DNA from: a virus | Taxonomy: Duplodnaviria; Heunggongvirae; Uroviricota; Caudoviricetes | Direction: 5' to 3' (one strand) | Length of the DNA: 27,463 nucleotides | Virus record (IMG/VR): IMGVR_UViG_2545824714_000008 | Shown: piece after piece, positions 1 to 27,463 of the stretch | How positions within the stretch are numbered: position 1 is the stretch's first letter | How the letters are laid out: each line of letters begins with the position of its first letter | Notes under the pieces: model-generated | Told to the model about the DNA's origin: nothing | Database searches by the model: none | What the model saw: only the letters and a program-made list of their open reading frames with translations | Made by a program: the position numbers and the translations under genes

Positions 1-352
1 AGTTTTTTAAGTGACGTAAAACCGTGTTGAGGCCAACGCCCATAATGCGGGCAGTTGCCCGGCATCCAACGCCATTCATGGCCATATCAATGATTTTCTG
101 GTGCGTACCGGGTTGAGAAGCGGTGTAAGTGAACTGCAGTTGCCATGTTTTACGGCAGTGAGAGCAGAGATAGCGCTGATGTCCGGCAGTGCTTTTGCCG
201 TTACGCACTAGCGCTGATGTCCGGCAGTGCTTTTGCCGTTACGCACCACCCCGTCAGTAGCTGAACAGGAGGGACAGCTGATAGAAACAGAAGCCACTGG
301 AGCACCTCAAAAACACCATCATACACTAAATCAGTAAGTTGGCAGCATCACC
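1..352 (-). mobile_element. IS1 insertion sequence, partial (about the first 350 bp including terminal inverted repeat and insA; continues beyond window start)
   Basis: Reverse complement of 247..352 reads GGTGATGCTGCCAACTTACTGATTTAGTGTATGATGGTG...GTGGCTTCTGTTTCTATCAGC, matching the IS1 end and insA start as I recall them. Reverse complement of 1..60 matches the insA 3' region with a few substitutions. Confidence 0.85.
171..246. repeat. Perfect 38-bp tandem duplication (171..208 = 209..246) inside the IS1 insA reading frame
   Basis: Both copies read tagcgctgatgtccggcagtgcttttgccgttacgcac. The junction creates CGC-TAG in the insA frame on the minus strand. Confidence 0.9.
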
Positions 353-455
353 TAATGACGTCAGATTTGCCGTAAACCTGGATGCCTTATCGCGTAGCGG
401 TGTAAAGGTCAACCCGGATGTCTTAATGCTCGCACGGAAGAAAAATGATGGATAA
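353..455 (+). pseudogene. yfiR: yfiR 3' remnant (periplasmic repressor of DgcN), truncated by the IS1 insertion
   Basis: The frame translates ...[33 protein letters not shown], overlaps the dgcN start in typical operon fashion, and begins abruptly at the IS1 end with an in-frame TAA at 327..329 inside IS1. Confidence 0.75.
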
Positions 456-1671
456 CGATAATTCTCTTAATAAGCGCCCCACGTTTAAAAGAGCATTACG
501 CAACATCAGTATGACCAGCATATTTATCACTATGATGCTGATCTGGTTGCTGCTTTCCGTGACCTCGGTGCTGACCCTGAAACAGTACGCGCAAAAAAAC
601 CTGGCACTGACAGCAGCAACAATGACTTACAGTCTGGAAGCAGCTGTCGTTTTTGCCGATGGCCCTGCAGCAACTGAAACACTGGCAGCGCTGGGCCAGC
701 AAGGGCAATTTTCAACTGCAGAAGTACGTGATAAGCAGCAAAATATTCTGGCATCCTGGCATTACACCCGTAAGGATCCAGGCGATACTTTCAGTAATTT
801 CATAAGCCACTGGCTCTTCCCTGCCCCCATCATTCAGCCGATTCGTCACAATGGTGAAACCATTGGCGAAGTACGCTTAACCGCTCGCGACAGTTCAATC
901 AGCCATTTTATCTGGTTTTCGCTCGCCGTACTGACCGGTTGTATTCTGCTGGCATCAGGCATCGCAATTCCCCTCACCCGCCATTTGCACAATGGCCTGG
1001 TAGAAGCGCTGAAAAATATCACCGATGTCGTACATGATGTGCGTTCCAACCGCAATTTTTCCCGACGAGTTTCGGAAGAACGTATCGCTGAGTTTCACCG
1101 CTTCGCTCTCGACTTCAACAGTCTGCTGGATGAAATGGAAGAGTGGCAGCTTCGTTTACAGGCTAAAAATGCGCAGCTTCTACGTACCGCGCTACATGAC
1201 CCATTAACCGGGCTGGCTAACCGCGCAGCGTTTCGTAGCGGCATCAACACGTTGATGAACAATTCCGATGCCCGAAAAACGTCGGCGTTACTATTTCTTG
1301 ATGGCGATAATTTCAAATACATCAATGATACCTGGGGTCATGCGACGGGCGATAGAGTCTTGATTGAAATCGCAAAACGGTTAGCTGAATTTGGCGGGCT
1401 GCGACATAAAGCATACCGCCTGGGCGGCGATGAATTCGCTATGGTGCTCTATGATGTACAGTCGGAATCTGAAGTGCAGCAGATATGTTCAGCACTGACA
1501 CAAATCTTTAATCTCCCGTTTGATCTTCATAATGGCCATCAGACCACCATGACATTAAGCATTGGTTACGCGATGACCATTGAGCACGCCTCTGCGGAAA
1601 AATTACAAGAGCTTGCCGATCACAATATGTATCAGGCCAAACACCAGCGTGCCGAAAAGCTGGTGAGATAA
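445..1671 (+). CDS. dgcN: Diguanylate cyclase DgcN/YfiN (membrane-anchored, HAMP plus GGDEF domain)
   Basis: 408-aa ORF with N-terminal hydrophobic segments, an RLGGDEF-type motif ([12 protein letters not shown]) and the yfiR-yfiN-yfiB operon context. Confidence 0.93.
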
Positions 1672-1686
1672 CAAGGATATATCGAT

Positions 1687-2169
1687 ATGATAAAGCACCT
1701 GGTAGCACCCCTGGTTTTCACCTCACTAATACTGACTGGCTGCCAGTCCCCTCAGGGAAAGTTTACTCCTGAGCAAGTCGCCGCTATGCAATCTTATGGA
1801 TTTACTGAATCCGCCGGCGACTGGTCGCTGGGCTTATCAGATGCCATTCTGTTCGCAAAAAATGACTACAAATTGCTCCCGGAAAGCCAGCAACAGATCC
1901 AAACCATGGCAGCTAAATTGGCCTCGACAGGGCTAACACATGCCCGTATGGATGGACACACCGATAACTATGGTGAAGACAGTTACAACGAAGGCTTATC
2001 ATTGAAACGGGCGAATGTCGTGGCCGATGCATGGGCTATGGGTGGACAAATTCCACGCAGCAATCTCACCACACAGGGTTTAGGAAAAAAATATCCCATA
2101 GCCAGTAACAAGACCGCCCAGGGCCGCGCCGAGAACCGCCGCGTCGCAGTGGTGATTACTACCCCTTAA
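1687..2169 (+). CDS. yfiB: OmpA-family outer-membrane lipoprotein YfiB
   Basis: 160-aa ORF with a lipoprotein signal (LILTGC) and an OmpA-like C-terminus (NRRVAVVI), immediately downstream of dgcN. Confidence 0.92.
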   Translation: MIKHLVAPLVFTSLILTGCQSPQGKFTPEQVAAMQSYGFTESAGDWSLGLSDAILFAKNDYKLLPESQQQIQTMAAKLASTGLTHARMDGHTDNYGEDSYNEGLSLKRANVVADAWAMGGQIPRSNLTTQGLGKKYPIASNKTAQGRAENRRVAVVITTP

Positions 2170-2185
2170 AACACCAGCAAACAGA

Positions 2186-2216
2186 TAAAAAAGGGCCAGC
2201 CAATTGGCCAGCCCTT
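2186..2216. terminator. Hairpin after yfiB, possibly a bidirectional intrinsic terminator
   Basis: AAGGGC...GCCCTT stem with an inner GCC/GGC pair around AATT. It is flanked by an A5 run upstream, which gives a U-tract on the minus strand, and a short T-rich stretch downstream. Confidence 0.45.
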
Positions 2217-2486
2217 CTTAACAGGATGTCGCTTAAGCGAAATCTTAGTTAAGACGCTCCCAATAAAACCACATAAAAAACATATAATTATAATAAAAAC
2301 AATTAGTTAATTTAATTTTTAATGCAGTGAATTGCAATATTCTGCAACCTCCGCCGCCACTTTGCCGCCACTTAAAGCTTTATACCACACAGACTTTAGT
2401 ATACCCGAGTGAAACGCTAACACATGAGGTAGTTGGAAAATTTCCGTATATGTTGTAATATTGATACGCATTATATGATTTTTACC

Positions 2487-2495
2487 TGATATAAT
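2487..2495 (+). promoter_or_regulatory. Extended -10 element (TGaTATAAT), candidate promoter for the downstream orphan ORF
   Basis: TG-n-TATAAT at 2487..2495 in AT-rich DNA about 125 bp upstream of the GTG start at 2622. Confidence 0.35.
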
Positions 2496-2621
2496 GTAAT
2501 TATTAGCTTCAAAATTATTTTTGCACGAATCAGGTATTACCAAGTAGTTGTCAGTTTTTAAAAACCCAACATCCTAAAATTAGCATTGTTTTTTAACCAC
2601 AAAACATCCACGGAGAAGAAC

Positions 2622-3431
2622 GTGTCAAAAAAGGATACAATCCAGATTATCGATATCAGGATGCAGAGACCAATCATAGCAAGAATAGAAGAAGAAAATT
2701 TAAATTTGACATTGCAAATGTCAGATAAAGCCACATTATCTGGTGCGACAGTTAGTTTTTTCACCCCAAATAACGTTTCTATATTCTTATCCTCAGCAAA
2801 AAAAGAGCTCTCAAAATCCAATTCTATATATAAAAGTCTTTTTGGAAAAATACACAAAACCAAACATAAAAACTTTAAAATTTCCGACAAAGCCCTGCCG
2901 AGACTCTATAATTACTTTGAATCAATTCAGACGGCCATTATTTCTATGTATACTGCAATTGAGTCTTTTGCAAATATATGCATACCACATGATTATGTTT
3001 ATGAAAAAAACAATGCCAAGGGAATCAAAGAATCCTATAGCAAAGAGCTAATTGAGCGATATATACCAACAAGTGAAAAAATAGATAAAATCCTACCGTC
3101 TATTTTAAATTGTGATTCGCCTAAAGGTTCAAAACTATGGCAAGATTTTAAAAGCCTTGAGTCACTTAGAAATGACATAATTCACCCCAAGACAACAAAG
3201 AAAAACACAGAAACAAAAGAAGACTCATCTTTTTTATGCATTTTACTATCAGATGACTTTATAAAAAAAGTTTCCTGTGGATTTGATTTGGTATCTTATT
3301 TTTGCAAACAAGACACTACTCATAGTCTTTTCCCAATGGGTTTCGGTGAAATTGAACTTAAACCTGTCCCAATTAAAGCCGGTGACTTTGAAAAAGTTGA
3401 TGATCATGATGAAATAGAATTACCATCATAA
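2622..3431 (+). CDS. Hypothetical protein, low-GC orphan (about 269 aa from GTG 2622; the ORF opens at TTG 2586)
   Basis: Long uninterrupted ORF in markedly AT-rich DNA with GGAG 6 nt before GTG 2622. Contains an R-x4-H stretch (LRNDIIHPK). No family recognised. Confidence 0.6.
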   Translation: MSKKDTIQIIDIRMQRPIIARIEEENLNLTLQMSDKATLSGATVSFFTPNNVSIFLSSAKKELSKSNSIYKSLFGKIHKTKHKNFKISDKALPRLYNYFESIQTAIISMYTAIESFANICIPHDYVYEKNNAKGIKESYSKELIERYIPTSEKIDKILPSILNCDSPKGSKLWQDFKSLESLRNDIIHPKTTKKNTETKEDSSFLCILLSDDFIKKVSCGFDLVSYFCKQDTTHSLFPMGFGEIELKPVPIKAGDFEKVDDHDEIELPS

Positions 3432-3479
3432 CAAAAAAACACAAACCATAAAGACGGCCATAGGTGGTCTTTATGGTTT
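3431..3479 (-). terminator. Rho-independent terminator downstream of int (minus-strand sense)
   Basis: Perfect 13-bp inverted repeat AAACCATAAAGAC / GTCTTTATGGTTT (3443..3455 and 3467..3479) with an 11-nt loop, followed on the minus strand by a U-rich run (GTGTTTTTTTGT). Confidence 0.6.
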
Positions 3480-3547
3480 ACAATAGACGCAGCCGTTATT
3501 AAATTTAAATCCAACAGCGTTAAAATAAACTAACAATATACGCATAA

Positions 3548-4588
3548 TTAATCTTTCCATTTAAAACCATTACATAATGTTAAAGGATTAAATGTTACAG
3601 CCTCCTCAAGATGATCCGGGGAGAAATGTGCATACTTCATAGTTTCACGAATATTCGCATGACCGAGTATACGTTGCAGCACAAGAATATTCCCGCCATT
3701 CATCATAAAATGAGCGCCGAAGGTATGACGCAGAACGTGTGTCTTTTGCCCTTCCGTCAGTTCGATATCCGTTAGTTTGAGCATCTTTTTAAACTCCTGA
3801 TAGCAAGGCTTAAACATCTTTCCCTGCCTTTCAGATAATTCGTCATACAACCATTTTGGGATCGGAACGGTTCGATTCTTTTTCCCTTTCGTTTTGGTGA
3901 AGGTCAGTTTATGTGGCGAGAGCTGGGGACGTGTCAACCTCTCAGCCTCACCCCATCTAGCACCTGTTGCAAGACAAATCTTAACAATCATGGTGAGGTC
4001 TTCTTTTCCGTATTGCTCGCATGCCTGAAACAATTTCGGAATTTGAGACAAAGTGAGCCAAGACATTTCTTTCTCGGCTTCCTTGAAAACACGGACTCCA
4101 TCAAGTGGATTTGGTAAGCTCCACTCCCCTAGCCTTTTGAGCTCATTAAATACAGCCTCAAGATATTGTTGCTCACGATTGACAGTTATCGGTTTAGCAA
4201 TCCATTTTGCCGGGTCTTTATGATAGCCATTATCTATCTCCCCCCGAAGTCGGCGGTCACGGTAATGAGCCCAATCTTTAGCAGTAAGGCGGGATGCAAT
4301 AGGGTCACCAAGTCCATTACACACGATTTGAAGTTTAGCTAACCGCGACTTACTGGCGACCAGTGCCTGTCCGTGTAAATTATGCCAAAGCTGGATAATC
4401 TCACTTAAGCGTCGGCGGTCTTCTTTCTTGCCGAGCCACGGCTTATCCTCACTCTCACTTTTCGTAAATGCTTCGAATGCCTCGGCCTCACCTTTGGTAT
4501 TGAATTGCCGACGTATACGCCGCCCTTCTCGACCATTTGGATAGAGCTCGCATAACCATTTGCCATTTTTTTGCTTACTTACAGTCAT
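3548..4588 (-). CDS. int: Phage integrase, tyrosine recombinase (P2 Int family)
   Basis: 346-aa ORF with the C-terminal catalytic region (HVLRHTF ... LGHANIRETMKYAH) at the prophage end, downstream of the repressor. Confidence 0.9.
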   Translation of the reverse strand: MTVSKQKNGKWLCELYPNGREGRRIRRQFNTKGEAEAFEAFTKSESEDKPWLGKKEDRRRLSEIIQLWHNLHGQALVASKSRLAKLQIVCNGLGDPIASRLTAKDWAHYRDRRLRGEIDNGYHKDPAKWIAKPITVNREQQYLEAVFNELKRLGEWSLPNPLDGVRVFKEAEKEMSWLTLSQIPKLFQACEQYGKEDLTMIVKICLATGARWGEAERLTRPQLSPHKLTFTKTKGKKNRTVPIPKWLYDELSERQGKMFKPCYQEFKKMLKLTDIELTEGQKTHVLRHTFGAHFMMNGGNILVLQRILGHANIRETMKYAHFSPDHLEEAVTFNPLTLCNGFKWKD

Positions 4589-4610
4589 AATGTCACCGAG
4601 GCAACTCTAA

Positions 4611-4949
4611 TTATTCCCAAAGTGCTGTTGCAGCATCCATTACAGGATCCAAAGGAATTTTTACGCCTGCATACTCCGGGCTATCTTTCCAAACAGTATC
4701 AATATTGCTCCCCTCAAGCTTTCCAGACTTTACTCCATCAATCGCAAAACCATTTAATGGGTATCGGTCATCTGTTGCTTTGTCGTACACAAAGGCATAT
4801 TTACCGTTGACACAAGACACCGTAGCTTTTTCAAAAGTTAACGGCCAATCCTCACCAAACTTAGCGCCATCTAAATCCTGTGTTTTTTCAGCGGCTGAGG
4901 CTCCAAAAGAAAGGGTAAGAAGCAGAGCTAAAAAGAGTTTACATTTCAT
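4611..4949 (-). CDS. Small secreted protein of unknown function (signal peptide), lying between cI and int
   Basis: Probable start is MKCKLFLALLLTLSFGASAAE (ATG at 4949, AGGGA upstream), giving about 112 aa. The ORF extends to 5021 but that would overlap cI. Confidence 0.65.
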   Translation of the reverse strand: MKCKLFLALLLTLSFGASAAEKTQDLDGAKFGEDWPLTFEKATVSCVNGKYAFVYDKATDDRYPLNGFAIDGVKSGKLEGSNIDTVWKDSPEYAGVKIPLDPVMDAATALWE

Positions 4950-4957
4950 AATGTCCC

Positions 4958-5818
4958 TTACACGTGTTTTTCCAATGTGAAAACTACAGCCCCGGCAGGA
5001 GTAATGTCTGTAATGTTGCATTCAAACTCAGCAGACTTATTTGACAACCTGACTTTTCCACCGGGCAAGCGAATTACATCAAAAACATCAAGAGCGCCGT
5101 CGATATCAATTAACCAGCGACCATTACTTATATTCGAAGCAGAACAGTCGACAAGCCAAGAGGCAGCTACACCGTCAACAAAAATCAATTCCCCTGAGTT
5201 AGAAGGAATCATTGAGGGGTCAGGATGCCACGTTCCTGCATCCTTAAGCTCACCAGATTCAAGACGAGATTTTTTAATAGAAAAACCAGATGTGACATCT
5301 TCCCTGTTAGCTCGCATTTGCCCCTTGCCTGTTGCTAACCATTCCAGTGACGTATCGGTATCAAGAGCGCATGTAACAACAACATCACCAGGGAAAAAAT
5401 CTCGCCTTACCCATGTGCTAATTGTGCCAGAGGAAATGCCGAGCAAATCACCGAGCTCCTTTTGCATGGTAAAGCCATACGCATCAAGAATCCTACGCAA
5501 AACGGTTTTACCACCATTCGTCATAATCTCGTCATAAAGCTCTTTGCCTTTTAACTTGCAACTGGCTCGCTCGTGATTTGCATTTGCAAGTTCTCCATTT
5601 ACAAGCCAATTGATATCAGCTCCCGTGTCAAGACAACACCTAACTATGACATTGCCAGGTATTGCATCACGCTGAACCCAGCCGCTAACGCTGTGTTTAG
5701 CGATACCTAGCAGGTCAGCCAAATCCTTTTGCATCTTGACCCCATAGGCTGACATTAAGCGTTCCAATACGCCGTTCGTTGCACTAACACGCCACTGAAC
5801 ATCAAGCTCAGAACTCAT
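4958..5818 (-). CDS. cI: CI-type prophage repressor with a tandemly duplicated N-terminal DNA-binding domain
   Basis: 286 aa. Two similar ~60-aa segments (LERLMSAYGVKMQKDLADLLGIAKHSVSGWVQRDAIPGNVIVRCCLDTGADINWLVNGE and LRRILDAYGFTMQKELGDLLGISSGTISTWVRRDFFPGDVVVTCALDTDTSLEWLATGK) resemble the 186 CI N-terminal domain. Position is next to int and divergent from the lytic operon. Confidence 0.8.
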   Translation of the reverse strand: MSSELDVQWRVSATNGVLERLMSAYGVKMQKDLADLLGIAKHSVSGWVQRDAIPGNVIVRCCLDTGADINWLVNGELANANHERASCKLKGKELYDEIMTNGGKTVLRRILDAYGFTMQKELGDLLGISSGTISTWVRRDFFPGDVVVTCALDTDTSLEWLATGKGQMRANREDVTSGFSIKKSRLESGELKDAGTWHPDPSMIPSNSGELIFVDGVAASWLVDCSASNISNGRWLIDIDGALDVFDVIRLPGGKVRLSNKSAEFECNITDITPAGAVVFTLEKHV

Positions 5819-5939
5819 AAAAACCCCTACAGATAATTTTATGGGTGTTTACAGAAAACTTTTTACGATCTATAGTGGCATTCATCGACCAAGATGCACA
5901 CCACTGCACTACATTTCAAACAACAGGAGATAATGCGAT
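5819..5939. promoter_or_regulatory. Lysis-lysogeny switch region (repressor and early lytic promoters, operators)
   Basis: 121-bp interval between the cI start and the apl/cox-like start, with repeated TACAGA/TTTACAG motifs. Exact promoters not mapped. Confidence 0.5.
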
Positions 5940-6311
5940 ATGTCAGATGCAAAATCAATCTCGACGCACGACTCGCAAAACTCACAAAATCAAACTGTGC
6001 TGCTAGATCCAACACAGTTTGATGCCATCGTTACCGCCATGCTGCCAGCTCTACAGACAATGATTCGCTCCGCTATGTCAGACACGATGACTGTGAAAGA
6101 CTTCGCCGCTACTAGCGGTGTTAGCGAGCGTCTGGTCTGGCAATGGCTCGATGAGGGAGTCCTTCTCAAAGCTCCGACCAAAGACTTTTCCAACAAAGAA
6201 GAAGCTGCTAAACGAAGCCGAACCCTCGTAAACGTAAAAGCATGGCGCGATAAGCTGACTCAACAAGCGATTGATTGTCGCTACATCGACCAGCGCACCG
6301 CTCTTAACTGA
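5940..6311 (+). CDS. Apl/Cox-like excisionase / early regulator (helix-turn-helix); true start may be an internal Met
   Basis: First gene of the early rightward operon. Carries an HTH-like segment (VKDFAATSGVSERLVWQWLDEGVL). The ORF is 123 aa, or about 90 aa from an internal Met. Confidence 0.6.
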   Translation: MSDAKSISTHDSQNSQNQTVLLDPTQFDAIVTAMLPALQTMIRSAMSDTMTVKDFAATSGVSERLVWQWLDEGVLLKAPTKDFSNKEEAAKRSRTLVNVKAWRDKLTQQAIDCRYIDQRTALN

Positions 6312-6343
6312 ATTTGATTATGCAAGTTAGAGGGAATTTAACC

Positions 6344-6853
6344 ATGTTTGATTTTCAGGTTTCCAAACATCCCCACTATGACGAAGCATGCCGCATTTTC
6401 GCACAGCGTCACAATATGGCGAAGCTGGCCGAGCGTGCAGGTATGAACGTTCAAACGTTACGTAACAAGCTCAACCCGGAACAGCCTCACCAGTTCACGC
6501 CGTCTGAATTGTGGCTGCTGACTGACCTGACCGAAGACTCAACCCTCATTGATGGTTTTTTAGCGCAGATTCACTGCCTACCATGCGTGCCGGTTAATGA
6601 GTTGGCTAAAGACAAATTGCAGTCTTATGTCATGCGCGCAATGCGTGAACTCGGCGAACTGGCGAGCGGCGCGGTATCTGATGAACGTCTGACCATTGCC
6701 CGTAAGCACAACATGATTGAAAGCGTTAACTCCGGCATTCGCATGTTGTCATTGTCGGCTCTGGCTCTGCATGCACGTCTGCAGACTAATCCAGCTATGT
6801 CGAGCGTGGTCGATACCATGAGCGGTATTGGCGCATCGTTTGGTCTGATTTGA
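6344..6853 (+). CDS. cII: CII-like lysogeny-establishment regulator (186 CII family)
   Basis: From ATG 6344 (AGAGGGA 8 nt upstream) the product is 169 aa, the length of 186 CII. It follows the apl-like gene. Confidence 0.75.
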   Translation: MFDFQVSKHPHYDEACRIFAQRHNMAKLAERAGMNVQTLRNKLNPEQPHQFTPSELWLLTDLTEDSTLIDGFLAQIHCLPCVPVNELAKDKLQSYVMRAMRELGELASGAVSDERLTIARKHNMIESVNSGIRMLSLSALALHARLQTNPAMSSVVDTMSGIGASFGLI

Positions 6854-6860
6854 GGTGCGT

Positions 6861-7061
6861 ATGCTGAAAAGTGAACCGTCATTCGCATCTCTGCTCGTTA
6901 AGCAAAGCCCCGGCATGCACTACGGCCACGGCTGGATCGCAGGTAAGGACGGCAAGCGCTGGCACCCGAGCCACTCGCAGGCTGATTTACTGGCTGGCCT
7001 CTCTACTCAAAAGCGGGGGGGCTCATGGCTATCGAAGCTGTTTCCGCGACTGTTCCGCTAA
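6861..7061 (+). CDS. Small early-operon protein (position of 186 fil)
   Basis: 66-aa ORF from ATG 6861 with GAGG upstream. Its 3' end overlaps the next ORF, with a G7 tract at 7015..7021. Confidence 0.5.
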   Translation: MLKSEPSFASLLVKQSPGMHYGHGWIAGKDGKRWHPSHSQADLLAGLSTQKRGGSWLSKLFPRLFR

Positions 7062-7363
7062 AAGCGGGTGAACGTCTGGCCGGTCTCAATCATGTTGCCG
7101 AATTGCGCGCGAGATATTGGGGCGATAGCTGGAAAGAGGTTGAACGTTTTGTCGATGATATGCGCGATAAACGTGACCCACAATTTGAAGAAAATAATCG
7201 GGCGCTGGCCGCTATTTTCTTTCTGGCAAAAATACCGGCGGCTCGTCATGAACTCGAATTAAGTGAGCTGACTACTGACGAGAAAAAGGCGCTTATTACA
7301 GCGATGAATCATTTTCGTGCAGTAGTGAGCTTATTTCCCAAACGGCTAACCATGCCGAATTAA
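7025..7363 (+). CDS. Early-operon protein (position of 186 dhr)
   Basis: 112-aa ORF starting immediately after the G7 tract. Confidence 0.55.
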   Translation: MAIEAVSATVPLKAGERLAGLNHVAELRARYWGDSWKEVERFVDDMRDKRDPQFEENNRALAAIFFLAKIPAARHELELSELTTDEKKALITAMNHFRAVVSLFPKRLTMPN

Positions 7364-7430
7364 TCCAAACAGAAATTTAATGGCGTAAACCCGCCGGGCA
7401 TCTTATTGCCCGAAATCAGGAGAGTTAATT

Positions 7431-7658
7431 ATGCGTAATACCGAAATCCGTAGTTTTAACACTGATAGCGATGCGCTGGCCGTATTGCTGACCGATGCAA
7501 AAAAAGAAGAGCGTAAAGACCGCGCGCTCGCTGTTTCCATCCGCCTTGAGGCGCTGGCTATCCATATTACCAGAGAGGGAATGAGCGGCACCGAAGCTGC
7601 CGAACTGCTGCGCCGTGAAGCAACCCGCTTTGAGAATGAATCACAGGAGCTGCACTAA
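7431..7658 (+). CDS. Small hypothetical phage protein
   Basis: 75-aa ORF with GGAG upstream, directly abutting the next gene. Confidence 0.55.
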   Translation: MRNTEIRSFNTDSDALAVLLTDAKKEERKDRALAVSIRLEALAIHITREGMSGTEAAELLRREATRFENESQELH

Positions 7659-7879
7659 TGGCCGACGCAATGGATTTAGCACAACTGCGCGAGCAGGAAG
7701 ACCGCGAACGCCACATCAGCAACGCACGCACCCGTATCGCTGCACCTTCCCGTTTTCTTTGCGAGGAATGTGACGCACCAATCCCGGAAGCTCGCCGCAT
7801 TGCGATTCCGGGCGTGGCTTTTTGCGTAACCTGCCAGCAAATCGCAGAGCTAAAAAACAAACACTATCGGGGGGTATAA
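7658..7879 (+). CDS. TraR/DksA-type C4 zinc-finger protein
   Basis: 73 aa with CEEC...x17...CVTC spacing, immediately upstream of gene A as in P2/186. Confidence 0.75.
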   Translation: MADAMDLAQLREQEDRERHISNARTRIAAPSRFLCEECDAPIPEARRIAIPGVAFCVTCQQIAELKNKHYRGV

Positions 7880-7880
7880 A

Positions 7881-10103
7881 TTGGCTGTTCAATTCGCTTA
7901 TCCGTGGAACGTCCCACGGTCGGCAATCTCCAGCCCATACCTTACTTATGAGCAACAGCATCGCCGCGACCGTATGTTCGCGGCTTTGCTGCATGCAAAA
8001 AAGGGGCTTTCTCTCCAGCCCGACTGCGTGCGGTTAGATGTTTATCGCACTGCTGCGGTGCTGGAACAAAATCAGGGTAGTAAACGAGCCAATGCATTTT
8101 TAATCAGCTTCTGCAAAAAGGCATTGCCGCGTCTTGAACTGGTCGCAAAAAAATACGAATGCGCTGGTATCAACAGCAAGGTATCAACCGCTGTTTTTGG
8201 AAGTCATTTTGATACTCAGCAAATGCAATATCTGTCGTCACGCATGGTTAATATGGTCGCCCGATATAACCGTCTCCCGGACATGTCGCGCGCTGATGTT
8301 GACCTGTTGGCCGCTGATATTGCTAATTTCATTCGTGGTGAACTTGCCAACATTAATGACCACGGATTCGGCGAGCTTAAAACGCTGTACACCTGGTATA
8401 TTCGTGCTGGCTTTATTTCCCTCCAATTCAACGTTATCCCACCACATTGGGAGCGGGTTGAAAAAAAATATGTCGGTGCGGATGAAATCGCACCGGCTAT
8501 CGCCAAAATGTTTAACGATGGGTGGTGGCGCGGTCGTTTGCGCCGTGTAGCAGCTACGTGGCGCGAACACCTGCAAATTGCAGTCGGCAACGTCAGTAAG
8601 AAAAAAAACACTTACGCGAGTAAAAACTGCGTGACTGACTGGCGTGAACAAAAGCGCCGCACTCGTGAATTTCTCAAAGGTCTGGATCTCGAAGACGAAG
8701 ACGGCAACCGTATCAGCCTAATTGAAAAATATGATGGCTCAGTTGCTAACCCTGCGATTCGCCGCTGTGAGCTCATGACCCGCATTCGTGGGTTTGAAAA
8801 CATCTGTAATGAGCTCGGTTATGTCGGTGAGTTTTACACTCTAACCGCGCCGTCAAAATATCACGCCACGACTAAAGCCGGTTACCGTAACAGCAAATGG
8901 AGCGGTGCCAGCCCGGCTGACACGCAAAACTATCTAACCGGTATCTGGGCGCGTATCCGTGCCAAACTACATCGGGAAGATGTCCGTATTTTCGGTATTC
9001 GTGTCGCCGAGCCCCATCACGACGGCACTCCACACTGGCACATGCTGATGTTCATGCTGCCGGAAGATGTTGAATATGTTCGCTCCATCGTCCGTAAATA
9101 CGCATGGAAAGAAGACCGCCACGAACTGAAAAGCGATAAATCCCAAAAAGCACGTTTCCACGCGGAGTCCATTGACCCGGAGAAAGGCAGCGCAACCGGC
9201 TATGTTGCTAAATACATTTCAAAAAATATCGACGGTTATGCTCTCGATGGTGAAACCGATGATGAAAGCGGTGAGCTGCTGAAAGAGACAGCCCCCGCCG
9301 TTTCAGCATGGGCTGCGCGCTGGCACATCCGTCAGTTTCAGTTTATTGGTGGTGCGCCGGTGACGGTTTACCGTGAGTTGCGTCGCCTCGCTGATACCGA
9401 AACCGCGCACGGTCTGAGCGTTGAGTTTGCCGCCGTCCATGATGCCGCCGACGCTGGTGACTGGGCTGGTTATGTTAATGCTCAGGGTGGGCCGTTTGTC
9501 CGTCGCGATGATTTACAGGTGCGCACACTGTATGAACCGCGTACCGAGCTTAATCAGTACGGTGAGGAAACGGTATGTATTAAGGGGGTCTACGATTCCT
9601 CCATAGGTGCAGGAAGCCCGATTTTAACCCGGCTCACTCAGTGGAAGATTGTTCCGAAGCGTGCTGTTGATTTGGCCGTTGACCTTCAGGACGGCAAAGC
9701 CGTCCCTCGGAGTTCTGTCAATAACTGTACGGGAAGCGAAAGCGATCCACCGATACTGGATTTAACAAAACCACTGAGTCGGCGTGAAAGACGAGAATTG
9801 ACCAACCTACTCAGGAAGCAAAAGCCAGCAGCACGGCGAAAATTCATCCACGGAACGGATGAGCAAAACGCAGCTATAGCTAAAACTATCGATGAGATAC
9901 ATCTGACAACCGGCATTAATATCAGCCGGGGCGAAGCCCTGCACCTGATGGCCGGTGGTAAAAGTTGTTTTGATGGTAAATGGCTACGCGGAACGGCCAA
10001 AGGAGAAATATTTTCCGCAGCACCATCGCATGAGGCTAAAGCTCGGAAAATCCTTAATCGTGTTGCGGCGATGGCTGAAGCATCAAAACCAATACATGAG
10101 TAA
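7881..10103 (+). CDS. A: Rolling-circle replication initiation protein (P2 gpA family)
   Basis: 740 aa containing EPHHDGTPHWHMLMF and GYVAKYISKNIDGYALDG, matching P2 A motifs as recalled. TTG start with GGGGGT upstream. Confidence 0.9.
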   Translation: MAVQFAYPWNVPRSAISSPYLTYEQQHRRDRMFAALLHAKKGLSLQPDCVRLDVYRTAAVLEQNQGSKRANAFLISFCKKALPRLELVAKKYECAGINSKVSTAVFGSHFDTQQMQYLSSRMVNMVARYNRLPDMSRADVDLLAADIANFIRGELANINDHGFGELKTLYTWYIRAGFISLQFNVIPPHWERVEKKYVGADEIAPAIAKMFNDGWWRGRLRRVAATWREHLQIAVGNVSKKKNTYASKNCVTDWREQKRRTREFLKGLDLEDEDGNRISLIEKYDGSVANPAIRRCELMTRIRGFENICNELGYVGEFYTLTAPSKYHATTKAGYRNSKWSGASPADTQNYLTGIWARIRAKLHREDVRIFGIRVAEPHHDGTPHWHMLMFMLPEDVEYVRSIVRKYAWKEDRHELKSDKSQKARFHAESIDPEKGSATGYVAKYISKNIDGYALDGETDDESGELLKETAPAVSAWAARWHIRQFQFIGGAPVTVYRELRRLADTETAHGLSVEFAAVHDAADAGDWAGYVNAQGGPFVRRDDLQVRTLYEPRTELNQYGEETVCIKGVYDSSIGAGSPILTRLTQWKIVPKRAVDLAVDLQDGKAVPRSSVNNCTGSESDPPILDLTKPLSRRERRELTNLLRKQKPAARRKFIHGTDEQNAAIAKTIDEIHLTTGINISRGEALHLMAGGKSCFDGKWLRGTAKGEIFSAAPSHEAKARKILNRVAAMAEASKPIHE

Positions 10104-10177
10104 TTCATATCCATATCATGCACATACAGCAATCGCTCTATTCGTTTTTTTTCTTCCCATCTTTTGCCAATACGTGC

Positions 10178-10197
10178 TACTGTATAAATATACAGTA
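10178..10197 (+). promoter_or_regulatory. LexA (SOS) box overlapping a promoter, upstream of a small-ORF operon
   Basis: TACTGTATAAATATACAGTA is a perfect CTGT-N8-ACAG box with an AT-rich spacer, about 20 bp upstream of the ATG at 10217. Confidence 0.8.
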
Positions 10198-10216
10198 ACC
10201 CTGTGGGAGGGATTTC

Positions 10217-10399
10217 ATGGTTGGCGAACATTTCAGCCGAACGCAGCAAAAGTGGGCTTGTGTGCAATTTATTGCCGAGGTATCTCTGATTGCAAACTGC
10301 AAGCCATCAGACTTAAAGCTCGCGCTCACTCTCATTGCAGACCTAGCAAACAGCGAGAATAACGAAACCGAAGATGATAATTTTTATAAGGCTGATTAG
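10217..10399 (+). CDS. Small SOS-regulated protein (candidate Tum-like antirepressor function)
   Basis: 60-aa ORF with GGGAGGG upstream, directly downstream of the LexA box. Confidence 0.55.
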   Translation: MVGEHFSRTQQKWACVQFIAEVSLIANCKPSDLKLALTLIADLANSENNETEDDNFYKAD

Positions 10400-10402
10400 A
10401 TT

Positions 10403-10636
10403 ATGAGAATCAATATCACGTTGGATAAAGAGCAAAAAATTAGTCAGGCAACATTGGATGCACTTGAGGCTGAACTGTACCGCAATCTTCAACCTATTTA
10501 CCCAAAGACTGCTATCCGAATTCGCAAGGGCTCCGCTAATGGCGTTGAACTAAGCGGTTTGAAACTGGACGAAGATAAAAAACGAGTAATGGAAATCATG
10601 CAGCAGGTATGGGAGGACGATAGCTGGCTGCATTAA
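10403..10636 (+). CDS. Small hypothetical phage protein
   Basis: 77-aa ORF, 3 nt after the preceding stop, followed immediately by repeat copy 1. Confidence 0.55.
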   Translation: MRINITLDKEQKISQATLDALEAELYRNLQPIYPKTAIRIRKGSANGVELSGLKLDEDKKRVMEIMQQVWEDDSWLH

Positions 10637-10638
10637 CA

Positions 10639-10707
10639 AACGCCGCCGGTGCTGAAACTTGCTTTCAGTGCTGGCGGGGTTGAACAACTCGCACCGCGAG
10701 GCGCTAG
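10639..10707 (+). repeat. 69-bp structured repeat, copy 1 (imperfect dyad CCGCC..CTGAAA / TTTCAG..GGCGG)
   Basis: About 86% identical to 11044..11112 and starts 2 nt after a stop codon. Confidence 0.7.
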
Positions 10708-10831
10708 TTCTTCCTCTCAAAGTTTCTCGATGTTTTATTGGTTACACACCAGTGATGAATGGGACGTTACCTTAGCGGGTTTTATAGTGGCGCTGTGGCA
10801 GCGCTAAATAAAATTCATTGAGGGCGATAAT

Positions 10832-11041
10832 ATGCATCGACTACCGGGCGAAATTCCGCAGCACAAAACTAAAAGCATCAAACTGATGGCCATCGTTCAT
10901 CGTCTGCAGCAGATAATGGTCAATGAGAATTTGACACCCGCCGAGCTGGTCGGGTGTGCCGAAATAGTCAGGGATAATTACGGCAAGCTGGATAGCATCA
11001 GCAAGCCGACACATTACTCACCGCCACCACGTCGACCATAG
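10832..11041 (+). CDS. Small hypothetical phage protein
   Basis: 69-aa ORF with GAGGG upstream, followed immediately by repeat copy 2. Confidence 0.55.
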   Translation: MHRLPGEIPQHKTKSIKLMAIVHRLQQIMVNENLTPAELVGCAEIVRDNYGKLDSISKPTHYSPPPRRP

Positions 11042-11043
11042 AT

Positions 11044-11112
11044 AACGCCGCCGGAGCTGAAACTCGCTTTCAGGTCTGGCGGGGTTGAACAACGAGCTAC
11101 GCGAGGCGTTAG
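11044..11112 (+). repeat. 69-bp structured repeat, copy 2
   Basis: Same dyad as copy 1 and starts 2 nt after the stop codon. Confidence 0.7.
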
Positions 11113-11174
11113 CCGGTCATAGCGTCGCAAATACTTCAACCGTCTGCTGGTTAAATAATTCGAGGTTTTTGGAC

Positions 11175-11369
11175 ATGCAAAATCCCCTTTCATCGAAAAA
11201 TGACCCGTTTGCCGATTGGGCAAAGAATCTGACTTTAATGGCTTTAAATAACGACCTGAGCTCTCGCGAGGTGGAAAGCTACACCGCAAAAATGGTCGGG
11301 CAGGCCGGTAAAGATGAGCTATCAGTCGTTATCAAACACCTGTTAAATCACATCAGAATGCGCAAATAA
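11175..11369 (+). CDS. Small hypothetical phage protein (ATG 11175; the ORF opens at TTG 11085 inside repeat 2)
   Basis: GAGG about 9 nt before ATG 11175, giving 64 aa. Confidence 0.45.
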   Translation: MQNPLSSKNDPFADWAKNLTLMALNNDLSSREVESYTAKMVGQAGKDELSVVIKHLLNHIRMRK

Positions 11370-11385
11370 GAGGAACTATATAAAT

Positions 11386-11487
11386 ATGTTATCTCTCGTT
11401 TATGAAAATCCGTGGACGACGATTTTTCTGATGATTGTTGCCAGCATGTGCCTCAACAGTGTTATTGGCGCATTGCGCGGCCATTAA
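11386..11487 (+). CDS. 33-aa hydrophobic peptide (MLSLVYENPWTTIFLMIVASMCLNSVIGALRGH)
   Basis: AAGAGGAA about 10 nt upstream of the ATG, one predicted transmembrane-like segment, followed by a strong terminator. Below the 60-aa cutoff of the ORF track. Confidence 0.4.
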   Translation: MLSLVYENPWTTIFLMIVASMCLNSVIGALRGH

Positions 11488-11506
11488 TCGCGACAAAACC
11501 AGACTA

Positions 11507-11535
11507 AAACCGGCACCCTGAATGCCGGTTTTTTT
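11507..11535 (+). terminator. Rho-independent terminator ending the early/SOS operon
   Basis: 9-bp stem AAACCGGCA / TGCCGGTTT with loop CCCTGAA, followed by a T7 run. Confidence 0.8.
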
Positions 11536-11695
11536 ATGCCATTTTTCCGCGAATTTCCCGTTTTTTAGTCGTGCATGCATCAGGTGCATGGTTTTGCATG
11601 CGTCAGTCTTGCCCGTTCTGTCCGTGCGCCGCCAGAGCTAGCGCGGATCCAGAGTTGTCATGCAACTGCATTAAAACCGCCCCATAAAGCGGGCA

Positions 11696-11714
11696 GGCGT
11701 GGCGGGGAAAGCAT
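11696..11714. other. cos site (19-nt cohesive-end sequence of 186/P2 type)
   Basis: GGCGTGGCGGGGAAAGCAT matches the 186 cohesive end as I recall it (P2: GGCGAGGCGGGGAAAGCAC). Lies between the replication and portal sides as expected in a prophage. Confidence 0.7.
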
Positions 11715-11933
11715 TGCGCGCCAGCAGTGATGCGTAATAATAAAAATTATCCTCTGAGCGCGTCGTGATGGCGCTGTCGTGGTCGCTGCTGGTTCGTTGG
11801 TGGTCGAGTGTGTTCGTGCGCGTGAGACGCATCTGATGCGTGATGGTGGTGTGCATGGAAAAGCCACCAGGAGCAGCGGCTTTACAGGAGTGGCAGGATT
11901 CAAACTGCTAATTATGTTTCTACTATGATTAAA

Positions 11934-12938
11934 CTAATTTACATGTATGTAGAGTTCACCGTCGCCAGACCAATCGGGACACTCTAAAACAAGCCCAAAC
12001 TGCTTGAATATTTCATCAATGATTATTGTTATCTCCCGAAAATCACCAAAACCTGTAATGTGCTGGTCATTAAACTTCCCATAAAGATTCTGAAAAGCAA
12101 TGCCTAATTCTGATAATTGATATCTTATCTTTGAGTTGGATAGTGTAAGGGATAGCTTTGGATCGTATTCTTTAATATTGATGTTTAGAGAATGGACATA
12201 ACCCATCGCATAAGCATAAGAGTTGATGATTAGCCTGATACGTTTTTTTACTTCAAGATACATGTCATTCAGAGAAATATTACCGTACTTATAACCCCAG
12301 ATGAGTTTTTCAATCTCGTCAGATACTTCATTTACAACAGTGTCAAGATTCTCTAAAAATAAATCGACAGTTTCTTGAGGGGCAGACCCCGAAGACATGT
12401 AATTAGCGAGATATTCAGACCATGCACGCGTGGCTGAGATAAGAAGCGCGCTACCATACTCGTTGACTGTAAAGTTTTGGGCTAAGCATGTTAGTAAGTT
12501 TTTTTCATGTACGTGCACTAATTCATGGTGAATGCGATGGATGACTGCGAGGTATCCTTCTTCTTTCAGTTTTAAGAAGCTACCATCATTGAAAAGCTCA
12601 ACAAAAAAATCAATCGATAGCACAAGGGTATATTCTTCATATAGCCCATCATTGCCAATTTTTGTTACTAACTGCCCGACGGCTGCGCCCTGTTTGCTAT
12701 TGGTAAATGAACTAGGGGATTTGTGTTGGTAAGAGGATGTTACCTTTTGAAGAGCTTCACTGAAGTTATAGGAAACAATCACGCATTTTAATTTGGAGAT
12801 ATCAAGATTGAGATTCTTTGTTAAAGCTCGGATAGCTTCTAGTGTGAAATTACCGATATTATTTGCTTCTTGCTCAGTAGCGAAACCTTCGAGGGTTATT
12901 TTAAAATCAGTTTCCAAAATATTAATCTCCGCGCCCAT
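11934..12938 (-). CDS. Orphan 334-aa protein in a low-GC insertion between cos and the portal gene (candidate accessory/defence gene)
   Basis: Uninterrupted ORF in AT-rich DNA, co-oriented with portal and terminase. Contains an HHELVH (HExxH-like) stretch and no obvious membrane segments. No Shine-Dalgarno evident. Confidence 0.65.
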   Translation of the reverse strand: MGAEINILETDFKITLEGFATEQEANNIGNFTLEAIRALTKNLNLDISKLKCVIVSYNFSEALQKVTSSYQHKSPSSFTNSKQGAAVGQLVTKIGNDGLYEEYTLVLSIDFFVELFNDGSFLKLKEEGYLAVIHRIHHELVHVHEKNLLTCLAQNFTVNEYGSALLISATRAWSEYLANYMSSGSAPQETVDLFLENLDTVVNEVSDEIEKLIWGYKYGNISLNDMYLEVKKRIRLIINSYAYAMGYVHSLNINIKEYDPKLSLTLSNSKIRYQLSELGIAFQNLYGKFNDQHITGFGDFREITIIIDEIFKQFGLVLECPDWSGDGELYIHVN

Positions 12939-13015
12939 TGTTTTGATATTCGATGCACTATAGCTTTCGCAGATTGCATCTTCAATAATGAGCGCAGAGA
13001 TTGTGGCGGCCTAAG

Positions 13016-14062
13016 TTATTCTGGGTTGTCGAGGGTGTACTCTTTGAATCTGATGACCTCCATGCCGAGCCAGTCATTTACCTCCCTGAACCTGTCCTGT
13101 AGCGGCGACAGCTCGTTGCGCACAAATACCTTTGCCACCTTCTCAACATCACCGAGTGAACCGATATTCTCGGGCTTGCCGCCCATGAGCTGGAACGGTA
13201 CGCGGTGCGCGTCCATCAGATCGGCGGCACTGGCCTTCTTGATGTTGAAAAAGTCATCCTTTGTGGCGACCTCGCTCAGTGGCACGATTTTGATGCCGTC
13301 CGGTTTTCCGCCGGGAGCGTAGAAAAACAGGTTCTTAAAGTTGCCGAGCCCTTTTGAGTTGCGCATCGCCTCGCGCAGCGATTCGACGTCGGTCGCGCTC
13401 TGCGCCGGGTCAGTCACATACATGATGTAGCCTGCGTGCGCGCCGTTCTGATAATACTTGCGGCGGAACAGCGTCGCGGATTCATTCAGCCAAGCGGAAT
13501 TAAGCGCGCTGAGATATTCCGGCAGACCGTAAATCTCCTGATTAATGTCGGGCTCCAGCAGGTGAAACACGGTATCAGGCGCGAACTCGTGCGGCTGGGT
13601 GAAGTTTTCCACAAACCAGAAAATCGAATCGTCGACTCCGCGTCGGGGGTATTTGGCTGGCGAGGCCAGCAGTTTGATTAACTGGCCGGTGACGCTGTGG
13701 CGCTGCTCAAGAAAGGCGTTACCGAACACCAGATAATCGAGCGCAAAGCGGCTGAAATCCTGACGGGATAACAACGGGTGCGGAATGTAGGTGCTCGCGA
13801 GCACGTTACGCTTAACATAAATTGGCGAGCTGTGATGCACGGCAGAGCGCAGGCTCTTTGCCAGCCCTGAGAAGCTGACCGGCGGCTCGTACCATTTGCC
13901 GTTACTGATGCACTCGACGTAATCCAGAATGTCGCGCTTATCGAGTACCGGCACCGGCTCGCCGAAGGTGAACGCTGTCGTTTTTGGCGGTGCGCTGGCG
14001 GTCAGTTGTTGTGGTTTGCTGGCCTTTTGTGCGTTGGCTTTACGGGATTTTTGTTTACCCAT
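13016..14062 (-). CDS. Q: Portal protein (P2 gpQ family)
   Basis: 348 aa (P2 Q is about 344 aa), adjacent to and co-oriented with the large terminase and next to cos. Confidence 0.9.
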   Translation of the reverse strand: MGKQKSRKANAQKASKPQQLTASAPPKTTAFTFGEPVPVLDKRDILDYVECISNGKWYEPPVSFSGLAKSLRSAVHHSSPIYVKRNVLASTYIPHPLLSRQDFSRFALDYLVFGNAFLEQRHSVTGQLIKLLASPAKYPRRGVDDSIFWFVENFTQPHEFAPDTVFHLLEPDINQEIYGLPEYLSALNSAWLNESATLFRRKYYQNGAHAGYIMYVTDPAQSATDVESLREAMRNSKGLGNFKNLFFYAPGGKPDGIKIVPLSEVATKDDFFNIKKASAADLMDAHRVPFQLMGGKPENIGSLGDVEKVAKVFVRNELSPLQDRFREVNDWLGMEVIRFKEYTLDNPE

Positions 14063-14063
14063 T

Positions 14064-15833
14064 TTAGTTGAACTCCAGAATAGATTTAGGCTGCATGCCG
14101 CTACCGGCAGAAAGCGGTTCGTTTAACAGGGCGTGCATGGTCGCCCATGCGATATCGGCGTGGCTGGCTTCCTCGGTGCGGCTGGCCTCATAGGTGGCGC
14201 AGCGCCCGCTGCTGGTCATGGTTTTGCGGATGGACATAAACGACTGCGTGACGTCGGTTGCTCCGGCGTCGTACTCCAGACAGCCACGGCGAATGGTGTC
14301 TTTCGCCTTGAGTACCATTGCGGTTTTCATTTCAGGTGTGTAACGGATGCCGCGTGCCGCCGGGTAAAATGAGCGCACCAGCTGGAACACGCCGAGACCG
14401 AGGCCGGTTGCGTCAATGCCGATGTATTCGACGTTGTATTTCTCGGTCAGCTTGCGGATGCCCTCTGCCTGTGCTGCAAAATCCATGCCCTTCCACTGGT
14501 GGCGCTCCAGCATGCGGAACTTGCCACCAGAGACCACCGGCGGCGCGAGCACGACGCACCCGGCACTGTCGCCGGTGTGTGACGGGTCGTAGCCAATCCA
14601 GACAGGACGAGAGCCGAACGGATGGTCGGCGAACGGGGCAAAGTCCTCCCATTCCTCCATCACATCGACCATGCAGCGCTGCAGCTCCTCGAACGGGAAT
14701 ACCGACGCTTTATCGTCGACAAACTCGCACATAAACAGGTTCTTAAAGTCCTCATCACTGTTTTCGCGTTTGAGCTGGTCGAGGTCGAACAGGGTGCAGC
14801 CACCCGCAAGGGCGTCCTCAATGGTGACAATCTGCCGCCACTGGCCATCGTCGCAGAGCTGGCCACCGGCGAGCGCGCTGTGACTGATGTCGATTTCGAT
14901 GCGGTCGGCAATCCGGCTGCGCCCCTTGTTGAACAGCTCGCCAGACCAGAAGGGGTAAGCGCCGTGCGCCAGCGTGGAAGGTGTCGAAAAATAGGTCGAG
15001 CGCAGGTGCTTTTGCGAGGCCATGCCCGAGGCGACTTTGCGCAGTTTCTGAAAATTCGGGATCCAGAATATTTCATCGACATACAGATCGCCGTTATGGC
15101 TCTGCGCGGTGTTGGAATTGGTACCGAGAAAAATCAGTTTTGCGCCGTTGTTACCGATGACAATCGGGTCGCCAGTCAGGTCAACGTCGACCAGTCGCGC
15201 AAACTGGATGATGTATTCGCGGAACACGTAAGCCTGCGTTTTACTGGCTGATAAAAATATCTGGTTATGGCCGGTTTTGAGTGCGCGCAGCAGTGCCTCG
15301 CGGGAGAAATAGAATGTCGCGCCAATCTGGCGGGATTTGAGAATGTCACGAATACGGTGCTCCAGTCCTGCGCGGTACCACTGCAACTGGTACTCGAAAG
15401 ACTGGTCGAAAAATAATTCCTCTAGTTTATCGATAGCCTCGTCGCTGAAAAAATTCTTTTTCGGCTTTTTGCGCTCCCCTTTGTTGCGGTTGGCGACGTT
15501 GGGGTTAAGGTCGGCTTCGTTGCCGGTCTGGCTGTAGCGGTTGACTCGCGCCAACCGTTCAATCTGCCGTCCGAGCAGGTCAATCTCTTTGAAATCACCC
15601 CCTGTCTTTTGCGGCTTGGCGATGAGCTGAATCAGCCTGGCCTCAAGGCTGCTTTCAACGCGGGAAATCGGCGCGATGCCGTCCCAGCCGTCGCGCTGCT
15701 TCCAGCTCTGCACGGTCGGGCGCTTGACCTGCAGCATTTCGGCAATCTGTGGCACGGAAAAACCCTGCCAGTAAAGCAGCGATGCCTGCCGTCGCGGGTC
15801 ATGCAACAAGGTTGTATCGGTGGAAATGGTCAT
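14064..15833 (-). CDS. P: Terminase large (ATPase) subunit (P2 gpP family)
   Basis: 589 aa (P2 P is about 590 aa), divergent from the scaffold gene. Confidence 0.9.
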   Translation of the reverse strand: MTISTDTTLLHDPRRQASLLYWQGFSVPQIAEMLQVKRPTVQSWKQRDGWDGIAPISRVESSLEARLIQLIAKPQKTGGDFKEIDLLGRQIERLARVNRYSQTGNEADLNPNVANRNKGERKKPKKNFFSDEAIDKLEELFFDQSFEYQLQWYRAGLEHRIRDILKSRQIGATFYFSREALLRALKTGHNQIFLSASKTQAYVFREYIIQFARLVDVDLTGDPIVIGNNGAKLIFLGTNSNTAQSHNGDLYVDEIFWIPNFQKLRKVASGMASQKHLRSTYFSTPSTLAHGAYPFWSGELFNKGRSRIADRIEIDISHSALAGGQLCDDGQWRQIVTIEDALAGGCTLFDLDQLKRENSDEDFKNLFMCEFVDDKASVFPFEELQRCMVDVMEEWEDFAPFADHPFGSRPVWIGYDPSHTGDSAGCVVLAPPVVSGGKFRMLERHQWKGMDFAAQAEGIRKLTEKYNVEYIGIDATGLGLGVFQLVRSFYPAARGIRYTPEMKTAMVLKAKDTIRRGCLEYDAGATDVTQSFMSIRKTMTSSGRCATYEASRTEEASHADIAWATMHALLNEPLSAGSGMQPKSILEFN

Positions 15834-15998
15834 TGATGCCTCGCCGTAGTGGATTCAGGGCAAGGCTACTTAATGGCCGTCAGTGATTCGCTAAGGTGCT
15901 GTTGTGTGGACGGTTGTCCAGTCGTCATTGGTGGTCTGGCGTGTCCTGAGTCTGGAAACTGGCGGTGACCAGTAACCTCAACCTCAGGACTCCTGACA
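15834..15998. promoter_or_regulatory. Divergent late-promoter region between the terminase and scaffold genes
   Basis: Intergenic region between divergent P and O homologues, with a TGTTGT...GGAC-N4-GTCC dyad. Not mapped precisely. Confidence 0.35.
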
Positions 15999-16853
15999 AT
16001 GGCAAAAAAAGTCTCAAAATTCTTTCGCATCGGCGTCGAGGGTGACACCTGCGACGGCCGCATTATCAGCGGCAACGATATTCAGGAAATGGCCGAATCG
16101 TTTGACCCTCGCGTCTACGGTTGCCGCATTAACCTTGAGCATATTCGCGGTCTCTTTCCTGATGGCGACTTCAAACGCTTAGGCGATGTGGTTGAACTGA
16201 AAGCTGAAATAATTGACGACGATTCTGCGCTTAACGGCAAATGGGCGTTGTTCGCCAGAATCACCCCAACCGACGACCTGATTGCGATGAATAAAAAATT
16301 GCAGAAGGTCTACACCTCAATGGAAATTCAGCCGAATTTTGCCAATACCGGCAAATGCTACCTCGTCGGCCTTGCTGTCACCGATGACCCGGCGAGCCTC
16401 GGCACTGAATACCTCGAATTCTGCCGCAACGCGAAGCACAACCCGCTGCAGCGCTTTAAGACCAACCCTGAAAACGTCTTTTCCGCTGCCACTCTGGCCG
16501 AGCTGGAGTTTGAAGACGTTCCCGACACGGTGCTCAACAGCCTGGCCGATAAGGTGAAAGCCATTTTCAGCCGTAAGCAGGTCAGCGACGATGCGCGCCT
16601 GAATGATGTGCATGAAGCGGTGACCACCGTCAGCGAACATGTGCAAACCAACCTGACAAAACAGGACGAGCGCCTTTCCGCTATGGAAACCGCGTTTGCC
16701 ACTTTCAAACAGGAACTGACCGGCAAGGTTGAAGAAACCAGCCAGGCATTTTCCGACCTGAAAACCACCCTCGATAAAACCGAAAGTTTCAGCCAGCCGC
16801 GACGCACGAAAGCCAGCGGCGGTGGTGGCGATGAGCTGCTGACCGACTGCTGA
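15999..16853 (+). CDS. O: Capsid scaffolding protein (P2 gpO family)
   Basis: 284 aa, the same length as P2 O, preceding the major capsid gene. Confidence 0.88.
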   Translation: MAKKVSKFFRIGVEGDTCDGRIISGNDIQEMAESFDPRVYGCRINLEHIRGLFPDGDFKRLGDVVELKAEIIDDDSALNGKWALFARITPTDDLIAMNKKLQKVYTSMEIQPNFANTGKCYLVGLAVTDDPASLGTEYLEFCRNAKHNPLQRFKTNPENVFSAATLAELEFEDVPDTVLNSLADKVKAIFSRKQVSDDARLNDVHEAVTTVSEHVQTNLTKQDERLSAMETAFATFKQELTGKVEETSQAFSDLKTTLDKTESFSQPRRTKASGGGGDELLTDC

Positions 16854-16929
16854 TAAACCGCAGACCAGAAACCGGGCGGCATCCCCGCCCGATGCAGTGA
16901 CTAACCGATAAATTCAAACAGGAAATACT

Positions 16930-17997
16930 ATGCGCCCGGATACCCGTTTTAAGTTCAATGCCTATCTGACCCGCGTCGCTGAGCTAAACGGCATCAGCAC
17001 TGATGACGTCAGTAAAAAATTCACCGTCGAGCCGTCCGTCACGCAAACACTGATGAACAAAGTGCAGGAGTCATCCGCGTTTCTGCAGACGATTAATATT
17101 CTGCCGGTCGCAGAAATGAAGGGTGAGAAAATCGGCGTCGGTGTGACCGGTACTATCGCCAGCACGACCGACACCTCGGGCGATGATGAGCGTAAGACCG
17201 CCGACTTCACCGCGCTTGAGTCCAACAAGTACGAGTGCGACCAAATTAATTTTGACTTCCATCTGAAATATAAAACCCTCGACCTGTGGGCGCGTTTTCA
17301 GGACTTCCAGCGCCGCATCCGCGACGCCATTGTCAAACGTCAGGCACTGGATTTCATCATGGCCGGTTTTAACGGTACCACCCGCGCCGCCACCTCTGAC
17401 CGCACCAAAAATCCGATGCTGCAGGATGTGGCCGTCGGCTGGCTGCAGAAATACCGCAATGAAGCCCCGACGCGCGTGATGAGCAACATCACCGACGCTG
17501 ACGGTAAGGTCGTTTCAGCAGTGATTCGTGTAGGTCGAAACGGCGACTATGAGAACCTCGACGCGCTGGTGATGGACGCCACCAACAACCTGATTGACGA
17601 GGTTTATCAGGATGACCCGAAACTCGTTGCCATCGTTGGCCGTAAGCTGCTGGCCGACAAATATTCCCCGCTGGTGAACAAGCCGCAGGAAAACAGCGAG
17701 GCGCTTGCGGCAGATATCATCATCAGCCAGAAGCGAATCGGCAACCTGCCTGCTGTGCGTGTGCCGTACTTCCCGGCGAATGCCGTGTTAGTGACCACGC
17801 TGGAAAACCTATCTATCTATTTCATGGATGAGAGTCACCGCCGCAGCATTGATGAAAACCCGAAAAAAGACCGCGTTGAAAACTACGAGTCGATGAATAT
17901 CGACTATGTGGTCGAGGCGTATGCCGCCGGGTGCCTGCTGGAAAACATCACCCTGGGCGATTTCACCGCACCTGCAGCACCGGAAAGCGGAGCCTAA
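16930..17997 (+). CDS. N: Major capsid protein (P2 gpN family)
   Basis: 355 aa (P2 N is about 357 aa), between scaffold and small terminase homologues. Confidence 0.9.
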   Translation: MRPDTRFKFNAYLTRVAELNGISTDDVSKKFTVEPSVTQTLMNKVQESSAFLQTINILPVAEMKGEKIGVGVTGTIASTTDTSGDDERKTADFTALESNKYECDQINFDFHLKYKTLDLWARFQDFQRRIRDAIVKRQALDFIMAGFNGTTRAATSDRTKNPMLQDVAVGWLQKYRNEAPTRVMSNITDADGKVVSAVIRVGRNGDYENLDALVMDATNNLIDEVYQDDPKLVAIVGRKLLADKYSPLVNKPQENSEALAADIIISQKRIGNLPAVRVPYFPANAVLVTTLENLSIYFMDESHRRSIDENPKKDRVENYESMNIDYVVEAYAAGCLLENITLGDFTAPAAPESGA

Positions 17998-18000
17998 ACC

Positions 18001-18750
18001 ATGACGAGCCCCGCACAGCGTCACATGATGCGGGTCTCGGCCTCTCAAGCCGCGCAGCGGGAGCAAGCCCCGCTGCGCCATGCAACCGCCTATGAGCAGA
18101 TGCTGGTTAAGCTGGCCGATGACCGCCGCACGTTAAAAAACATCCGTTCAAACGAACGTAAAGCCGAGAAAAAGCGCGAGCTGCTGCCGTTCTATGCGCC
18201 GTGGGTCGCCGGTGTGCTGGCTGATGGCCGTGGTGCGCAGGATGACATTGTCATGACCGTCATGCTGTGGCGTCTCGATGCCGGTGATATCGCTGGCGCG
18301 CTGGAAATTGCCCCGTACGCGCTGAAATACGGCCTCACCTCTGACCACCGCCGCACAACACCTTACATGCTGGTTGAGGAAGTGGCGCTTGCTGCGCAGC
18401 GCCTGCGCGATGCCGGTGAGTCTGTCGACCTTTCCTGGCTGCAGACCACTATCGACCTGACCGACGGCGCTGACGTTCCCGATATGGTGCGCGCCCGTCT
18501 GCATAAGGTGACAGGCCTGACCCTGCGTGATGCCGGTATGAATGCAGAGGCGCTGGCGCAGTTTCAGCGCGCGATGCAGCTCGACCGCAATGCCGGTGTG
18601 CGCAAGGAGATTGAGCGACTGGAACGGGCATTGAAGCCAAAGCCAGAGGCCGCGCCCCGTAAAACGACTAAACCGCGCACGCGCAAACCTGCCAACAAAC
18701 CGGCGGCAAAGCGCGGGCGTCCACCAAAGGCGGTAAAAACCGCCGGTTAA
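18001..18750 (+). CDS. M: Terminase small (endonuclease) subunit (P2 gpM family)
   Basis: 249 aa with a basic Lys/Arg/Pro-rich C-terminus, in P2 gene order. Confidence 0.85.
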   Translation: MTSPAQRHMMRVSASQAAQREQAPLRHATAYEQMLVKLADDRRTLKNIRSNERKAEKKRELLPFYAPWVAGVLADGRGAQDDIVMTVMLWRLDAGDIAGALEIAPYALKYGLTSDHRRTTPYMLVEEVALAAQRLRDAGESVDLSWLQTTIDLTDGADVPDMVRARLHKVTGLTLRDAGMNAEALAQFQRAMQLDRNAGVRKEIERLERALKPKPEAAPRKTTKPRTRKPANKPAAKRGRPPKAVKTAG

Positions 18751-18843
18751 CTGAACGCTCCCCGAGCCGGGCGGCACGCCGGTCAAAGCAGGTTTTAACC
18801 CTGACGGCGACCGGCGTCCACCGCCCAACCTAATGAGGTTGTC

Positions 18844-19353
18844 ATGACGACAGTAATACTGAATCAGCCCGACGAACCGCAGGACGTACCGGGCGTGGTG
18901 ATTCCCGCACCGGAGACGGGCGACGCAGTGATTAAAAACACGTTCTTTTTCCCTGATGTGGATCCGAAGCGGGTGCGCGAACTGATGCGCCTTGAGCAGA
19001 CGGTTTCCGATGCGCGCCTGCGCAACGCCATCAAGACCGGCATGGCGGAAACCAATGCGGAGCTTTACGACTACCGGCTGCGCCAGATTGCCGCAGGGTT
19101 TAAGACACTGGCCGACGTGCCTGACGCCGAGGAAATCGACGGCGAGAATGTGCGCGTTTTCCACTACCTCAGCGCCGTGACGGCGATGGCGACCGCCACC
19201 CTGTATGAGCGTTATCGCGGGGTTGAGGCCACGGGCAAGGGTGACAAAAAAGCCGACAGCGTCGAAACCACCATTGATGACCTGTGGCGGGATATGCGCT
19301 GGTCGGTCTCGCGTCTGCAGGACAAGCCGCGCTGCATCGTGGGTCAGCTCTGA
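18844..19353 (+). CDS. L: Head completion/stabilisation protein (P2 gpL family)
   Basis: 169 aa, the same length as P2 L, in P2 gene order. Confidence 0.85.
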   Translation: MTTVILNQPDEPQDVPGVVIPAPETGDAVIKNTFFFPDVDPKRVRELMRLEQTVSDARLRNAIKTGMAETNAELYDYRLRQIAAGFKTLADVPDAEEIDGENVRVFHYLSAVTAMATATLYERYRGVEATGKGDKKADSVETTIDDLWRDMRWSVSRLQDKPRCIVGQL

Positions 19354-19556
19354 TGAAAGTCTACGCGATGCAGGGCGACACCCTCGACGCGCTTTGCGCC
19401 CGGTATTACGGGCGCACTGAGGGCGTGGTCGAGACGGTGCTGCAGGCTAATCCCGGTCTGTCTGAGCTGGGCGTCATTCTGCCGCATGGCACGGCGATTG
19501 ACCTGCCCGACGTGGCATCGTCACCCGTAACAGAAACTATCAACCTTTGGGAGTAA
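19353..19556 (+). CDS. X: Tail protein X (P2 gpX family)
   Basis: 67 aa from ATG 19353, overlapping the L stop as ATGA. The track's 90-aa form has an upstream start. Confidence 0.8.
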   Translation: MKVYAMQGDTLDALCARYYGRTEGVVETVLQANPGLSELGVILPHGTAIDLPDVASSPVTETINLWE

Positions 19557-19559
19557 ACC

Positions 19560-19856
19560 ATGACAGAAGGGGAAAAAGGCGTCCTGTCACTGTTTGTGAT
19601 TGGCGTGATGATTGTTGTCGGAAAAGTGCTGGCGGGTGGTGAGCCCATTACCCCGCGCCTGTTTATCGGCCGCATGCTGCTCGGCGGTTTTGTTTCAATG
19701 GTCGCCGGTGTTGTTCTGGTGCAGTTTCCAGATATGTCACTGCCTGCCGTTTGTGGGATTGGATCCATGCTCGGCATTGCAGGTTATCAGGTGGTGGAAA
19801 TCGCCATTCAGCGCCGCTTTAAGTCACAACAGGGGGATAGCGATGCCGATCATTAA
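19560..19856 (+). CDS. Y: Holin
   Basis: 98 aa with two or three hydrophobic segments and a charged C-terminus, immediately before the lysozyme. Confidence 0.8.
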   Translation: MTEGEKGVLSLFVIGVMIVVGKVLAGGEPITPRLFIGRMLLGGFVSMVAGVVLVQFPDMSLPAVCGIGSMLGIAGYQVVEIAIQRRFKSQQGDSDADH

Positions 19857-20340
19857 TACTCACCAGAATATCGCCGCATTTCTGGACATGCTGGCCTATT
19901 CCGAAGGGACGGCGACGCATCCGCTGACGAAAAATCGTGGTTACGACGTCATTGTCACTGGCCTTGATGGCAAGCCGGAAATTTTCACCGACTACACCGA
20001 CCACCCTTTCGCACATGGCAGACCAGCGAAAGTGTTTAATCGACGCGGCGAAAAATCCACGGCATCAGGGCGTTACCAGCAGCTTTATCTCTACTGGCCG
20101 CACTATCAGAAACAACTCGCATTGCCTGATTTCAGCCCGTTGTCGCAGGACAAACTTGCGATTCAGTTAATCCGCGAACGCGGTGCCATTGAGGATATTA
20201 AGGCGGGGCGTATTGAGCGGGCAATTTCACGGTGCCGCAATATCTGGGCGTCGTTACCGGGTGCCGGTTACGGCCAACGTGAGCACAGCCTCGACAAACT
20301 GGTCACCGTATGGCGCACCGCTGGCGGGGTAATGGAATGA
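19843..20340 (+). CDS. K: Endolysin (lysozyme; position of P2 gpK)
   Basis: 166 aa from ATG 19843, overlapping the holin stop. The track's 242-aa form overlaps the holin in another frame. Confidence 0.85.
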   Translation: MPIINTHQNIAAFLDMLAYSEGTATHPLTKNRGYDVIVTGLDGKPEIFTDYTDHPFAHGRPAKVFNRRGEKSTASGRYQQLYLYWPHYQKQLALPDFSPLSQDKLAIQLIRERGAIEDIKAGRIERAISRCRNIWASLPGAGYGQREHSLDKLVTVWRTAGGVME

Positions 20341-20750
20341 AAATCCTGATTACACTTCTGGTGCTGACTGTGCTCGGGATGTTGTGGTTGCGCCATGAGA
20401 ACGGCAATTTATCCCGCTCCTTTGAGACAGCAAACCGCGTCGCGAGCGAACAAAAGACGACGATTGGCATGCTGAAAAATCAGCTCAGTGTTGCCGGTCA
20501 GCTTGCCAGACGTAATGAATCTGCGCAGGTGGCACTGCGTGAACAGCTCGCAAAGGCCAGCGAGGAAGCCAGCCGCCGCGAGCAATCAATAACGAGGTTA
20601 CTTAATGAAAATGAAGCCTTTCGCCGCTGGTATAACGCTGCTTTACCTGATGTTGTGCGTCGGTTGCACACCCGACCCGCCTGCGCCAGCGCCGGTGATT
20701 GTGGTCAGCGGATGCCCGAGGGTGAGCCTTTGCCCGATGCCGGGCAGTGA
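20337..20750 (+). CDS. lysB: Spanin inner-membrane subunit (Rz-like, LysB)
   Basis: 137 aa from ATG 20337 with an N-terminal transmembrane segment and coiled-coil-like body. Embeds lysC. Confidence 0.8.
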   Translation: MKILITLLVLTVLGMLWLRHENGNLSRSFETANRVASEQKTTIGMLKNQLSVAGQLARRNESAQVALREQLAKASEEASRREQSITRLLNENEAFRRWYNAALPDVVRRLHTRPACASAGDCGQRMPEGEPLPDAGQ

Positions 20751-20895
20751 CCCGAAAACCAATGGTGACCTGAGCGCGGATATCCGCCGTCTTGAGGGCG
20801 CGCTGACTGCCTGCGCGCTGCAGGTCAAAACCGTCAAACACTGTCAGGATGAACTCGATGCAGAAGCACAAAAGCCTGCGCAAGGCGCTGATTAA
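20605..20895 (+). CDS. lysC: Spanin outer-membrane lipoprotein subunit (Rz1-like, LysC), overlapping lysB in another frame
   Basis: 96 aa with lipobox LCVGC and a proline-rich region, the same length as P2 LysC. Confidence 0.8.
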   Translation: MKMKPFAAGITLLYLMLCVGCTPDPPAPAPVIVVSGCPRVSLCPMPGSDPKTNGDLSADIRRLEGALTACALQVKTVKHCQDELDAEAQKPAQGAD

Positions 20896-21325
20896 CGCTG
20901 TACCCCAGCTCAGAAACAACCCCGATATGCTGCGTCTTTTCGCCGACAACGGGCATATCGATTCCCGACTGGCGAGCTCGCTGTCGTTTGAAAAGGTGTA
21001 CGTGCTTAACATGGTGGTGACCGACTTTACCGGCGACCTCGATTTGATATTCGTGCCAGTGCAGGCGTGGCTGCGTGAACATCAGCCGGACATTATGACC
21101 ACCGACGACGGGCGGGAAAAAGGATTCACCTGGATTATTGATATCAATAACGACGATTCGCTCGATATCAGTATCAGCCTGAGGCTCACCGAGCGCACGC
21201 TCGTCAAAGAGGTCGACGGCGCGCTGCATGTCAGCTATGCCCCAGAGCCGCCGCTGCCTGAGCCGGTGACGCGCCCGGTCGAGCTGTACGTTAATGGCGA
21301 ACTGGTGAGTAAGTGGGATGAGTGA
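20849..21325 (+). CDS. R: Tail completion protein (P2 gpR family)
   Basis: 158 aa (P2 R is about 155 aa), in P2 gene order. Confidence 0.82.
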   Translation: MNSMQKHKSLRKALINAVPQLRNNPDMLRLFADNGHIDSRLASSLSFEKVYVLNMVVTDFTGDLDLIFVPVQAWLREHQPDIMTTDDGREKGFTWIIDINNDDSLDISISLRLTERTLVKEVDGALHVSYAPEPPLPEPVTRPVELYVNGELVSKWDE

Positions 21326-21773
21326 GTTAACCGCGCTACAGGAACGTCTTGCCGGTCTGATTGCCAGCCTGTCACCGGCGGCGCGTCGGCAAATGGCGGC
21401 TGACATTGCAAAAAAACTGCGCGCCAGTCAGCAACAGCGCATTAAGCGCCAGCAGGCACCTGACGGCACCCCGTATGCCGCCAGAAAGCGCCAGCCGGTG
21501 CGGAGCAAGAGAGGCCGTATCAGGCGCGAAATGTTCGCCAAACTGCGCAGCACTAACCGCTTTATGAAAGCCAAAGGCAGCGACAGTGCGGCAGTGGTGG
21601 AGTTTACCGACAAGGTACAGCGCATGGCGCGGGTGCATCAGTACGGCCTCAAAGACCGGCCAAACCGCAACAGCCGGGATGTGCAGTACGAGGCACGCCC
21701 GTTGTTCGGTTTCACCCGGGACGATGAACTGCTTGTTGAGAAGCTAATAATCGGAGCTATTAGAAATGGTTAA
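21318..21773 (+). CDS. S: Tail completion / virion morphogenesis protein (P2 gpS family)
   Basis: 151 aa (P2 S is about 150 aa), overlapping the R stop. Confidence 0.82.
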   Translation: MSELTALQERLAGLIASLSPAARRQMAADIAKKLRASQQQRIKRQQAPDGTPYAARKRQPVRSKRGRIRREMFAKLRSTNRFMKAKGSDSAAVVEFTDKVQRMARVHQYGLKDRPNRNSRDVQYEARPLFGFTRDDELLVEKLIIGAIRNG

Positions 21774-21821
21774 TTAACAAAAGCATGCTAACTCTTGACA
21801 ATTTGACAACTAGAGTGCACC

Positions 21822-21850
21822 CTAACGCCAGTCAATAGAGTGCGACTGGC
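21822..21850. terminator. Hairpin between gene S and the convergent cargo gene, possible bidirectional terminator
   Basis: 9-bp stem ACGCCAGTC / GACTGGCGT with a 10-nt loop, followed by T-rich sequence on the plus strand. Confidence 0.4.
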
Positions 21851-21890
21851 GTCAAGGAAGATTTTAATCTTTCTTTAGTGGTTCGATTCC

Positions 21891-22766
21891 CTAGCCTCGT
21901 AAATATCGTTTAGTAAATTTCGTGTTTGGTCTGGATGATAGGATTTGTCTTTCTATTTCACTATCACAGTCTATATAGTCTAGTGTATTAGCTTCTATAA
22001 GTTTGTTCACGTCAATATTTTTTGCATCGATTATGTTGGCATTTCTAAGGTTTGCATTGGTGTATTCCACTTTATCCAAATCACACTCTCTGAGTACGCA
22101 ACTTTTCATTTCCGCATTGGAAAAATCCCCACCATATAAATAGCAGCCTTCAAAAATAACACCGTTTAACTTTGAATCCTGAGCTTTAATATTTTTTATT
22201 TTACACTTTATAAATTTTACGTTTTTCATTTTGCTCTTGCTAATATTTAATGCCTGGATTGTACATCCAGTGAAAGAACAGTCTCTTATGTTAGATTTTT
22301 CCATATTTAACCCAGATAGTTCTGAGGTTTTAAAGTGTAAGTATTTAATGGTAAAAAGGTCACCCAACTCCATTCTGGGTATGTCTATATTGAAGACACC
22401 TTTATTGTTGAGCTGTCTTATTATTTTTATTTTTTGTATTTTCAAATCAACATTAACGTGCTTAGCTAAGTTTCCCAAATCCTCAAGAAGTTCATTAATC
22501 GTTTCTTTGTTTTGTCTTCTGTATTCAAAGTAATAAAGGATGACACCTAATACAAAAAAATCCAAAATGGATGAATTTGCATTTATTAGGAACCCAGACA
22601 GGAATGAATCATTGTAATTACCATAGTGTATAGAGGCAAGTGTTACGCCAAATGCATATAAAATAAAAATAATAAACACGTGCTTCATTTTGCATAAGGA
22701 TTGTATTATTGGTTTTATGGCATCAATTTTGTTCATTGCTGCAGCAGCGAAAGATTTAAAAGTCAT
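21891..22766 (-). CDS. Membrane-anchored pentapeptide-repeat protein, low-GC cargo at the S/V junction
   Basis: 291 aa with two N-terminal hydrophobic segments (HVFIIFILYAFGVTLASI, ILDFFVLGVILYYF) and about 19 consecutive pentapeptide-like units in the C-terminal half. AT-rich and on the opposite strand to the tail genes. Confidence 0.7.
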   Translation of the reverse strand: MTFKSFAAAAMNKIDAIKPIIQSLCKMKHVFIIFILYAFGVTLASIHYGNYNDSFLSGFLINANSSILDFFVLGVILYYFEYRRQNKETINELLEDLGNLAKHVNVDLKIQKIKIIRQLNNKGVFNIDIPRMELGDLFTIKYLHFKTSELSGLNMEKSNIRDCSFTGCTIQALNISKSKMKNVKFIKCKIKNIKAQDSKLNGVIFEGCYLYGGDFSNAEMKSCVLRECDLDKVEYTNANLRNANIIDAKNIDVNKLIEANTLDYIDCDSEIERQILSSRPNTKFTKRYLRG

Positions 22767-22919
22767 TCTATTTTTAATGCATTCAGATTAAATGGGATTG
22801 ATGATTTTTACGTGCCCAATGATGCGTGTCAATCAGATCTTTGAAAGTGTCTTGCTGTGTGAGCCCCTTTCCAATCCCGAAGTTTTGTCTGCAATGAAAA
22901 GAAGCGGCATGCTTACATA

Positions 22920-23555
22920 ATGAATACATCAAATATCATTCAAGAGCTTGCCCGTGCAATACGCAACCTCATTCGCACAGGGGTGGTGACTGAGGTCGAT
23001 ACCGTGCAGGGGCTGTGCCGTGTACAAAGCGGCGGGATCCAGACTACATGGCTGAACTGGCTGACCACCCGAGCCGGTCGTTCGCGGACGTGGTGGGCTC
23101 CCTCGGTCGGTGAGCAGGTTCTGCTGCTGGCAATCGGTGGCGAGCTTGATACCGCTTTCGTGCTGCCGGGTATTTTCTCCGACGATAACCCCGCCCCGTC
23201 TGCCTCGGCGGATGCGTGGCATGTGGCTTTCCCTGATGGTGCGGTCATTGAGTACGAGCCCGAGGCCGGCGCGCTGACGGCCAGCGGTATCAAAACTGCC
23301 GACGTGACGGCATCGGAGTCCATCACTGCAACCGTACCGCTGGTACTGGTGAAAGCCTCGACCAGTATCACCCTCGACACCCCGGAGGTGATTTGCACCA
23401 ATAAGCTGACGACAGCGACGCTTGAGGTACAAAAAGGCGGCAAGATGAGCGGCAATATCGAACATACCGGCGGGTCACTGTCGTCTAATGGCAAGGTACT
23501 CCACACCCATAAACACCCAGGCGACAGCGGCGGGCAAACGGGGGCACCGTTATGA
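22920..23555 (+). CDS. V: Baseplate spike/assembly protein (P2 gpV family)
   Basis: 211 aa, the same length as P2 V, starting the baseplate block. Confidence 0.88.
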   Translation: MNTSNIIQELARAIRNLIRTGVVTEVDTVQGLCRVQSGGIQTTWLNWLTTRAGRSRTWWAPSVGEQVLLLAIGGELDTAFVLPGIFSDDNPAPSASADAWHVAFPDGAVIEYEPEAGALTASGIKTADVTASESITATVPLVLVKASTSITLDTPEVICTNKLTTATLEVQKGGKMSGNIEHTGGSLSSNGKVLHTHKHPGDSGGQTGAPL

Positions 23556-23899
23556 CGGCGCGCTATCAGGGTATGAACCGAAATACCGGCCTCGGCATCA
23601 GCGACACTGAGCACATCAGCCAGAGCATGCGCGACATACTGCTGACGCCGGTCGGCTCGCGGGTGATGCGCCGTGAATATGGCTCGCTTCTGTCGGCGCT
23701 GATTGATATGCCGCAAAACCCGGCGCTCAGGCTGCAAATTATGGTGGCGTGCTATTCGGCTATCCAGAAGTGGGAGCCGCGCATCAGGCTTACCTCCATC
23801 AACTTTGAGACCGGCGACGCTGGCGAAATGTATGTCGATATTACCGGGATGCGTACCGATACCGGTGCGTCAGTTTCAACCACTGTTTCACTGAGTTAA
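23552..23899 (+). CDS. W: Baseplate wedge protein (P2 gpW family)
   Basis: 115 aa, the same length as P2 W, overlapping the V stop. Confidence 0.85.
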   Translation: MTARYQGMNRNTGLGISDTEHISQSMRDILLTPVGSRVMRREYGSLLSALIDMPQNPALRLQIMVACYSAIQKWEPRIRLTSINFETGDAGEMYVDITGMRTDTGASVSTTVSLS

Positions 23900-23905
23900 A
23901 TCACT

Positions 23906-24814
23906 ATGGCAACCGTTGACCTGAGTCAGTTACCCGTTCCCGATGTGGTTGAGGAACTGGACTATGAAACTATCCTTGCGGAACGCATTGCGACGCTGAT
24001 TTCGCTCTATCCCGAAGACCAGCAGGAGGCCATTGCCCGGACGCTCACACTTGAGTCAGAGCCGATTGTTAAGCTGCTGCAGGAAAACGCCTACCGTGAA
24101 GTTATCTGGCGTCAGCGGGTGAACGAAGCCGCGCAGGCGGTGACGCTGGCCTACTCCGCCGGTAACGACCTCGACGTCGTAGCCGGGAACAATAATACCG
24201 AACGCCTGACCATCACCCCGGCGGATGATACCACCATCCCGCCGACCCCTGCCGTTATGGAATCTGATACCGACCTGCGACTGCGCACGCAACAGGCGTT
24301 TGAGGGATTGAGCGTGGCGGGTCCGGTCGGTGCATATGAGTATCACGGCCGCAGCGCCGACGGGCGGGTCGCTGACGTTTCGGTCGCCAGCCCGTCGCCA
24401 GCCTGCGTGACGATTACCGTGCTATCGCGTGAGGGGGACGGCACTGCCAGCCCTGAGCTACTGGCGATTGTTGATAAAGCGCTGAACGCCGAAGATGTGC
24501 GCCCGGTAGCTGACCGGGTGACCGTCCAGTCAGCCGAGATTGTGCCGTACCAGATTGACGCGACGATCTACGTTTACCCCGGCCCCGAATCTGAACCCAT
24601 CAGGCAGGCGTCAGAGCAGAAGTTGCAGAGCTACATCAGCGCGCAGCACCGCCTCGGGCGTGATATCCGTCTGTCAGCCATTTATGCGGCGCTGCATGTT
24701 GAGGGGGTGCAGCGTGTCGAGCTGACATCACCGCAGGCCGACATAGTGCTGAGTAAGTCGCAGGCGTCGAACTGTACCGAGTACCAGATAACTATCGGGG
24801 GCTCGGATGAATGA
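23906..24814 (+). CDS. J: Baseplate protein (P2 gpJ family)
   Basis: 302 aa, the same length as P2 J. Confidence 0.88.
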   Translation: MATVDLSQLPVPDVVEELDYETILAERIATLISLYPEDQQEAIARTLTLESEPIVKLLQENAYREVIWRQRVNEAAQAVTLAYSAGNDLDVVAGNNNTERLTITPADDTTIPPTPAVMESDTDLRLRTQQAFEGLSVAGPVGAYEYHGRSADGRVADVSVASPSPACVTITVLSREGDGTASPELLAIVDKALNAEDVRPVADRVTVQSAEIVPYQIDATIYVYPGPESEPIRQASEQKLQSYISAQHRLGRDIRLSAIYAALHVEGVQRVELTSPQADIVLSKSQASNCTEYQITIGGSDE

Positions 24815-25415
24815 CCGGCTATTACCCGTTGGCTCGTCGCCGCTGGAGGTTGCCGCCGCTGCCGCGCTCTCTGAGATTCAGCGTGTGCCGGTACCGCTGC
24901 GCACTCTGTGGAACTGGCGCACCTGCCCGGTAAAACTGCTGCCGTATCTGGCGTGGGCGCTGTCGGTCGACAGGGGGGATGAGAAATGGCCGGAGGCGAC
25001 AAAGCGTAGCGTCTGCGCGTCCTCGTTTTTCGTCCATCAGCACAAAGGCACCATTAGCGCATTGCGTCGGGTGGTTGAGCCGCTCGGCTTTCTGATTGAA
25101 GTGCGCGAGTGGTGGCAGCTCAACGAGGAGCCAGGCACATTCCGCCTCGTTGTCGGCGTGCTCGATAGCGGCATTACTGACGAAATGTATCAGGAGCTTG
25201 AGCGCCTGATTGAAGACGCCAAACCGGCAAGTCGCCACCTGACCGGGCTGGCTATCAGTCTGAGCTCGACCGGCGAACTGTATGTCGGCGCGGGATGCTA
25301 TCACGGCGACGCGCTGACTGTTTACCCCTACACCCCCGAGGAGATTGTCGTCGGCGGTGAATATTACCCGGCCTCGGCCATCCATTTGATTGATAACCTG
25401 AGAGTGAACGCATGA
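24807..25415 (+). CDS. I: Baseplate protein (P2 gpI family)
   Basis: 202 aa, overlapping the J stop and preceding the tail-fibre gene. Confidence 0.82.
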   Translation: MNDRLLPVGSSPLEVAAAAALSEIQRVPVPLRTLWNWRTCPVKLLPYLAWALSVDRGDEKWPEATKRSVCASSFFVHQHKGTISALRRVVEPLGFLIEVREWWQLNEEPGTFRLVVGVLDSGITDEMYQELERLIEDAKPASRHLTGLAISLSSTGELYVGAGCYHGDALTVYPYTPEEIVVGGEYYPASAIHLIDNLRVNA

Positions 25416-26368
25416 CCGCAAAATATTTTGCCATTCTGACCAATCAGGGCGCGGCGCGGCTGGCGAACGCGGCGGCACTCGGTACCAAACTCAACCTGAC
25501 GCAGATGGCCGTCGGTGATGCGAATGGTACGTTGCCGACCCCTGACCCGGCGCAGACGAAGCTCATTAACCAGAAACGCATCGCGCCGCTGAACCTGCTG
25601 ACCGTTGACCCGGCCAATACCAGTCAGATTATCGCGGAACAGATTATTCCCGAGAATGAAGGTGGTTTCTGGATCCGCGAGATTGGTCTCTATGACGATG
25701 ATGGTATTCTGATTGCCGTGGCGAACTGTCCGGAGACCTACAAGCCACAACTGCAGGAGGGAAGCGGTCGCACGCAGACCATTCGCATGATTCTGATTGT
25801 GTCGAGCACATCGGCAATCACCCTGAAAATCGACCCGGCAGTCGTGCTGGCAACGCGCCAGTATGTCGACGACAAGATTATCGAGGGGAAAGGATATGCT
25901 GATGACCTGATGAAAAAACATGTTGAGGCCGCCAATCCACACAAGCAGTACCCGTTAATCGCTAATGCTCTGAAAGAAATGGTTGACGCGGGACTGGCCG
26001 GCGACGTTCTTAAAAACCTTGGTTTGGGGGAATTGGCTCTGGCTGGCGCAACAACCGGCGCTATGTTGGTGAATGGGTATGTAGCAATTCCATTAATTAT
26101 TTCTGGCGTTCGGAGACCACTTATTATCCAGTGGGGAGTGGGGCAGTTTGGGGGAAGTCTGGGGGATGATGCGGGATATTTAAACAATTTCCCTTTCGCT
26201 TTTCCGTCGGCGTGCTACGTGATGGTTGCCAGCCACGTGGGGCATACACCTTCGGGTGCCGGAATACTATCTGCTTCCGCAATCACAAAAAGCGGCTTTC
26301 GTGGTTTTTCCAGCGTAGCGACTGCCGCAAATCCTGTATCGGGCTGTTATGTTGCTATAGGAGGGTGA
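25412..26368 (+). CDS. H: Tail fibre protein: P2 gpH-like constant N-terminal region fused to a short variable C-terminal region
   Basis: The first ~160 aa carry P2 H-like motifs (MAVGD, GGFWIREIGLYDDDGILIAVAN, EGSGR, YVDDKI). Total length is only 318 aa, and a recombination-site-like sequence lies inside at 26007..26032. Confidence 0.85.
   Translation: MTAKYFAILTNQGAARLANAAALGTKLNLTQMAVGDANGTLPTPDPAQTKLINQKRIAPLNLLTVDPANTSQIIAEQIIPENEGGFWIREIGLYDDDGILIAVANCPETYKPQLQEGSGRTQTIRMILIVSSTSAITLKIDPAVVLATRQYVDDKIIEGKGYADDLMKKHVEAANPHKQYPLIANALKEMVDAGLAGDVLKNLGLGELALAGATTGAMLVNGYVAIPLIISGVRRPLIIQWGVGQFGGSLGDDAGYLNNFPFAFPSACYVMVASHVGHTPSGAGILSASAITKSGFRGFSSVATAANPVSGCYVAIGG
26007..26032. other. hix/gix/cix-like 26-bp recombination site inside the tail-fibre gene (left boundary of an invertible segment)
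   Basis: TTCTTAAAAACCTTGGTTTGGGGGAA fits the Hin/Gin/Cin site pattern TTC..AAACC-NN-GGTTT..GAA and lies at about codon 199 of the fibre gene, where constant and variable parts join. Confidence 0.65.
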
Positions 26369-26369
26369 T

Positions 26370-26804
26370 GTGTTTTTTAGTCCATCTTTAAATATTTTTG
26401 TGAATCCTGCGCTTAAGGATGACTACATCAATGTAAATTCATGGCCAGATGATGCTGTTGAAGTTGATGAGCAGGTGTATATTGAGTTTTCCGGATTACC
26501 GCCGAAAGGAAAAATCCGTATCGCTGGGGAAAATGGTTTTCCTGCATGGTCTGAAATTCCACCACCAACGCATGAGGAACAGATTGCCGCAGCCGAATTG
26601 AAAAAACAGCAATTGATTAATCAGTCCAACGAATATATGAATACCAAGCAATGGCCTGGTAAAGCGGCTATTGGTCGTCTGAAAGGTGAGGAACTGGCGC
26701 AATATAATTTGTGGCTGGATTATCTGGACGCACTGGAACTGGTTGATACCTCCAGTGCTCCAGATATTGAATGGCCTACGCCTCCGGCAGTTCAGGCCAG
26801 ATGA
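26370..26804 (+). CDS. Tail fibre assembly chaperone (Tfa), forward copy
   Basis: 144 aa from GTG 26370 (GGAGGG upstream). C-terminal motif LDYLDAL...SSAPDIEWP is shared with the convergent copy. Confidence 0.8.
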   Translation: MFFSPSLNIFVNPALKDDYINVNSWPDDAVEVDEQVYIEFSGLPPKGKIRIAGENGFPAWSEIPPPTHEEQIAAAELKKQQLINQSNEYMNTKQWPGKAAIGRLKGEELAQYNLWLDYLDALELVDTSSAPDIEWPTPPAVQAR

Positions 26805-27369
26805 TATCCGGCGCGGTGCTCGTAACTGTTGCCGTCACCGCGTCAATGTAATCAAGCACGGCGTTAAGCCGGGTGGTTTCTGCCTGCGTCAGCTTCCGCC
26901 CGGCCTGTAATTTCAGCTGAATCAGACTGATGGAAGCCATTGCAGCATCAATCAGTGACTGGCGCTGTGCTTCTGCCGCTTCTACTGCGGCACCGTGTTG
27001 TGCCTCAGTATCTGTCACCCATTTCTCACCATCCCATTTATCATATGGCGTTAACGGTGAAAGCGTGACATAACCGTTTTTGATGGCACCGATATAATCC
27101 ACTGTAACAGCAGCACCATTTTCGATTGAGTAAACAGTCTCATTGCGATGGTCTTCTTCATGGCTCCATCCCTTACCTGTAAATACTGCCACTCTTCCCG
27201 GAATGTTTTCGCCAGGGTCAATACCAGTGGAACAGGCGGGCATACTTACGCCAGTATTAATATATTCATCAGACCAGCCCGTATACTCAGATGTTTCAGC
27301 ATCATAATAAAAACAACGCATATCGCCCGGCACTGTAGCCAGCCCATTTTCATCAAAAACAGGTTTCAT
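26776..27369 (-). CDS. Alternative tail fibre assembly chaperone (Tfa'), inverted orientation
   Basis: 197 aa, convergent with and overlapping the forward tfa by 29 nt. C-terminal motif LDYIDAV...STAPDIIWP. Confidence 0.8.
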   Translation of the reverse strand: MKPVFDENGLATVPGDMRCFYYDAETSEYTGWSDEYINTGVSMPACSTGIDPGENIPGRVAVFTGKGWSHEEDHRNETVYSIENGAAVTVDYIGAIKNGYVTLSPLTPYDKWDGEKWVTDTEAQHGAAVEAAEAQRQSLIDAAMASISLIQLKLQAGRKLTQAETTRLNAVLDYIDAVTATVTSTAPDIIWPELPEA

Positions 27370-27463
27370 TATTTAGCCCTCACCAGAAAGTTAAATGCAA
27401 TATTTCGCGGTCTGACAGCAACAAAATTCACACCATCACCCACAGAGTTACTGGTGAAATTAA
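27369..27463 (-). CDS. C-terminal end of an alternative tail-fibre variable segment (partial; continues beyond window end)
   Basis: The minus-strand frame reads ...NFTSNSVGDGVNFVAVRPRNIAFNFLVRAK* with its stop overlapping the Tfa' start as TAATG. Confidence 0.6.
   Translation of the reverse strand, partial: NFTSNSVGDGVNFVAVRPRNIAFNFLVRAK

Follow-up and report, generated by a model that had tools for sequence, protein, structure and literature searches.

An inherited IS1 knockout of yfiR in enterotoxigenic Escherichia coli, probably enlarged by an adjacent deletion and leaving a low-output dgcN-yfiB

The DNA analysed here (the window) is 27,463 nucleotides long and begins inside an insertion sequence. 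Positions 1–352 are the left end of IS1 read on the reverse strand, comprising the left 314 nt of the element (IS1 nt 314 to 1) and a 38-bp internal duplication. Positions 313–352, read on the + strand, give the left terminal repeat of IS1 in reverse complement (…AATCAGTAAGTTGGCAGCATCACC). The inverted repeat at this left end was read directly at 330–352 (GGTGATGCTGCCAACTTACTGAT, - strand), and 12 related loci have an identical end. The repeat stops at 352 (…GTAAGTTGGCAGCATCACC), exactly where the first-pass annotation had placed the end of the element, and alignment of 1–352 to the annotated 768-bp IS1 of the enterotoxigenic E. coli (ETEC) strains E54 and E1739 is base for base except for the one 38-bp duplication. 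The element has the imperfect ~23-bp repeats of the IS1 family, GGTGATGCTGCCAACTTACTGAT on the left and GGTAATGACTCCAACTTATTGAT on the right. It is present at its full 768 bp with both repeats in E1739, E54 and most of the other related loci examined, and shortened in E308 (767 bp) and P276M (759 bp). In E1739, insA encodes the full 91-aa InsA, matching the Pfam pair PF12759/PF03811 (Zn_ribbon_InsA, PF03811, E=3e-21; HTH_Tnp_IS1, PF12759, E=3.8e-31), and the transposase is annotated with a programmed frameshift.

The duplication, which went unnoticed in the first-pass annotation, is a perfect tandem repeat of 2 × 38 bp (171–208 and 209–246) within insA. It is private to the window. The insA gene is truncated (208–297, - strand): it starts with GTG at 297 and meets a TAG stop (208–210) at the duplication junction, so that InsA ends after codon 29, and insB lies outside the window. 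With that stop, this IS1 copy would make neither InsA nor transposase. The duplication is absent from E54 and E1739, a 46-mer across its junction had no match among 5,426 E. coli genomes, and a 26-mer had none in metagenome contigs; with no match in either collection, the idea that it is a known IS1 variant was dropped. Either a genuine mutation confined to this window or a fault of assembly would account for it.

Immediately to the right of IS1 lies what is left of yfiR. Positions 353–455 (+ strand) hold 1 nt, 33 codons and a stop, corresponding to yfiR nt 417–519, and are 100% identical to the last 103 nt of intact yfiR (L002 2501–2603). The tail of about 34 codons overlapping the dgcN start that had been described earlier is thus 33 codons plus a stop, and the normal 11-nt overlap is retained (yfiR stop at 453–455, dgcN ATG at 445). 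Alignment to the intact locus (F8111, L002) verified the junction. The 33 residues encoded by 354–452 match positions 116–143 of the 143-position Pfam profile PF13689 (YfiR/HmsC-like) with 28.4 bits (cutoff 24.9), whereas intact YfiR spans positions 5–143 and a full-length family member has ~172 aa, a signal peptide and the whole domain. Judged by its sequence, the remnant is a gene fragment and no functional YfiR/HmsC member; RefSeq annotates it as a partial pseudogene.

The two genes that follow are full length, in agreement with the earlier statement that IS1 destroyed yfiR directly upstream of dgcN. The dgcN (yfiN) frame (445–1671, + strand) has an intact ribosome-binding site and encodes 408 aa with a periplasmic CHASE8 domain (residues 45–146, E=1.3e-33) and a GGDEF domain (residues 249–403, E=1.5e-43) in which the motif RLGGDEF is visible. 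It is a CHASE8/GGDEF cyclase by domain architecture; orthologues from E. coli K-12 and UPEC are known to be catalytically active and repressed by YfiR (PMC4992967, PMC10127611). The protein differs from WP_000969032.1, found in yfiR+ relatives, at a single residue (99.8% identity). Next comes intact yfiB (1687–2169, + strand), encoding a 160-aa OmpA-family lipoprotein (Pfam OmpA at residues 55–151, E=1.2e-17) with the lipobox LILTGC near its N-terminus. Its DNA is identical to that of E1739 and E54, where the product is annotated as WP_000589847.1, the same protein as in JKHS016, a yfiR+ relative with the same neighbouring prophage. Both WP_000969032.1 and WP_000589847.1 are unchanged from JKHS016 in E1739, E54, M9682-C1, FG92-1, E308 and P276M. 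In AR_0085, one of the simple-insertion strains described below, dgcN (L013 1607–2832) is annotated as frameshifted, an annotation that either a sequencing error or a compensatory loss following the disruption of yfiR could explain.

The rest of the window is a P2-like prophage (~2200–27463) lying between yfiB and rplS, with an integrase (3548–4588, - strand) and genes for a CI repressor, replication endonuclease, portal, terminase, capsid and tail. The prophage occurs in yfiR+ strains (JKHS016) and is missing from most IS1-bearing strains, and is therefore independent of the IS1 event. Beside the integrase, an ORF of 269 aa (2622–3431, + strand) has no Pfam match and only a faint HEPN-like one (PADLOC RTasHEPN, E=1.2e-4), and a 290-aa pentapeptide-repeat protein is encoded between the tail-morphogenesis and baseplate genes (~21891–22766, - strand). 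Both may be phage-carried defence or accessory functions.

The genome nearest to the window is E1739 (NZ_CM180506.1), with 99.96% identity over 27.4 kb including the prophage. The differences consist of the 38-bp duplication and 11 substitutions, at 970, 2893, 6114, 8005, 8082, 9808, 13648, 17666, 24247, 24975 and 25887. Transversions make up ten of the 11 (seven A:T to C:G, three G:C to T:A); most of the changes lengthen a run of G or C, and 10 replace an amino acid, frequently with a very different one (T>P, W>G, V>G). Such a spectrum is unlike ordinary divergence and resembles what errors of sequencing or assembly, or oxidative/mutT-type mutator damage free of selection, would leave. The private A>C at 970 (+ strand) accounts for the DgcN difference, T176P, located where the second membrane segment ends, and is carried by none of the 5,426 genomes. 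Being in no genome and belonging to the 11 error-like differences, T176P was rejected as an unreliable candidate for a compensatory mutation; it is probably a sequence error.

How widespread is the junction? A 120-nt probe across the IS1-yfiR boundary, applied to 5,426 complete E. coli genomes at a coverage of at least 80%, matched 47, of which ~43 have exactly this junction and the rest have other IS1 insertions nearby. Carriers are mostly ETEC O6:H16 (TW10598, FMU073332, B2C, M9682-C1), joined by Bangladeshi diarrhoeal isolates (E54, E1739 and others) and by isolates from poultry, goose, frog and healthy humans; they come from several countries and hosts and were assembled independently. The whole yfiR gene was matched in 5,413 genomes and its 5' 411 bp in 5,378, so 35 genomes retain the remnant alone. 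An intact yfiR elsewhere was one of two findings that, according to the first-pass annotation, would overturn the knockout, and an extra copy is ruled out here, because 5' yfiR is absent from every replicon of these 35 genomes. The other was an assembly artefact, in which IS1 would have been wrongly joined to yfiR from one of the many copies in the genome. The genome has ~40 IS1 copies, and features resembling errors are indeed private to the window (38-bp duplication, 11 odd substitutions). Against a mis-join, dozens of genomes assembled independently contain the junction, sister lineages supply the matching left junction with a target duplication, and those genomes contain no other yfiR sequence; an artefact is thus extremely improbable. 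The IS1 knockout of yfiR is real and inherited, and these data show that no YfiR can be made in this lineage.

Comparison with related loci indicated how the allele arose. In E1739, E54 and M9682-C1, a complete IS1 extends from its left flank, …GCCAGCACAATACG followed by GGTAATGACTCC…, to its right flank, …GCATCACC followed by TAATGACGTCAG…. A shorter reading of the junctions in E1739 and E54 gives …GCACAATACG followed by GGTAATGACTCC… and …GCATCACC followed by TAATGACG…, with IS1 adjoining the end of yfiL. Relative to the intact locus (F8111, L002), 575 bp are absent from E1739-type loci (L002 1926–2500): the last two yfiL codons and stop, the entire 149-bp AT-rich yfiL-yfiR spacer, and yfiR nt 1–416, which removes yfiR codons 1–138. 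The shortened yfiL ends in …TIR-VMTPTY and a stop. A target-site duplication at the other IS1 end, as anticipated in the first-pass annotation, is therefore not what the closest genomes contain: in the window lineage the flanks are …CAATACG and TAATGACG…, with no 8–9 bp duplication of the kind that marks IS1. AR_0085, E308 and P276M have the identical right junction, keep 5' yfiR, and retain the 8-bp duplication TAATGACG, so the original insertion with its duplication survives in sister lineages only, and a simple insertion does not describe the closest genomes. FG92-1 shares the right junction and has a different, larger left deletion that ends inside yfiL. The differing left ends of E1739/E54 and FG92-1 point to one insertion followed by at least two separate deletions, and the missing target duplication in the window lineage is explained by the later adjacent deletion.

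The simplest account has two steps. An ancestor gained IS1 at yfiR nt 417, with the 8-bp duplication TAATGACG and the transposase genes facing away from dgcN. In the ETEC O6:H16 sublineage to which the window belongs, the far, right-repeat end of the same IS1 then deleted 575 bp leftwards; FG92-1 represents a separate, independent deletion, also from the right-repeat end. Adjacent deletions without direct repeats are a known property of IS1 (PMC9330008). Since the left side of IS1 lies outside the window, we infer the deletion in the window's own genome from near-identical genomes.

A source strain resembling AR_0085 or E308 would instead have a simple insertion, with 5' yfiR, its promoter and the target duplication all lying immediately beyond the left edge of the window, and with only a polar effect on dgcN-yfiB. 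Its left flank would read …CACAATAATGACG, against the …GCCAGCACAATACG of yfiL expected from the deletion. Because the window opens within IS1, it does not show the left junction, and relatives with the identical right junction do exist. We nevertheless regard this as very unlikely. The window equals E1739 save 11 positions of 27.4 kb and its IS1 part equals that of E54 and E1739 save the 38-bp duplication; both of these strains have the deletion, and the IS1 common to them differs at 42 positions from the copy in M9682-C1. Among IS1-bearing genomes, moreover, the adjacent P2-like prophage was found only in the deletion-type E1739 and E1535. For this lineage, the differing flanks and the missing 575 bp led us to reject a simple insertion bordered at its far end by a target duplication.

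The IS1 copies at this site have themselves diverged. Those of E1739/E54 (L003 5547–6314) and M9682-C1 (L010 747–1514) have identical junctions on both sides and 42 internal differences, which implies that a different IS1 variant has been exchanged into the site, by gene conversion or by recombination. Ten genomes make up the E308-type simple insertions, and in these the left repeat of IS1 has lost 1 nt, turning TTGGCA into TTGCAG; the 759-bp IS1 of P276M is annotated as frameshifted. The E308-type and P276M elements (loci L012 and L014) are decaying, immobilised copies.

The yfiR region has been hit by IS1 repeatedly. With probes of the same type, and telling events apart by distinct junctions and target duplications, we counted ~14 independent IS1 events in both orientations. 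Six have the orientation seen in the window (the window type, O121 201805972, VG1046-3E9, 3385, LR-31 and YZ3-11) and ~8 the opposite one, including one in strain Evo1, a name that suggests laboratory evolution. A matched comparison probe for the 3' half of dgcN, covering the 560 bp that precede yfiB, gave three IS1 events (14 vs. 3, one-sided binomial p=0.006). These three independent insertions inside dgcN are found in JP538 (H29/H271), the WP4-S17-ESBL-08 group (H272–H281) and the EC2/SW0716 group (H283–H286), one of them common to 10 genomes; with IS1 in yfiR as well as in dgcN, the yfiRNB operon has been hit in several lineages. Six right junctions fall within 33 bp, at yfiR nt 404–436 (p ~0.005 when a simulation placed 14 events at random along 585 bp). 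The IS1 target contains TAATGAC, also found in the IS1 right repeat, a weak observation.

An orientation bias of IS1 at yfiR was rejected on the count of 6 against ~8, and without an orientation preference the outward -35 at the IS1 left end is not what is selected. With orientation unbiased and the junctions so closely grouped, a mechanical hotspot of insertion is the main reading. Selection for loss of yfiR could account for the higher count in yfiR than in dgcN, provided that DgcN is expressed. That IS1-borne loss of YfiR is a recurrent, positively selected adaptation of E. coli, switching DgcN to YfiR-independent operation, seems to us doubtful; if it were so, colonisation, persistence or antibiotic tolerance might be altered, with the later promoter deletion tuning the dose.

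What the allele does depends on whether dgcN is still transcribed. The sole + strand promoter-like site in the intact yfiL-yfiR spacer, CTCACA and AATAAT separated by 18 nt with an upstream TG (L002 1989–2018), lies inside the deleted stretch. In a consensus scan that is crude and sees sigma-70-type sites only, no + strand promoter-like site passed in window positions 1–700, and in E1739 the single + strand site that passed lies ~720 bp upstream, within IS1. The IS1 transposase promoter faces away from dgcN. By eye, a weak hybrid promoter can be proposed at 339–367 (+ strand), combining TTGGCA of the terminal repeat (339–344) with CAGATT of the yfiR remnant (362–367) across a 17-nt spacer; CAGATT matches the -10 consensus at three of six positions and was not listed by the scan. 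As the scan returned no + strand site near dgcN, this remains a candidate picked by eye. IS1 terminal repeats do carry an outward -35 from which hybrid promoters can form (PMC8764528, PMC9330008), but such a promoter needs a well-placed -10, and at three loci where the effect of IS1 was measured, expression went up, went down or was unchanged (PMC8764528).

On these grounds dgcN-yfiB would be without its own promoter region, and any remaining transcription would come from read-through from yfiL over 768 bp of antisense IS1 or from the weak TTGGCA-17-CAGATT promoter. DgcN would probably be low or absent, any that is made would be without its periplasmic repressor, and the locus would be uncoupled from redox and envelope sensing and not driven to strong constitutive c-di-GMP synthesis. 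The first-pass annotation had left two outcomes side by side, a de-repressed DgcN or a silenced operon; the lost promoter region shifts the balance to low expression or silencing, and the rewired c-di-GMP signalling that it put forward stays putative. Taking in the published results given below as well, we regard a promoterless DgcN, low or silent yet unrepressed, as the probable outcome, and strong constitutive synthesis as an unlikely one.

The opposing explanation is that dgcN-yfiB is meaningfully transcribed, through the hybrid promoter or read-through, so that DgcN is constitutive, c-di-GMP is raised, motility falls and matrix production increases, the allele having been selected for that phenotype. 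Loss of YfiR does free DgcN in E. coli (PMC4992967, PMC13031359): yfiR transposon insertions are enriched among high-c-di-GMP cells (PMC13031359), and disruption of yfiR under native expression gave cellulose activation and biofilm phenotypes, according to work cited in PMC4992967. Given these mutant phenotypes, even low expression of DgcN may matter, and native yfiN expression is itself too low to be seen with a GFP fusion (PMC4992967). The junction offers TTGGCA-17-CAGATT and an intact dgcN ribosome-binding site, and IS1 ends are able to form working hybrid promoters (PMC9330008, PMC8764528). The yfiR region has ~4.7 times as many IS1 events as a stretch of dgcN of equal length, and the frameshifted dgcN of AR_0085 in this clade is possibly a suppressor.

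Set against this are the deleted native promoter region, the 3/6 match of the -10 candidate with no site passing the scan, the occurrence of both IS1 orientations (6 vs. 8), and the six events within 33 bp that suggest a mechanical hotspot. The E308-type sister lineage also persists although its 1-nt deletion destroys TTGGCA. Finally, DgcN has no autoinhibitory sites, and ectopic expression from non-native promoters leads to runaway c-di-GMP, GTP depletion and a growth stop (PMC10127611), yet the allele persists in a widespread ETEC lineage, and dgcN and yfiB are unchanged from JKHS016 in all inspected IS1-bearing strains but AR_0085; this cost argues against strong DgcN activity. A selected, de-repressed cyclase is thus an unlikely explanation. 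We consider it probable that the allele is an inherited IS1 knockout of yfiR, later enlarged by IS1-mediated adjacent deletion, with a low-output dgcN-yfiB.

To our knowledge, YfiR is the only brake on DgcN. DgcN shows no product inhibition, and its overexpression can cause growth arrest and raised antibiotic tolerance. A natural allele lacking YfiR is carried by many ETEC O6:H16 genomes, from human-diarrhoea isolates of several countries. With YfiR removed, redox and envelope stress no longer feed into c-di-GMP at this locus in the usual way in these strains. A silent cyclase and a leaky, always-on one could differ in their effect on motility, matrix production and persistence. The recurrent hits also provide a natural experiment, with simple-insertion, deletion and both-orientation alleles on near-identical backgrounds. 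The value of the allele would rise if recurrent loss proved adaptive in ETEC.

Our literature searches on yfiR with IS1, on enterotoxigenic strains and on insertion at dgcN returned no description of this allele or hotspot. Functionally this amounts to a naturally occurring null allele of yfiR in the YfiBNR system, and mechanistically to textbook IS1 behaviour. As in the known yfiR loss alleles of YfiBNR (TpbB/DgcN) systems, namely P. aeruginosa small-colony variants, CFT073/UTI89 deletions and transposon mutants, the repressor is gone while the cyclase and YfiB are intact. In those studied alleles, however, the operon promoter is kept or supplied by a cassette, whereas the present allele has lost the promoter region and has 768 bp of IS1 upstream, and a de-repression phenotype therefore cannot be taken for granted. 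The junction likewise resembles the IS1 hybrid-promoter activation of bla TEM-1, acrEF and afaA, in that the left end with its outward TTGGCA faces the gene and a possible -10 lies at 17 nt; unlike those cases, the -10 candidate (CAGATT) is poor, activation is putative, and independent hits show no orientation preference. The closest parallel is the classical adjacent deletion of IS1/Tn9 (Turlan and Chandler 1995, as cited in PMC9330008). So far as that citation describes it, the two share the same 768-bp element with canonical repeats, one end fixed at the insertion point and the other on new DNA without a direct repeat, and sister lineages that retain the 8-bp target duplication. Compared on that account we see no mechanistic difference; what is new is the target, yfiR, its spread in ETEC, and two independent deletions from one insertion.

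Follow-up and report, generated by a model that had tools for sequence, protein, structure and literature searches.

Insertion sequences of the IS1 family (IS1A/IS1B-type) found in Escherichia coli and Shigella share a left inverted repeat, an insA gene encoding a zinc ribbon and an HTH domain, and an A6C motif, and IS1 insertion generates a target-site duplication of 8–10 bp, typically 9 bp. Two described phenomena can leave a short perfect repeat inside such an element. Tandem duplications that arise by replication slippage are perfect head-to-tail copies of a few dozen bases that can shift a reading frame, and they usually form between short direct repeats. False tandem duplications that arise when an overlap is left unmerged are a known class of error in draft genomes. 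The locus described here, at one end of a contig of 27,463 bp (the whole stretch analysed, hereafter the window), has to be compared with all three. It has the left inverted repeat, the insA frame with its two domains and the A6C motif of IS1, and it differs from other IS1 elements of this type in that nt 107–144 are present twice, that insA meets a stop at codon 30 and that the contig holds only nt 1–314 of the element.

The window is the entire contig APZM01000076.1 of assembly GCA_000356885.2, from Escherichia coli BCE006_MS-23. This enterotoxigenic (ETEC) isolate of sequence type ST2353, with CS1, CS3 and CS21, came from an asymptomatic person in Bangladesh, and its reads are SRR488686 (PMC5469772, Table S1). 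It was sequenced on a HiSeq 2000 with 100-bp reads, and Celera Assembler was used (PMC5469772); the draft is dated 2012–13. The same paper also describes assembling each genome with SPAdes 3.6. Both ends of the contig fall in repeats, the left in IS1 and the right in the tail-fibre region of a P2-like prophage. The contig starts within IS1 at nt 314, just past the A6C motif. The 38-bp repeat therefore sits in a draft contig less than 250 bases from its end, in an element for which the chromosomes of related strains have about 40 places each.

A first-pass annotation had claimed that positions 171–208 and 209–246 are identical, and this is borne out. Tandem Repeats Finder gave a period of 38, 2.0 copies, 100% matches and no indels for 171–246, and the same two copies were recovered by a separate repeat search of the window. 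In a sequence of 27 kb, chance cannot account for a perfect tandem copy of 38 bases. The repeat ends abruptly, with mismatches between bases 170 and 208 and between bases 209 and 247, and thus lacks microhomology at its ends. In IS1 coordinates the duplicated unit corresponds to nt 107–144, and the 30-mer across the junction reads GCCGTTACGCAC followed directly by TAGCGCTGATGTCCGGCA. The features of the window are collected in table 1.

Table 1. Features of the 27,463-bp window; nt numbers in the remarks are IS1 coordinates.
Feature	Position	Strand	Remarks
Left part of IS1	1..352	-	nt 1-314 plus extra 38 bp; matches the 768-bp IS1 annotated in relatives
A6C -1 programmed frameshift motif (AAAAAAC)	2..8	-	from sequence; relatives annotate a programmed frameshift
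Restart frame	1..208	-	GTG start; InsA residues 18-86; runs off contig end
Distal copy of 38-bp unit	171..208	.	IS1 nt 144-107 on + strand; opens terminal 208-bp piece
Truncated insA	208..297	-	GTG start at 297; 29 codons; junction TAG at 210-208
Proximal copy of 38-bp unit	209..246	.	IS1 nt 144-107; ends piece running into unique flank
IS1 left terminal inverted repeat	330..352	-	exact GGTGATGCTGCCAACTTACTGAT on minus strand, ~23 bp
yfiR 3' remnant	354..455	+	left by IS1-associated deletion; overlaps dgcN start
dgcN (diguanylate cyclase)	445-1671		intact
269-aa protein, cargo-like	2622-3431		weak YopA_C match
334-aa hypothetical protein, cargo-like	11934-12938	-	
Pentapeptide-repeat protein, cargo-like	21891-22766	-	

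The outer boundary of IS1 lies at window position 352. Apart from the 38 extra bp, only nt 1–314 of the element are present, and insB' and the right end of IS1 lie outside the window (insB' is present at the same locus in the related strain E1739). A reconstructed, intact InsA matches the Pfam families PF03811 (E = 5e-20) and PF12759 (E = 4e-31). In the contig as deposited, the TAG created at the junction overlaps a GTG (TAGTG), which starts a frame for InsA minus its first 17 residues. The coding capacity of insA is thereby divided: the 29-aa product covers only positions 1–28 of the 35 in the Zn_ribbon_InsA profile, while the 69-aa restart frame holds the remaining ribbon positions and HTH_Tnp_IS1 (Pfam) and is without the first Cys-x2-Cys of the zinc ribbon. 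The claim that InsA ends after about 28 codons is confirmed as to the premature stop, the exact figure being 29 codons. The accompanying claim that the InsAB' frameshift product is blocked also stands, as ribosomes that set out from the insA start would stop at the TAG before they reach the A6C site.

The closest relative of the strain is the ETEC isolate E1739, also from Bangladesh. Window positions 209–27463 align without a gap to 1774–29028 of the corresponding E1739 locus (L012), and positions 1–208 align with 100% identity to 1604–1811 of the same locus. In E1739, exactly 38 bases are shared by the two alignments, and the 38 bp are the sole length difference from E1739 over 27,463 bases. 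The yfiR::IS1 insertion itself is common to 38 complete genomes, including O6:H16 ETEC, and in the genomes inspected (E1739, E54 and E1535) a normal IS1 transposase with a programmed frameshift is annotated at yfiR. An intact insA of 91 aa is also found at this locus in the sibling draft JOQM01000032.1, from the same sequencing centre.

At this site (window 330–455; E1739 locus L012 1150–2020), IS1 has taken the place of 575 bp: 10 bp from the end of yfiL, the region between yfiL and yfiR, which carries the operon promoter, and 416 bp from the start of yfiR, a gene of 519 bp. A target-site duplication is absent from the E1739 flanks (...CACAATACG, then IS1, then TAATGACGT...), which share no direct repeat. 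The lesion fits a deletion of adjacent DNA associated with IS1, and not a simple insertion, and the missing target-site duplication does not argue against the identity of the element as IS1. Loss of yfiR with retention of dgcN would leave the cyclase without its periplasmic inhibitor, YfiR. Both dgcN and yfiB are intact.

A P2-like prophage lies just downstream of yfiB, at about 2200–27463 of the window, with its integrase at 3548–4588 on the minus strand. The possibility that the contig is chimeric downstream of yfiB was rejected, as a P2-like prophage occupies the same site in E1739 and E1535; a 4-kb query gave a single mismatch, at window position 2893, in both genomes. The prophage differs by 10–11 bases from the copies in E1739, E1535 and JKHS016, and the contig end in its tail-fibre region adjoins a degraded recombinase gene. 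The prophage also carries a pair of direct repeats (10639–10707 and 11044–11112; 69 nt, 87% identical, 405 bp apart) between dinI and small hypothetical genes, each with a GC-rich inverted repeat. An Rfam scan of the window, these 69-nt repeats included, gave no family at threshold.

The distribution of the junction was examined with a 48-mer centred on it, with 24 bases in each half, and with a 28-base seed that had to span the junction. Of 5,426 complete E. coli genomes, which hold more than 78,000 IS1 places for the normal sequence, none matched this query, and neither did any of 72,556 plasmids. A 36-mer across the junction likewise had no match in the GTDB species representatives or in JGI metagenome contigs, and three junction-dependent ORFs (36–41 aa) were missing from a collection of approximately 15 billion proteins.

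Some database entries resemble the products of the duplicated element. The GenBank proteins ENB31013.1 and ENB40868.1 equal the 69-aa partial InsA; we rejected them as evidence for the duplication elsewhere, since the same V18 GTG start is often called in normal IS1, where a 74-aa form occurs on 111 contigs, including those of genomes from the same centre. An InsA fragment identical to the 29-residue product (P0091) is annotated as 'partial' on 976 contigs, mostly of Shigella sonnei and including a 4.67-Mb record. These matches are not diagnostic of the junction, since partial proteins need no stop codon, and their probable source in Shigella sonnei is contig ends, or an IS1 copy interrupted near nt 142–144. 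One additional contig that was checked (CATUFS010000117.1 of GCA_958328985.1; 396 bp) proved to be an unrelated IS1-in-IS1 fragment without the junction, in which a divergent IS1 type is inserted in another IS1 at approximately nt 83. The end of that contig lies at the A6C motif and falls short of the window's starting point by a single base. This suggests that a point shortly beyond the motif is where IS1 types commonly diverge and where assemblies break.

The position of the duplicated unit was then compared with the sites at which IS1 copies of this lineage vary. A second IS1 type, ydjK::iso-IS1, is 100% identical in E1739, E54 and E1535 and is conserved in other relatives. It differs from the yfiR type at nt 4, 40, 45, 53–55, 64, 65, 70, 76, 82, 88, 91, 100, 103 and 106, which amounts to 16 differences in 106 nt, and beyond this point the differences become sparse (157, 178, 196, 253 etc.). 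The duplicated unit begins at nt 107, directly after the last of the dense differences. On its IS1 side the proximal piece, whose other end runs on into unique DNA, stops at nt 144, that is 106 + 38; the distal piece begins at nt 107. It is from nt 107 onwards that reads of the two types become indistinguishable. The length of the unit also bears on assembly: the default minimum overlap of Celera is 40 bp (PMC4053942), a value from which the centre's own setting may differ, and 38 is 2 bp under that default and also k-1 for a graph with k=39. Among other contig ends, that of JOQM01000032.1 switches to another IS1 type beyond nt 261, and that of a second sibling draft, APXE01000149.1, would lie at nt 261, among clustered variant sites, if it is without the duplication. 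These ends are consistent with breaks driven by variant sites.

The quality of the contig consensus could be judged against the same relatives. The window carries 11 substitutions relative to E1739, at positions 970, 2893, 6114, 8005, 8082, 9808, 13648, 17666, 24247, 24975 and 25887. At the 10 sites in the prophage, the E1739 base is present in all seven other genomes, including prophages of unrelated strains that are 96–98% identical, and the window alleles are therefore private and derived. Position 970 appears ambiguous in polarity, the window base being the allele usual in other lineages and A being found in JKHS016 as well as in the closest relatives, and it was excluded from the securely private changes. 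When adjusted for strand, the substitutions comprise seven GG[T>G], one GGG[A>G] and three G:C>T:A, and 10 of the 11 are non-synonymous (e.g. portal T139P, capsid F246S and tail protein I W57G). The change GGT>GGG is the dominant systematic error of Illumina sequencing, and the sites of such errors are highly replicable between experiments (PMC3295828). Similar changes are seen in the sibling drafts, with five in 11.9 kb of APXE01000149.1 (isolate 2730450), one of which makes a stop, and six in 13 kb of JOQM01000032.1. Each sibling shares one site with the window (24975 for APXE01000149.1 and 2893 for JOQM01000032.1), in a non-nested pattern.

The eleven substitutions are most likely Illumina/Celera consensus errors, to judge from their sequence context and distribution. 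Nearly all of them are A:T>C:G or G:C>T:A, as a mutT or mutY mutator strain would produce, but this explanation was rejected in view of the seven GG[T>G] changes and of single sites shared in a non-tree-like manner among isolates that were sequenced separately. At approximately four differences per 10 kb, the draft consensus is unreliable. The stop in APXE01000149.1 (10935 of locus L022) is a C>A change that makes TAA and splits a tail-fibre gene of the prophage into ORFs of 109 and 193 aa; it is probably a further consensus error of this sequencing project. The substitutions now exist as distinct RefSeq/UniRef proteins, for example WP_001508810.1 and WP_001508811.1. Logan is not listed as the source of any private variant protein, an observation that counts only weakly given that its index may not hold SRR488686.

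Taken together, we put the probability at roughly 85% that the duplication is an assembly artefact, in which two overlapping pieces were joined with their overlap unmerged, and not a feature of the chromosome. The observations behind this reading are the sequence facts of the repeat, the uniqueness of the junction, the coincidence of the boundary with the variant sites, the method of assembly and the poor consensus. In outline, the contig leaves unique DNA (the yfiR remnant and dgcN) and enters an element of about 40 copies, of which a second, divergent type exists. The assembly would there split in two, into a type-specific piece ending at nt 144 and a shared repeat piece beginning at nt 107. 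The true overlap of these pieces, 38 bases from nt 107 to nt 144, falls below the default minimum of 40 bp and would go undetected, and concatenation of the pieces without merging would leave nt 107–144 written twice. A join of this kind would explain the perfect identity of the copies, the lack of microhomology, the length of the unit, its position at a contig end and its exact start. The locus is like other false duplications from unmerged overlaps in its perfect copies, in the absence of microhomology, in a length under the 40-bp overlap, in lying at the end of a contig in a multi-copy repeat, in starting at a variant boundary and in having a unique junction. It differs from them in one respect, in that we infer the abutting of the pieces inside the assembler from the published method rather than from assembly logs or reads; a lack of junction reads would likewise be expected.

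Several points count against the artefact. An overlap-layout assembler should normally merge such pieces or leave a gap between them, and other joins in the same IS1 are clean, both where the flank meets nt 1 and at variant sites 157, 178 and 196. No variant site was identified at the outer end of the contig (nt 314), and the distal part agrees base for base (100% identity) with the IS1 type that belongs at this locus. Small perfect tandem duplications are, moreover, a genuine class of spontaneous mutation.

The last two of these points also speak for a real, private 38-bp duplication in the yfiR::IS1 of BCE006_MS-23, produced by replication slippage or template switching, which we regard as unlikely. 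The perfect duplication stands in the deposited record, both of its flanks (and not the distal part alone) match the correct IS1 type at 100%, and assemblers do not as a rule invent a junction without some support in reads. In its head-to-tail arrangement, its length of a few dozen bases and the shifted frame, the repeat resembles the products of slippage. It departs from them in that its endpoints share no base, which is unusual for slippage, and in that its start coincides with a variant boundary relevant to assembly. A real mutation would also have had to fall within the terminal 250 of 27,463 bases, for which the chance is about 1% (1 in 100), and to start exactly at the nt 106/107 boundary, for which it is between about 1 in 300 and 1–2%. 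Its junction is unique among all the collections searched, and it would be read from a contig that carries many consensus errors.

Considerably less probable is a junction that was present in some reads and came from elsewhere (a different IS1 copy among the approximately 40, a subpopulation or a chimeric library fragment), and that the assembler used to extend the end of the contig. The junction lies 144 nt inside IS1, beyond the reach of a single 100-bp read anchored in the unique flank (PMC5469772), and the switch of type beyond nt 261 in JOQM01000032.1 shows that contig ends in IS1 do borrow reads from other copies. However, neither a random chimera nor a mutation in another copy is expected to begin at nt 107, and the junction is missing from every IS1 copy in the complete genomes of the lineage. 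Nothing was found in favour of the duplication as the mark of a natural IS1 variant family present in several copies or strains, and this reading is excluded at the depth searched by the zero junction matches in the 5,426 E. coli genomes, the 72,556 plasmids, GTDB and the JGI metagenomes.

The first-pass annotation had interpreted the duplication as a local lesion that left a non-autonomous IS1 copy, likely fixed in place unless helped in trans. As biology this finds no support: the junction is absent from every other genome and plasmid searched, IS1 is intact at the same locus in relatives, and the repeat lies at a contig end in an element of many copies, in a draft whose consensus can be shown to contain errors. 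Even for a real duplication, fixation would be a weak conclusion, since the approximately 40 IS1 places on each relative's chromosome could supply transposase in trans. The same annotation had mentioned an assembly artefact as a secondary suggestion, and it is this suggestion that the evidence favours, by way of the uniqueness of the junction, the variant boundary, the contig-end position and the consensus errors.

The locus carries a caution for the use of older short-read drafts, in which contig ends that fall in multi-copy IS elements can hold invented duplications as well as base errors. Such errors reach protein databases as 'variant' or 'partial' proteins, of which END57248.1 and WP_001508810.1 are examples. 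The pattern seen here, a perfect copy without microhomology, with a length just under an overlap parameter and a start at a variant boundary, could serve to flag comparable loci automatically. If the duplication were real, its consequences would be ordinary biology, with InsA cut at codon 29 and InsAB' prevented from the normal start. This would be one disabled copy among about 40 IS1 in a single isolate, of small biological significance. Such a copy would stand where the yfiR promoter and most of yfiR once were, upstream of dgcN, as an element frozen at a c-di-GMP regulatory locus, with a possible restart product that is missing half of the zinc ribbon.

Follow-up and report, generated by a model that had tools for sequence, protein, structure and literature searches.

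The immunity repressor CI encoded in the 27,463-nucleotide stretch of caudoviral DNA analyzed here (hereafter the window) is almost certainly a real and functional 186-type CI with two DNA-binding heads, in which two tandem copies of the N-terminal HTH domain (NTD1 and NTD2) precede a single C-terminal oligomerization domain (CTD). Two tandem N-terminal DNA-binding domains had been proposed in a preliminary description of this locus, and the coordinates, the sequences quoted there, and the comparison of 286 aa with about 192 aa in coliphage 186 CI have all proved correct (186 CI has 192 aa). Like the 186-type repressors, the protein combines the N-terminal HTH domain of the PF07022 family, here in both copies, with a PF16452 CTD; whereas those repressors have one HTH per chain of about 190 to 200 aa, this one has two such domains in 286 aa. 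The two-headed CI is a real, widespread, recurrent, and mechanistically suggestive elaboration of 186 CI, not a new kind of system.

Self-comparison of the protein and domain searches both reveal the two heads. In a BLASTP comparison of aa 1-87 with aa 88-286, residues ∼14-76 match residues ∼100-165 with 52% identity (34/66) and an E value of 2e-23, so the similarity of the two heads is far outside chance. Pfam recognizes PF07022 (Phage_CI_repr) in two stretches (whole-protein E value, 1.3e-52) and PF16452 (Phage_CI_C) at aa 180-277 (E value, 1e-20), with no match to the S24 peptidase anywhere in the protein, and in a domain HMM built in this work the heads span aa 14-78 and 103-167 and the CTD spans aa 177-286. 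Residues invariant in the family, among them the W-x-x-R in helix 3, are retained by both heads. The structure of 186 CI (PDB 2fjr, 189 residues) aligns only to residues 105-280, that is, to NTD2 plus the CTD, which means that these two parts make up a normal 186-type CI and that the first copy, NTD1, is the extra one. The second segment can therefore be neither a linker nor part of the oligomerization domain; with its five helices it constitutes a complete PF07022 domain, the counterpart of the one NTD in 186 CI. The two repressors share about 32% identity.

An AF2 model of CI, built with 57 homologues as input (mean pLDDT, 78; pTM, 0.51), contains two five-helix heads, with NTD1 at a pLDDT of about 80-86, and a beta-rich CTD. 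The connectors are weak, with pLDDT values below 50 at aa 83-86 and 171-177, and there is no confident inter-domain or head-to-head packing in the model (pTM, 0.51), so that the modeled chain resembles beads on a string. A helix at aa 92-114 includes a helical extension (aa 92-103) into NTD2. The linker residues L89, G91, K92, L94, Y95, and E97 are invariant in alignment A2; in alignment A3, G91 and Y95 are invariant and L89, K92, L94, and E97 are nearly so. Foldseek searches with the CI model returned 186 CI as the top match (2fjr; E value, 5.6e-16), and the modeled CTD superposes on that of 186 CI (2fkd_A), the part that forms the 14-mer, with a TM score of 0.90 and an rmsd of 1.5. The CTDs of LexA and lambda CI match at the fold level alone (E values of 3e-6 or weaker, 10-19% identity).

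Table 1. Features of the repressor locus and its surroundings, in window coordinates
Feature	Position	Strand	Description
int	3548-4588		Tyrosine integrase
DUF2511 secreted protein	4611-4949	-	DUF2511/YebY-like, with signal peptide (MKCKLFLALLLTLSFGASA...); Pfam E value, 4.5e-16
cI	4958..5818	-	286-aa ORF, two-headed 186/PSP3-type immunity repressor; stop codon at 4958-4960
CTD	4961..5281	-	aa 180-286; oligomerization domain of the 186 CI type (PF16452 and Foldseek)
NTD2	5318..5512	-	aa 103-167; unusually conserved HTH head in the ancestral position; recognition helix SSGTISTWVRRD
Inter-head linker	5513..5584	-	aa 79-102; disordered start, then conserved LKGKxLYDEIM helix running into NTD2
NTD1	5585..5779	-	aa 14-78 (HMM bounds); added, fast-diverging HTH head; predicted recognition helix AKHSVSGWVQRD
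Candidate CI operator region	5828..5870	+	Two direct repeat units 22 bp apart, TACAGATAATTTTATGGGTG and TACAGAAAACTTTTTACGATC
Candidate lytic promoter pR	5848-5876	+	TTTACA-17-TATAGT, facing the apl-like gene; promoter scan, 10/12 matches
Weak candidate pL	5891-5919	-	TTGAAA-17-CATCTT
apl/cox-position gene	5940..6311	+	123 aa; opens the pR operon; non-canonical Cox-like protein
cII	6344..6853	+	Establishment activator of the CP76 family; PF06892, E value 3.7e-46
740-aa ORF	7881-10103		Located where PSP3 has the putative replicase gp36
LexA box	10180-10195	+	CTGTATAAATATACAG, perfect match, ahead of tumA
tumA	10217-10399	+	60 aa; 98% identity with the annotated tumA of PSP3
DinI-family gene	10403-10636	+	Separate gene after tumA (split tum region)
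334-aa ORF	11934-12938	-	Between tumA/dinI and the 348-aa ORF at 13016-14062

The locus is the lysis-lysogeny switch of a PSP3/186-like prophage of the P2 family (Table 1). The cI gene, whose ATG is preceded at 5 nt by what reads as a Shine-Dalgarno sequence (AGGGG), lies upstream of int and is divergent from pR-apl-cII; this is the P2/186-type layout, and the annotated record of coliphage 186 has the same order, int and cI followed by the divergent pR, apl, and cII. The DUF2511 gene located between cI and int is presumably part of the lysogenic operon, and the same order of int, DUF2511, and PF07022 genes has been noted in Enterobacteriaceae (PMC8689200). The pR candidate has the features of a strong sigma-70 promoter, and its position and hexamers are the same in 40 related loci. 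The protein encoded at the apl position had no Pfam match over its 123 aa; it matched phrog_3554 and, weakly, the Cox-like phrog_575. Direct repeats TGCAC-N5-TGCAC (positions 5895-5909) are found between pR and the weak pL candidate, and ATGCAC repeats occupy the same position in other loci, including those with single-NTD repressors; these repeats are candidate sites for the Apl-like protein. The interval between tumA/dinI and the 348-aa ORF, which we take from its position to be the portal gene, contains the 334-aa ORF and two small ORFs (10832-11369), for which no Pfam or PADLOC match was found. In P2-like phages, this interval is the seat of variable cargo or defense genes (old/tin).

The duplication anticipated in the preliminary description is thus real but not private to this prophage. 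The repressor is essentially the same protein as the CI of Salmonella phage PSP3 (AAN08403, 286 aa; 97.9% identity), a phage that also has the operator region, tumA, and apl-position gene of the window; with the CI of E. coli phage vB_EcoM-613R3, identity is 99.7%. The cI gene with its operator region matches 68 of 5,426 genomes, where it is annotated simply as “phage repressor protein CI,” and many complete E. coli chromosomes carry copies that are 100% identical. The best 120 protein clusters (58-97% identity), with hosts in Klebsiella, Enterobacter, Salmonella, Citrobacter, Pantoea, and other genera, are 277-290 aa long and contain both Pfam families, the three exceptions being a 208-aa match that lacks the CTD, a 267-aa partial sequence, and a sequence of 270 aa. 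An exhaustive domain search of 50%-identity representatives yielded 76 proteins with a single NTD and a CTD versus about 13 clusters with a double NTD and a CTD. The latter comprise PSP3-like proteins of 285-294 aa, as one class, and several classes with lengths of 313-358 aa; two copies of PF07022 and one of PF16452 are recognized by Pfam in the 4LV2017, P0184, and P0199 types. Two-headed CIs are a large and old subfamily, common in the prophages of Enterobacterales. The release of the PSP3 genome made the sequence public, and any domain scan gives two PF07022 matches; nevertheless, the searchable literature yielded no prior description or functional study of tandem CI heads and no biochemical characterization of PSP3 CI, which a comparative paper described as having “a longer C-terminal domain” (PMC3448106).

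NTD2 copies of the PSP3-like clade cluster by position (55-84% identity), so that the duplication must be older than the clade. The NTD1 copies of different clades formed one group in none of 200 bootstraps; both heads of the 4LV-like proteins are nearer to another set of single-NTD CIs (68-84% identity) than to the PSP3-like heads (at most 55%); and the two heads of the P0184-like proteins are each other's nearest relatives. Together, these relationships indicate that the two-headed form arose at least three times. The front head may, in some of these cases, be a fusion-derived acquisition from a heterologous CI rather than the product of a simple internal duplication, as supposed in the preliminary description. 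Further architectures are represented by P0184, P0199, and L001:2920-3861, independent two-headed lineages with heads 52-69% identical to each other, and by P0237 (323 aa), which has three PF07022 domains and no CTD. P0214 (525 aa, six matched stretches) was rejected as a CI, being a generic protein with seven HTH_3 domains. An apparent disruption of NTD1 in the Lonsdalea loci was likewise rejected, as the gene is intact, starts with GTG, and encodes 288 aa. In the L039 locus (Enterobacter sp. EA-1, cI at ∼2501-3322), which is otherwise of the Kosakonia two-headed type, the region of the NTD2 recognition helix is garbled (QMQK-ISVICWISRPSAPHWVRRE); local frameshifts, a sequencing error, or a decaying copy could be responsible.

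The two heads evolve at different rates. Among nine representatives of the PSP3-like clusters, the mean pairwise identity is 46% in NTD1, 69% in NTD2, and 32% in the CTD, with NTD2 more similar than NTD1 in 35 of 36 pairs. In single-NTD controls whose CTDs are about as divergent, identity is 48% in the NTD and 34% in the CTD, which indicates that NTD1 evolves like an ordinary CI head and that NTD2 is unusually constrained. NTD2 is also the head to which 68 of the 76 single-NTD CIs are nearer, and among true single-NTD proteins its nearest relatives, 196 aa long and of the Rahnella type, show 80% identity to it and share its recognition helix. Unlike in 186 CI, with its one head, the heads of this protein have therefore diverged in evolutionary rate and apparently in role.

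Comparison of the window with the Midge and SW9 loci, which carry two other NTD1 types, gives the same picture. Their NTD2 sequences are 91-92% identical in amino acids and 74-78% in nucleotides, with the same codon used at just 37-50% of the conserved residues, a combination that points to purifying selection rather than recent exchange. The NTD1 sequences are 49-60% identical in amino acids, with a between-type dN of 0.3-0.55. Most of what distinguishes the types lies in NTD1, and its predicted recognition helix also begins differently in each (AKHS in the window, PSNS in Midge, and HANN in SW9), whereas the NTD2 recognition helix SSGTISTWVRRD is constant across the three. Within NTD1 types, dN/dS is 0.01-0.08 in NTD1 (with dS saturated) and 0.014-0.05 in NTD2, compared to 0.2-0.58 in the linker between the heads and 0.07-0.39 in the CTD; the low values in NTD1 and NTD2 indicate that both heads are functional. 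Nucleotide identity between the window and Midge drops from 88% in the CTD to 78% in NTD2, which suggests a second mosaic joint, inside cI. A conserved internal start at M99 that would give an extra 186-sized protein was considered and rejected, as this residue is Leu in Midge and others.

The variation of NTD1 is matched by that of the adjacent operator DNA. Alignment of the cI-apl intergenic regions revealed a mosaic joint at the −10 hexamer of pR (window ∼5866-5880). To the right of it, the DNA with the pL region and the apl-position gene is common to window/PSP3, Midge, and SW9; to the left, the ∼55 bp up to the cI start are wholly different between the three and go with the NTD1 type. In a survey of 70 loci from different species, in which recognition helices were tabulated against the upstream DNA, the NTD1 helix type tracked the DNA to the left of the pR −10 hexamer in the 40 non-redundant two-headed loci. 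The second of the two repeat units in the candidate operator region of the window ends in CGATC (5866-5870), which adjoins the pR −10 hexamer. A degenerate 18-nt pattern of the repeat unit has two matches in the window versus 0.24 expected, a number reached in 3 of 100 shuffles, and Midge has an analogous repeat pair 21 bp apart. The 22-bp period of the window corresponds to the two-turn phasing reported for the pR operators of 186 (PMC3675496); the operators of 186 are three inverted repeats, those of the window an asymmetric unit repeated directly. The sequence TAYAKATA, a pattern defined post hoc after inspection of the loci, is found upstream of the −35 hexamer in all 5 loci with the NTD1 helix of the window and in none of the 35 others; one of the 5 is from Pantoea, at saturated synonymous divergence, and has the element in inverted orientation and at a shifted position.

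Elements of a different kind seem to go with NTD2. The single-NTD CIs with an NTD2-like head from Rahnella and Ewingella prophages (196 aa, P0133; up to 80% identical to NTD2) have the recognition helix, the CTD family, and the pR position of the window but only one head, and their pR-spacer operators are symmetric palindromes with paired GCRAG half-sites. Single-NTD relatives with the helix of NTD2 carry a palindrome in the pR spacer, such as ACTCGCAAATGCGAGT, and contain GC[AG]AG at 1.70 per region versus 0.10 in shuffles. In the two-headed loci, CGAT[CT] is found at 1.30 per region versus 0.14 in shuffles; with one locus per NTD1 type, CGAT/ATCG is counted 26 times versus 7.3 ± 2.8, and none of 1000 shuffles reaches 26. 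The CGAT element adjoins the −10 hexamer in 16 of 24 NTD1 types, most of the exceptions having an altered NTD2 helix or a different palindrome, and the sequence that partners this element varies with the NTD1 type. Judged by sequence, the CGAT(C/T) element resembles a half-site of the palindromic operators of the single-NTD relatives.

Operator geometry is heterogeneous, and no single binding mode fits all two-headed loci. A symmetric pR-spacer palindrome that matches at least 7 of 8 positions is present in 11 of the 40 two-headed loci; some loci combine a symmetric NTD2-type palindrome (AATCGCATTTGCGATT) with other repeated elements; still others have ∼40-bp four-part palindromes centered on the −35 hexamer, and the window has direct repeats. 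The rule that two-headed repressors go with asymmetric or direct-repeat operators and single-headed ones with palindromes was rejected because of those 11 loci; the strict palindrome score was reached by only 3 of 23 single-headed loci, even though these are palindromic by eye. Within the window, no symmetric NTD2-type site was found at pR, nor elsewhere above chance. In a search for distal operators, the repeat unit, the NTD2-type palindrome, and phased CGAT pairs were all at chance level in the window, so that the FL/FR sites of 186 have no detected counterpart there. A CATC-N6-GATG pseudo-palindrome just downstream of the pR −10 hexamer was set aside as an NTD2 site, as by eye it goes with the apl-type block rather than with NTD2.

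On balance, these data favor a division of labor in which both heads bind DNA, with NTD1 as the immunity-specific head and NTD2 as the conserved one. Every mechanistic step beyond the CI architecture, including the assignment of sequences to heads, the stoichiometry, and the target of TumA, is one that we infer from the observed folds, conservation and selection patterns, operator co-variation, and motif enrichment. Each CI chain would place two HTH heads in front of the 186-type oligomerization domain. NTD2, the original head beside the CTD, most likely reads the CGAT(C/T)-type half-site against the pR −10 hexamer and possibly is constrained also as a target of TumA. NTD1, the added head, would set the immunity specificity, most likely by reading the type-specific DNA in the ∼55 bp that separate the cI start from the pR −10 hexamer; its probable targets in the window are the TACAGA-containing units repeated at 22 bp, or two DNA turns. 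Flexible linkers would allow the heads to reach neighboring major grooves while the CTDs assemble as in 186, and a dimer would then carry four heads and a 14-mer 28. Two covalently linked HTH units are also found in engineered single-chain 434 repressors, in the DNA-binding domain of AraC/MarA, and in the Wolbachia prophage protein Wmk. Such linked units can read different half-sites, so that their operators need not be symmetric; these proteins have no sequence relationship to the window CI and provide a functional analogy only. The second specificity suggested in the preliminary description agrees in part with these data, given an NTD1 that varies with the operator DNA next to a nearly invariant NTD2. 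The main confound is that the NTD1-coding DNA adjoins the operators, so that mosaic co-inheritance could give co-variation without contact; similarly, the CGAT element, located at the edge of the conserved promoter block, could have been kept for promoter reasons or by descent.

Induction would proceed through TumA, which, by analogy with coliphage 186, is expected to be an SOS-controlled antirepressor that inactivates the window CI. A LexA-controlled antirepressor of the Tum type takes the place of RecA-stimulated cleavage in 186, and the same may hold for the window, with its tumA homologue. In PSP3, which has the same split tum region, the upstream gene has been reported, from a personal communication, to encode the antirepressor (PMC3121763). 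The tumA genes of the window, Midge, and SW9 are 98-99% identical in DNA. Since the same TumA accompanies three different NTD1 types, it would have to act on a conserved part of CI, either NTD2 or the CTD. Such identity reflects a recently shared DNA block and therefore speaks for compatibility, not for co-evolution.

The patterns seen in NTD2 could also be explained if NTD1 alone read the operators and NTD2, devoid of sequence-specific binding, were kept as a docking surface for TumA or as an adaptor between NTD1 and the CTD wheel. This would account for the conservation of NTD2 in excess of an ordinary CI NTD (69% versus 48%), for its invariance across heteroimmune-looking types with identical tumA, and for a pR spacer that, in the window, lacks the symmetric NTD2-type palindrome of the single-NTD relatives. 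Such a role appears unlikely, however, given that NTD2 has the exact recognition helix of single-NTD CIs, where it belongs to the sole DNA-binding domain, that a half-site like theirs is retained and enriched at pR, and that altered NTD2 helices accompany altered −10-proximal sequences; the CTD, moreover, is an equally possible target of TumA. Somewhat more improbable is that the heads work on separate targets, with pairs of NTD2 bound to symmetric operators of the ancestral type, possibly those of related phages (cross-immunity), and pairs of NTD1 bound to their own type-specific sites. Two recognition classes of one 186 HTH would in that case be split between two domains; Shearwin, Dodd, and Egan reportedly described, in J Biol Chem in 2002, the recognition of two site types by the single 186 CI HTH. 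In keeping with separate targets, 186 CI has been reported to act through five distinct operators (PMC7708051), the symmetric NTD2-type palindrome stands next to other repeats in some two-headed loci, and the repeated origin of the architecture suggests a general advantage, but the window itself is devoid of a symmetric NTD2-type site above chance.

A neutral or decaying duplication, or an artifact of annotation or assembly such as two fused genes, is a most improbable source of the extra domain. The only argument for this reading is the unusual length of the protein, in which one paper saw a longer C-terminal domain (PMC3448106), and it is refuted by the data on selection and distribution: isolated phages and more than 100 protein clusters share this ORF in uninterrupted form, many complete E. 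coli chromosomes carry it with 100% identity, and NTD1 has a dN/dS of 0.01-0.08 with saturated dS. NTD1 is also well folded in the AF2 model.

A wider reading of the division of labor, more doubtful than the division itself and offered here only tentatively, is that of a modular repressor, in which the NTD2 core head, the CTD, and TumA would be common to a group of P2/186-like prophages and NTD1 would be swappable, together with the adjacent operators, as an immunity cassette. If so, immunity would be changed by the exchange of about 350 bp (NTD1 and the pR operators), with the same TumA still inducing, and heteroimmune prophages in one cell would be co-induced.

Prophages with two-headed CIs are frequent in the genomes of E. 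coli, Klebsiella, Salmonella, and Enterobacter, where the uniform label “phage repressor protein CI” assigned by annotation pipelines conceals the distinction between one- and two-headed repressors. Its repeated evolution, at least three times independently, suggests that the two-headed architecture carries some general selective advantage. The CI of 186 is among the few repressors with a worked-out higher-order mechanism, which includes a 14-mer wheel, DNA wrapping, looping, and the relief of transcriptional interference. A common relative in nature that has double the number of heads per wheel, divided into a conserved and a variable one, would address how asymmetric operators are fitted to a symmetric oligomer and whether heteroimmune prophages can be co-induced by one antirepressor, and may serve as a system for the encoding and exchange of immunity specificity in P2-like prophages.

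Follow-up and report, generated by a model that had tools for sequence, protein, structure and literature searches.

In phage 186 (NC_001317), the gene order is cI (on the reverse strand), an apl-like gene, cII, fil, a small gene, a terminator region, a DUF2732 gene, a gene for a DksA-like zinc finger, and the A replicase. The small gene is dhr (66 aa, phrog_6069), which begins within the 3' end of fil and overlaps it by 14 nt; Fil itself has 75 residues in 186. According to a note in the phage 186 record, overexpressed Fil may block cell division. In the open-access literature on fil and dhr, fil came up only as a point for fusing reporters.

The window (the whole stretch of viral DNA that was analysed, 27,463 nt) has much the same arrangement: a CI repressor gene on the reverse strand, an ORF at the apl position, CII (CP76), fil, a DUF5347 gene, a DUF2732 gene, a DksA/TraR zinc finger, and the A replicase. 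This arrangement is that of the early lytic (pR) operon in a 186-like (Eganvirus-type) prophage. As in 186, the small downstream gene begins within the 3' end of fil. In contrast to 186, the overlap is 37 nt, Fil has 66 residues, and the gene that follows encodes an unrelated 112-aa protein of the DUF5347 family (phrog_602); the gene that follows fil in 186 is not related to DUF5347.

The earlier note had described two early ORFs in different frames, with a 37-nt overlap and a run of seven Gs just before the second ATG, and both the sequence and the list of ORFs bear out this description. It had offered two explanations: two genes that overlap naturally and occupy the places of fil and dhr in 186, or one gene that is split by a change in the length of the homopolymer. 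We propose that these are very probably two separate genes of the pR operon that overlap by 37 nt, and that the G-run is the Shine-Dalgarno (SD) sequence of the downstream gene, rather than the mark of a broken gene or of a switch. The features of the junction are as follows.

6852..6857, + strand: likely SD sequence of fil, GAGGTG, which overlaps the cII stop codon (duplex with the anti-SD, −6.9 kcal/mol)
6861..7061, + strand: fil, encoding a 66-aa homologue of the phage 186 cell-division inhibitor Fil
7015..7021, + strand: G7 run, putative SD sequence of the DUF5347 gene (duplex with the anti-SD in the top 1% of the window's 20-mers)
7025..7363, + strand: DUF5347 gene, encoding a 112-aa protein that is predicted to be all-helical; it fills the dhr slot of phage 186
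7025..7061, + strand: dual-coding overlap of 37 nt, in which frame 0 holds the C-terminal tail of Fil and frame −1 holds DUF5347 codons 1-12

The CI repressor gene of the window (4958-5818, − strand) has a feature of its own: its product has 286 aa and apparently contains two tandem copies of an N-terminal helix-turn-helix, LERLMSAYGVKMQKDLADLLGI and LRRILDAYGFTMQKELGDLLGI. The 186 CI gene is only 579 nt. In a related contig (L171), the Phage_CI_repr family matches the CI product twice.

Two protein families at the junction

ORF1 (6861-7061, 66 aa) and ORF2 (7025-7363, 112 aa) are both in the list of ORFs; relative to ORF1, the frame of ORF2 is −1. Reading GCGGGGGGGCTCATG from the sequence places the G7 run at 7015-7021 and the ATG at 7025 (positions 7011-7027 read AAGCGGGGGGGCTCATG). 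The run is embedded in the fil codons for Arg52-Gly53-Gly54, and the last 12 codons of fil, along with its stop codon, overlap the DUF5347 gene. An alternative start codon for ORF1 is the GTG at 6855.

Profile and sequence comparisons identify ORF1 as a full-length protein of the Fil family, encoded by a separate and real gene. It matches all of the Pfam family Phage_186_Fil (PF10893, profile positions 1-56 of 56, E = 2.2e-23, 82.1 bits with a cut-off of 25), and it matches phrog_816 ("cell division inhibitor") over its full length (1-66 of 66, E = 3e-36). In a direct comparison with 186 Fil, 43 of 50 residues are identical (86%) over amino acids 1-50 (E = 3e-32), and the C-terminal tails of the two proteins differ. 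The NCBI pipeline PGAP names ORF1 as WP_000920167.1, a Fil family protein.

By the same kind of comparison, ORF2 is a full-length DUF5347 protein and also a separate, real gene. It matches Pfam PF17282 (DUF5347) over profile positions 1-100 of 101 (E = 1.2e-30, 106.2 bits with a cut-off of 25), it matches phrog_602, a family of unknown function, over its full length (E = 3e-52), and PGAP names it as WP_000963463.1 (DUF5347). The AlphaFold2 model of the protein has four helices and is of moderate confidence (pLDDT 71.5). No fold in the PDB matched this model at E ≤ 0.001. Searches with the protein gave no match in NCBIfam, in PADLOC, or among PDB sequences (best E of 0.15).

ORF2 lies directly after fil, overlaps it, and precedes the tR1 region, which is where dhr lies in 186. 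So, the suggestion in the earlier note of two overlapping genes at the positions of fil and dhr stands as to the number of genes, the identity of fil, and the position of the second gene, but that second gene is not Dhr. BLASTP gave no alignment between ORF2 and 186 Dhr at E ≤ 100, and the two belong to different PHROGs (602 and 6069). We also considered P2 gpB, as the gene is annotated in ON470592, and rejected this as well (BLASTP E = 30 over 11 residues). The record in question, ON470592.1, labels the DUF5347 gene at 1726-2064 as "replication protein GpB"; given that E value, the label reflects position only. As the gene in the dhr slot is neither dhr nor P2 B, function should not be transferred to it by position. 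Its position does suggest that the DUF5347 gene may be an accessory early gene, like dhr, and its product might have a role in host takeover.

The DUF5347 gene also occurs on its own. In divergent loci, it directly follows the apl-like gene, with no fil between them, and it has the same ATG, the same MAIEA start, and a site of its own in front of it (GGGAGGG, AAGGAGA, or ACAGGAGA). Because the gene occurs without fil and with its own SD sequence, fil and the DUF5347 gene are independent units, which effectively excludes their being the halves of a split gene.

We also aligned the window's DNA to 186. Homology ends near window position 6999, at about codon 46-50 of fil, and resumes at 7381, so that window 6999-7381 stands against 2091-2385 of the 186 sequence. 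It resumes exactly at the stretch that is annotated as tR1 in 186 (window 7381-7409). This break implies that the tail of fil, with the gene that follows it (dhr in 186, a DUF5347 gene in the window), forms an exchangeable cassette, and from the alignment it does look like one that has been exchanged. Because the genes overlap, each cassette would carry its own Fil C-terminus. A simple scan for canonical terminators across 5700-8000 gave none.

Genes closely related to this one, which belongs to an enterobacterial prophage, are also present in assemblies labelled as Chryseobacterium sp. 18061 and Kocuria sabuli. These occurrences are probably due to contamination of those assemblies.

The G-run as a probable ribosome-binding site

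The run at 7015-7021 is the only run of at least seven Gs or Cs in the 27.5-kb window. From the base composition, about 1.3 G runs of this length or longer are expected per window by chance, so the count alone is not statistically surprising. What explains the run is its position, 4-10 nt 5' of a conserved ATG. The computed energy of its duplex with the 3' tail of the 16S rRNA is −10.1 kcal/mol, and only 1% of the window's 20-mers reach −9 kcal/mol or lower. At the same columns, relatives have AGGGGGA, GGAGGG, or AGGAGG; the corresponding energies are −9.4 kcal/mol for the form with five Gs (G5), −10.0 kcal/mol for GGAGGG, and −10.3 kcal/mol for AGGAGG. A rare G4 form gives −6.5 kcal/mol. The spacing to the ATG is short, at 3 nt from the whole run or 5 nt from the GGGGG core at 7015-7019.

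To describe the junction among relatives, we gathered 34 loci from contigs that represent one genome per species and 80 loci from IMG/VR, and both genes were found in 105 of these. All 105 loci have two ORFs with a frame offset of 2, an overlap of 37 nt, and an ATG start. Most of them (84) have G5, in the form CAGGGGGAATCATG (AGGGGGA), while 12 have G7, 4 have G4, 2 have G6, and 3 divergent loci have GGAGG or AGGAGG. All of these differences are substitutions, without any change in length. The earlier note had suggested a comparison with homologous phages, and this comparison yields two overlapping ORFs and a G7 run, as in the window, in the 12 IMG/VR loci and in 60 complete E. coli genomes among the matches listed. 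(Of those genomes, only L179 had its G7 run read directly.) By the note's own test, this outcome speaks against its second explanation.

Adding the results of a pattern scan and other loci gave 137 full-length ungapped copies of the junction, or 95 unique sequences. In all 95, the ATG of ORF2 is invariant, the stop codon of fil (7059-7061) is TAA or TGA, and positions 7016, 7017, and 7019 are G. At the flanks, 7015 and 7021, most copies have A, and the G7 lineage has G. Judging from these alignments, G7 is a substitution variant of AGGGGGA and not a length variant: A7015G and A7021G convert one to the other and change Fil by Q52R and E54G. An intermediate between G5 and G7 exists in the two loci with G6. 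It is the strength of the SD match at a fixed distance from the ATG that is conserved, not the homopolymer.

Variability by codon position tells the two frames apart. In the part that belongs to fil only, third positions of the fil frame have a variability of 0.87, versus 0.49 and 0.47; in the part that belongs to ORF2 only, third positions of the ORF2 frame have a variability of 0.78, versus 0.38 and 0.22. The phase of this pattern changes at the junction, as expected if selection acts on both frames. Overlapping genes with an internal ribosome-binding site are expected to combine a strong anti-SD match 3-10 nt before a conserved start, a conserved stop codon of the upstream gene, and a switch in periodicity, and all three are found here.

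We infer from the sequence and its conservation that the run acts as an SD sequence and that translation of the DUF5347 gene begins at 7025. Ribosomes would start at this ATG by pairing of the 16S rRNA with the G-run, while ribosomes that are translating fil would read through the SD site and stop 37 nt further on. The last codons of fil would then contain the SD sequence of the DUF5347 gene. No G tract in the region is longer, and G7 would also be an ordinary weak hot spot for +1 or −2 slippage, or for homopolymer miscalls, which join Fil to the DUF5347 protein in a small share of public assemblies.

We also asked if a hairpin between CCUCUCU (6998-7004) and the G-run might sequester the SD site, so that translation would be coupled by unmasking. 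Folding does not favor this hairpin relative to shuffled sequences (z = −0.10), and covariation is no higher than in shuffles (0.041 versus 0.042, with 322 of 500 shuffles as high), so the hairpin is unsupported.

A second G-run of the same style lies downstream in the window: G6 at 7869-7874, 6 nt before a TTG at 7881. This TTG, which abuts the stop codon (7877-7879) of the zinc-finger gene, begins a long, 740-aa form of the A replicase. The start at TTG 7881 is used in ON470592 and in Logan gene calls, while PGAP uses ATG 7974 (709 aa).

Run-length variants and alternative explanations

The earlier note had pointed out that one extra G would fuse the two frames. Inserting a G does give a single open frame of 167 aa, which is a Fil-DUF5347 fusion, and such forms occur, rarely, in public run-level assemblies. 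Searching 5.8 billion proteins with the hypothetical fused protein, we found three fused forms of 167 aa that result from G8 (P0121, P0001, and P0124), one of 166 aa that results from the loss of two Gs from G7, giving G5 (P0122), and one with an added G in the G5 lineage (P0123). P0121 is found on 19-23 contigs and includes an NCBI TPA protein, HAH6657240.1. Altogether, about 25 contigs have G8 and about 10 have the −2 form, versus at least 1,000 contigs that encode the window's exact Fil protein. Runs with G8 include ERR14209884, ERR13763593, SRR29106350, SRR27200979, and ERR15567776. We used this exact protein as a proxy for the G7 allele, which was true in every locus that was read. So, length variants make up at most about 3.5% of the run-level assemblies with this Fil allele. 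Elsewhere, only the normal length was seen. Length-tolerant pattern scans found it in all 12 viral contigs (IMG/VR) and in all 37 metagenome contigs, and each of the 60 complete E. coli genomes among the matches listed (at least 99.2% identity) aligns as one 503-nt piece spanning 503 nt, with no change in length.

We inspected ten of the G8 contigs, which represent several distinct prophage backgrounds. In five of the ten, no indel besides that in the run was seen over 3-6.5 kb. Four others have additional indels, mostly in homopolymers (L173, L174, and L175; L177 has one outside a homopolymer), and L174 has four of them. Other frameshifts occur in the same protein cluster, after FLAK (P0130) or after DEKK (P0125, P0128, P0129, P0131, and P0045). 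The shifts after DEKK map to GAGAAAAAGGCG within ORF2 (window ~7286-7292), and each comes from one Logan contig, in most cases a short one. They look like background homopolymer error in run-level assemblies, which bears on how the G8 variants should be read. We take the G8 and G5 variants to be a mix of homopolymer miscalls and perhaps some real slippage mutants, and real mutants would presumably be near-neutral in a repressed prophage. In practice, when a run-level assembly contains a fused form from G8 or G5, this is best regarded as a probable homopolymer artefact or a sporadic mutant.

Could the run instead be a phase-variable contingency locus, with slippage between G7 and G8 or G5 switching a subpopulation from separate proteins to the fusion and back? 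The presence of the fused forms P0121, P0001, P0124, and P0122 on several prophage backgrounds, and the G8 contigs in which the run is the sole indel, would fit with this. But a long tract is not maintained, as 84 of 105 relatives have G5 and the divergent ones have GGAGG, and no length variants appear in the complete genomes among the matches listed or in the 49 viral and metagenome pattern matches. The low share of variants among contigs with the allele, the further indels in four of the ten G8 contigs, and the extra frameshifts in the cluster also count against it, and the last of these point to sequencing error. Finally, a change in length would not switch ORF2 off, because ORF2 would keep its own SD sequence and ATG. 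We consider a contingency locus to be very unlikely. We give the same small chance to a more limited scenario, in which the two substitutions of the E. coli G7 lineage made a tract that slips appreciably to G8 or G5, so that part of the prophage population encodes the fusion. If this were true, then the fusion would be a heritable and reversible variant of a host-takeover module. A fusion might also be made alongside Fil from the normal sequence, by programmed −1 ribosomal frameshifting or by transcriptional slippage. In the frame of fil, the run reads G_GGG_GGC, which formally is an X_XXY_YYZ heptamer, and no stop codon interrupts the −1 frame between 6986 and the end of ORF2. However, the heptamer (G_GGG_GGC or G_GGG_GGA) is present only in the G7 lineage, and 84 of the 105 loci have G_GGG_GAA. 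The 79 nt that would hold a stimulatory structure (7022-7100) fold no better than shuffles (z = +0.28), and ORF2 has its own conserved SD sequence and ATG and exists without fil. Also, the one value for a G_GG.G_GG.N motif that is quoted in the text of a study in E. coli (PMC4066793) is the lowest of its series, 0.018% −1 frameshifting for G_GG.G_GG.U without a stimulator, and the list in that text of motifs that exceed 0.10% without a stimulator contains no G_GG.G_GG.N. Frameshifting or transcriptional slippage here seems very unlikely, and no evidence supports either programmed frameshifting or phase variation.

This leaves a single ancestral gene that was split by an error in sequencing or assembly or by a recent homopolymer mutation. 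The only point in its favor is the formal one that adding a G gives one open frame. Against it, the same G7 run and two ORFs are in 12 IMG/VR contigs and in the 60 complete E. coli genomes among the matches listed, three of which are 100% identical, and the two halves are different protein families that occur independently. We view a split gene as extremely unlikely. The earlier note's second option, a gene split by a sequencing error or by a slippage-prone switch, is therefore unsupported for the window, and the variants that do exist fit with sporadic mutation or error. Two overlapping genes, with the G-run as the putative SD sequence of the second, remain our preferred reading.

Comparison with related phages

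The overlapping pair of fil and a DUF5347 gene is ordinary, and it is already known and annotated. For annotation of this locus, fil and the DUF5347 gene should be kept separate, with the run taken for a ribosome-binding site rather than for a frameshift error. Beyond correct annotation, the importance of the junction is slight.

The same layout, with the 37-nt overlap and the same positions of starts and stops, is found in Erwinia phage EtG, Salmonella phage PSP3, Escherichia phage vB_EcoM-613R3, and many enterobacterial prophages. RefSeq names these pairs "cell division inhibitor" and "DUF5347 domain-containing protein." Most pairs of this type have AGGGGGA (G5), whereas the window has G7. 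The stretch in question is 99.8% identical to vB_EcoM-613R3 and 100% identical to prophages of three complete E. coli chromosomes (among the matches listed), in which PGAP annotates two genes. Over 6861-7363, the window shares its GGGGGGGC form, with C at 7022, with these three genomes.

A looser parallel is the orf78-B junction of phage P2. There, too, a small early gene overlaps the gene that follows it, and the ribosome-binding site of the latter (GGAGGG) lies within the last codons of the former. Unlike in the window, the overlap in P2 is only 4 nt (ATGA), and its two proteins have no relation to Fil or DUF5347.

Follow-up and report, generated by a model that had tools for sequence, protein, structure and literature searches.

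We found that the LexA box downstream of the replication gene in a 27,463-nt stretch of viral DNA (IMG/VR record IMGVR_UViG_2545824714_000008; the whole stretch is referred to as the window) very probably marks the SOS operon of an E. coli prophage of the PSP3/186 type (Eganvirus), working in the manner set out below. The module itself is already known: it is the split-Tum, PSP3-type induction operon, in which two genes, tumA and tumB, correspond to the single tum gene of phage 186. For 186 and related phages, the chain from LexA through an antirepressor to CI has already been established, and re-identifying the locus adds little to it. The same locus carries two copies of a structured 69-nt element. 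We tentatively propose, at somewhat less than an even chance, that this element is an undescribed cis-acting motif of P2-like phages, read by a conserved host or phage factor and bounding exchangeable cassettes between gene A and cos, either as an mRNA processing or stability signal or as a single-stranded DNA (ssDNA) signal of rolling-circle replication.

The locus begins after gene A (7881–10103, + strand), the rolling-circle replication initiator (Pfam Phage_GPA PF05840, E = 4.5e-130). This gene, encoding the P2 gpA replicase, anchors the variable A-to-cos region on the left. The cos region lies 3′ of the terminator described below, with its right end at about 11696.

LexA box, promoter and split tum genes

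The LexA operator (SOS box), the 20-mer TACTGTATAAATATACAGTA, was present on the + strand at 10178–10197, as originally claimed, 75 nt past the gpA stop codon. It is the sole CTGT-N8-ACAG in the 27.5-kb window, and 0 of 100 dinucleotide-preserving shuffles gave a LexA-box match at ≤3 mismatches. The original prediction had called the box perfect. This description holds for both half-sites; the centre, however, is not fully symmetric, leaving 1 mismatch between TACTGTATAAATATACAGTA and the consensus palindrome TACTGTATATATATACAGTA. A 26-nt similarity to the box region at 11362–11387 was considered as a second LexA operator and rejected, because both CTGT and ACAG are missing from it.

The −10 hexamer that the box overlaps belongs to a p95-type promoter (10154–10183, + strand), which was placed by homology to p95 of phage 186. 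The promoter consists of a −35 hexamer TTCCCA (10154–10159), an 18-nt spacer and a −10 hexamer TACTGT (10178–10183), the latter being the left half of the LexA box. The 120 nt 5′ of tumA align with the p95 region of 186, for which record U32222 annotates a −35 TTCACA, a −10 TACTGT, a LexA site and 'SOS-dependent transcription'. This alignment identifies the box and its promoter as homologues of 186 p95, which is annotated as LexA-controlled. A generic sigma-70 scan did not call the promoter, whose −35 is weak, as it is likewise in 186. In 62 of 68 tum or tumA upstream regions from relatives, the LexA half-sites are invariant and the centre is variable, a conservation that, at the level of sequence, shows the pattern of a working operator. 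The box occurs in 63 of 65 relatives' loci with tum, versus 1 of 37 loci without it.

The first gene after the box, tumA (ORF60; 10217–10399, + strand), encodes a 60-aa probable homologue of the N-terminal half of 186 Tum. It had been held that the antirepressor ORF could not be told from sequence. This proved too cautious: ORF60 can be named as the predicted antirepressor because it is identical at 59 of 60 positions to PSP3 TumA, a reported antirepressor, and because profile comparison aligns it with the N-terminal half of the Tum protein of 186. The PSP3 record AY135486 annotates tumA with 'UV induction of prophage'. According to Lemire et al. [quoted passage not shown] BLASTP of TumA against 186 Tum gave no similarity. 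An hhalign comparison aligned TumA with the Tum N-terminus at 80.5% probability (E = 1.3e-5) over 32 columns of two shallow alignments, with C-x3-D-x2-[IL]ALxLIA[DE][IL]A as the common motif. TumA also matches phrog_1993 (E = 1e-31), its family comprises 208 clusters, some of which bear the name TumA, and substitutions in tumA are skewed to the third codon position.

The second gene, tumB (ORF77, 77 aa; 10403–10636, + strand), starts 3 nt past the tumA stop codon and encodes a DinI-family homologue of the C-terminal half of 186 Tum. TumB matches Pfam DinI PF06183 (E = 7e-24; 84.3 bits against a cut-off of 24.2) and is 47% identical to residues 71–145 of 186 Tum; the annotation of PSP3 tumB in AY135486 reads 'similar to dinI and 3' end of 186 tum'. 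Codon changes in tumB among relatives comprise 219 synonymous versus 9 non-synonymous ones. Against the DinI equivalog model NF007893 (NCBIfam), TumB scores 52.3 bits, below the cut-off of 111, which places it in the DinI family but not among equivalogs of the chromosomal DinI.

The presumed target of TumA is a PSP3-type CI immunity repressor of 286 aa (4958–5818, − strand), in which Pfam identifies Phage_CI_repr PF07022, in two stretches, and Phage_CI_C PF16452. It is identical to PSP3 CI at 280 of 286 positions. The CI of 186, at 192 aa, is shorter than the 286-aa CI here. In SW9, the same TumA is found with a CI that is only 70% identical.

Homology with 186 and PSP3 suggests how the operon would work. 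In the lysogen, LexA bound to 10178–10197 over the −10 hexamer would shut the p95-type promoter; DNA damage would activate RecA, LexA would cleave itself, and the promoter would fire. TumA would then bind CI and block its binding to the operators, leading to lytic growth, while TumB, going by its family membership, probably tunes the RecA filament or the SOS signal rather than CI. In DuoHS, a P2-like prophage of E. coli HS, deletion of tum or a non-cleavable lexA abolishes induction by mitomycin C (PMC12055606). We predict that the prophage in the window is inducible by DNA damage, including SOS-triggering antibiotics, and that tumA is the gene whose deletion would lock it.

The closest known system is that of Salmonella phage PSP3 (AY135486), as against an E. 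coli host here: tumA–tumB occupy the same place after gene A, the same gp37 (the equivalent of ORF69) follows, and DNA identity across box, tumA, tumB, element and ORF69 is 92.9%. After the second element the two diverge, with gp38 (139 aa) in PSP3 and ORF64–ORF33 here. E. coli JKHS016 and N21 match the region at 100% identity. The corresponding locus of 186 (p95, tum, orf97, t95a, t95b) starts from a homologous promoter and LexA box, contains the 69-nt element with 93% identity, and finishes in the same t95b/cos end. Its Tum, however, is a single 146-aa protein with internal starts, apparently equivalent to TumA and TumB fused, whereas here, in PSP3 and in Fels-2 the two are separate genes, the gap here being 3 nt. 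In 186, moreover, t95a follows tum, orf97 stands in place of ORF69, and there is one element copy instead of two. [quoted passage not shown] They differ in that dinI comes first, the order being reversed, that the phages are lambdoid, and that their antirepressors and repressors belong to unrelated families.

The downstream ORFs and the end of the transcript

Four ORFs of 60, 77, 69 and 64 aa had been described after the LexA box, and all were present as described, each with a Shine-Dalgarno sequence of the GGAG/GAGG type 5–11 nt upstream. The third, ORF69 (69 aa; 10832–11041, + strand), belongs to the PSP3 gp37 family of small two-helix proteins; it matches phrog_11386 (E = 2e-47; 184 clusters), and its AlphaFold2 model is a helical hairpin with a pLDDT of 76. 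The fourth, ORF64 (64 aa; 11175–11369, + strand), is a predicted three-helix protein (AlphaFold2 pLDDT 69) that matches phrog_2454 (E = 2e-39; 54 clusters) over profile positions 1–64 of 64. Its ATG start lies inside a 94-aa ORF beginning with TTG, and the 64-aa form fits the family length. Foldseek searches of the PDB with the ORF69 and ORF64 models returned no significant fold match.

A fifth ORF, ORF33 (11386–11487, + strand), encodes a hydrophobic, conserved and unannotated 33-aa peptide. Its frame is open and conservatively substituted in relatives, with differences of 38/13/51 at the three codon positions, and ORF33 and ORF64 co-occur in 22 of 23 loci. Matching RefSeq stretches list a DinI-family protein and three hypothetical proteins only, with ORF33 absent. 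TumA, ORF69, ORF64 and ORF33 had no matches in sequence searches of Pfam, NCBIfam, PADLOC and the PDB; known matches of these small ORFs are limited to PHROG families of unknown function.

Locus architectures between gene A and cos are mosaic among relatives. ORF69 and ORF64–ORF33 occur 3′ of gpA in relatives without tum or LexA box, the ORF69 cassette is also found in P2-type phages without tum, and many tum phages are without both ORF69 and ORF64. Structured elements separate ORF69 and ORF64–ORF33 from tumAB, and homology between phages breaks there. Judged by this distribution, ORF69 and the ORF64–ORF33 pair are independent, swappable cargo outside the induction mechanism. The original prediction had taken the whole string as the induction module. 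That view stood as far as the locus is LexA-controlled and of the 186 type, on the evidence of the p95 alignment, and as far as its first two ORFs are the tumA and tumB of PSP3; it did not stand for ORF69 and ORF64–ORF33, given their occurrence in relatives that have neither tum nor the box.

A bidirectional intrinsic terminator, a hairpin with a T-run, lies at 11506–11539 (annotated on the + strand; MFE −14.2 kcal/mol, z = −3.86). It is the positional homologue of 186 t95b, and its flanks are common to the end of the 186 record. That record annotates t95b, beyond the 69-nt element, as the terminator of the p95 transcript, and a partial terminator, t95a, directly after tum. This annotation, in which the 186 transcript passes the element before it ends, makes read-through from the LexA promoter to ORF69 and ORF64, past two structures of about −37 kcal/mol, plausible. 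ORF69 and ORF64–ORF33 would probably be co-transcribed by read-through up to the t95b-type terminator at 11506–11539.

The 69-nt junction element

A direct repeat of 69 nt occurs at 10639–10707 and 11044–11112. A covariance model built from other genomes only recovered both copies on the + strand, at 10639–10711 (80.2 bits, E = 9e-21) and 11044–11116 (84.3 bits, E = 6e-22). In the element, the invariant linker GGUUGAACAAC joins hairpin I, of 18 bp, to a short hairpin II. Copy 1 folds with an MFE of −36.9 kcal/mol (z = −3.96) and copy 2 with −37.2 kcal/mol (z = −4.59), versus −28.2 and −27.8 kcal/mol, respectively, for the minus strands. We rejected a helix AACGCC/GGCGTT that would enclose the entire element, because RNAalifold gave two separate hairpins closed by AAC...GUU.

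Copies of the element occur in 66 records of phages and in at least 120 contigs of IMG/VR. They were seen in P2-like phages only, from across the Enterobacterales, and some of these are prophages that have inserted into plasmids. Of 146 copies, 137 begin at most a few nt from a stop codon; the element always lies shortly downstream of gene A and in the same orientation. Mean pairwise identity is 0.85 in the core, versus about 0.3 in both flanks, and 144 copies are flanked by 18 upstream and 38 downstream sequence classes. The 11-nt single-stranded linker and hairpin II recur as an exact pattern in phages whose gpA proteins are only 31–37% identical.

The first sample of elements, from IMG/VR, was ascertained through a pattern that fixes the 3′ arm. 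In a sample picked without reference to hairpin I, 13 of 18 hairpin I pairs show compensatory change, and 92% of hairpin I cells are paired, versus 40–48% when the partners are slid. Among element pairs, G-U is commoner than A-C (182:23 and 44:11), and the sense strand folds more stably than its complement in 77 of 78 and 21 of 25 sequences. Hairpin II contains tandem G-A pairs, which can be replaced by Watson-Crick pairs. A putative pseudoknot between the hairpin I loop (CUYGY) and GCGAG can be paired in 96.7% of a close-relative set and in 83.9% of a diverse set, the latter without testable covariation.

The element does not seem to have been catalogued. At gathering thresholds, Rfam matched nothing anywhere in the window, and its matches at E up to 10 within 10100–11750 were all at chance level; a full-text literature search for the element sequence returned nothing, although it may have been described before. 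Several known identities were rejected. An intrinsic terminator is contradicted by the missing U-tract (hairpin I is followed by GAACAAC) and by a silent terminator scan. An integron attC fails at the core sites because the ends, which inspection of the element alignment showed to be (A/G)NNAAC and GTTAG followed by mostly C/T, misfit the RYYY and RRRY requirements of RYYYAAC and GTTRRRY. The window encodes a single integrase, a P2-type Int (PF24624 and PF00589), and an Int-type att-like site is unlikely because the element has no similarity to the att side of the integrase or to the rest of the window. The element resembles attC and REP-type repeats in being an imperfect palindrome of about 70 nt just past a cassette stop codon, with a strand-specific fold, and like cassette-boundary repeats it marks where neighbouring sequences change. 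It differs from these in having no attC core motifs, no att similarity and no Rfam family.

Our best guess, with chances only just short of even, is that the element is an intercistronic or 3′ processing-and-stability structure of the mRNA. Each conserved block is closed by one element folding on the sense strand only, and the element, being so conserved, would double as a crossover point for the exchange of cassettes. By sequence, the fold would suit sense-strand ssDNA as well as RNA.

Alternative readings of the operon and the element

LexA control may be limited to tumA and tumB, with the first element as a terminator or processing barrier and with ORF69 and ORF64–ORF33 expressed from their own promoters or by the lytic early transcript. 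This is somewhat unlikely. The 195- and 133-nt gaps with their very stable structures argue for it, as do the partial terminator t95a directly after tum in 186 and the presence of the same cassettes 3′ of gene A in phages without a LexA box; yet the element has no U-tract, a promoter scan found no promoter-like site in either gap, and the annotated end of the 186 p95 transcript, t95b, lies 3′ of the element. It is hardly credible that ORF69 or ORF64 is the true antirepressor, as in Gifsy, and that TumA has another role. Although a dinI-like gene followed by a small ORF recalls the Gifsy operon (Lemire et al. 2011, PMC3121763), and both ORFs are small, predicted to be helical and without known folds, they occur in phages without tum and LexA box, and many tum phages have neither. 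The LexA box goes with TumA and not with these ORFs, and it is TumA that matches the 186 Tum N-terminus and PSP3 TumA. The SOS operon with TumA as antirepressor and transcription through to the t95b-type terminator remains our preferred reading.

For the element, a role in lagging-strand initiation on the strand displaced by gpA, as a single-strand origin or primosome assembly site 0.5–1.5 kb past the origin in gene A, is quite unlikely. Rolling-circle plasmids and phiX174-type phages use such orientation-dependent signals. A role of this kind would suit the strand-specific, G-T-tolerant fold and the constant position and orientation relative to gene A, and the exact pattern of linker and hairpin II across gpA proteins of 31–37% identity hints that a conserved host factor recognizes it. 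The tight abutment to stop codons and the single copy in each cassette, however, agree better with a role in the mRNA or at cassette boundaries; P2 replication uses DnaB and DnaG loaded by the phage B protein, which may make a dedicated signal needless; and if the fork runs leftward, the sense strand is never displaced. An even less probable reading, that of a passive recombination anchor for cargo swaps among P2-like phages with no function of its own, predicts neither the compensatory changes in 13 of 18 pairs, nor the strand asymmetry of G-U versus A-C, nor the replacement of G-A by Watson-Crick pairs in hairpin II. It does accommodate the end of phage–phage homology at both element edges, the 18 upstream and 38 downstream classes among 144 copies and the mosaic architectures, and Rousset et al. 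2022 leave the mechanism of exchange at the hotspot open.

The P2 hotspot of Rousset et al. 2022 is the same replicase-to-portal interval, with variable cargo beside cos. This A-to-cos region is a major reservoir of anti-phage systems. The work of Rousset et al. is a catalogue of cargo genes; where it deals with stem-loops, repeats and conserved sequences, it mentions no conserved element at the boundaries, and what it says on the mechanism of exchange is speculative. Sitting at exact cassette junctions across gpA proteins of about 35% identity, the element is a testable candidate for a part in cargo exchange; if the proposal of a cis-acting boundary motif is true, the motif would be the missing mechanism for cargo turnover at the hotspot.

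ORF33, a putative membrane peptide in a probably SOS-driven transcript, merits attention: TisB, DinQ and other small membrane peptides induced in the SOS response act as toxins. Both ORF33 and the 69-nt direct repeat had been overlooked in the original prediction.

LexA box and predicted promoter of the tum genes

The LexA box TACTGTATAAATATACAGTA was read directly from the window at 10178–10197 and is its only occurrence of CTGT-N8-ACAG. It departs from the consensus LexA palindrome by a single central base; shuffling the window never gave a sequence within three mismatches of that consensus. The original prediction of this box followed by ORFs of 60, 77, 69 and 64 aa was confirmed: ORF60 (tumA, 10217–10399), ORF77 (tumB, 10403–10636), ORF69 (10832–11041) and ORF64 (11175–11369) all lie on the + strand, each behind a plausible Shine-Dalgarno sequence, and the P2-type gpA replicase gene (7881–10103, +) directly precedes them. 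Box and ORF string are a known system, correctly recognised there; the tumA-tumB genes are already annotated in phage PSP3, and the switch logic is established for phage 186.

The 120 nt upstream of tumA can be aligned with the p95 region of 186. In the 186 record this region carries an annotated -35, a LexA binding site and a -10 whose sequence, TACTGT, forms the left half of the box; p95 is described there as 'SOS-dependent transcription of SOS operon'. By equivalence to 186 p95, the window carries a -35 TTCCCA at 10154–10159 and a -10 TACTGT at 10178–10183, both on the + strand, with the caveat that a generic sigma-70 scan did not call this promoter. Of 68 genes for Tum or TumA, in loci collected for other purposes, 62 have CTGT-N8-ACAG 16–20 nt upstream of the start codon; its half-sites are invariant among these upstream regions, variation being confined to the central bases. 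Of 102 loci with enough sequence 3' of gpA, 65 have tum, and 63 of these also have the box; of the 37 that lack tum, 1 has it. The box therefore belongs to tum.

Five divergent P2-like prophages (L134, L137, L149, L151 and L156, from Serratia, Buttiauxella, Erwiniaceae and Citrobacter; gpA 31–37% identical) carry a second CTGT-N8-ACAG inside tumB, about 360 nt 3' of the first; it may be a second operator or a chance occurrence. In the window, 26 nt at 11362–11387 are 77% identical to the LexA-box region 10166–10191; both the CTGT and ACAG half-sites are absent, and the resemblance was judged to be chance.

The predicted antirepressor, its DinI-like partner and CI, the presumed target

The whole stretch is 92–93% identical to Salmonella phages SW9, SI22, SEN1 and PSP3 (megablast against phage records). 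ORF60 matches PSP3 TumA at 59/60 residues, and the PSP3 record describes tumA, its first ORF, as 'similar to 5' end 186 tum; UV induction of prophage'. Lemire et al. 2011 (PMC3121763) report that a stop codon splits the tum reading frame in PSP3 and Fels-2 and, from E. Christie via Bunny et al. 2002, that the upstream PSP3 gene is the antirepressor. On this identity, annotation and report, ORF60 is nameable from sequence as the predicted antirepressor, and the earlier statement that this ORF cannot be told from sequence was wrong. BLASTP detected no similarity of TumA to 186 Tum. When a profile of 23 aligned TumA members was compared with one of nine 186-type Tum N-termini, TumA 16–47 aligned with Tum 14–45 (80.5% probability, E 1.3e-5). 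By Pfam (84 bits), ORF77 belongs to the DinI family; it scores under the NCBIfam equivalog cut-off for chromosomal DinI and is 47% identical to residues 71–145 of 186 Tum. The PSP3 record describes the second ORF, tumB, as 'similar to dinI and 3' end of 186 tum'.

The CI repressor (286 aa, 4958–5818, − strand) contains two tandem CI-type HTH stretches followed by a CI C-terminal domain. It is identical to PSP3 CI at 280/286 residues, and the TumA–CI pair therefore matches the PSP3 pair. PSP3 CI likewise has two tandem HTH stretches; 186 CI has one. In SW9 (L005 1179–2024, 7441–7860), TumA and TumB are 59/60 and 77/77 identical to those of the window, and CI is just 70% identical: its first HTH is divergent, and near-identity is kept in the second HTH and the last 50 residues. 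This comparison hints that the conserved parts of CI are the TumA contact.

Experimental support comes from two relatives: the 186 record carries the annotation 'expression repressed by LexA; inhibits CI DNA binding', and in DuoHS, a P2-like prophage of E. coli HS, tum deletion or a non-cleavable lexA abolishes mitomycin C induction (PMC12055606). Beside the observed sequence features, homologies and co-occurrence statistics of the locus, the precedents of 186, PSP3 and DuoHS suggest that LexA would repress the p95-type promoter, that DNA damage would lift this repression, and that TumA would then inactivate CI and release lytic growth of the prophage, with TumB modulating the RecA/SOS signal. 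In Escherichia sp. ESNIH1 (L148 1445–1733), gpA, the LexA box and tumA are followed immediately by the junction element described below, and tumB is absent; the DinI-like gene is thus dispensable in at least one lineage.

Independent cassettes between gene A and cos

The original prediction had read all four ORFs as one induction module, which the relatives do not support: ORF69 and ORF64 occur without tum, and gene arrangements 3' of gpA are mosaic. These comprise Tum-orf97 (26 loci), ORF69 alone (19), Tum alone (12), ORF69-orf97 (12), TumA-TumB (10), TumA-TumB-ORF69 (6), TumA-TumB-ORF69-ORF64-ORF33 (6) and ORF69-ORF64-ORF33 without tum (2). On this evidence, ORF69 and the ORF64-ORF33 pair are separate cassettes within the variable stretch from gene A to cos, a hotspot that Rousset et al. 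2022 describe. Judged by gene arrangement, they do not form part of the induction switch. With less confidence than the switch itself, ORF69, ORF64 and ORF33 would be passengers on a transcript running through both junction elements to the pre-cos terminator; the 186 record ends the p95 transcript at t95b, and the homologous terminator lies at 11506–11539, just before cos.

The window is itself an E. coli prophage. Four complete genomes match the region at 100% identity, and RefSeq lists one DinI-family protein and three hypothetical proteins there. ORF69 (PSP3 gp37, phrog_11386) and ORF64 (phrog_2454) belong to families found only in Enterobacteriaceae prophages, all members unnamed; their predicted models, a two-helix hairpin and a three-helix bundle, returned no informative structural match. 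ORF33, an unannotated hydrophobic 33-aa ORF (MLSLVYENPWTTIFLMIVASMCLNSVIGALRGH; 11386–11487, +), starts 16 nt 3' of ORF64 behind its own Shine-Dalgarno sequence. Its frame stays open in relatives with conservative substitutions, and it occurs together with ORF64 in 22 of 23 loci; one possibility is a small membrane peptide encoded on an SOS-driven transcript. In each of the five ORFs, substitutions show a third-codon-position bias, which is strongest in tumB.

On the other side of cos, before the portal gene, a 334-aa ORF (11934–12938, − strand) has 34–40% G+C versus about 55% in adjacent phage genes. It matches phrog_11743 (unknown function), with no match in Pfam, NCBIfam or PADLOC, and is a candidate accessory or defence gene.

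A structured element at cassette junctions

A 69-nt direct repeat, 87% identical between copies, lies in the tumB/ORF69 gap (10639–10707, +) and again in the ORF69/ORF64 gap (11044–11112, +); as folded elements the copies span 10639–10711 and 11044–11116. Phage 186 has one unannotated copy, 93% identical, between orf97 and t95b. The element occurs in 66 phage records, every one P2-like, as well as in at least 120 IMG/VR contigs; plasmid occurrences were limited to inserted P2-like prophages. An ORF ends within a few nt of its 5' edge in 137 of 146 copies (ORF69-like 68, orf97-like 35, TumB 28). Mean pairwise identity is 0.85 inside the element versus about 0.3 in the 80 nt on each side, where 18 upstream and 38 downstream sequence classes were distinguished. 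No description of it was found in Rfam, where no family matched, in annotated records or in the literature that was searched, and an earlier description is possible; together with ORF33, it is the part of the locus most worth following.

The predicted fold consists of an 18-bp hairpin I closed by AAC/GUU, the linker GGUUGAACAAC and a short hairpin II centred on tandem G-A/A-G or, less often, on Watson-Crick pairs; a loop-to-3' pseudoknot is possible. Because the IMG/VR search pattern fixed the 3' arm, the element was re-sampled with one genome per species and a pattern anchored on the linker and hairpin II only, yielding 30 loci (Citrobacter, Serratia, Pantoea, Mixta, Erwinia, Rosenbergiella and others) with gpA down to 31–37% identical. 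In this set, both-sided changes occurred in 13 of 18 hairpin I pairs, 92.4% of hairpin I cells were paired versus 40–48% with slid partners, and no shuffle reached the observed covariation. A covariance model built from other genomes, with the window excluded, matched exactly these two copies in the window, on the sense strand (84 and 80 bits).

The two strands differ: G-U outnumbered A-C pairs 182:23 and 44:11 in the two samples, the sense strand folded better in 77/78 and 21/25 sequences, and folding energies for the window copies are -36.9 and -37.2 kcal/mol (z -4.0 and -4.6) versus about -28 for the antisense. If the element were only a passive recombination anchor, neither this asymmetry nor the compensatory changes would be explained. 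The reading we favour, at a little under even confidence, is an mRNA-level role, as an intercistronic or 3' processing-and-stability structure insulating the upstream cassette; service as a conserved crossover point for cassette exchange would be its side effect. In the main rival reading, which we consider unlikely, the sense strand would act as single-stranded DNA and signal lagging-strand initiation in rolling-circle replication driven by gpA. An intrinsic terminator was ruled out because a U-tract is absent; the core motifs do not fit attC, and comparison with the att side of the prophage gave no similarity.

In the ORF69 family (alignment A5), a core of 55 residues is conserved, the tail of 10–23 residues after it is highly variable, and the end, PPPRR(P/R), is again conserved. 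In the window this end (11021–11041) abuts the junction element, and it may be conserved as junction DNA rather than for the protein.

Follow-up and report, generated by a model that had tools for sequence, protein, structure and literature searches.

Two repeat copies in the SOS operon of a 186-like prophage

The window, i.e. the whole stretch of 27,463 nt analyzed here (IMG/VR virus record IMGVR_UViG_2545824714_000008), represents a 186/PSP3-like prophage of the Peduoviridae. The features around the repeat are compiled in Table 1. Both repeat copies lie within the LexA-controlled SOS operon of the prophage, which is driven by a p95-like promoter whose LexA box occupies the position of the annotated p95/LexA site of phage 186. 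The layout of the operon corresponds to the annotated SOS operon of phage 186 and to the tumA/tumB region of PSP3, and the cos sequence at the far end of the region is identical to nt 1-19 of the phage 186 record.

Table 1. Features of the window from the replicase gene to cos
Feature	Position	Strand	Remarks
gpA-type replicase	7881-10103	+	
Perfect LexA box of the p95-like SOS promoter	10178..10197 TACTGTATAAATATACAGTA; 10180-10195 CTGTATAAATATACAG	+	CTGT-N8-ACAG
tumA-like ORF, 60 aa, first gene of the SOS operon	10217..10399	+	phrog_1993; PSP3 homologue annotated as TumA
DinI-family gene (tumB-like, 77 aa)	10403..10636	+	Pfam DinI PF06183, E=7e-24
Repeat copy 1	10639-10707	+	60/69 match to copy 2
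Copy 1 hairpin P1: AAC/GUU base, G.G mismatch, 15-bp stem, CUUGC loop	10639..10681	+	Fold; covariance-model match; pair covariation in relatives
Copy 1 tail, derived form GGTTGAACAACTCGCACCGCGAGGCGCTAG	10678..10707	+	GA>TC and T>C versus consensus
69-aa ORF	10832..11041	+	phrog_11386; module with copy 2
Repeat copy 2	11044-11112	+	
Copy 2 hairpin P1	11044..11086	+	Fold; covariance-model match
Copy 2 tail, canonical form GGTTGAACAACGAGCTACGCGAGGCGTTAG	11083..11112	+	Final conserved sequence before the variable region
64-aa ORF 3' of copy 2, with its own ribosome-binding site	11175..11369	+	phrog_2454
33-aa hydrophobic ORF, last of the operon	11386..11487	+	No family match
Intrinsic terminator, homologue of phage 186 t95b	11506..11539	+	Hairpin and T-run; aligns with the t95b region of 186
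cos cohesive-end sequence GGCGTGGCGGGGAAAGCAT, right limit of the accessory region	11696..11714	+	Identical to annotated cos

A sequence-only reading of this stretch had described a 69-bp repeat in two copies, each starting 2 nt after a small-ORF stop codon. A repeat search and a blastn comparison of copy 1 with the window recover this pair (60/69 identical positions, 87%, E=6.5e-20), and the next best match of copy 1 within the window has an E-value of 0.19. The 30-nt blocks flanking the repeats agree at 6-11 of 30 positions, which is the chance level, and the flanks are thus unrelated. The distance of 2 nt applies to both copies, given the ORF ends at 10636 (DinI-like ORF) and 11041 (69-aa ORF). 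The proposed imperfect dyad is real: both copies fold as AAC/GUU plus 15 bp with a 5-nt loop, and their energies in 91-nt windows amount to -39.4 kcal/mol for copy 1 and -38.1 kcal/mol for copy 2 (z=-4.7 and -3.0 versus shuffles). The nine differences between the copies affect repeat positions 12, 22, 31, 32, 51, 52, 55, 56, and 66. Their supposed occurrence on both arms of the dyad holds for the pair 12/32 (U.G in copy 1, A-U in copy 2), which represents the one true compensatory change among the nine, but not for the pair 13/31, where G.U has turned into a G.G mismatch. The proposed link with gene modules is supported, in that the element travels with them. Two such units can be distinguished, [dinI + element] and [69-aa ORF + element], the latter of which is also present without the former in P2-type phages, e.g. 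Wphi, P2-EC58, and P2-EC67. A covariance model from relatives has exactly two matches in the window, copy 1 at 10634-10708 with 83.9 bits and copy 2 at 11039-11113 with 88 bits.

Hairpin P1 and its covariation

The element starts with P1, an 18-bp hairpin of 43 nt whose sequence varies while its pairing is kept. Our census of relatives included a scan anchored exclusively on the 3' part, which recovered about 100 distinct elements, whose 5' parts diverge widely and always form the same hairpin. In an alignment of 64 diverse sequences, 92.7% of the cells of the P1 helix (AAC/GUU, mismatch, 15 bp) are paired, compared with 34-46% in slid controls. Compensatory changes are found in 14 of the 18 pairs, none of 500 shuffles reaches the observed covariation, and RNAalifold independently returns the same helix. 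Of 105 cases, 86 show the more stable fold on the sense strand and 19 on the antisense strand, with a mean difference of 6.7 kcal/mol in favor of sense, and G.U pairs outnumber A.C pairs by about 5:1 in our own count from the RNAalifold alignment, which is indicative of selection on the transcribed strand. The notion of a conserved structure duplicated with a gene module is hence partly supported: compensatory changes and strand bias document it for the hairpin in the first 43 nt, whereas the last 30 nt are conserved as sequence and not as a fold. The loops of P1 are mostly of the CUNG type. Its base is preceded at a distance of 0-8 nt (mode 2) by the stop codon of an ORF from at least five unrelated families, including DinI, the 69-aa ORF, and orf97 of phage 186.

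With its 18-bp stem and G+C-rich lower half, P1 has the hairpin of an intrinsic terminator but lacks the U-tract immediately 3' of the stem. The stem is followed by UUGAACAAC with only two U residues, a terminator scan makes no call, and the true terminator of the operon is located at 11506-11539. Due to the missing U-tract and the location of the element upstream of the annotated t95b in phage 186, P1 is unlikely to be a simple terminator. The sequence-only reading had proposed an attenuator or processing site. In this case P1 might terminate part of the transcripts with the help of a factor, or might be cleaved by RNase III or RNase E, which sets the ratio of upstream to downstream cistrons or uncouples the phage from the cargo mRNA. 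The stable helix of 18 bp plus a mismatch right after stop codons fits this idea, and an insulator would be sensible given that P2-type cargo is often convergent. Moreover, phage 186 has the partial terminator t95a at the equivalent place after tum, and the 3' side of t95a CATGGGGTTGTTTTGT resembles that of P1 GGCGGGGTTGAACAAC. The terminators t95a and t95b (GenBank U32222) belong to the same operon as the element, and t95a follows a DinI-like domain and shares a similar 3' stem edge (GGGGTTG); however, the element has no U-run, is unannotated in 186 and lies upstream of t95b. Against attenuation stand not only the two solitary U residues and the silent terminator scan, but also the p95 transcript of 186, which is annotated to end at t95b, 3' of the element, and the downstream genes of the same operon (orfX, the UmuD'-like gene, the 64-aa ORF of the window), which require read-through. 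The invariant tail would be left unexplained as well, and we consider an attenuator or processing site rather unlikely.

By analogy, P1 would most plausibly be a stabilizer. Hairpins that stabilize transcripts at intercistronic or 3' positions are exemplified by REP in malE-malF and by the very stable tetraloop hairpins in T4 intercistronic regions. P1 resembles them in its stability, the lack of a U-tract, the location just past a cistron within an operon, and a tetraloop-type loop; the element differs from them in its fixed distance to the stop codon, the attached invariant tail and the absence of dispersal in the host. The many scattered intergenic copies typical of REP, BIME, or MITE sequences are not observed, as the element occupies just 1-2 places per E. 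coli genome. Lambda sib, T7 RNase III sites, lambdoid nut, and HK022 put are also comparable, because they are cis-acting phage hairpins with an adjacent conserved sequence that govern a polycistronic transcript. Unlike nut and put, the element is operon-distal and not promoter-near, and neither sequence nor Rfam similarity was detected.

The invariant tail and the edge of the accessory region

The tail, i.e. the 3' 30 nt of the element (GGTTGAACAACGAGCnnnGCGAGGCGTTAG), is nearly invariant. Its conservation is overstated by that part of the census which was anchored on the tail itself. Two other sets offset this bias only within fairly close phage lineages: in a DinI-anchored search the element directly follows the DinI stop in 79 of 79 assessable loci, with a tail that is canonical or one position off except for proximal copies, and in a phrog_2100-anchored search an identical 30-nt tail is kept even beside proteins with 48-52% identity to the query. 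The folding energies of the tail alone do not exceed those of shuffles. A second mini-hairpin of the form CGAGC-nnn-GCGAG with tandem G.A can be modeled tentatively. It would account for the free nnn, and the GA>UC variant of window copy 1 as well as one CCCGC/GCGGG variant would fit; the folding energies argue against it, and quasi-palindrome correction could yield the same changes.

Among 114 unique contexts, 33 have an ORF of at least 40 aa whose start is located 1-5 nt past the terminal TTAG of the tail, with the motif GAGG 8-9 nt from the ATG. Based on these genes, which make up about 30% of the contexts and encode either an 85-aa phrog_2100 protein or a pre-truncated UmuD'-like protein, the GAGG would act as a Shine-Dalgarno sequence. 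This arrangement (GAGG-N8-9-ATG, within the 5-10 nt expected before the start of a real ORF) is found at neither window copy, and a start codon directly after the tail is also absent from phage 186 and many relatives. A pure leader role can accordingly not explain the canonical distal tail at these sites. The invariance of the tail over 27 of its 30 nt goes far beyond the requirement of a ribosome-binding site, thereby suggesting recognition by a conserved partner in addition to the anti-Shine-Dalgarno sequence. Our searches found no such binding partner, and complementarity to the tail elsewhere in the window and in the 186 genome is at background level only.

Several other possibilities were considered. 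Coding potential is rejected, as it is contradicted by tail frames that hit stop codons or shift relative to the downstream ATG between phages, and by a hairpin that varies by compensation and not by codon. TTGAAC in the tail is a possible -35 box of a sigma-70 promoter, but an acceptable -10 box is lacking and a promoter scan finds none. A loop-tail pseudoknot (CUCG with CGAG) is possible in 186-type copies, but numerous loops are unable to form it and the tail shows no variation. The core of the gpA nick site (HUH origin), CTCGGAGTYCTGTCAATAAC in P2, 186, and the window, is confined to gene A, and the element shares just CCTCG with it. A search of satellite P4 revealed neither a similar nor a complementary site.

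The element is widespread among P2/186-like phages. BLAST detected it in 66 phage records (Escherichia, Salmonella, Yersinia, Klebsiella, Erwinia, Peduovirus), and 452 of 5426 complete E. coli genomes harbor it, with 1-2 places in each. True elements in a one-genome-per-species collection are confined to Enterobacterales, and their hosts include Citrobacter, Pantoea, Enterobacter, Leclercia, Serratia, Buttiauxella, and Kluyvera. All inspected contexts, comprising the phage records, the DinI-anchored loci and the plasmid matches minus one, are P2-like prophages; those on plasmids represent P2-like prophages inserted therein. The single exception is a 3.7-kb RepL/MOB plasmid from Klebsiella, where a perfect tail resides inside a TGAGGG/CCCTCA inverted repeat beside a terminator-like hairpin (54 bits with the covariance model), in a segment that varies among related plasmids. 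This one plasmid hints that the tail may be able to act as a module alone.

In phage 186 the element is located at 30341-30412 between orf97 and the terminator t95b. It is unannotated in the GenBank records of 186, PSP3, Wphi, and P2-EC58/67. The reference phage P2 lacks it, which shows that the element is accessory and not essential. Rfam 15 yielded zero matches at gathering thresholds in the whole window, and at E<=10 the sole match on the element in the interval 10100-11700 was a chance-level mir-998 (19.5 bits versus a threshold of 52). No description was found in the literature on the P2 TO region, the 186 SOS operon, and Fels-2/dinI sRNAs, and an earlier mention in older work on P2 variable regions (Nilsson 2004; Odegrip 2006) is possible. 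The element family thus appears to be new and previously uncatalogued. The kind of element is already familiar, namely, a conserved stem-loop with an expression signal beside accessory genes.

Homology between phages stops exactly after the TTAG of the tail, and more than 10 different contexts follow. The homologue of the 69-aa ORF and its element occur in Wphi, P2-EC58, P2-EC67, and the prophage of an IncC plasmid directly in front of variable cargo, which in P2-type phages consists of a methylase or of reverse transcriptases on the opposite strand. The tail can otherwise be followed by a terminator within about 25-50 nt (186- and Klebsiella-type contexts), by a second promoter with a LexA box, or by unrelated cargo. 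The gpA-gpQ region (gene A to cos) of P2/186-like prophages is a recognized hotspot of anti-phage defense genes (Rousset et al. 2022, PMC9122126). The element is positioned at the left edge of this hotspot.

These sharp limits raise the question of a boundary at the DNA level, with the tail, and perhaps the hairpin as single-stranded DNA, serving as a joint for the exchange of accessory genes between P2/186-like phages. Such a joint would explain why ORFs abut both edges precisely, with members of at least five families ending a few nucleotides from the 5' edge and homology breaking off behind the TTAG, and it would be analogous to attC or to the cassettes of T4-type phages. The tandem arrangement of [ORF + element] modules, their occurrence in different phage backbones and the perfect tail in the variable segment of the unrelated 3.7-kb plasmid are in accordance with this scenario, even if the plasmid case is a single observation. 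Like attC, which closes a promoterless cassette ORF at its 3' end, the element is an imperfect hairpin with a variable middle part, and its conserved ends would partly agree with the AAC...GTTRRRY pattern. In terms of the attC core RYYYAAC ... GTTRRRY, the GTTGAAC at the base of P1 fits the 3' side, and the 5' side conserves AAC only. An R''/L'' organization or extrahelical bases of attC were not seen in the element, and its additional invariant stretch of 24 nt past GTTGAAC has no attC counterpart. The phage records examined contain no integron integrase, and neither this nor another dedicated recombinase accompanies the element. Furthermore, the top (coding) strand folds better (86 versus 19), in contrast to the bottom-strand substrate of attC, and the asymmetry including the G.U pairs in the sense strand suggests selection on RNA or on one strand only. 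Sharp boundaries are also expected if the tail is selected and its flanks are not. We regard a DNA joint as quite unlikely.

The T4-type 'PeSL' cassettes, which Arbiol and coworkers reportedly described in 2010, are said to combine an early promoter and a stem-loop flanking small ORFs in hyperplastic regions. They share with the element the design of a short stem-loop and expression-signal cassette, which flanks small accessory ORFs at the edge of a variable region, and the provision of homology points between modules by several copies. The signal of the element is a translation leader with a Shine-Dalgarno sequence and not a promoter, it has only 1-2 copies per genome, and its tail is far more conserved than a generic signal requires.

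Differential decay of the two tails

The fate of the two copies was compared in 16 distinct two-copy genomes. Nucleotide diversity amounts to 0.07-0.09 for the genes and both hairpins, 0.142 for the proximal tail, 0.016 for the distal tail, and 0.47 just past the distal tail, where the alignment collapses. The diversity of the distal tail is hence 4-9 fold below that of its neighbors in the same genomes; its 3 variable sites within the two-copy set, compared with about 7 expected, are a weak test alone. The proximal tail is derived in every two-copy type, and 10 of 12 types have a canonical distal tail. This differential decay suggests that a hairpin is kept after each ORF and that a single intact tail per operon, namely that next to the variable region, suffices. 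Judged from their sequences, copy 1 of the window would be the redundant, decaying proximal unit and copy 2 the intact distal unit.

Decay could also be taken to mean that the tail is a relic, i.e. the native ribosome-binding region of a phrog_2100 gene that was kept after gene replacement and has no function in the window. Accordingly, phrog_2100 genes without dinI and P1 keep the 3' half of the tail (..GAAGCGAGGC..) before their ATG, the proximal copy of the window is visibly decaying, and the reference phage P2 lives without the element. A relic should not, however, be maintained with such a low distal diversity, and the distal tail is canonical in the 186-, Klebsiella-, and Wphi-type lineages without an adjacent ORF, although their hairpins differ at up to about 40% of the positions. 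We therefore regard the relic scenario as very doubtful.

A role in trans is highly improbable: hairpin and tail, together with t95b in 186-type phages, would be processed into a 3' UTR-derived sRNA with the tail as seed against a host mRNA, for which glpK (codons ...TNASRTMLFN...) is the candidate target. One intact tail per operon is seemingly enough for this purpose, and the Hfq-type layout of hairpin, seed, and close terminator (25-50 nt past the tail) is found in 186- and Klebsiella-type contexts, but not in P2-type contexts or in the window, whose terminator is located about 390 nt downstream, and the 3' end is thus inconsistent across contexts. Of 120 genome matches to the tail pattern, about half fall on the strand antisense to glpK, where several Enterobacterales have two perfect 10-nt blocks and E. 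coli K-12 agrees at 20 of 24 positions; yet this match is not clearly beyond chance (binomial expectation of about 0.03-0.1 sites per genome), its RNAduplex energy of -35 kcal/mol is equaled by about five windows in the 30-kb genome of phage 186, glpK lacks complementarity to the conserved GAGC and UUAG, and the literature provided no link between glpK and a prophage sRNA. The complementarity is probably coincidental.

A proposed cassette between phage genes and cargo

Our preferred reading, which we put forward tentatively, is that the element may be a cis-acting intercistronic cassette consisting of a protective or insulating hairpin and a portable translation leader. Its two parts would act in the sense transcript of the SOS/accessory operon of the prophage. 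P1 would most likely be a structural barrier that shields the upstream cistron from 3'-exonucleases and separates it physically, perhaps also kinetically, from the following sequence. Transcription would pass through P1, because a U-tract is missing and because genes and t95b are located downstream. The tail would be a mostly unstructured leader carrying the Shine-Dalgarno sequence GAGG, and in the commonest, presumably ancestral layout dinI-P1-tail-ATG it would be the translation-initiation region of the next cistron (phrog_2100 or UmuD'-like). In the window, two [ORF + element] modules would stand in tandem, with a redundant, decaying tail on the proximal one and an intact tail without an adjacent start codon on the distal one. 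The leader role cannot be the whole function of copy 2 in the window, and we infer that the tail may additionally serve as an operator.

A more far-reaching version appears quite doubtful. The tail might be recognized by a conserved partner acting in trans, be it an RNA or a protein of host or phage origin, and hairpin plus tail might form a portable adaptor at the left edge of the P2-type hotspot, which sets the expression of new genes after SOS induction and doubles as a homology joint. If this were true, the joint would let cassettes pass between phages that are only distantly related and, from time to time, reach plasmids.

In Enterobacterales, P2/186-like prophages rank among the most frequent ones. 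The element follows SOS genes (dinI, tum) and marks the left edge of the hotspot, and it would thus provide a handle on the expression of accessory genes upon induction and on their exchange. With its strong covariation and hundreds of instances it is a candidate for a new RNA family, and a tail of such extreme conservation suggests that a binding partner exists.

The 30-nt tail in the window, in a plasmid and against glpK

The tails of the two window copies of the element differ at positions 10688-10689 and 11093-11094, where a GA to TC exchange makes a perfect palindrome, CTCGC...GCGAG, out of CGAGC...GCGAG. This exchange could have arisen in one template-switch event (quasi-palindrome correction) and is thus not necessarily evidence of selection. 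The sole occurrence of the tail found outside P2-like prophages is a perfect 30-nt copy in segment 1868-1945 of NZ_LR890238.1, a 3.7-kb RepL/MOB plasmid of Klebsiella, where it is located inside a TGAGGG/CCCTCA inverted repeat and directly preceded by a terminator-like hairpin. The tail-bearing segment of this plasmid is different in related small plasmids.

Among host target candidates for the tail, glpK alone surfaced. The tail (window 10678-10707 and 11083-11112) shows complementarity to the glpK mRNA at the codons T-N-A-S-R-T-M-L-F-N, which are universally conserved. In E. coli K-12, at about nt 555-585 of glpK, 20 of the 24 positions match, and in several Enterobacterales the match includes two perfect blocks of 10 nt. 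The statistics suggest that this complementarity is a coincidence.

Two further ORFs of the window

Two ORFs of the window are listed in the table below. In its size and composition the shorter one is similar to the small membrane peptides that the SOS response induces; a search for a family match to it found none. The longer one may be an accessory gene or a defence gene that is uncharacterised so far, because comparison with Pfam and PADLOC returned no match.

Location and context of two window ORFs
Feature	Position	Strand	Context
33-aa strongly hydrophobic ORF (MLSLVYENPWTTIFLMIVASMCLNSVIGALRGH)	11386-11487	+	Final cistron of the LexA-controlled operon, just 5' of the terminator
334-aa ORF	11934-12938	-	At the site of the P2-type defence hotspot, with cos on one side and the portal gene on the other

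The place of the element in related phages

In phage 186 the place held by the element in PSP3-type phages is occupied by the partial terminator t95a (1705-1736). Compared with window 10663-10690, t95a has the stem edge GGGGTTG in common with the element, beyond which t95a reads TTTTGT whereas the element reads AACAAC, and the two may be evolutionarily related. In phage Wphi (3261-3498) a frameshift divides the homologue of the 69-aa ORF, which also lacks annotation in the GenBank record, yet the element located 3' of it is intact.

Some relatives (L010, L037, L102 and L318) encode a 107-aa UmuD'-like protein immediately 3' of dinI and the element, a layout that recalls impC-impA and humD of phage P1. 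This protein begins at MGFPSPAQDYVE and accordingly corresponds to the already 'cleaved' form. Several relatives (L371, L378, L380, L383, L397, L398 and L402) harbor a second LexA box (CTGT-N8-ACAG) about 25 nt 3' of the element, followed by the phrog_2100 gene, which has a ribosome-binding site of its own. The SOS operon of these relatives is divided at the element into two units, each under LexA control.

Follow-up and report, generated by a model that had tools for sequence, protein, structure and literature searches.

The type I toxins TisB and DinQ and the Caulobacter division inhibitor SidA are small peptides of the inner membrane that are induced by the SOS response, and HK97 gp15 and T4 Imm are small membrane proteins that exclude superinfecting phages. 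In phage 186, terminator t95b follows the LexA-controlled tum operon and stands directly after orf97 and the J element; Orf97 is annotated with the remark "expression from plasmid blocks 186 infection". P2-like phages possess a gpA-cos-gpQ hotspot of accessory genes that include old, tin, and retrons (Rousset et al. 2022, PMC9122126), and according to a 2026 study hotspots of this kind hold many small recombination remnants (PMC13586616).

The window analyzed here, a stretch of 27,463 nucleotides, is a 186-like (Peduoviridae) prophage. Its plus strand contains a 33-codon open reading frame (ORF; positions 11386 to 11487, stop codon included) which is predicted to encode a single-pass membrane peptide and is the last frame before a t95b-type terminator, approximately 200 bp from cos and within the gpA-gpQ accessory (defence) hotspot. 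The terminator shares with t95b of phage 186 a homologous hairpin and T run, the distance to cos, and the place after a LexA-controlled tum operon; whereas in 186 it directly follows orf97 and J, here a gene for a 64-residue protein (64-aa gene) and the 33-codon ORF lie between J and the terminator. With TisB, DinQ, and SidA the peptide has in common a length of about 30 residues, one hydrophobic helix, and, by prediction, expression that depends on LexA cleavage, but it has neither sequence similarity to these proteins nor an antisense RNA partner, and its ORF would close a phage operon as the last cistron rather than form a stand-alone locus. Like HK97 gp15 and T4 Imm it is small, prophage-borne, and a predicted membrane protein, and its slot is filled in 186 by orf97, a gene with an exclusion phenotype; the likeness to Orf97 is one of position only, homology to the exclusion proteins is absent, and expression of the 33-residue peptide is predicted upon SOS induction rather than constitutively in the lysogen. 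As with the accessory genes and morons of the P2-like hotspot (PMC9122126), the ORF lies inside the hotspot, varies in presence, and adjoins swappable cargo, but it is part of a conserved block and has no PADLOC match. Our comparison of sequences leans toward the ORF being a real gene that the phages can do without; it would encode a 33-residue peptide spanning the inner membrane once and belong to an orphan family found solely in 186/P2-like prophages of Enterobacteriaceae.

Genetic setting of the ORF

A p95-type SOS promoter region on the plus strand (10164 to 10197) combines a -35-like TTGCCA (10164 to 10169) with a LexA box; read directly from the sequence, the latter is a perfect site, CTGTATAAATATACAG, at 10180 to 10195, 5' of the tum homologue, and its location is that of p95 and the LexA site in the phage 186 annotation. 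The tum homologue (10217 to 10636, plus strand) is split into an antirepressor-like ORF of 60 residues (10217 to 10399) and a DinI-family ORF of 77 residues (10403 to 10636). The split tum matches 186 Tum with 38% identity over 132 residues (BLASTP, E = 1e-32), and the 77-residue ORF matches Pfam DinI with E = 7e-24; a split tum/dinI layout has been reported for Fels-2 and PSP3 (PMC3121763). Further 3' lie a 69-residue ORF (phrog_11386; 10832 to 11041, plus strand), which forms a separate small cassette, and the 64-aa gene (phrog_2454; 11175 to 11369, plus strand), the usual upstream partner of the 33-codon ORF, which completes the order. In three loci (L015, L024, and L042), the 69-aa gene is found immediately 5' of J and the terminator. 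No intrinsic terminator was detected by scanning between 10200 and 11386, an interval in which two J hairpins sit, and neither a scan nor inspection by eye disclosed a promoter belonging to the block of the 64-aa gene and the ORF. Where relatives carry a divergent 143-aa gene, the block must use another promoter. A 26-nt similarity to the p95/LexA region before the ORF (repeat D2) was considered as a LexA half-site and dismissed as chance, since the CTG/CAG arms are missing and relatives do not share it.

The J element is a conserved RNA hairpin repeat with covarying pairs that separates gene cassettes. It occurs here as two direct repeats on the plus strand, copy 1 (10631 to 10724) at the 3' end of the tum/dinI cassette and copy 2 at 11037 to 11122; homology to phage Midge begins at 11118, just within the 3' end of copy 2. 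The element was found with nhmmer in 67 of 81 loci, and its 18-bp hairpin contains 9 compensatory pairs, a result matched by none of 500 shuffles. Known RNA families gave no match at the gathering threshold in the whole window.

The intrinsic terminator (11506 to 11535, both strands) matches t95b of phage 186. Its arms, AAAACCGGCA and TGCCGGTTTT, enclose the 7-nt loop CCCTGAA; the stem consists of six G+C-rich pairs and an A-U extension, and the T7 run occupies 11529 to 11535. The predicted folding energy is -14.2 kcal/mol for the plus strand (z = -2.9, equaled by 3 of 200 shuffles) and -21.4 kcal/mol for the minus strand (z = -3.5). Since both strands fold, the structure may also halt leftward transcription from the Q side; on the plus strand it was missed by a consensus scanner because the T residues are absorbed into the stem. 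The six G+C-rich core pairs are kept paired in 32 to 34 of 35 sequences. Identity to t95b amounts to 85% over 55 nt, the blastn match falls on the "terminator" feature of U32222 (30436 to 30463), and the flanks align on to cos. Judged by these alignments, the terminator is real, homologous to t95b, and predicted to end the tum operon. The preliminary description had spoken of a strong terminator closing the early region: the fold of hairpin and T run and the homology to t95b bear out a terminator, and the terminal place is correct as well, but more precisely the site closes the LexA-controlled tum/SOS operon and lies about 160 bp short of cos. The adjoining conserved cos-proximal region (11536 to 11714) ends with the 19-nt sequence GGCGTGGCGGGGAAAGCAT (11696 to 11714), which we take to be the 186-type cohesive end; in the linear records of 186 and SEN1, the last nucleotide corresponds to position 11695 of the window. 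Because phage 186 packages its genome while lacking the ORF DNA, cos function does not need that DNA.

The 64-aa gene and the ORF form a conserved block at the cos-proximal edge of the hotspot and are not variable cargo; as swappable cargo nearby, a Klebsiella phage carries a retron reverse transcriptase, and both FSL SP-004 and Kosakonia carry Fic genes. SEN1-type phages have the 64-aa gene precisely deleted and retain the Shine-Dalgarno motif and the ORF. In locus L036, a diverged homologue of the 64-aa gene is followed directly by the terminator and the ORF DNA is missing, as the ORF also is from 186 and from Yersinia phages. With regard to the hallmarks of phage morons, a terminator is present, presence varies among relatives, and no promoter was found in the scan. 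AlphaFold modelled the 64-aa protein as three helices (pLDDT 75); no sequence or structural match was obtained in the PDB, and the three-helix-bundle model was uninformative as a route to a role via the neighbour.

Conservation and decay of the frame

The elements listed in the preliminary description, i.e., the ATG, the upstream motif, the 33-residue peptide, and the hairpin with its T7 run, are all present in the sequence. Translation from the ATG at 11386 to 11388 yields MLSLVYENPWTTIFLMIVASMCLNSVIGALRGH. The Shine-Dalgarno-like AAGAGGAA (11368 to 11375, plus strand; AAAAGGA in most relatives) overlaps with its first bases the TAA stop codon of the 64-aa gene (11367 to 11369), and its GAGG core stops 12 nt 5' of the ATG, a rather long spacing; the motif is mutated in L030, where the ORF is intact, and in L076 and L079, where it is broken. 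Residues 12 to 30 form a hydrophobic core with a Kyte-Doolittle 19-residue mean of 2.09 (usual threshold, 1.6), in agreement with the one membrane helix claimed earlier. Among the 87 ATG-initiated ORFs of 25 to 45 residues in the window, 6 exceed 1.6 and 2, the present one included, reach 2.09; hydrophobic small ORFs arise by chance, and hydrophobicity alone is not rare.

When loci were recovered with the terminator and cos, which lie beyond the ORF, as the anchor, the ORF was intact, with the same start and stop, in 42 of 46, and it is likewise intact in six more diverged E. coli genomes, Edwardsiella, Lelliottia, and E. bugandensis. Exactly 33 codons are kept in about 50 loci (E. coli, Salmonella, Klebsiella, Citrobacter, Edwardsiella, and Lelliottia; at least seven genera). 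The 24 unique intact sequences, a set partly defined after the fact, contain 30 synonymous and 37 nonsynonymous substitutions and no stops, the best result of the six frames; under the null, 20.3 ± 3.6 of the changes would be synonymous (P = 0.0075). No other frame has a pairwise pN/pS as low as the 0.37 of this one, and the probability that 68 random substitutions leave start, stop, and frame unharmed is 0.008. Substitutions in the helix are conservative among relatives, the stop codon is exchanged for another (TAA to TGA) in L059 and L081, and one variant (P0047) has an in-frame deletion of a single codon. Taken as a whole, the substitution pattern supports the view that the ORF behaves as coding sequence in most relatives and gives moderate support for purifying selection on amino acids, itself of moderate strength (pN/pS of about 0.4 over 33 codons).

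Nucleotide diversity is 0.089 in the ORF, 0.142 in the 64-aa gene, 0.158 between terminator and cos, and 0.329 in the spacer between stop codon and terminator, the ORF value being below that of every flank except the terminator; gaps are present in the spacer and absent from the ORF. By codon position (1, 2, and 3), the diversity of the ORF is 0.098, 0.046, and 0.124. At third positions the neighbouring gene is twice as diverse (0.245), which leaves part of the conservation unexplained by coding, and the first 36 nt are nearly invariant, silent sites included. This extra conservation could stem from recent spread or from nucleotide-level constraint.

In eight lineages the ORF is broken, and six of these retain an intact 64-aa gene, so that the ORF is at best dispensable. 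The Cronobacter copy has a stop at W10; that of the E. cloacae complex has ACG in place of the ATG, stops, and 61% identity; in Kosakonia the start and the Shine-Dalgarno motif are lost and two stops are present; and in C. freundii loss of the start is combined with a frameshift. A K. michiganensis-like contig likewise has a destroyed copy, and the ATG is lost in Kluyvera, where the locus resembles a decayed remnant. The 64-aa gene is intact in all six, and the portal gene persists in the five other than Kluyvera (Cronobacter, E. cloacae complex, Kosakonia, K. michiganensis-like, and C. freundii). In the lineage of L049, L058, and L062, decay of the ORF goes together with truncation of the 64-aa gene 5' of it. 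Broken copies carry multiple lesions and evolve neutrally, with a synonymous fraction that sits at the null value of 0.30, versus 0.45 in intact copies (Fisher P = 0.02 to 0.03). Conservation of the frame in relatives, proposed as a check in the preliminary description, accordingly has a divided outcome: the frame is kept, with a synonymous excess, in most relatives, but it is broken in Cronobacter, Kluyvera, the E. cloacae complex, and others.

Such losses are also what would be seen if the ORF were no functional gene but a frame left open by chance in a conserved 3' untranslated tail, that of the 64-aa gene or of the SOS operon, its apparent preservation in E. coli, Salmonella, and Klebsiella being due to the youth of the copies, to block recombination with terminator and cos, or to some other nucleotide-level constraint. 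Besides the eight broken lineages, six with the 64-aa gene intact, this reading is favoured by the unusual conservation of third codon positions, with the near-invariance of the first 36 nt at silent sites, by our own estimate that disabling lesions over all lineages roughly equal the neutral prediction, by the orphan status of the peptide, the long Shine-Dalgarno spacing, and the failure of PGAP ever to call the ORF, and by the many small recombination remnants in such hotspots (PMC13586616). We nevertheless regard a chance frame as rather unlikely. It is at odds with the synonymous excess, the absence of stops from the intact set, and the superiority of the sense frame over the other five, with the contrast in diversity between the indel-free ORF and the spacer just past its stop, with the shift of broken copies to a neutral pattern, and with the existence of the stop-for-stop change and the in-frame codon deletion; moreover, neither RNA structure nor an antisense gene accounts for the constraint, and packaging of 186 shows that cos does not require the ORF.

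Constraint at the RNA level would take the form of a leader peptide with an attenuator, a small RNA derived from the 3' untranslated region, or an mRNA-stabilizing structure, the ORF being incidental or only regulatory. A short ORF 19 nt 5' of an intrinsic terminator does recall attenuators, the single-sequence fold has z = -2.6, and Rfam returned a weak match to Thr_leader as the only one under the threshold (22.8 bits, E = 0.21), but this score is far under the gathering score of 55 and the match is driven by the terminator. There is no plus-strand gene downstream, where cos and convergent genes follow, and an attenuator was rejected because nothing is there to be regulated; in addition, no promoter appeared in the scan, the covariation term is +0.76 (RNAalifold), and no ORF pair shows a compensatory change. 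We judge action at the RNA level to be very unlikely. A hairpin within the ORF (11397 to 11418) was likewise discarded as a candidate structure: it lacks compensatory changes, and a silent change breaks its closing pair in 10 of 35 sequences.

The real gene might also be sought on the opposite strand, where PGAP and some phage annotators call minus-strand ORFs of 53 to 108 residues ("hypothetical protein", "aI protein"), as annotated in Midge, SW9, and several E. coli and other genomes. Their ends and frames, however, vary among close relatives (lower ends at 11389, 11400, 11462, 11490, 11534, or 11589; upper ends from 11561 to 11737), they leave the peptide region uncovered in the Klebsiella lineage and SW9, and they pass through the terminator hairpin. 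With pN/pS of 0.54 to 1.76, the three antisense frames are worse than the sense frame. An antisense gene was therefore rejected on the grounds of its inconsistent ends and frame and its pN/pS, and we see next to no chance of it.

Candidate roles of the peptide

If the ORF is a gene, DNA damage would lead to LexA cleavage and thereby switch on a polycistronic RNA ending at the terminator. The peptide would rely for translation on its own Shine-Dalgarno motif, perhaps with coupling to termination at the 64-aa gene, 16 nt further 5', and would be inserted with its short invariant N-terminal tail (LxYENxWTT) outside and its C-terminal Arg inside; the helix might then pack against another membrane helix, a small/polar face being formed by S20-N24-G28. 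Our best guess is that it modulates, as an accessory factor, some inner-membrane protein of the host, for example in superinfection exclusion or in controlling division or the energy state at induction, and we think a free-standing pore-forming toxin less likely than such a modulator.

A membrane-damaging toxin in the manner of the SOS-induced type I toxins TisB and DinQ, which would depolarize the inner membrane when the operon fires, represents a sub-case of the genuine-gene reading. Size, the single hydrophobic helix, and the LexA-controlled context resemble these two proteins, and frequent loss in some hosts would suit a costly gene. This role, however, appears improbable: searches of Pfam, NCBIfam, PADLOC, and PHROG and an exhaustive profile search gave no similarity to any toxin family, a long structured 5' leader is missing, the ORF being a presumptive last cistron with an ordinary Shine-Dalgarno motif, and the helix as read from the sequence lacks the charged, amphipathic pattern of TisB. 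No minus-strand promoter-like site for an antisense RNA was found between 11386 and 11700, a consensus scan being weak evidence on this point, and the hairpin would halt leftward transcripts short of the ORF. More broadly, one could picture a LexA-triggered 33-residue membrane peptide, perhaps from a young gene, that manipulates the host envelope at prophage induction by blocking division like SidA or dissipating the membrane potential like TisB, favouring the lytic burst or aborting competitors; to this scenario we assign only a small chance.

As part of the same scenario, the gene could have arisen recently within the defence hotspot, out of the untranslated 3' tail of the 64-aa gene, an origin that would explain both the missing distant homologues and the repeated losses. 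If the dispensable gene favoured here is real, its product would be another small membrane protein skipped by standard annotation (PGAP), one that is common among 186/P2-like prophages of E. coli, Salmonella, and Klebsiella and linked to the SOS response. Because the gene lies on the conserved border of the prophage defence hotspot that has been studied best, its role could have a bearing on the timing of induction or the exclusion of rivals.

Database records and annotation

Searches of Pfam, PHROG, NCBIfam, and PADLOC with the peptide returned no significant match, and an exhaustive profile search among 1.84 billion representatives found no distant homologues; one protein homologue search was run with the 55-residue SEN1 form as the query. 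The possibility that the ORF is a remnant of a longer gene was discarded, as the exhaustive profile search returned just its own family and frameshifted variants. The peptide string is absent from the literature searched, in which no ribosome-profiling study of a carrier strain and no expression, proteomic, or phenotypic data were found.

The peptide had been called unannotated and thought to be missed by length cutoffs. RefSeq/PGAP indeed has no CDS at the ORF for the identical sequence of E. coli CX21, but the exact peptide is deposited on more than 1000 public contigs as "hypothetical/uncharacterised protein", so the supposed omission applies to PGAP only, other pipelines having deposited the ORF many times. 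Over a 261-nt query spanning this part of the window, E. coli CX21 and TW10598 are 100% identical to it. What is already known is thus an orphan "hypothetical protein" in databases, with moderate evolutionary support. Phage records with an annotated CDS are QBQ71544.1 of Klebsiella phage ST147-VIM1phi7.1 and SEN1_42 of Salmonella phage SEN1, the latter with its start misplaced. The corresponding corrections would be to add the 33-aa CDS, to drop the antisense ORFs, and to amend the start of SEN1_42.

Setting of the 33-codon frame

The DNA under study is a 186-like (Eganvirus/Peduoviridae) prophage, in which replication gene A (7881-10103, assigned from the A genes annotated in relatives) is followed by a perfect LexA box, CTGTATAAATATACAG, at 10180-10195, lying ahead of a split tum gene. 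Alignment to Tum of phage 186 identifies a 60-aa ORF (10217-10399) as the N-terminal, antirepressor half of Tum, and a family match together with the Tum alignment identifies a 77-aa DinI-family ORF (10403-10636) as the C-terminal half; jointly, the two ORFs show 38% identity to 186 Tum (E = 1e-32). While 186 Tum is a fused protein of 146 aa, the tum gene of the window is divided by a single stop codon, and an identical split has been reported for Fels-2 and PSP3 (PMC3121763). A 69-aa ORF (10832-11041) lies between split tum and a 64-aa ORF of phrog_2454 (11175-11369, plus strand), and the 33-aa ORF (11386-11487, plus strand), read as MLSLVYENPWTTIFLMIVASMCLNSVIGALRGH, is the final frame ahead of a t95b-type terminator.

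The ATG at 11386, the ribosome-binding motif, the peptide, and the hairpin with its T7 run, all listed in the preliminary description, were recovered, and their coordinates are correct. The SD motif AAGAGGAA (11368-11375, plus strand) overlaps the TAA stop codon of the upstream gene; the distance from its GAGG core to the ATG, 12 nt, is long yet usable. The mean Kyte-Doolittle hydropathy is 2.09 over residues 12 to 30; on its own this is weak support, since the usual threshold of 1.6 is passed by 6 of the 87 small ATG ORFs of the window.

The terminator, AAAACCGGCA-CCCTGAA-TGCCGGTTTT plus the T7 run (11506-11535), folds on both strands, with -14.2 kcal/mol (z = -2.9) on the plus strand and -21.4 kcal/mol (z = -3.5) on the minus strand. 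It aligns with the phage 186 feature annotated "t95b; p95 transcript terminator" and belongs to the t95b class, showing the class features that were tested. The LexA box heads the predicted transcription unit of the 33-aa ORF, and no intrinsic terminators were detected between the LexA-box promoter and the ORF. Given the LexA box and the t95b alignment, what was initially described as the end of the early region is better specified as the point where the LexA-controlled tum operon ends. The DNA just 5' of the ORF start (11362-11387) shares 77% identity over 26 nt with the p95/LexA-box region (10166-10191); this LexA-like copy is without the CTG/CAG arms and is not kept in relatives, and probably arose by chance.

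Coding signature and its limits

Relatives were collected from viral and metagenome collections with an anchor composed of the terminator and a conserved cos-proximal motif, chosen to avoid selecting on the peptide. Including loci fetched earlier, 67 loci matched, 46 of which hold DNA homologous to the 33-aa ORF; in 42 of these 46 the ORF is precisely 33 codons long and begins and ends at the same positions. The ORF is also intact in six further diverged E. coli genomes. Parsimony analysis of the 24 unique intact sequences yielded 30 synonymous, 37 nonsynonymous, and no stop-creating events, the other five frames being worse, and random relocation of the same mutations gave an expectation of 20.3 ± 3.6 synonymous events (P = 0.0075). 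Pairwise pN/pS is 0.37 in the sense frame, the lowest among the six frames. The chance of 68 random substitutions sparing start, stop, and frame is 0.008, in a set that was itself defined as intact. Nucleotide diversity is 0.089 in the ORF, 0.142 in the 64-aa gene, 0.158 from terminator to cos, and 0.329 in the 19-nt spacer after the ORF stop, which also contains indels, these being absent from the ORF. Across codon positions 1, 2, and 3 of the ORF, diversity is 0.098, 0.046, and 0.124, respectively. Further signs of coding are a TAA-to-TGA stop swap and a variant with an in-frame deletion of one codon. Within the helix, only conservative exchanges are seen (I/V, L/M, A/T, and, at residue 21, M/C/V); LxYENxWTT in the N-tail does not vary, and residues S20-N24-G28 make up a small/polar helix face.

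At third codon positions, the ORF is half as diverse as the neighboring 64-aa gene, and its first 36 nt are nearly invariant, so that coding does not explain all of the conservation. RNA structure other than the terminator was not supported in the ORF region, and no Rfam family reached the gathering threshold. The only plausible ORF hairpin is broken by a silent codon-11 change in 10 of 35 sequences, a subthreshold Thr_leader match in Rfam is driven by the terminator, and an attenuator would be without a downstream plus-strand gene to control.

PGAP and phage annotators have called an opposite-strand gene across the region. These antisense "hypothetical proteins" of 53 to 108 aa lie at 11389-11589 (minus strand), across the terminator and cos-proximal DNA, with matching calls in Midge, SW9 ("aI protein"), and the relative loci L005-L007, L069, and L077-L079. 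In the Klebsiella lineage and in SW9, none of them spans the stretch that encodes the peptide, and their frame and ends vary among close relatives, so these calls look spurious. In E. coli CE0021a (L084), one of the six diverged E. coli genomes, the IS21-family element ISEc12 is located about 8 nt past the ORF stop; the terminator and rightward DNA are replaced, and the ORF is intact.

In more distant hosts, surveyed with the 64-aa protein as a second, independent anchor, the frame conservation proposed as a check gave a mixed picture. The ORF is intact in Edwardsiella, Lelliottia, and E. bugandensis, but broken in Cronobacter (W10 to stop), Kluyvera (ATG lost, the locus resembling a remnant), the E. 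cloacae complex (stops and an ATG-to-ACG change, at 61% identity), Kosakonia (two stops, and neither ATG nor SD retained), a K. michiganensis-like contig (ATG to AAG and a deletion), and C. freundii (a frameshift and ATG to AGG). Every host of this survey retains an intact 64-aa gene. In one metagenome lineage (L049/L058/L062), the ORF has lost its stop, is frameshifted, and encodes a Gln within the helix, the 64-aa gene also being truncated, and L060 carries frameshifts in both genes at an assembly coverage of just 4.8x. In L036, a diverged 64-aa homologue directly abuts the terminator and the ORF DNA is absent; the ORF is likewise absent from phage 186 and Yersinia phages. In broken copies the synonymous fraction is 0.30, equal to the null and thus neutral, versus 0.45 in intact copies (Fisher P = 0.02 to 0.03), which in these sequence comparisons fits a gene that is either retained or lost. 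The broken copies indicate that the gene is dispensable. We consider it unlikely that the ORF is non-functional, and lean towards a real, selected but dispensable small membrane protein.

Family status and putative role

The peptide, initially described as unannotated, has no CDS call by RefSeq/PGAP in identical or related E. coli sequences; public collections, however, contain it and its variants on more than 1000 contigs, labelled "hypothetical/uncharacterised protein". It is an annotated CDS in Klebsiella phage ST147-VIM1phi7.1 and forms the C-terminal 33 residues of SEN1_42 of Salmonella phage SEN1. Pfam and NCBIfam gave no significant match, and PHROG and PADLOC none. A word-indexed search returned about 15 clusters, 33 aa being the length in nearly all, and a profile search run exhaustively against 1.84 billion representatives found only the peptide's own family plus three frameshifted or extended variants; the peptide is an orphan, without sign of coming from a larger protein.

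In SEN1 (L003, 1419-1622), L045, and L046, the 64-aa gene is precisely deleted, from the end of a repeated hairpin element, J, to the SD of the 33-aa ORF. This deletion has the microhomology ATA and retains the SD and the ORF, suggesting that the peptide is not strictly dependent on the 64-aa partner. Very probably, the 55-aa protein annotated as SEN1_42 is this 33-aa peptide, its start having been wrongly extended into J sequence.

The ORF would be cotranscribed with the upstream unit in an SOS-dependent manner, and its translation would begin at the SD motif, perhaps in coupling with the stop of the 64-aa gene, which lies 16 nt upstream. The peptide is predicted to insert with its N terminus outside and C terminus inside, and may act by helix-helix packing, its helix carrying the S20-N24-G28 face. 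In size, hydrophobicity, and predicted regulation, it resembles the SOS-induced membrane peptides TisB, DinQ, and SidA as well as small prophage exclusion proteins. Even for a real gene, toxin action appears improbable: the testable hallmarks of a type I toxin, an antisense partner and a family match, are missing, and no promoter-like site for an antisense RNA was found on the minus strand. The initial interpretation is supported in part, for a coding frame of a predicted membrane peptide but not for a toxin-like character. Rather than a pore-forming toxin, we favor a putative accessory role in which the peptide modulates a host membrane protein, and with it exclusion, division, or the energy state at induction. 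Among the small membrane proteins encoded by phages, a broad class, the peptide is best regarded as a new orphan member.

J element and neighboring cargo

J, of about 90 nt, occurs at 10631-10724 and 11037-11122 of the window and at 2406-2482 of phage 186 (L008). Of 81 fetched loci, 67 contain it at cassette boundaries, without exception in plus sense, and in the SOS operon every small gene cassette has it at the 3' end. Its core is an 18-bp hairpin, AAC-GCCGCCGGTGCTGAAA[CTYGC]TTTCAGTGCTGGCGG-GTT, 96% paired and with many G-U pairs; compensatory double changes affect 9 of the 18 pairs, equalled in 0 of 500 shuffles, so that the hairpin is an RNA-level structure. J has no T-run 3' of the hairpin, is absent from Rfam, and is unannotated in 186. 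It could stabilize mRNA, serve as a processing site, or act as a linker through which cassettes are swapped by recombination, and may merit separate study more than the 33-aa ORF does.

The 64-aa gene and the 33-aa ORF form a modular block persisting beside changing cargo. In the window this cargo is dinI/69-aa; Midge and most others carry a divergent 143-aa gene, the Klebsiella phage encodes a retron reverse transcriptase, and FSL SP-004 and Kosakonia have Fic genes. A minus-strand gene of 143 to 145 aa is found in most relatives (L001, L005-L007, L009, and L070-L080; 126 aa in L078), its start codon overlapping the 64-aa gene start; for it, the Midge annotators recorded HHpred similarity to T7 gp5.5/5.7. 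In these relatives, the promoter of the block must lie inside that gene. The window keeps only a remnant of about 19 codons (11118-11176, minus strand), J and the 69-aa cassette standing in its place.

Rightward, cos was placed at 11696-11714 because the counterpart of 11695 is the last position of the linear 186 and SEN1 records. The gpA-cos-gpQ interval is a published P2-like hotspot of anti-phage genes (PMC9122126), and within it, between cos and portal gene Q (13016-14062, minus strand; portal annotated in relatives), lies an orphan gene of 334 aa (11934-12938, minus strand). It matches phrog_11743, of unknown function, with no significant match in Pfam, NCBIfam, or PADLOC. In E. coli CX21, otherwise identical here, a different 66-aa gene replaces it in the same slot. 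Unrelated ORFs with strongly hydrophobic stretches adjoin the same terminator in L019 and L039 (66 aa) and in L034 (119 aa); membrane proteins may therefore be recurrent cargo in that slot of 186-like phages.

Follow-up and report, generated by a model that had tools for sequence, protein, structure and literature searches.

A low-GC cassette beside cos of a 186-like prophage encodes a predicted zinc metallopeptidase, a candidate single-gene anti-phage factor

A foreign low-GC block of 1,146 bp (11870..13015) lies between cos and the portal gene of a 186-like (Peduoviridae) prophage in the window, that is, the whole stretch of 27,463 nucleotides analyzed here. According to our best explanation, to which we give about an even chance, the block is a cassette of one gene that was acquired horizontally and sits in the cargo hotspot near cos, and its metallopeptidase product acts as a single-gene anti-phage factor. 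The protein itself is already known from the catalogue of Rousset et al. (2022; PMC9122126); our additions are its assignment as a metallopeptidase, the precise site of the insertion and the broader family around it.

The cohesive-end site cos, a 19-mer on the plus strand (11696..11714), is identical to nt 1-19 of phage 186 and to the cos annotated in U32222. Located where the original prediction, which had been made from the sequence before this analysis, had placed it, it is unique in the window, with a single exact match where none is expected by chance. The anchor of the site on the other side is the portal gene (13016..14062, minus strand), the homologue of 186 W and P2 Q, identified as an ORF, annotated by PGAP as 'phage portal protein' (WP_000517961.1) and aligning with 94% identity to the 3' end of 186 W; its stop codon begins at 13016, at the position given before. 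The complete interval 11715..13015 had been described as a low-GC insertion. The AT-richness of this DNA was borne out, but its extent was not: alignment to phage 186 set the breakpoints of the foreign part at 11870 and 13015, whereas 11715..11869 is conserved cos-flank DNA of the phage backbone outside the insertion. The stretch 11696..11869 is 86% identical to nt 1-175 of 186 (GC 0.555), and homology to 186 picks up again exactly at the portal stop; the roughly 20 bp from the tW terminator to this stop are replaced by the block. The GC content of the block is 0.381 compared to 0.556 for the portal gene, and the ORF within it (GC 0.376) has a GC3 of 0.364 compared to 0.705. Neither direct nor inverted repeats flank the insertion, so that nothing points to a transposon or an att-type site. 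No Rfam family was found in 10000..13300.

The block carries a single ORF of 334 codons on the minus strand (11934..12938, ATG at 12938) in the ORF listing of the window, co-oriented with portal and terminase, as originally described. An open frame of this length is expected by chance with a probability of about 1e-10 in DNA of 38% GC, and dN/dS values of 0.06-0.31 across orthologues point to purifying selection, which is why we take the ORF as a real gene. The plus-strand ORFs at 12532..12732, 12793..12963 and 12870..13322, considered as overlapping genes, were rejected as antisense noise since the conservation lies entirely in the minus-strand frame; a 61-aa ORF spanning cos was likewise dismissed as a gene. 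The true start is likely TTG 12917, giving a protein of 327 aa, rather than ATG 12938. This codon is preferred because a Shine-Dalgarno sequence GGAG (12927..12930, minus strand), read from the sequence, lies 9 nt ahead of it, most homologues start at this site, PGAP made the same choice and residues 1-7 of the longer version have a pLDDT below 50. In an Enterobacter copy outside of prophages (locus L011), GAGGA is found at the position equivalent to GGAG.

The product is predicted to be a soluble, cytoplasmic gluzincin-type zinc metallopeptidase of about 37 kDa. The absence of a membrane segment was confirmed (the Kyte-Doolittle 19-residue mean peaks at 1.19). A secreted toxin was rejected, as the protein has neither a signal peptide nor a membrane segment. 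The HExxH-like stretch noticed before, HHELVH (residues 137-142, nt 12513..12530), turned out to be a family-invariant zincin motif; a conserved residue that would be the third ligand and a fold of the gluzincin type go along with it. Its predicted zinc-binding and catalytic residues H138-E139-L-V-H142 (12513..12527, minus strand) are located on helix 126-148, and among 77 relatives at about 20% identity H138 is present in 76 and both E139 and H142 in all 77. A 'glutamate helix' motif, W173-S-E175-Y-L-A178-N179 (12402..12422, minus strand), follows on helix 160-185, with E175 retained in 76, A178 in 75 and W173 in 71 of the 77 relatives. E175 is the putative third zinc ligand, and both its position and its sequence context agree with this role. 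The W-S-E-Y-x-A pattern parallels the NExxSD motif of thermolysin and the NEGFA motif of M1 peptidases. HExxH and E175 are nearly the sole residues kept over all these relatives.

The AlphaFold2 model (pLDDT 90.2, pTM 0.89) shows a thermolysin-like catalytic domain with a beta-sheet subdomain and two ligand helices, and HExxH sits on the active-site helix as in the gluzincin clan MA(E). The protein is predicted to be composed of an N-terminal alpha/beta subdomain, the active-site helix with H138-E139-x-x-H142, the E175 helix and a C-terminal helical bundle; this bundle and an additional His/Asp cluster, HxxHHExxHxH[DE], are its distinctive features. We infer that the protein binds zinc and is active as a peptidase. 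Profile scans of the protein against Pfam, NCBIfam and PADLOC yielded zero matches, and the sole profile match was PHROG 11743 ('unknown function'). Profile searches of PDB sequences returned only chance coiled-coil matches, and Foldseek found nothing significant in the PDB and BFVD, the top BFVD match being a 'Peptidase' with an E-value of 9.5e-3.

The comparison with known gluzincins (MEROPS clan MA(E): M1, thermolysin M4, M30 and M9) gave 10-13% identity and no sequence-profile match. With 32 residues, the spacing between H142 and E175 exceeds that of the ligands in M1 or thermolysin, and the window protein differs further by the lack of the M1 GAMEN exopeptidase motif, a signal peptide and a propeptide. 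Several features are shared with Lit (Peptidase U49) of the cryptic prophage e14, which is also a prophage-borne, single-gene, cytoplasmic HExxH protein of about 300 aa; the local motifs read ILHHEISHV in Lit and RIHHELVHV in the window protein. Lit, the precedent for a protease of this kind, cleaves EF-Tu in response to a T4 capsid peptide and thereby aborts the infection. Membership in the Lit family was nevertheless rejected: aligning the 77-sequence profile to K-12 Lit with hhalign gave a probability of 14.7% over 19 columns confined to the surroundings of HHExxH, with no homology detected outside of the motif, and there was no match to Pfam Peptidase_U49.

The original prediction had called the protein an orphan, and this view had to be abandoned. 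The close family comprises 78 clusters at 90% identity from Enterobacterales, Vibrionales and Alteromonadales, the wider superfamily about 350 clusters at 50% identity; in a second homologue search with the 77-sequence profile, the matches were confined to the close family. The family is common in P2-like prophages of Salmonella. That the gene is not part of the P2/186 core proved correct. It is accessory, being carried by 26 of 5,426 complete E. coli genomes (26 of the 253 matching genomes) and missing from the reference phages 186, PSP3, SEN1 and EtG. The distance between portal and cos in relatives had been proposed as a check, and in these four phages portal stop and cos are 195 nt apart without the gene in between. 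Conserved synteny in most P2/186-like phages, named beforehand as an argument against a defence or host-modulating factor, was not observed, as most of them lack the gene. Because of its absence from 186, PSP3 and most relatives, a virion or housekeeping role was rejected as well.

The catalogue entry mentioned above is 'system #76' of the P2 hotspot (Rousset et al., 2022, Table S5B; PMC9122126), with 51 occurrences among 18,150 loci. It is nearly the same protein as the one described here, with a few substitutions, and it likewise comes from the gpA-cos-gpQ hotspot of P2-like prophages in E. coli. It is listed as a single-gene system with no Pfam entry, notes or name, and it does not appear in the table of cloned systems (PMC9122126). 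In the papers searched, neither the motif strings nor the PHROG id of the protein occurs, and no experimental record was found.

Truncated and split forms of the gene also exist, namely a 113-aa version (WP_000500607.1) on 40 contigs and a 106-aa version on 18 contigs, and PHROGs 28537 and 30021 match N- and C-terminal halves of the protein. These forms would be in agreement with a decaying passenger that has no current function in this prophage, but we regard such a fate as very improbable: the present copy has an intact frame, the dN/dS values are 0.24 with the Salmonella copy and 0.06-0.10 with the Enterobacter and Yersinia copies, and the full-length form is widespread, with the Salmonella clusters P0010 and P0011 each being present on at least 1,000 contigs.

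The location is one basis of the proposed anti-phage function. The A homologue ends at 10103, cos starts at 11696 and the portal stop lies at 13016, which places the gene within the gpA-gpQ interval, beside cos and at a variable site, as expected for cos-proximal hotspot cargo of P2/186-like phages. The original prediction had recognized the surroundings of cos as an accessory and anti-phage locus, and the gpA-cos-gpQ interval is indeed the published P2 anti-phage hotspot, in which three of eight newly cloned systems were active (PMC9122126). For the P4 hotspot, a 2026 preprint describes protection by six of eight randomly chosen unknown loci. In prophages with an identical portal protein (WP_000517961.1), the site between cos and portal is either empty or taken by other cargo, namely an nSTAND1 NTPase or a protein with DUF2188 that matches PDC-S16, a candidate in PADLOC. 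The old and tin genes of P2 are likewise accessory exclusion genes of the gpA-cos-gpQ hotspot, although their proteins are unrelated to the one studied here. On the P2 map, old and tin presumably occupy the side of cos towards gpA. The window gene, in contrast, is found towards portal and belongs to the portal operon.

More distant homologues provide a second line of evidence. Lone copies of the gene occur in chromosomal islands without phage structural genes in Enterobacter (L011), Colwellia (L023), Psychromonas (L004) and Vibrio (L020). The Colwellia copy adjoins a TIR-like gene and is accompanied by Shedu SduA (E-value 1e-152), AbiO/Nhi is found near a Bacillus copy (L028, E-value 7e-185), a type I RM system and VspR near the Psychromonas L004 copy, and a DpdF-like helicase near a copy in Alteromonadaceae (L018). 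Altogether, some half of the 13 non-E. coli loci have known or candidate defence genes at a distance of up to about 5.5 kb, a raw count from a small sample that may point to a recurrent association. In two distant relatives (P0167 and P0234), an N-terminal DUF2971/PDC-S31 domain is fused to the zincin module. DUF2971 is ADP-ribosyltransferase-like (PMC12522546), and Aristaios, a single protein with DUF2971, is a validated abortive-infection system (PMC11381338). The link to the DUF2971/PDC-S31/Aristaios group consists of this fusion in remote relatives only, and the window protein itself lacks DUF2971. DUF2971 genes have also been found in P2 hotspots. Based on the location, the neighbours of distant homologues and the two domain fusions, the gene is a reasonable candidate for a defence function.

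Some of these observations can be read in another way, in which a zincin-fold protein benefits the lysogen independently of phages, as an ImmA/IrrE-like stress or regulatory protease, a growth regulator resembling a toxin or a binding protein that is mainly non-catalytic. One of the two DUF2971 fusions lacks both H138 and E175, and the module may therefore be a binding or sensor domain instead of an enzyme in some contexts. Furthermore, the copies in Shewanella (L003), Kosakonia (L005) and Psychromonas (L019) have housekeeping or unremarkable neighbours, and the weak BFVD matches include IrrE-like, WLM and SprT-like proteins. Non-defence cargo is known from the P2 hotspot as well, including partition systems and a cytolethal distending toxin (PMC9122126). 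Members of the ImmA/IrrE family (Peptidase M78) are also HExxH zincins on prophages and mobile elements, and according to entries in Table S5A of PMC9122126, Peptidase_M78 genes occur in the P2 hotspot, too. In comparison, the window protein is larger and has a different C-terminal domain. An assignment to this family was rejected, with no Pfam M78 match at E-values up to 1 and no HTH gene adjoining in the window or in L001, although an HTH repressor partner would be expected for ImmA/IrrE modules. The catalytic residues are retained in 76-77 of 77 relatives and the missing export signals speak against a secreted virulence factor, so that we consider a benefit of this kind unlikely.

The wiring of the gene bears on both its proposed role in the lysogen and a possible role in the lytic cycle. 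A hairpin followed by a T-run (11860..11883, minus strand) was identified by scan, RNAfold and homology to 186 as the counterpart of the tW portal-operon terminator. The terminator-like site proper is at 11877..11863 on the minus strand with a stem of 9 bp (RNAfold), and the left arm of the hairpin shows homology to tW as annotated in 186 (nt 164-187). It lies downstream of the cargo gene and no terminator separates portal from this gene, which hence belongs to the late transcription unit of portal and is bounded by the portal stop and the terminator of the operon. Because the gene is upstream of this terminator, read-through would allow its expression late in induction. The gene shares the orientation of portal in every P2-like context, be it in E. 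coli, Salmonella, Citrobacter or Yersinia; the Yersinia copy comes after portal and ogr and lacks a promoter-like site of its own. The alternative cargo at the site, in contrast, is located beyond the terminator in opposite orientation, convergent with portal and outside of the operon.

The protein could hence be a protease for the lytic cycle of the phage itself, encoded at the very end of the late terminase-portal transcript and acting during virion production. Possible tasks are the degradation of a host defence or stress protein (anti-defence), host remodelling or opposing a capsid-hijacking P4-type satellite. With regard to the position inside the late unit, which the alternative cargo does not share, a late-lytic function fits at least as well as defence. 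On the whole we assign it a rather low probability, in view of the lone copies in the four islands without phage structural genes, the absence of the gene from most 186/P2-like phages, which indicates that it is not needed for growth, and a promoter-like site that keeps its distance to the start codon outside of phages. This sigma-70-like site, TTGAAG-17 nt-TATAGT (12957..12985, minus strand), was detected by a consensus scan within the inserted DNA, 40 nt upstream of TTG 12917. It is kept in the Salmonella and Citrobacter copies, and the Enterobacter L011 copy has TTGAGG-17-TATAGT, likewise 40 nt from the start, despite saturated dS. Judged from these elements, a sigma-70 promoter appears to have come with the cassette, and from this putative promoter the lysogen would make the protein.

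Coming back to the anti-phage function, we infer that the promoter is in use and that the gene protects by an abortive mechanism. The protein would be expressed in the lysogen from its own sigma-70 promoter, with extra expression by read-through of the portal operon late in induction. Upon infection by another phage, the latent protease would cleave an essential host or phage protein and the infection would be aborted, comparable to the cleavage of EF-Tu by Lit. A more far-reaching version, which we put forward tentatively and consider rather doubtful, sees the protein as the founding member of an undescribed family of single-protein anti-phage zinc proteases that is unrelated to Lit in sequence but follows the same principle. 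Here, the C-terminal helical domain would sense a phage product and the gluzincin domain would then cleave an essential translation or replication factor. The late-operon wiring would keep the protein present in the lysogen and during the phage's own burst, and in the DUF2971 fusions the module would have been put to use again, as a sensor arm for ADP-ribosyltransferase effectors.

In practical terms the gain is modest, this being one well-characterised candidate among many of the P2 hotspot. The late-operon position raises the question whether hotspot cargo is always a lysogen-expressed defence or sometimes serves the lytic cycle of the phage. If the proposed function is true, a family of about 350 clusters that has no Pfam, NCBIfam or PADLOC model would gain a name and a testable catalytic mechanism. 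The list of stand-alone metalloprotease abortive-infection systems is very short, and for decades the textbook example on it has been Lit; should the window protein be an active anti-phage protease, Lit would be joined by a second example that evolved independently.

The open reading frame at 11934..12938 (-), 334 codons long, is a real accessory gene. It was correctly observed in the original prediction, apart from two corrections that concern the limits of the insertion and the start codon. With a GC content of 0.376 (0.364 at third positions) the ORF is as AT-rich as proposed, whereas the neighbouring portal gene has 0.556 and 0.705, and both portal (13016..14062) and terminase (14064..15833) are encoded on the same strand. 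The protein lacks a hydrophobic segment (maximal 19-residue Kyte-Doolittle mean: 1.19), in agreement with the predicted absence of a membrane segment, and the HExxH-like stretch is its sole HExxH, located at residues 138-142. Translation probably starts at TTG 12917, resulting in 327 aa: a GGAG is positioned 9 nt upstream, while ATG 12938 has no Shine-Dalgarno sequence, the equivalent M-E-x-D opens most homologues, PGAP chose this start in an identical E. coli locus, and residues 1-7 are the sole disordered part of the AlphaFold2 model.

Comparison with orthologues yielded dN/dS values of 0.24 (Salmonella), 0.31 (Citrobacter), 0.10 (Yersinia) and 0.06 (Enterobacter). That the gene is a decaying passenger, as the known truncated copies might suggest, is highly improbable for the window copy, which is intact and under constraint. 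The truncated forms (clusters P0084 and P0086) comprise a 113-aa protein (WP_000500607.1) on 40 contigs and a 106-aa protein on 18 contigs, and PHROGs 28537 and 30021 represent the N- and C-terminal halves as separate families, indicating that the gene is split or frameshifted in some prophages.

The cos 19-mer GGCGTGGCGGGGAAAGCAT is located as predicted (11696..11714), occurs once in the window and is the same as nt 1-19 of phage 186; the portal stop codon starts at 13016, as predicted. The insertion itself, originally set to 11715..13015, was too wide. Alignment with phage 186 assigned 11696..11869 to the conserved backbone (86% identity with 186 nt 1-175, GC 0.555), and homology restarts precisely with the portal stop (13016 = 186 nt 196, 94% identical), which confines the foreign block to 11870..13015 (1,146 bp, 38.1% GC). 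The gene is located between the portal stop and a hairpin at 11860..11883 resembling tW, the portal-operon terminator of phage 186, and is co-oriented with portal. As no terminator was found in the window between the portal stop and the gene, late transcripts should read into it.

Prophages with an identical portal protein (WP_000517961.1) hold other cargo between cos and portal. One of them (L030) encodes a 405-aa nSTAND1-domain NTPase (3834..5051 (+), GC 0.37) with a weak match to PADLOC PDC-S59, and another (L031) a DUF2188 protein (2826..3137 (+)) matching the PADLOC candidate PDC-S16. In both, as in phage 186, the tW hairpin adjoins the portal stop; their cargo lies beyond tW on the opposite strand, convergent with portal, whereas the gene of the window is inside the operon. 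This position and the constant co-orientation with portal favour the main rival explanation, in which the gene would serve the phage's own late lytic phase, for instance in anti-defence, in host takeover or against satellites. Lone copies that occur on islands outside phages and keep a promoter-like site argue against this rival, which we consider unlikely. In the window, this sigma-70-like site (TTGAAG-17-TATAGT, 12985..12957) is part of the inserted DNA, 40 nt before TTG 12917. An Enterobacter ludwigii copy in a non-phage integrase/resolvase island carries TTGAGG-17-TATAGT at the identical 40-nt distance, with synonymous sites being saturated, which makes it plausible that the cassette is expressed in the lysogen from a predicted promoter of its own.

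The hairpin at 11860..11883 looks hybrid: homology to 186 tW covers the arm on the cos side and stops within the loop (11869), and the opposite arm consists of inserted DNA, so the recombination joint may fall within the terminator. A 61-aa ORF at 11671..11856 (-) corresponds to the PGAP hypothetical protein WP_000557532.1, and a near-identical member of its 90% cluster is named 'YvpB' by one source. It crosses the cos 19-mer and flanking DNA that is also present in phage 186, which has no annotated gene there. As this ORF would be split in the linear phage genome, it is probably a spurious call.

Pfam, NCBIfam and PADLOC models did not match the protein, and its sole profile match was PHROG 11743 (function unknown). 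Across 28 sequences with identities down to 41%, H137, H138, E139, H142, E145, N147 and W173-S-E175-Y-x-A178-N179 are invariant. Among 77 sequences at about 20% identity, H138 (76/77), E139 and H142 (both 77/77), W173 (71/77), E175 (76/77) and A178 (75/77) are retained, and besides these only two glycines and almost nothing else survive. In the confident AlphaFold2 model (pLDDT 90.2, pTM 0.89), HExxH is part of helix 126-148, and E175 belongs to the long helix that comes next (160-185). These helices come after a beta-sheet subdomain (13-108), and the chain ends in a helical bundle (188-313) plus a short hairpin at the C-terminus. Comparison with known structures gave values of 8.1 for lugdulysin (M30), 8.0 for the putative hydrolase 3cmn, 7.7 for collagenases (M9) and LTA4 hydrolase, and 6.6 for thermolysin, each over about 175 aligned residues. 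S-E-Y-L-A-N around E175 is paralleled by N-E-A-I-S-D in thermolysin and N-E-G-F-A in M1. The protein is very likely a zinc metallopeptidase of a family so far undescribed. Homology to Lit, the Peptidase U49 of E. coli prophage e14, was rejected: profile comparison with E. coli K-12 Lit aligned the HHExxHV motif only (probability 14.7%).

The protein is not the orphan it was taken for. A word-indexed search matched 78 clusters with identities down to 42%, all annotated as hypothetical, in Escherichia, Salmonella, Citrobacter, Klebsiella, Serratia, Pectobacterium, Yersinia, Enterobacter, Kosakonia, Shewanella and Psychromonas. By exhaustive profile search (E up to 1e-3), the family extends to about 350 representatives, nearly all single-domain proteins of 305-340 aa. 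Its placement outside the P2/186 core was confirmed, the two flanks being adjacent in 186, PSP3, SEN1, EtG and many Yersinia/Klebsiella P2-like phages. The gene is present in 26 of 5,426 complete E. coli genomes, and vB_EcoM-613R3 is the only deposited phage carrying it. It is common in Salmonella, again at this site (218 nt from cos), and a diverged P2-like prophage of Yersinia enterocolitica has a 58% identical copy after portal and ogr.

Where it is not part of a P2-like prophage, the gene stands alone as a cassette within variable regions. Neighbours include type I RM HsdR, DUF4357, VspR plus helicase and Endonuclease_NS in Psychromonas marina (loci L004/L022), AbiO/Nhi about 3 kb off in Bacillus (L028, 24% identity; E 7e-185), a DpdF-like and a second helicase in an Alteromonadaceae MAG (L018), a reverse transcriptase and a weak PDC-S32 match in Vibrio (L020), a mad3-like gene in Shewanella marisflavi (L024), NERD and CSD-Excalibur genes followed by housekeeping genes in Shewanella (L003), and a YafO toxin at the edge of an HP1/P2-like prophage in Kosakonia (L005). 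In Colwellia psychrerythraea (L023), a TIR/PDC-S35-like (PycTIR-like) gene is divergently adjacent and a full Shedu SduA lies about 5 kb off (E 1.4e-152), the two flanking genes occupying 2023..3201 and 6654..7799; the TIR-like gene could form a two-gene unit with the homologue in that lineage. In roughly half of the loci, a defence gene, known or candidate, occurs no more than about 5.5 kb away, a raw count from a small sample that is suggestive of a defence role.

Two distant relatives, P0167 (597 aa) and P0234 (591 aa), combine an N-terminal DUF2971/PDC-S31 domain with the whole zincin module. DUF2971 is ADP-ribosyltransferase-like, resembling DarT and AbiGi (PMC12522546), and Aristaios, a system made of a single DUF2971 protein, has been validated as causing abortive infection (PMC11381338). 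P0234 keeps HHELAH and WDEY, while P0167 has HRELGH and WDAY (H138 to R, E175 to A), so in some contexts the module may serve for binding or sensing. A mainly non-catalytic role of the studied protein, or a lysogen function unrelated to phages, is unlikely.

The element is 186-like (CI, CII, Fil, replication endonuclease, DinI, portal, terminase, GpO and capsid genes), and the gpA-cos-gpQ interval is, as supposed, a published P2 hotspot (PMC9122126). Rousset et al. described 18,150 such loci with 1,650 arrangements and 169 curated systems, and three of eight newly cloned systems were active (PMC9122126). Their Table S5B holds the studied protein as system #76 (51 occurrences; Pfam, signal peptide, TM and notes blank), and the sequence was not found in their table of cloned systems (PMC9122126). 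Its motif strings and PHROG id did not occur in the literature searched. On the gpA side of cos (10103..11695) the window has small ORFs only: a DinI homologue (10403..10636), a 60-aa ORF (10217..10399) whose vB_EcoM-613R3 counterpart bears the annotation 'UV induction of prophage', and two further ORFs (10832..11041; 11085..11369), the latter shorter in PGAP. PADLOC matched none of those scanned. On this side, vB_EcoM-613R3 (L002) has an additional 313-aa hypothetical gene (6481..7422) that is absent from the window, indicating that each side of the hotspot varies on its own.

In the best-supported model, to which we give an even chance, the predicted metallopeptidase has an anti-phage role: a latent cytoplasmic gluzincin would be produced in the lysogen and, on infection, would cleave an essential host or phage protein. 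The principle would be shared with Lit, although the families are unrelated. The locus type is known and the gene catalogued, and an unknown gene here is no surprise to a specialist. Our analysis adds the predicted enzymatic assignment, the outline of a sizeable family that lacks a profile in Pfam, NCBIfam and PADLOC, the precise placement of the insertion with respect to the terminator, the alternative alleles at the site, and the associations with defence islands and ART fusions. The gene is a candidate for a prophage-encoded single-gene protease in phage exclusion.

Follow-up and report, generated by a model that had tools for sequence, protein, structure and literature searches.

The topoisomerase protectors Qnr, MfpA, AlbG and McbG are soluble, dimeric proteins of about eight coils, and MfpA and Qnr mimic DNA by means of a polyanionic surface. 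The CBASS effectors of the Cap14/Cap15 type, PycTM of Pycsar and CARF-TM of Panoptes consist of N-terminal transmembrane (TM) helices and a C-terminal cytoplasmic sensor, and they disrupt the membrane once this sensor is engaged. The ligands of these sensors are cyclic nucleotides supplied by a partner enzyme. The known superinfection exclusion (Sie) proteins are small prophage-encoded inner-membrane proteins (T4 Imm, P22 SieA, HK97 gp15). P2-like phages carry old, tin and fun/Z as accessory cargo, and the gpA-gpQ hotspot of P2-like prophages was reportedly described by Rousset et al. in 2022. The tail-gene hotspot holds 16% of the recognised defence systems of P2-like prophages (PMC13586616). 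The Hailong effector HalA is described as a protein in which pentapeptide repeats are joined to a depolarising channel (PMC13586616, PMC13434031). This channel is tetrameric and DNA-gated, and the nucleotidyltransferase HalB makes an inhibitory oligo-dA. The TM part of HalA is described as similar to IRK potassium channels and is located C-terminal to the repeats (PMC13586616), in agreement with the position of the repeats in PDB 9nyi. The initial annotation of the locus studied here knew of no described phage defence protein with such an architecture. In this respect it is outdated by HalA.

The cargo gene at the S/V junction

The window, i.e. the whole stretch of 27,463 nt that was analysed, contains the tail completion gene gpS (21318..21773, plus strand; PF05069, E 1e-32), which is the last gene of the late O operon, and the baseplate spike gene gpV (22920..23555, plus strand), which is the first gene of the V operon. 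The latter was assigned by PF04717, PF18715 and PF18946 (Apex) and by the way in which pV and the V operon are annotated in P2. Further out lie gpR upstream and gpW downstream. The interval between gpS and gpV (21774-22919) contains a single long ORF (21891..22766, minus strand, ATG start) coding for a protein of 291 residues, which is deposited in RefSeq as WP_001394648.1 under the name "pentapeptide repeat-containing protein". An ORF of 876 nt is unlikely to arise by chance in DNA with a GC content of 31%. M1, M11 and M27 are alternative candidates for the true start. Conservation within the family sets in just before M27, and a clear Shine-Dalgarno sequence is missing upstream of all three ATG codons.

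The gene is embedded in DNA of atypical composition: the GC content is 0.30-0.36 over positions 21750-22950, compared to 0.58-0.63 on either side. Composition and absence in related phages delimit a foreign island of low GC content (about 31%; 21774..22850), which extends from the gpS stop codon up to the pV promoter region retained in front of gpV and contains this one gene. The last approximately 11 codons of gpS differ from those of phage Midge; therefore, the boundary of the island reaches into the 3' end of S. Of 5426 complete E. coli genomes, 4 contain the island with 100% identity. The S/V site is empty in most PSP3-like phages; in phage Midge, the spacer between S and V comprises 68 bp. 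The record of phage P2 lists the nonessential Orf30 (261 residues) between the O-operon terminator and the activator site of pV, and this gene is likewise antiparallel. Insertion point and orientation are thus identical to those of the gene studied here. Orf30 was considered as a homologue and rejected, as the two proteins have no sequence similarity.

In position, antiparallel strand, composition and variable presence among close relatives, the gene agrees with accessory cargo of the S/V site. The E. coli prophage, which is of the PSP3/P2 type, acquired this single-gene cassette horizontally and carries it as antiparallel cargo in the gap between two late tail operons; this corroborates the initial annotation, which had regarded it as foreign cargo at a variable junction. 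AT-rich DNA, a nonessential gene and variable occupancy of the site are also properties of the cargo of P2-like accessory and defence hotspots. Unlike recognised hotspot cargo, the 291-residue protein is not among the systems known to PADLOC: no defence-protein model of PADLOC-DB v2.0.0 gave a match at E values up to 1. The other cargo ORFs of the window had no match in NCBIfam.

A sigma-70-like candidate promoter (TTGACA, 17-nt spacer, AAAAAT; 22804..22832, minus strand) is located about 38 nt upstream of the first ATG and is divergent from pV. It is a consensus match only (10 of 12 positions), from a scan that yielded 7 sites compared to 5.7 expected by chance. The same TTGACA-N17-AAAAAT arrangement precedes a 66%-identical homologue from Enterobacter. 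An exact Ogr site (TGT-N12-ACA) upstream of gpV was not found in the window; the half-site-like TGTGTGA at this place is common to phage Midge. At the other end of the gene, a non-coding block (21825..21899) overlaps the stop codon and is conserved in all homologous loci. On the late-gene (plus) strand, it can be read as a small, degenerate cloverleaf similar to that of a tRNA, with a GGTTCGATTCC T-loop; the middle hairpin covaries. The block lies where the transcripts of the late O operon and of the cargo gene converge. In E. coli genomes it is found solely beside this gene family. A genuine tRNA was rejected: ARAGORN detected none, and the Rfam tRNA-Sec model gave 14 bits (E 2.6).

Membrane hairpin, linker and pentapeptide helix

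The protein possesses two hydrophobic segments (residues 28-47 and 55-80), and AlphaFold2 places helices at residues 28-47 and 53-100. TM1 (22626..22685, minus strand) corresponds to residues 28-47 in both hydropathy and model and is poorly conserved. TM2 (residues 55-80; 22527..22604, minus strand) contains the polar residues of a motif consisting of L60, N62, N64, S65, D69 and G74. The following linker (residues 81-135; 22362..22526, minus strand), which is predicted to be helical from the AlphaFold2 secondary structure and from conservation, prolongs the TM2 helix to about residue 100 and continues with a helix at residues 106-121 that contains the conserved I116-x2-L119-N120. The pentapeptide-repeat domain (residues 141-250; 22017..22346, minus strand) comprises 22 units in an unbroken register of five, corresponding to about 5.5 coils. 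It is closed by a C-terminal cap and helices (residues 251-291; 21894..22016, minus strand) with the conserved A259..L262-D263-Y264.

Membership in the pentapeptide-repeat family is supported by Pfam matches above the gathering thresholds: Pentapeptide_4 (PF13599) with E 3.9e-19 and 68.9 bits (cut-off 38), and Pentapeptide (PF00805) with E 9e-13 and 47.9 bits (cut-off 20.2). The AlphaFold2 model of this part is a right-handed quadrilateral beta-helix with pLDDT values above 90 across residues 140-250; in the TM region, the values are 58-73. As expected from the initial annotation, Pfam matches, model and fold search agree on a membrane protein with a pentapeptide beta-helix, and two TM helices are predicted in front of it. 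The tandem repeats noted there were confirmed; their number, given as about 19, has to be raised to 22. The interior positions of the repeats are conserved (majority frequencies of 0.82 and 0.79), whereas the surface positions are variable (0.57-0.64). Counting residue charges, which does not represent an electrostatic surface, units 0-11 are lysine-rich with a net charge of +9, the distal half is mildly acidic (-4), and the whole domain is at +5. The half of the repeat domain next to the membrane has a net positive charge (+3 to +9) in all close members of the family, and the mean over the whole domain is +3.9.

Charges are also distributed unevenly around the hairpin: the segment preceding TM1 contains four positive and one negative residue (+4/-1), the loop of eight residues has no basic residue, and RR..K follows TM2. 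According to the positive-inside rule, this bias points to an N-in/C-in topology with a cytoplasmic repeat domain. The protein is thus predicted to be an inner-membrane protein in which two TM helices are followed by a long helical stalk and by a cytoplasmic beta-helix of 5.5 coils.

The most conserved segment is TM2. Mean pairwise identity reaches 80% in TM2 and is lower in the repeats (56%) and in TM1 (46%). The motif Y51..F55..L60-x-[E/N]-x-[H/N]-[G/S]-x3-[D/E]-x4-G is kept across 62 diverse members of the superfamily. At position 62, 34 of these sequences have Glu and 22 have Asn; at position 64, 43 have His and 17 have Asn. Position 69 is occupied by Asp in 53 cases and by Glu in eight, and position 74 by Gly in 53. 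Positions 62, 65/66 and 69 share one helical face (i, i+3/4, i+7). Since TM2 is the best-conserved part and contains a polar motif found throughout the family, it is presumably more than an anchor. The membrane tether proposed in the initial annotation is therefore retained with regard to the location of the protein and given up with regard to a passive function of the hairpin.

A profile of the TM region and linker alone retrieved at least 169 clusters (50% identity); pentapeptide repeats were also present in each of the 62 members that were tested. It is therefore plausible to assume that the two modules are functionally coupled. The 291-residue protein contains the TM2 motif, the linker sequence I-x2-L-N and the pentapeptide beta-helix, and by these features it belongs to a large superfamily with the arrangement 2TM-linker-repeat. 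This superfamily includes PHROG 12514, which has no assigned function and matches the protein over its full length (E 1e-159). Literature searches gave no paper on the 2TM-pentapeptide family and no experiment on any of its members.

With HalA, the protein has in common that pentapeptide repeats are joined to a membrane part in one polypeptide. An NCBIfam model for HalA (NF051894) had provided the initial lead; its score of 42 bits falls short of the cut-off of 250. The similarity to the HalA structure (PDB 9nyi) is limited to generic repeats (residues 160-237 aligned with residues 82-154 of HalA). This match has an E value of 0.0043 for the single sequence and of 2.7e-7 for the profile, and ranks below more than 30 generic repeat proteins; a search of PDB sequences with the linker alone gave no match. 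The order of domains is opposite: in HalA, the repeats are N-terminal to the channel, whereas here the TM helices are N-terminal. These helices form a plain 2TM hairpin with a loop of eight residues, and the protein has no Pfam match to IRK or other ion channels. A halB nucleotidyltransferase gene was found neither beside the gene nor elsewhere in the window. Searches by sequence in the PDB, by fold and for the partner gene thus all failed to confirm the lead, and judged by sequence the protein is not a HalA, as it fails every membership test that was run. The general plan of N-terminal TM helices and a C-terminal cytoplasmic domain is that of the TM effectors of CBASS, Pycsar and Panoptes; in contrast to these, the cytoplasmic domain is a pentapeptide helix, a partner gene is missing, and no sequence relation was detected.

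Homologues and possible functions

All examined relatives with at least 44% identity are solitary prophage cargo and occupy three different accessory sites: the P2 S/V junction, a position beyond ogr in a distant P2-like phage, and a position beside umuDC/dinI at the end of another prophage. As anticipated in the initial annotation, homologues thus occur at the S/V junction of other P2-like prophages; site and orientation are the same in seven of eight IMG/VR loci and in loci from E. coli, Enterobacter and Edwardsiella. A conserved partner gene was not found in any homologous locus examined. The family is carried by few E. coli genomes (18 of 5426) and has a patchy distribution. In prophages whose flanking genes gpR, gpV and gpW agree at 98% identity, the alleles have only 52% identity. 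Judged by sequence and gene order, the proteobacterial members are single-gene cargo at prophage accessory sites. Scans of viral contigs with the relatives P0033 and P0030 gave no matches, and a scan of genome contigs for related loci gave pattern matches, none of which was confirmed as a relative. The neighbours of one distant relative encode a TIR-Sel1 protein and a ParE toxin.

A defence or exclusion role of the cargo gene is plausible. The reading that we favour, tentatively, is that the protein is an oligomeric ion-conducting membrane module, which is controlled by the beta-helix and used by the lysogen to exclude other phages. For each of its two parts taken separately, a membrane module that conducts or binds ions and a role in phage exclusion, the odds are about even. 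The TM hairpin would be the working part and not an anchor. Copies of the protein would assemble via TM2 and the stalk, and the polar/acidic stripe on one face of TM2 (N/E62, S/G65, D69) would provide a path that binds or conducts ions; both the oligomeric assembly and the conduction are postulated throughout. The cytoplasmic beta-helix would serve as a regulatory or ligand-sensing module; alleles differ in the surface of this helix, and in the prophage clade the coils next to the membrane are strongly basic. The variable repeat surface and the basic belt (+3 to +9) may thus be read as a sensor surface. The protein would be expressed in the lysogen, and the trigger would be a component of the infecting phage, nucleic acid or protein, that is bound by the basic beta-helix. 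In response, the membrane would be opened or otherwise perturbed, and infection would be aborted or excluded. In function, the protein would then be analogous to channel-type defence effectors such as HalA, but would act alone. Candidate support for exclusion comes from the prophage-only context of the close relatives, the divergence of alleles, the rarity of the gene, the tail-gene defence hotspot of P2-like prophages and the distant relative beside the TIR-Sel1 and ParE genes; HalA provides a precedent. Against a channel speak the short periplasmic loop of eight residues and the lack of a re-entrant pore helix as present in pores of the K+-channel type. Furthermore, a single-gene channel that is expressed constitutively would need a gating mechanism.

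Four distant relatives from Bacteroidota (P0186, P0189, P0193 and P0205; 19-23% identity) are syntenic chromosomal genes. They are part of an array of ksgA, mgtE, dehydrogenase and repeat-protein genes, in which they are immediately preceded by mgtE, coding for an Mg2+ channel, and by a gene for a 2-hydroxyacid dehydrogenase; the surrounding genes are of the housekeeping type. These four genes are vertically inherited, and the ancestral role of the family was therefore probably not defence. The caveat of the initial annotation that homologues might prove to be chromosomal housekeeping genes thus applies to these distant relatives and to none of those with at least 44% identity. The acidic motif of TM2 is common to the Bacteroidota and the prophage proteins. 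Both observations, together with the lack of a match to defence models, would suit a lysogenic-conversion or fitness gene outside phage defence, which might act at the membrane in a general way, for example in cation homeostasis or in the regulation of a membrane process, and confer an advantage in stress, metal or ion tolerance. We consider this explanation doubtful, as every close relative examined is located in a prophage accessory site, the turnover of alleles is far above that of the flanking genes, and carriage is rare. Such patterns fit genes involved in conflict better than they fit physiological cargo, although they are not decisive.

The predicted inner-membrane location with a cytoplasmic domain, the basic belt, which could bind nucleic acid, and the likely expression in the lysogen from an own candidate promoter are also compatible with superinfection exclusion at entry, independently of any channel activity. 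The basic beta-helix would then bind incoming DNA or ejection proteins, or the protein would mask an inner-membrane host factor required for genome translocation. As a prophage-encoded inner-membrane protein it resembles the known Sie proteins, yet it has no similarity to any that has been characterised. This explanation is distinctly unlikely, since it leaves unexplained why conservation across phyla is highest in TM2, with its buried Asp and Asn residues, and why the chromosomal homologues of Bacteroidota retain the motif.

The proposal of the initial annotation, a DNA mimic or decoy in the manner of Qnr, MfpA and AlbG that is tethered to the membrane and protects gyrase or topoisomerase or sequesters DNA-binding proteins of invaders, has to be considered very unlikely. 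The protein does have the repeat fold of this class; however, the Qnr and MfpA models reach 28-38 bits at cut-offs of 240-500 (best Qnr model 38.3 versus 240; MfpA 28.5 versus 360). Synthetic and cyanobacterial repeat proteins score higher, and the similarity to Qnr and MfpA is therefore generic to the fold. By the charge count given above, the repeat domain is net positive (family mean included) instead of polyanionic. Moreover, in contrast to Qnr, MfpA, AlbG and McbG, the protein is predicted to be membrane-integral and has about 5.5 coils, and mimicry offers no reason for a strongly conserved polar TM2.

An accessory role in the multiplication of the phage itself (timing of lysis, targeting of tail or baseplate assembly to the membrane, or a holin/antiholin-like activity), which adjacent lysis and tail-completion genes and a two-TM product might suggest, is extremely improbable, as the gene lies on the strand opposite to all late genes with a candidate promoter of the sigma-70 type, is absent from most closely related viable phages, belongs to a family that also occupies unrelated sites in other prophages, and has an analogue, P2 Orf30, that is annotated as nonessential.

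Implications for P2-like prophages and the superfamily

A more far-reaching form of the favoured reading, that of a beta-helix-controlled ion-conducting module, concerns the superfamily as a whole. Its members would be a class of small oligomeric cation channels gated by a cytoplasmic pentapeptide beta-helix, and the prophage alleles would be complete single-gene immune systems combining sensor and effector. In these, the basic beta-helix would recognise phage nucleic acid or protein, and a ring of Asp/Asn residues of TM2 would depolarise the cell. Such proteins would constitute a partner-independent and evolutionarily separate counterpart of HalA. In this generality, the idea is unlikely to hold.

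Without a role in defence, the gene would be an ordinary prophage cargo gene. If the prophage alleles do exclude phages, they would add one more single-gene membrane defence. Published surveys have concentrated on the gpA-gpQ hotspot; if exclusion is confirmed, the S/V gap of P2-like phages would deserve systematic mining as well. For the at least 169 sequence clusters that are annotated only as "pentapeptide repeat-containing protein", a first function would be at hand. Finally, a pentapeptide helix would be paired with a membrane channel for a second time, independently of HalA, which would suggest that such helices are general modules for gating or ligand sensing and not only mimics of DNA.

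An AT-rich cargo island between genes S and V

The window comprises the left two-thirds of a PSP3-like E. coli prophage of the P2 family. Host genes encoding a CHASE8-GGDEF protein and an OmpA-family protein come first, and then the genes for integrase, CI repressor and gpA, and the portal/terminase, capsid, lysis and tail genes. The cargo gene (21891-22766, minus strand, 291 aa) lies between gpS (PF05069) on its left and gpV (PF04717, PF18715) on its right, in an island whose GC content is 30-36% compared to about 60% in the flanks. RefSeq lists the product as WP_001394648.1, "pentapeptide repeat-containing protein". Among 5426 complete E. coli genomes, four contain a 100%-identical island, and 14 further genomes carry at the same place an allele of about 53% amino-acid identity. 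The insert is absent from most close phage relatives, including PSP3, Midge, EtG and the Yersinia vB_YpM phages; the S-V spacer of Midge measures 68 bp. According to the P2 record, the S/V gap is filled there by the nonessential, antiparallel Orf30, located between the O-operon terminator and the pV activator site. Orf30 is unrelated to the cargo protein and was rejected as a homologue. Because the site is empty in most relatives and occupied by Orf30 in P2, the initial annotation was correct in describing it as a variable cargo site. The last 11 or so codons of gpS (21740-21773, ending in EKLIIGAIRNG) are wholly different from those of Midge (ending in IEDVIIRHLGK; locus L013, 930-966), which is otherwise 94% identical. 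Judging from this difference, the island boundary lies inside the 3' end of S, and the C-terminus of gpS was replaced by the insertion.

A sigma-70-like site, TTGACA-N17-AAAAAT (22832-22804, minus strand; a consensus match only), is located about 38 nt ahead of ATG1 and faces away from the pV region that has been retained in front of gpV. The Enterobacter allele of 66% identity is preceded by a site of the same layout. This conserved, divergent site suggests that the cargo gene is expressed independently of the late operons, and probably in the lysogen. M1, M11 and M27 are all possible starts, and the predicted topology is the same for each. In the allele group of 53% identity, the spacer separating the cargo gene from gpV (L001, 3201-3339; also in the compared loci L006, L007, L008 and L012) contains an exact TGT-N12-ACA dyad (TGTGTAGAAGAGCATACA), the consensus sequence of Ogr-type late activators. 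All that the window allele has is a half-site-like TGTGTGA at about 22856. A near-copy of the dyad block accompanies the gene in L008, a non-P2 Citrobacter locus, hinting that this copy came from a P2-like phage.

At the cargo gene's stop codon, and overlapping it, there is a conserved block of some 65-75 nt (21825-21899), which recurs in L001 (2290-2377) and in L002, L006, L007, L008, L023, L024 and L027. On the late-gene strand it resembles a degenerate mini tRNA-like cloverleaf whose stem GAGGT/ACCTC is acceptor-like, whose middle hairpin covaries and whose T-arm is GGGTTCGATTCCC. In some alleles the reading frame continues through the block and yields the tails ...EVRESNPTQ or ...GQGIEPNSVGKPT; L006 contains the unit CGAGGTTAGGGAAT three times. 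The block moves with the cargo gene from one prophage site to another and is not seen anywhere else in the 5426 E. coli genomes. A real tRNA was rejected, as ARAGORN found none and the Rfam tRNA-Sec model scored only 14 bits. The block may be what is left of an att site or a tRNA, or it may act as a structured terminator for convergent transcripts.

Two other low-GC islands were observed in the window. The second (about 32%, 2500-3500) separates the host OmpA-family gene from the integrase; this integrase-att position is listed as a minor P2 defence hotspot (PMC13586616). Its ORF (2586-3431, plus strand, 281 aa) has no Pfam or NCBIfam match; a weak PADLOC match to the HEPN model RTasHEPN (E 1.2e-4) and an R-x4-H-like motif, SLRNDIIHP, make a HEPN-type cargo gene possible. 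The third (36-38%, about 12000-13000) is situated beside the portal gene in the classic gpA-gpQ (old/tin) defence hotspot. Its ORF (11934-12938, minus strand, 334 aa), which is without Pfam, NCBIfam or PADLOC match, is an unannotated candidate defence gene.

Architecture and conservation of the cargo protein

Hydropathy, Pfam and AlphaFold2 confirmed the initially noted combination of two hydrophobic helices and pentapeptide repeats. The TM segments comprise residues 28-47 (TM1) and 55-80 (TM2). Matches to Pentapeptide_4 (E 3.9e-19) and Pentapeptide (E 9e-13) exceed the curated thresholds, and 22 consecutive five-residue units extend in unbroken register from residue 141 to 250; across the family, two interior positions are kept and three surface positions vary. 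The AlphaFold2 model, based on a 28-sequence alignment, has a mean pLDDT of 80.6 (above 90 over the repeats, but with only moderate confidence in the TM part) and consists of a helix 28-47, a long helix 53-100, a helix 106-121, a beta-solenoid from 139 to about 250 and short C-terminal helices. Lysines precede TM1, the 8-residue loop contains no basic residue, and RR..K follows TM2; by the positive-inside rule, both termini, and hence the beta-helix, are predicted to be cytoplasmic.

Mean pairwise identity is 80% for TM2 (residues 51-81), 67% for the linker, 56% for the repeats and only 46% for TM1. A passive anchor would be expected to resemble TM1, and the conservation peak in the membrane thus argues against a mere tether. 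An exhaustive HMMER search of 1.84 billion cluster representatives with a profile restricted to the TM segments and the linker (residues 27-142) yielded 169 clusters at E ≤ 1e-3, almost all of them 250-330 residues in length. Repeats were present in 62 of 62 members scanned; therefore, the two modules always co-occur. Conservation over the 62 sequences is highest at Y51, F55, L60, 62 (E 34, N 22), 64 (H 43, N 17), 65 (G or S), 69 (D 53, E 8), G74 and L119 of the linker. Positions 62, 65/66 and 69 share one helical face of TM2. An invariant acidic residue and, two turns away in the TM helix, another that is polar or acidic are kept from phylum to phylum, which suggests that they bind ions or line a pore in a putative oligomer. 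The cargo gene is real, intact and conserved, and represents an uncharacterised family with an unusual intramembrane motif.

Genomic contexts of the relatives

Every relative of at least 44% identity with a readable neighbourhood is solitary prophage cargo. One group of homologues occupies the S/V junction of P2-like prophages (E. coli, Enterobacter hormaechei, E. cloacae and Edwardsiella; also seven of the eight IMG/VR contigs) and is in every case antiparallel to the tail genes. Others lie immediately past ogr in a distant phage of the P2 type, or beside SRAP, umuDC and dinI at a prophage end (Citrobacter; an IMG/VR contig). No conserved partner gene was found across these contexts. Cargo alleles can be only 52% identical where gpR, gpV and gpW are 98% identical between prophages, which indicates cassette replacement or rapid divergence. 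In one survey, 16% of the recognised defence systems of P2-like prophages fell into the tail-gene hotspot (PMC13586616); the classic study covered the gpA-gpQ hotspot only (PMC9122126).

Four distant relatives (19-23% identity, full-length alignment) belong to Cytophagia-type Bacteroidota. In their loci (L015, L016, L018, L019; gene at 5001-58xx), pdxA is divergent from an array of ksgA, mgtE, a 2-hydroxyacid dehydrogenase gene and the repeat-protein gene, the last two being separated by only 30-180 bp. This conserved array suggests co-transcription with the Mg2+ channel gene mgtE and a housekeeping role in that branch. One other relative adjoins genes for a TIR-Sel1 protein and a ParE toxin; the neighbours of another are ordinary metabolic genes. 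The superfamily is therefore not intrinsically a defence family, and its proteobacterial clade seems to be an offshoot carried by phages. Chromosomal housekeeping homologues, which would have spoken against the initial reading, were seen among the distant relatives, and among none of those of at least 44% identity.

Possible functions

The top NCBIfam match is HalA, the Hailong effector (E 6.7e-11). The match reaches 42 bits against a cut-off of 250, and an identification as HalA was rejected. HalA forms a tetrameric channel that is gated by DNA and kept shut by oligo-dA from its partner HalB (PMC13434031); it is described as combining pentapeptide repeats with an IRK potassium-channel domain (PMC13586616). 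A pentapeptide-repeat module can thus regulate a defensive membrane channel, and HalA is the closest functional precedent. We tentatively propose an oligomeric inner-membrane module in which the polar stripe of TM2 binds or conducts ions under control of the cytoplasmic beta-helix. In the prophage clade, the basic helix would engage a phage component, and infection by other phages would be aborted or excluded.

A physiological cargo gene unrelated to defence is a somewhat weaker possibility; the Bacteroidota array is in line with it, and the prophage location of every closer relative examined speaks against it, though not decisively. An exclusion protein that blocks entry without channel activity is unlikely and would not explain the conserved stripe in TM2. 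The initially proposed DNA mimic on a membrane tether fares worse and is improbable. MfpA and Qnr act via a polyanionic, DNA-like surface. Here, the first twelve repeat units are rich in lysine (net +9, and between +3 and +9 in each of the 28 close relatives), the distal half is mildly acidic only, and the mean net charge of the whole repeat domain is +3.9. The curated Qnr and MfpA models score about one tenth of their cut-offs, and repeat proteins that are designed or cyanobacterial are closer in sequence than Qnr, so that the likeness to Qnr is a property of the fold in general. A role in the phage's own cycle, from whose close relatives the insert is mostly absent, is very improbable.

The initial interpretation is partly supported: foreign cargo at a variable site stands, and the DNA mimic and the tether find little support. 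The gene is a credible defence candidate, and its product a putative pentapeptide-repeat-coupled membrane effector, a kind already known.
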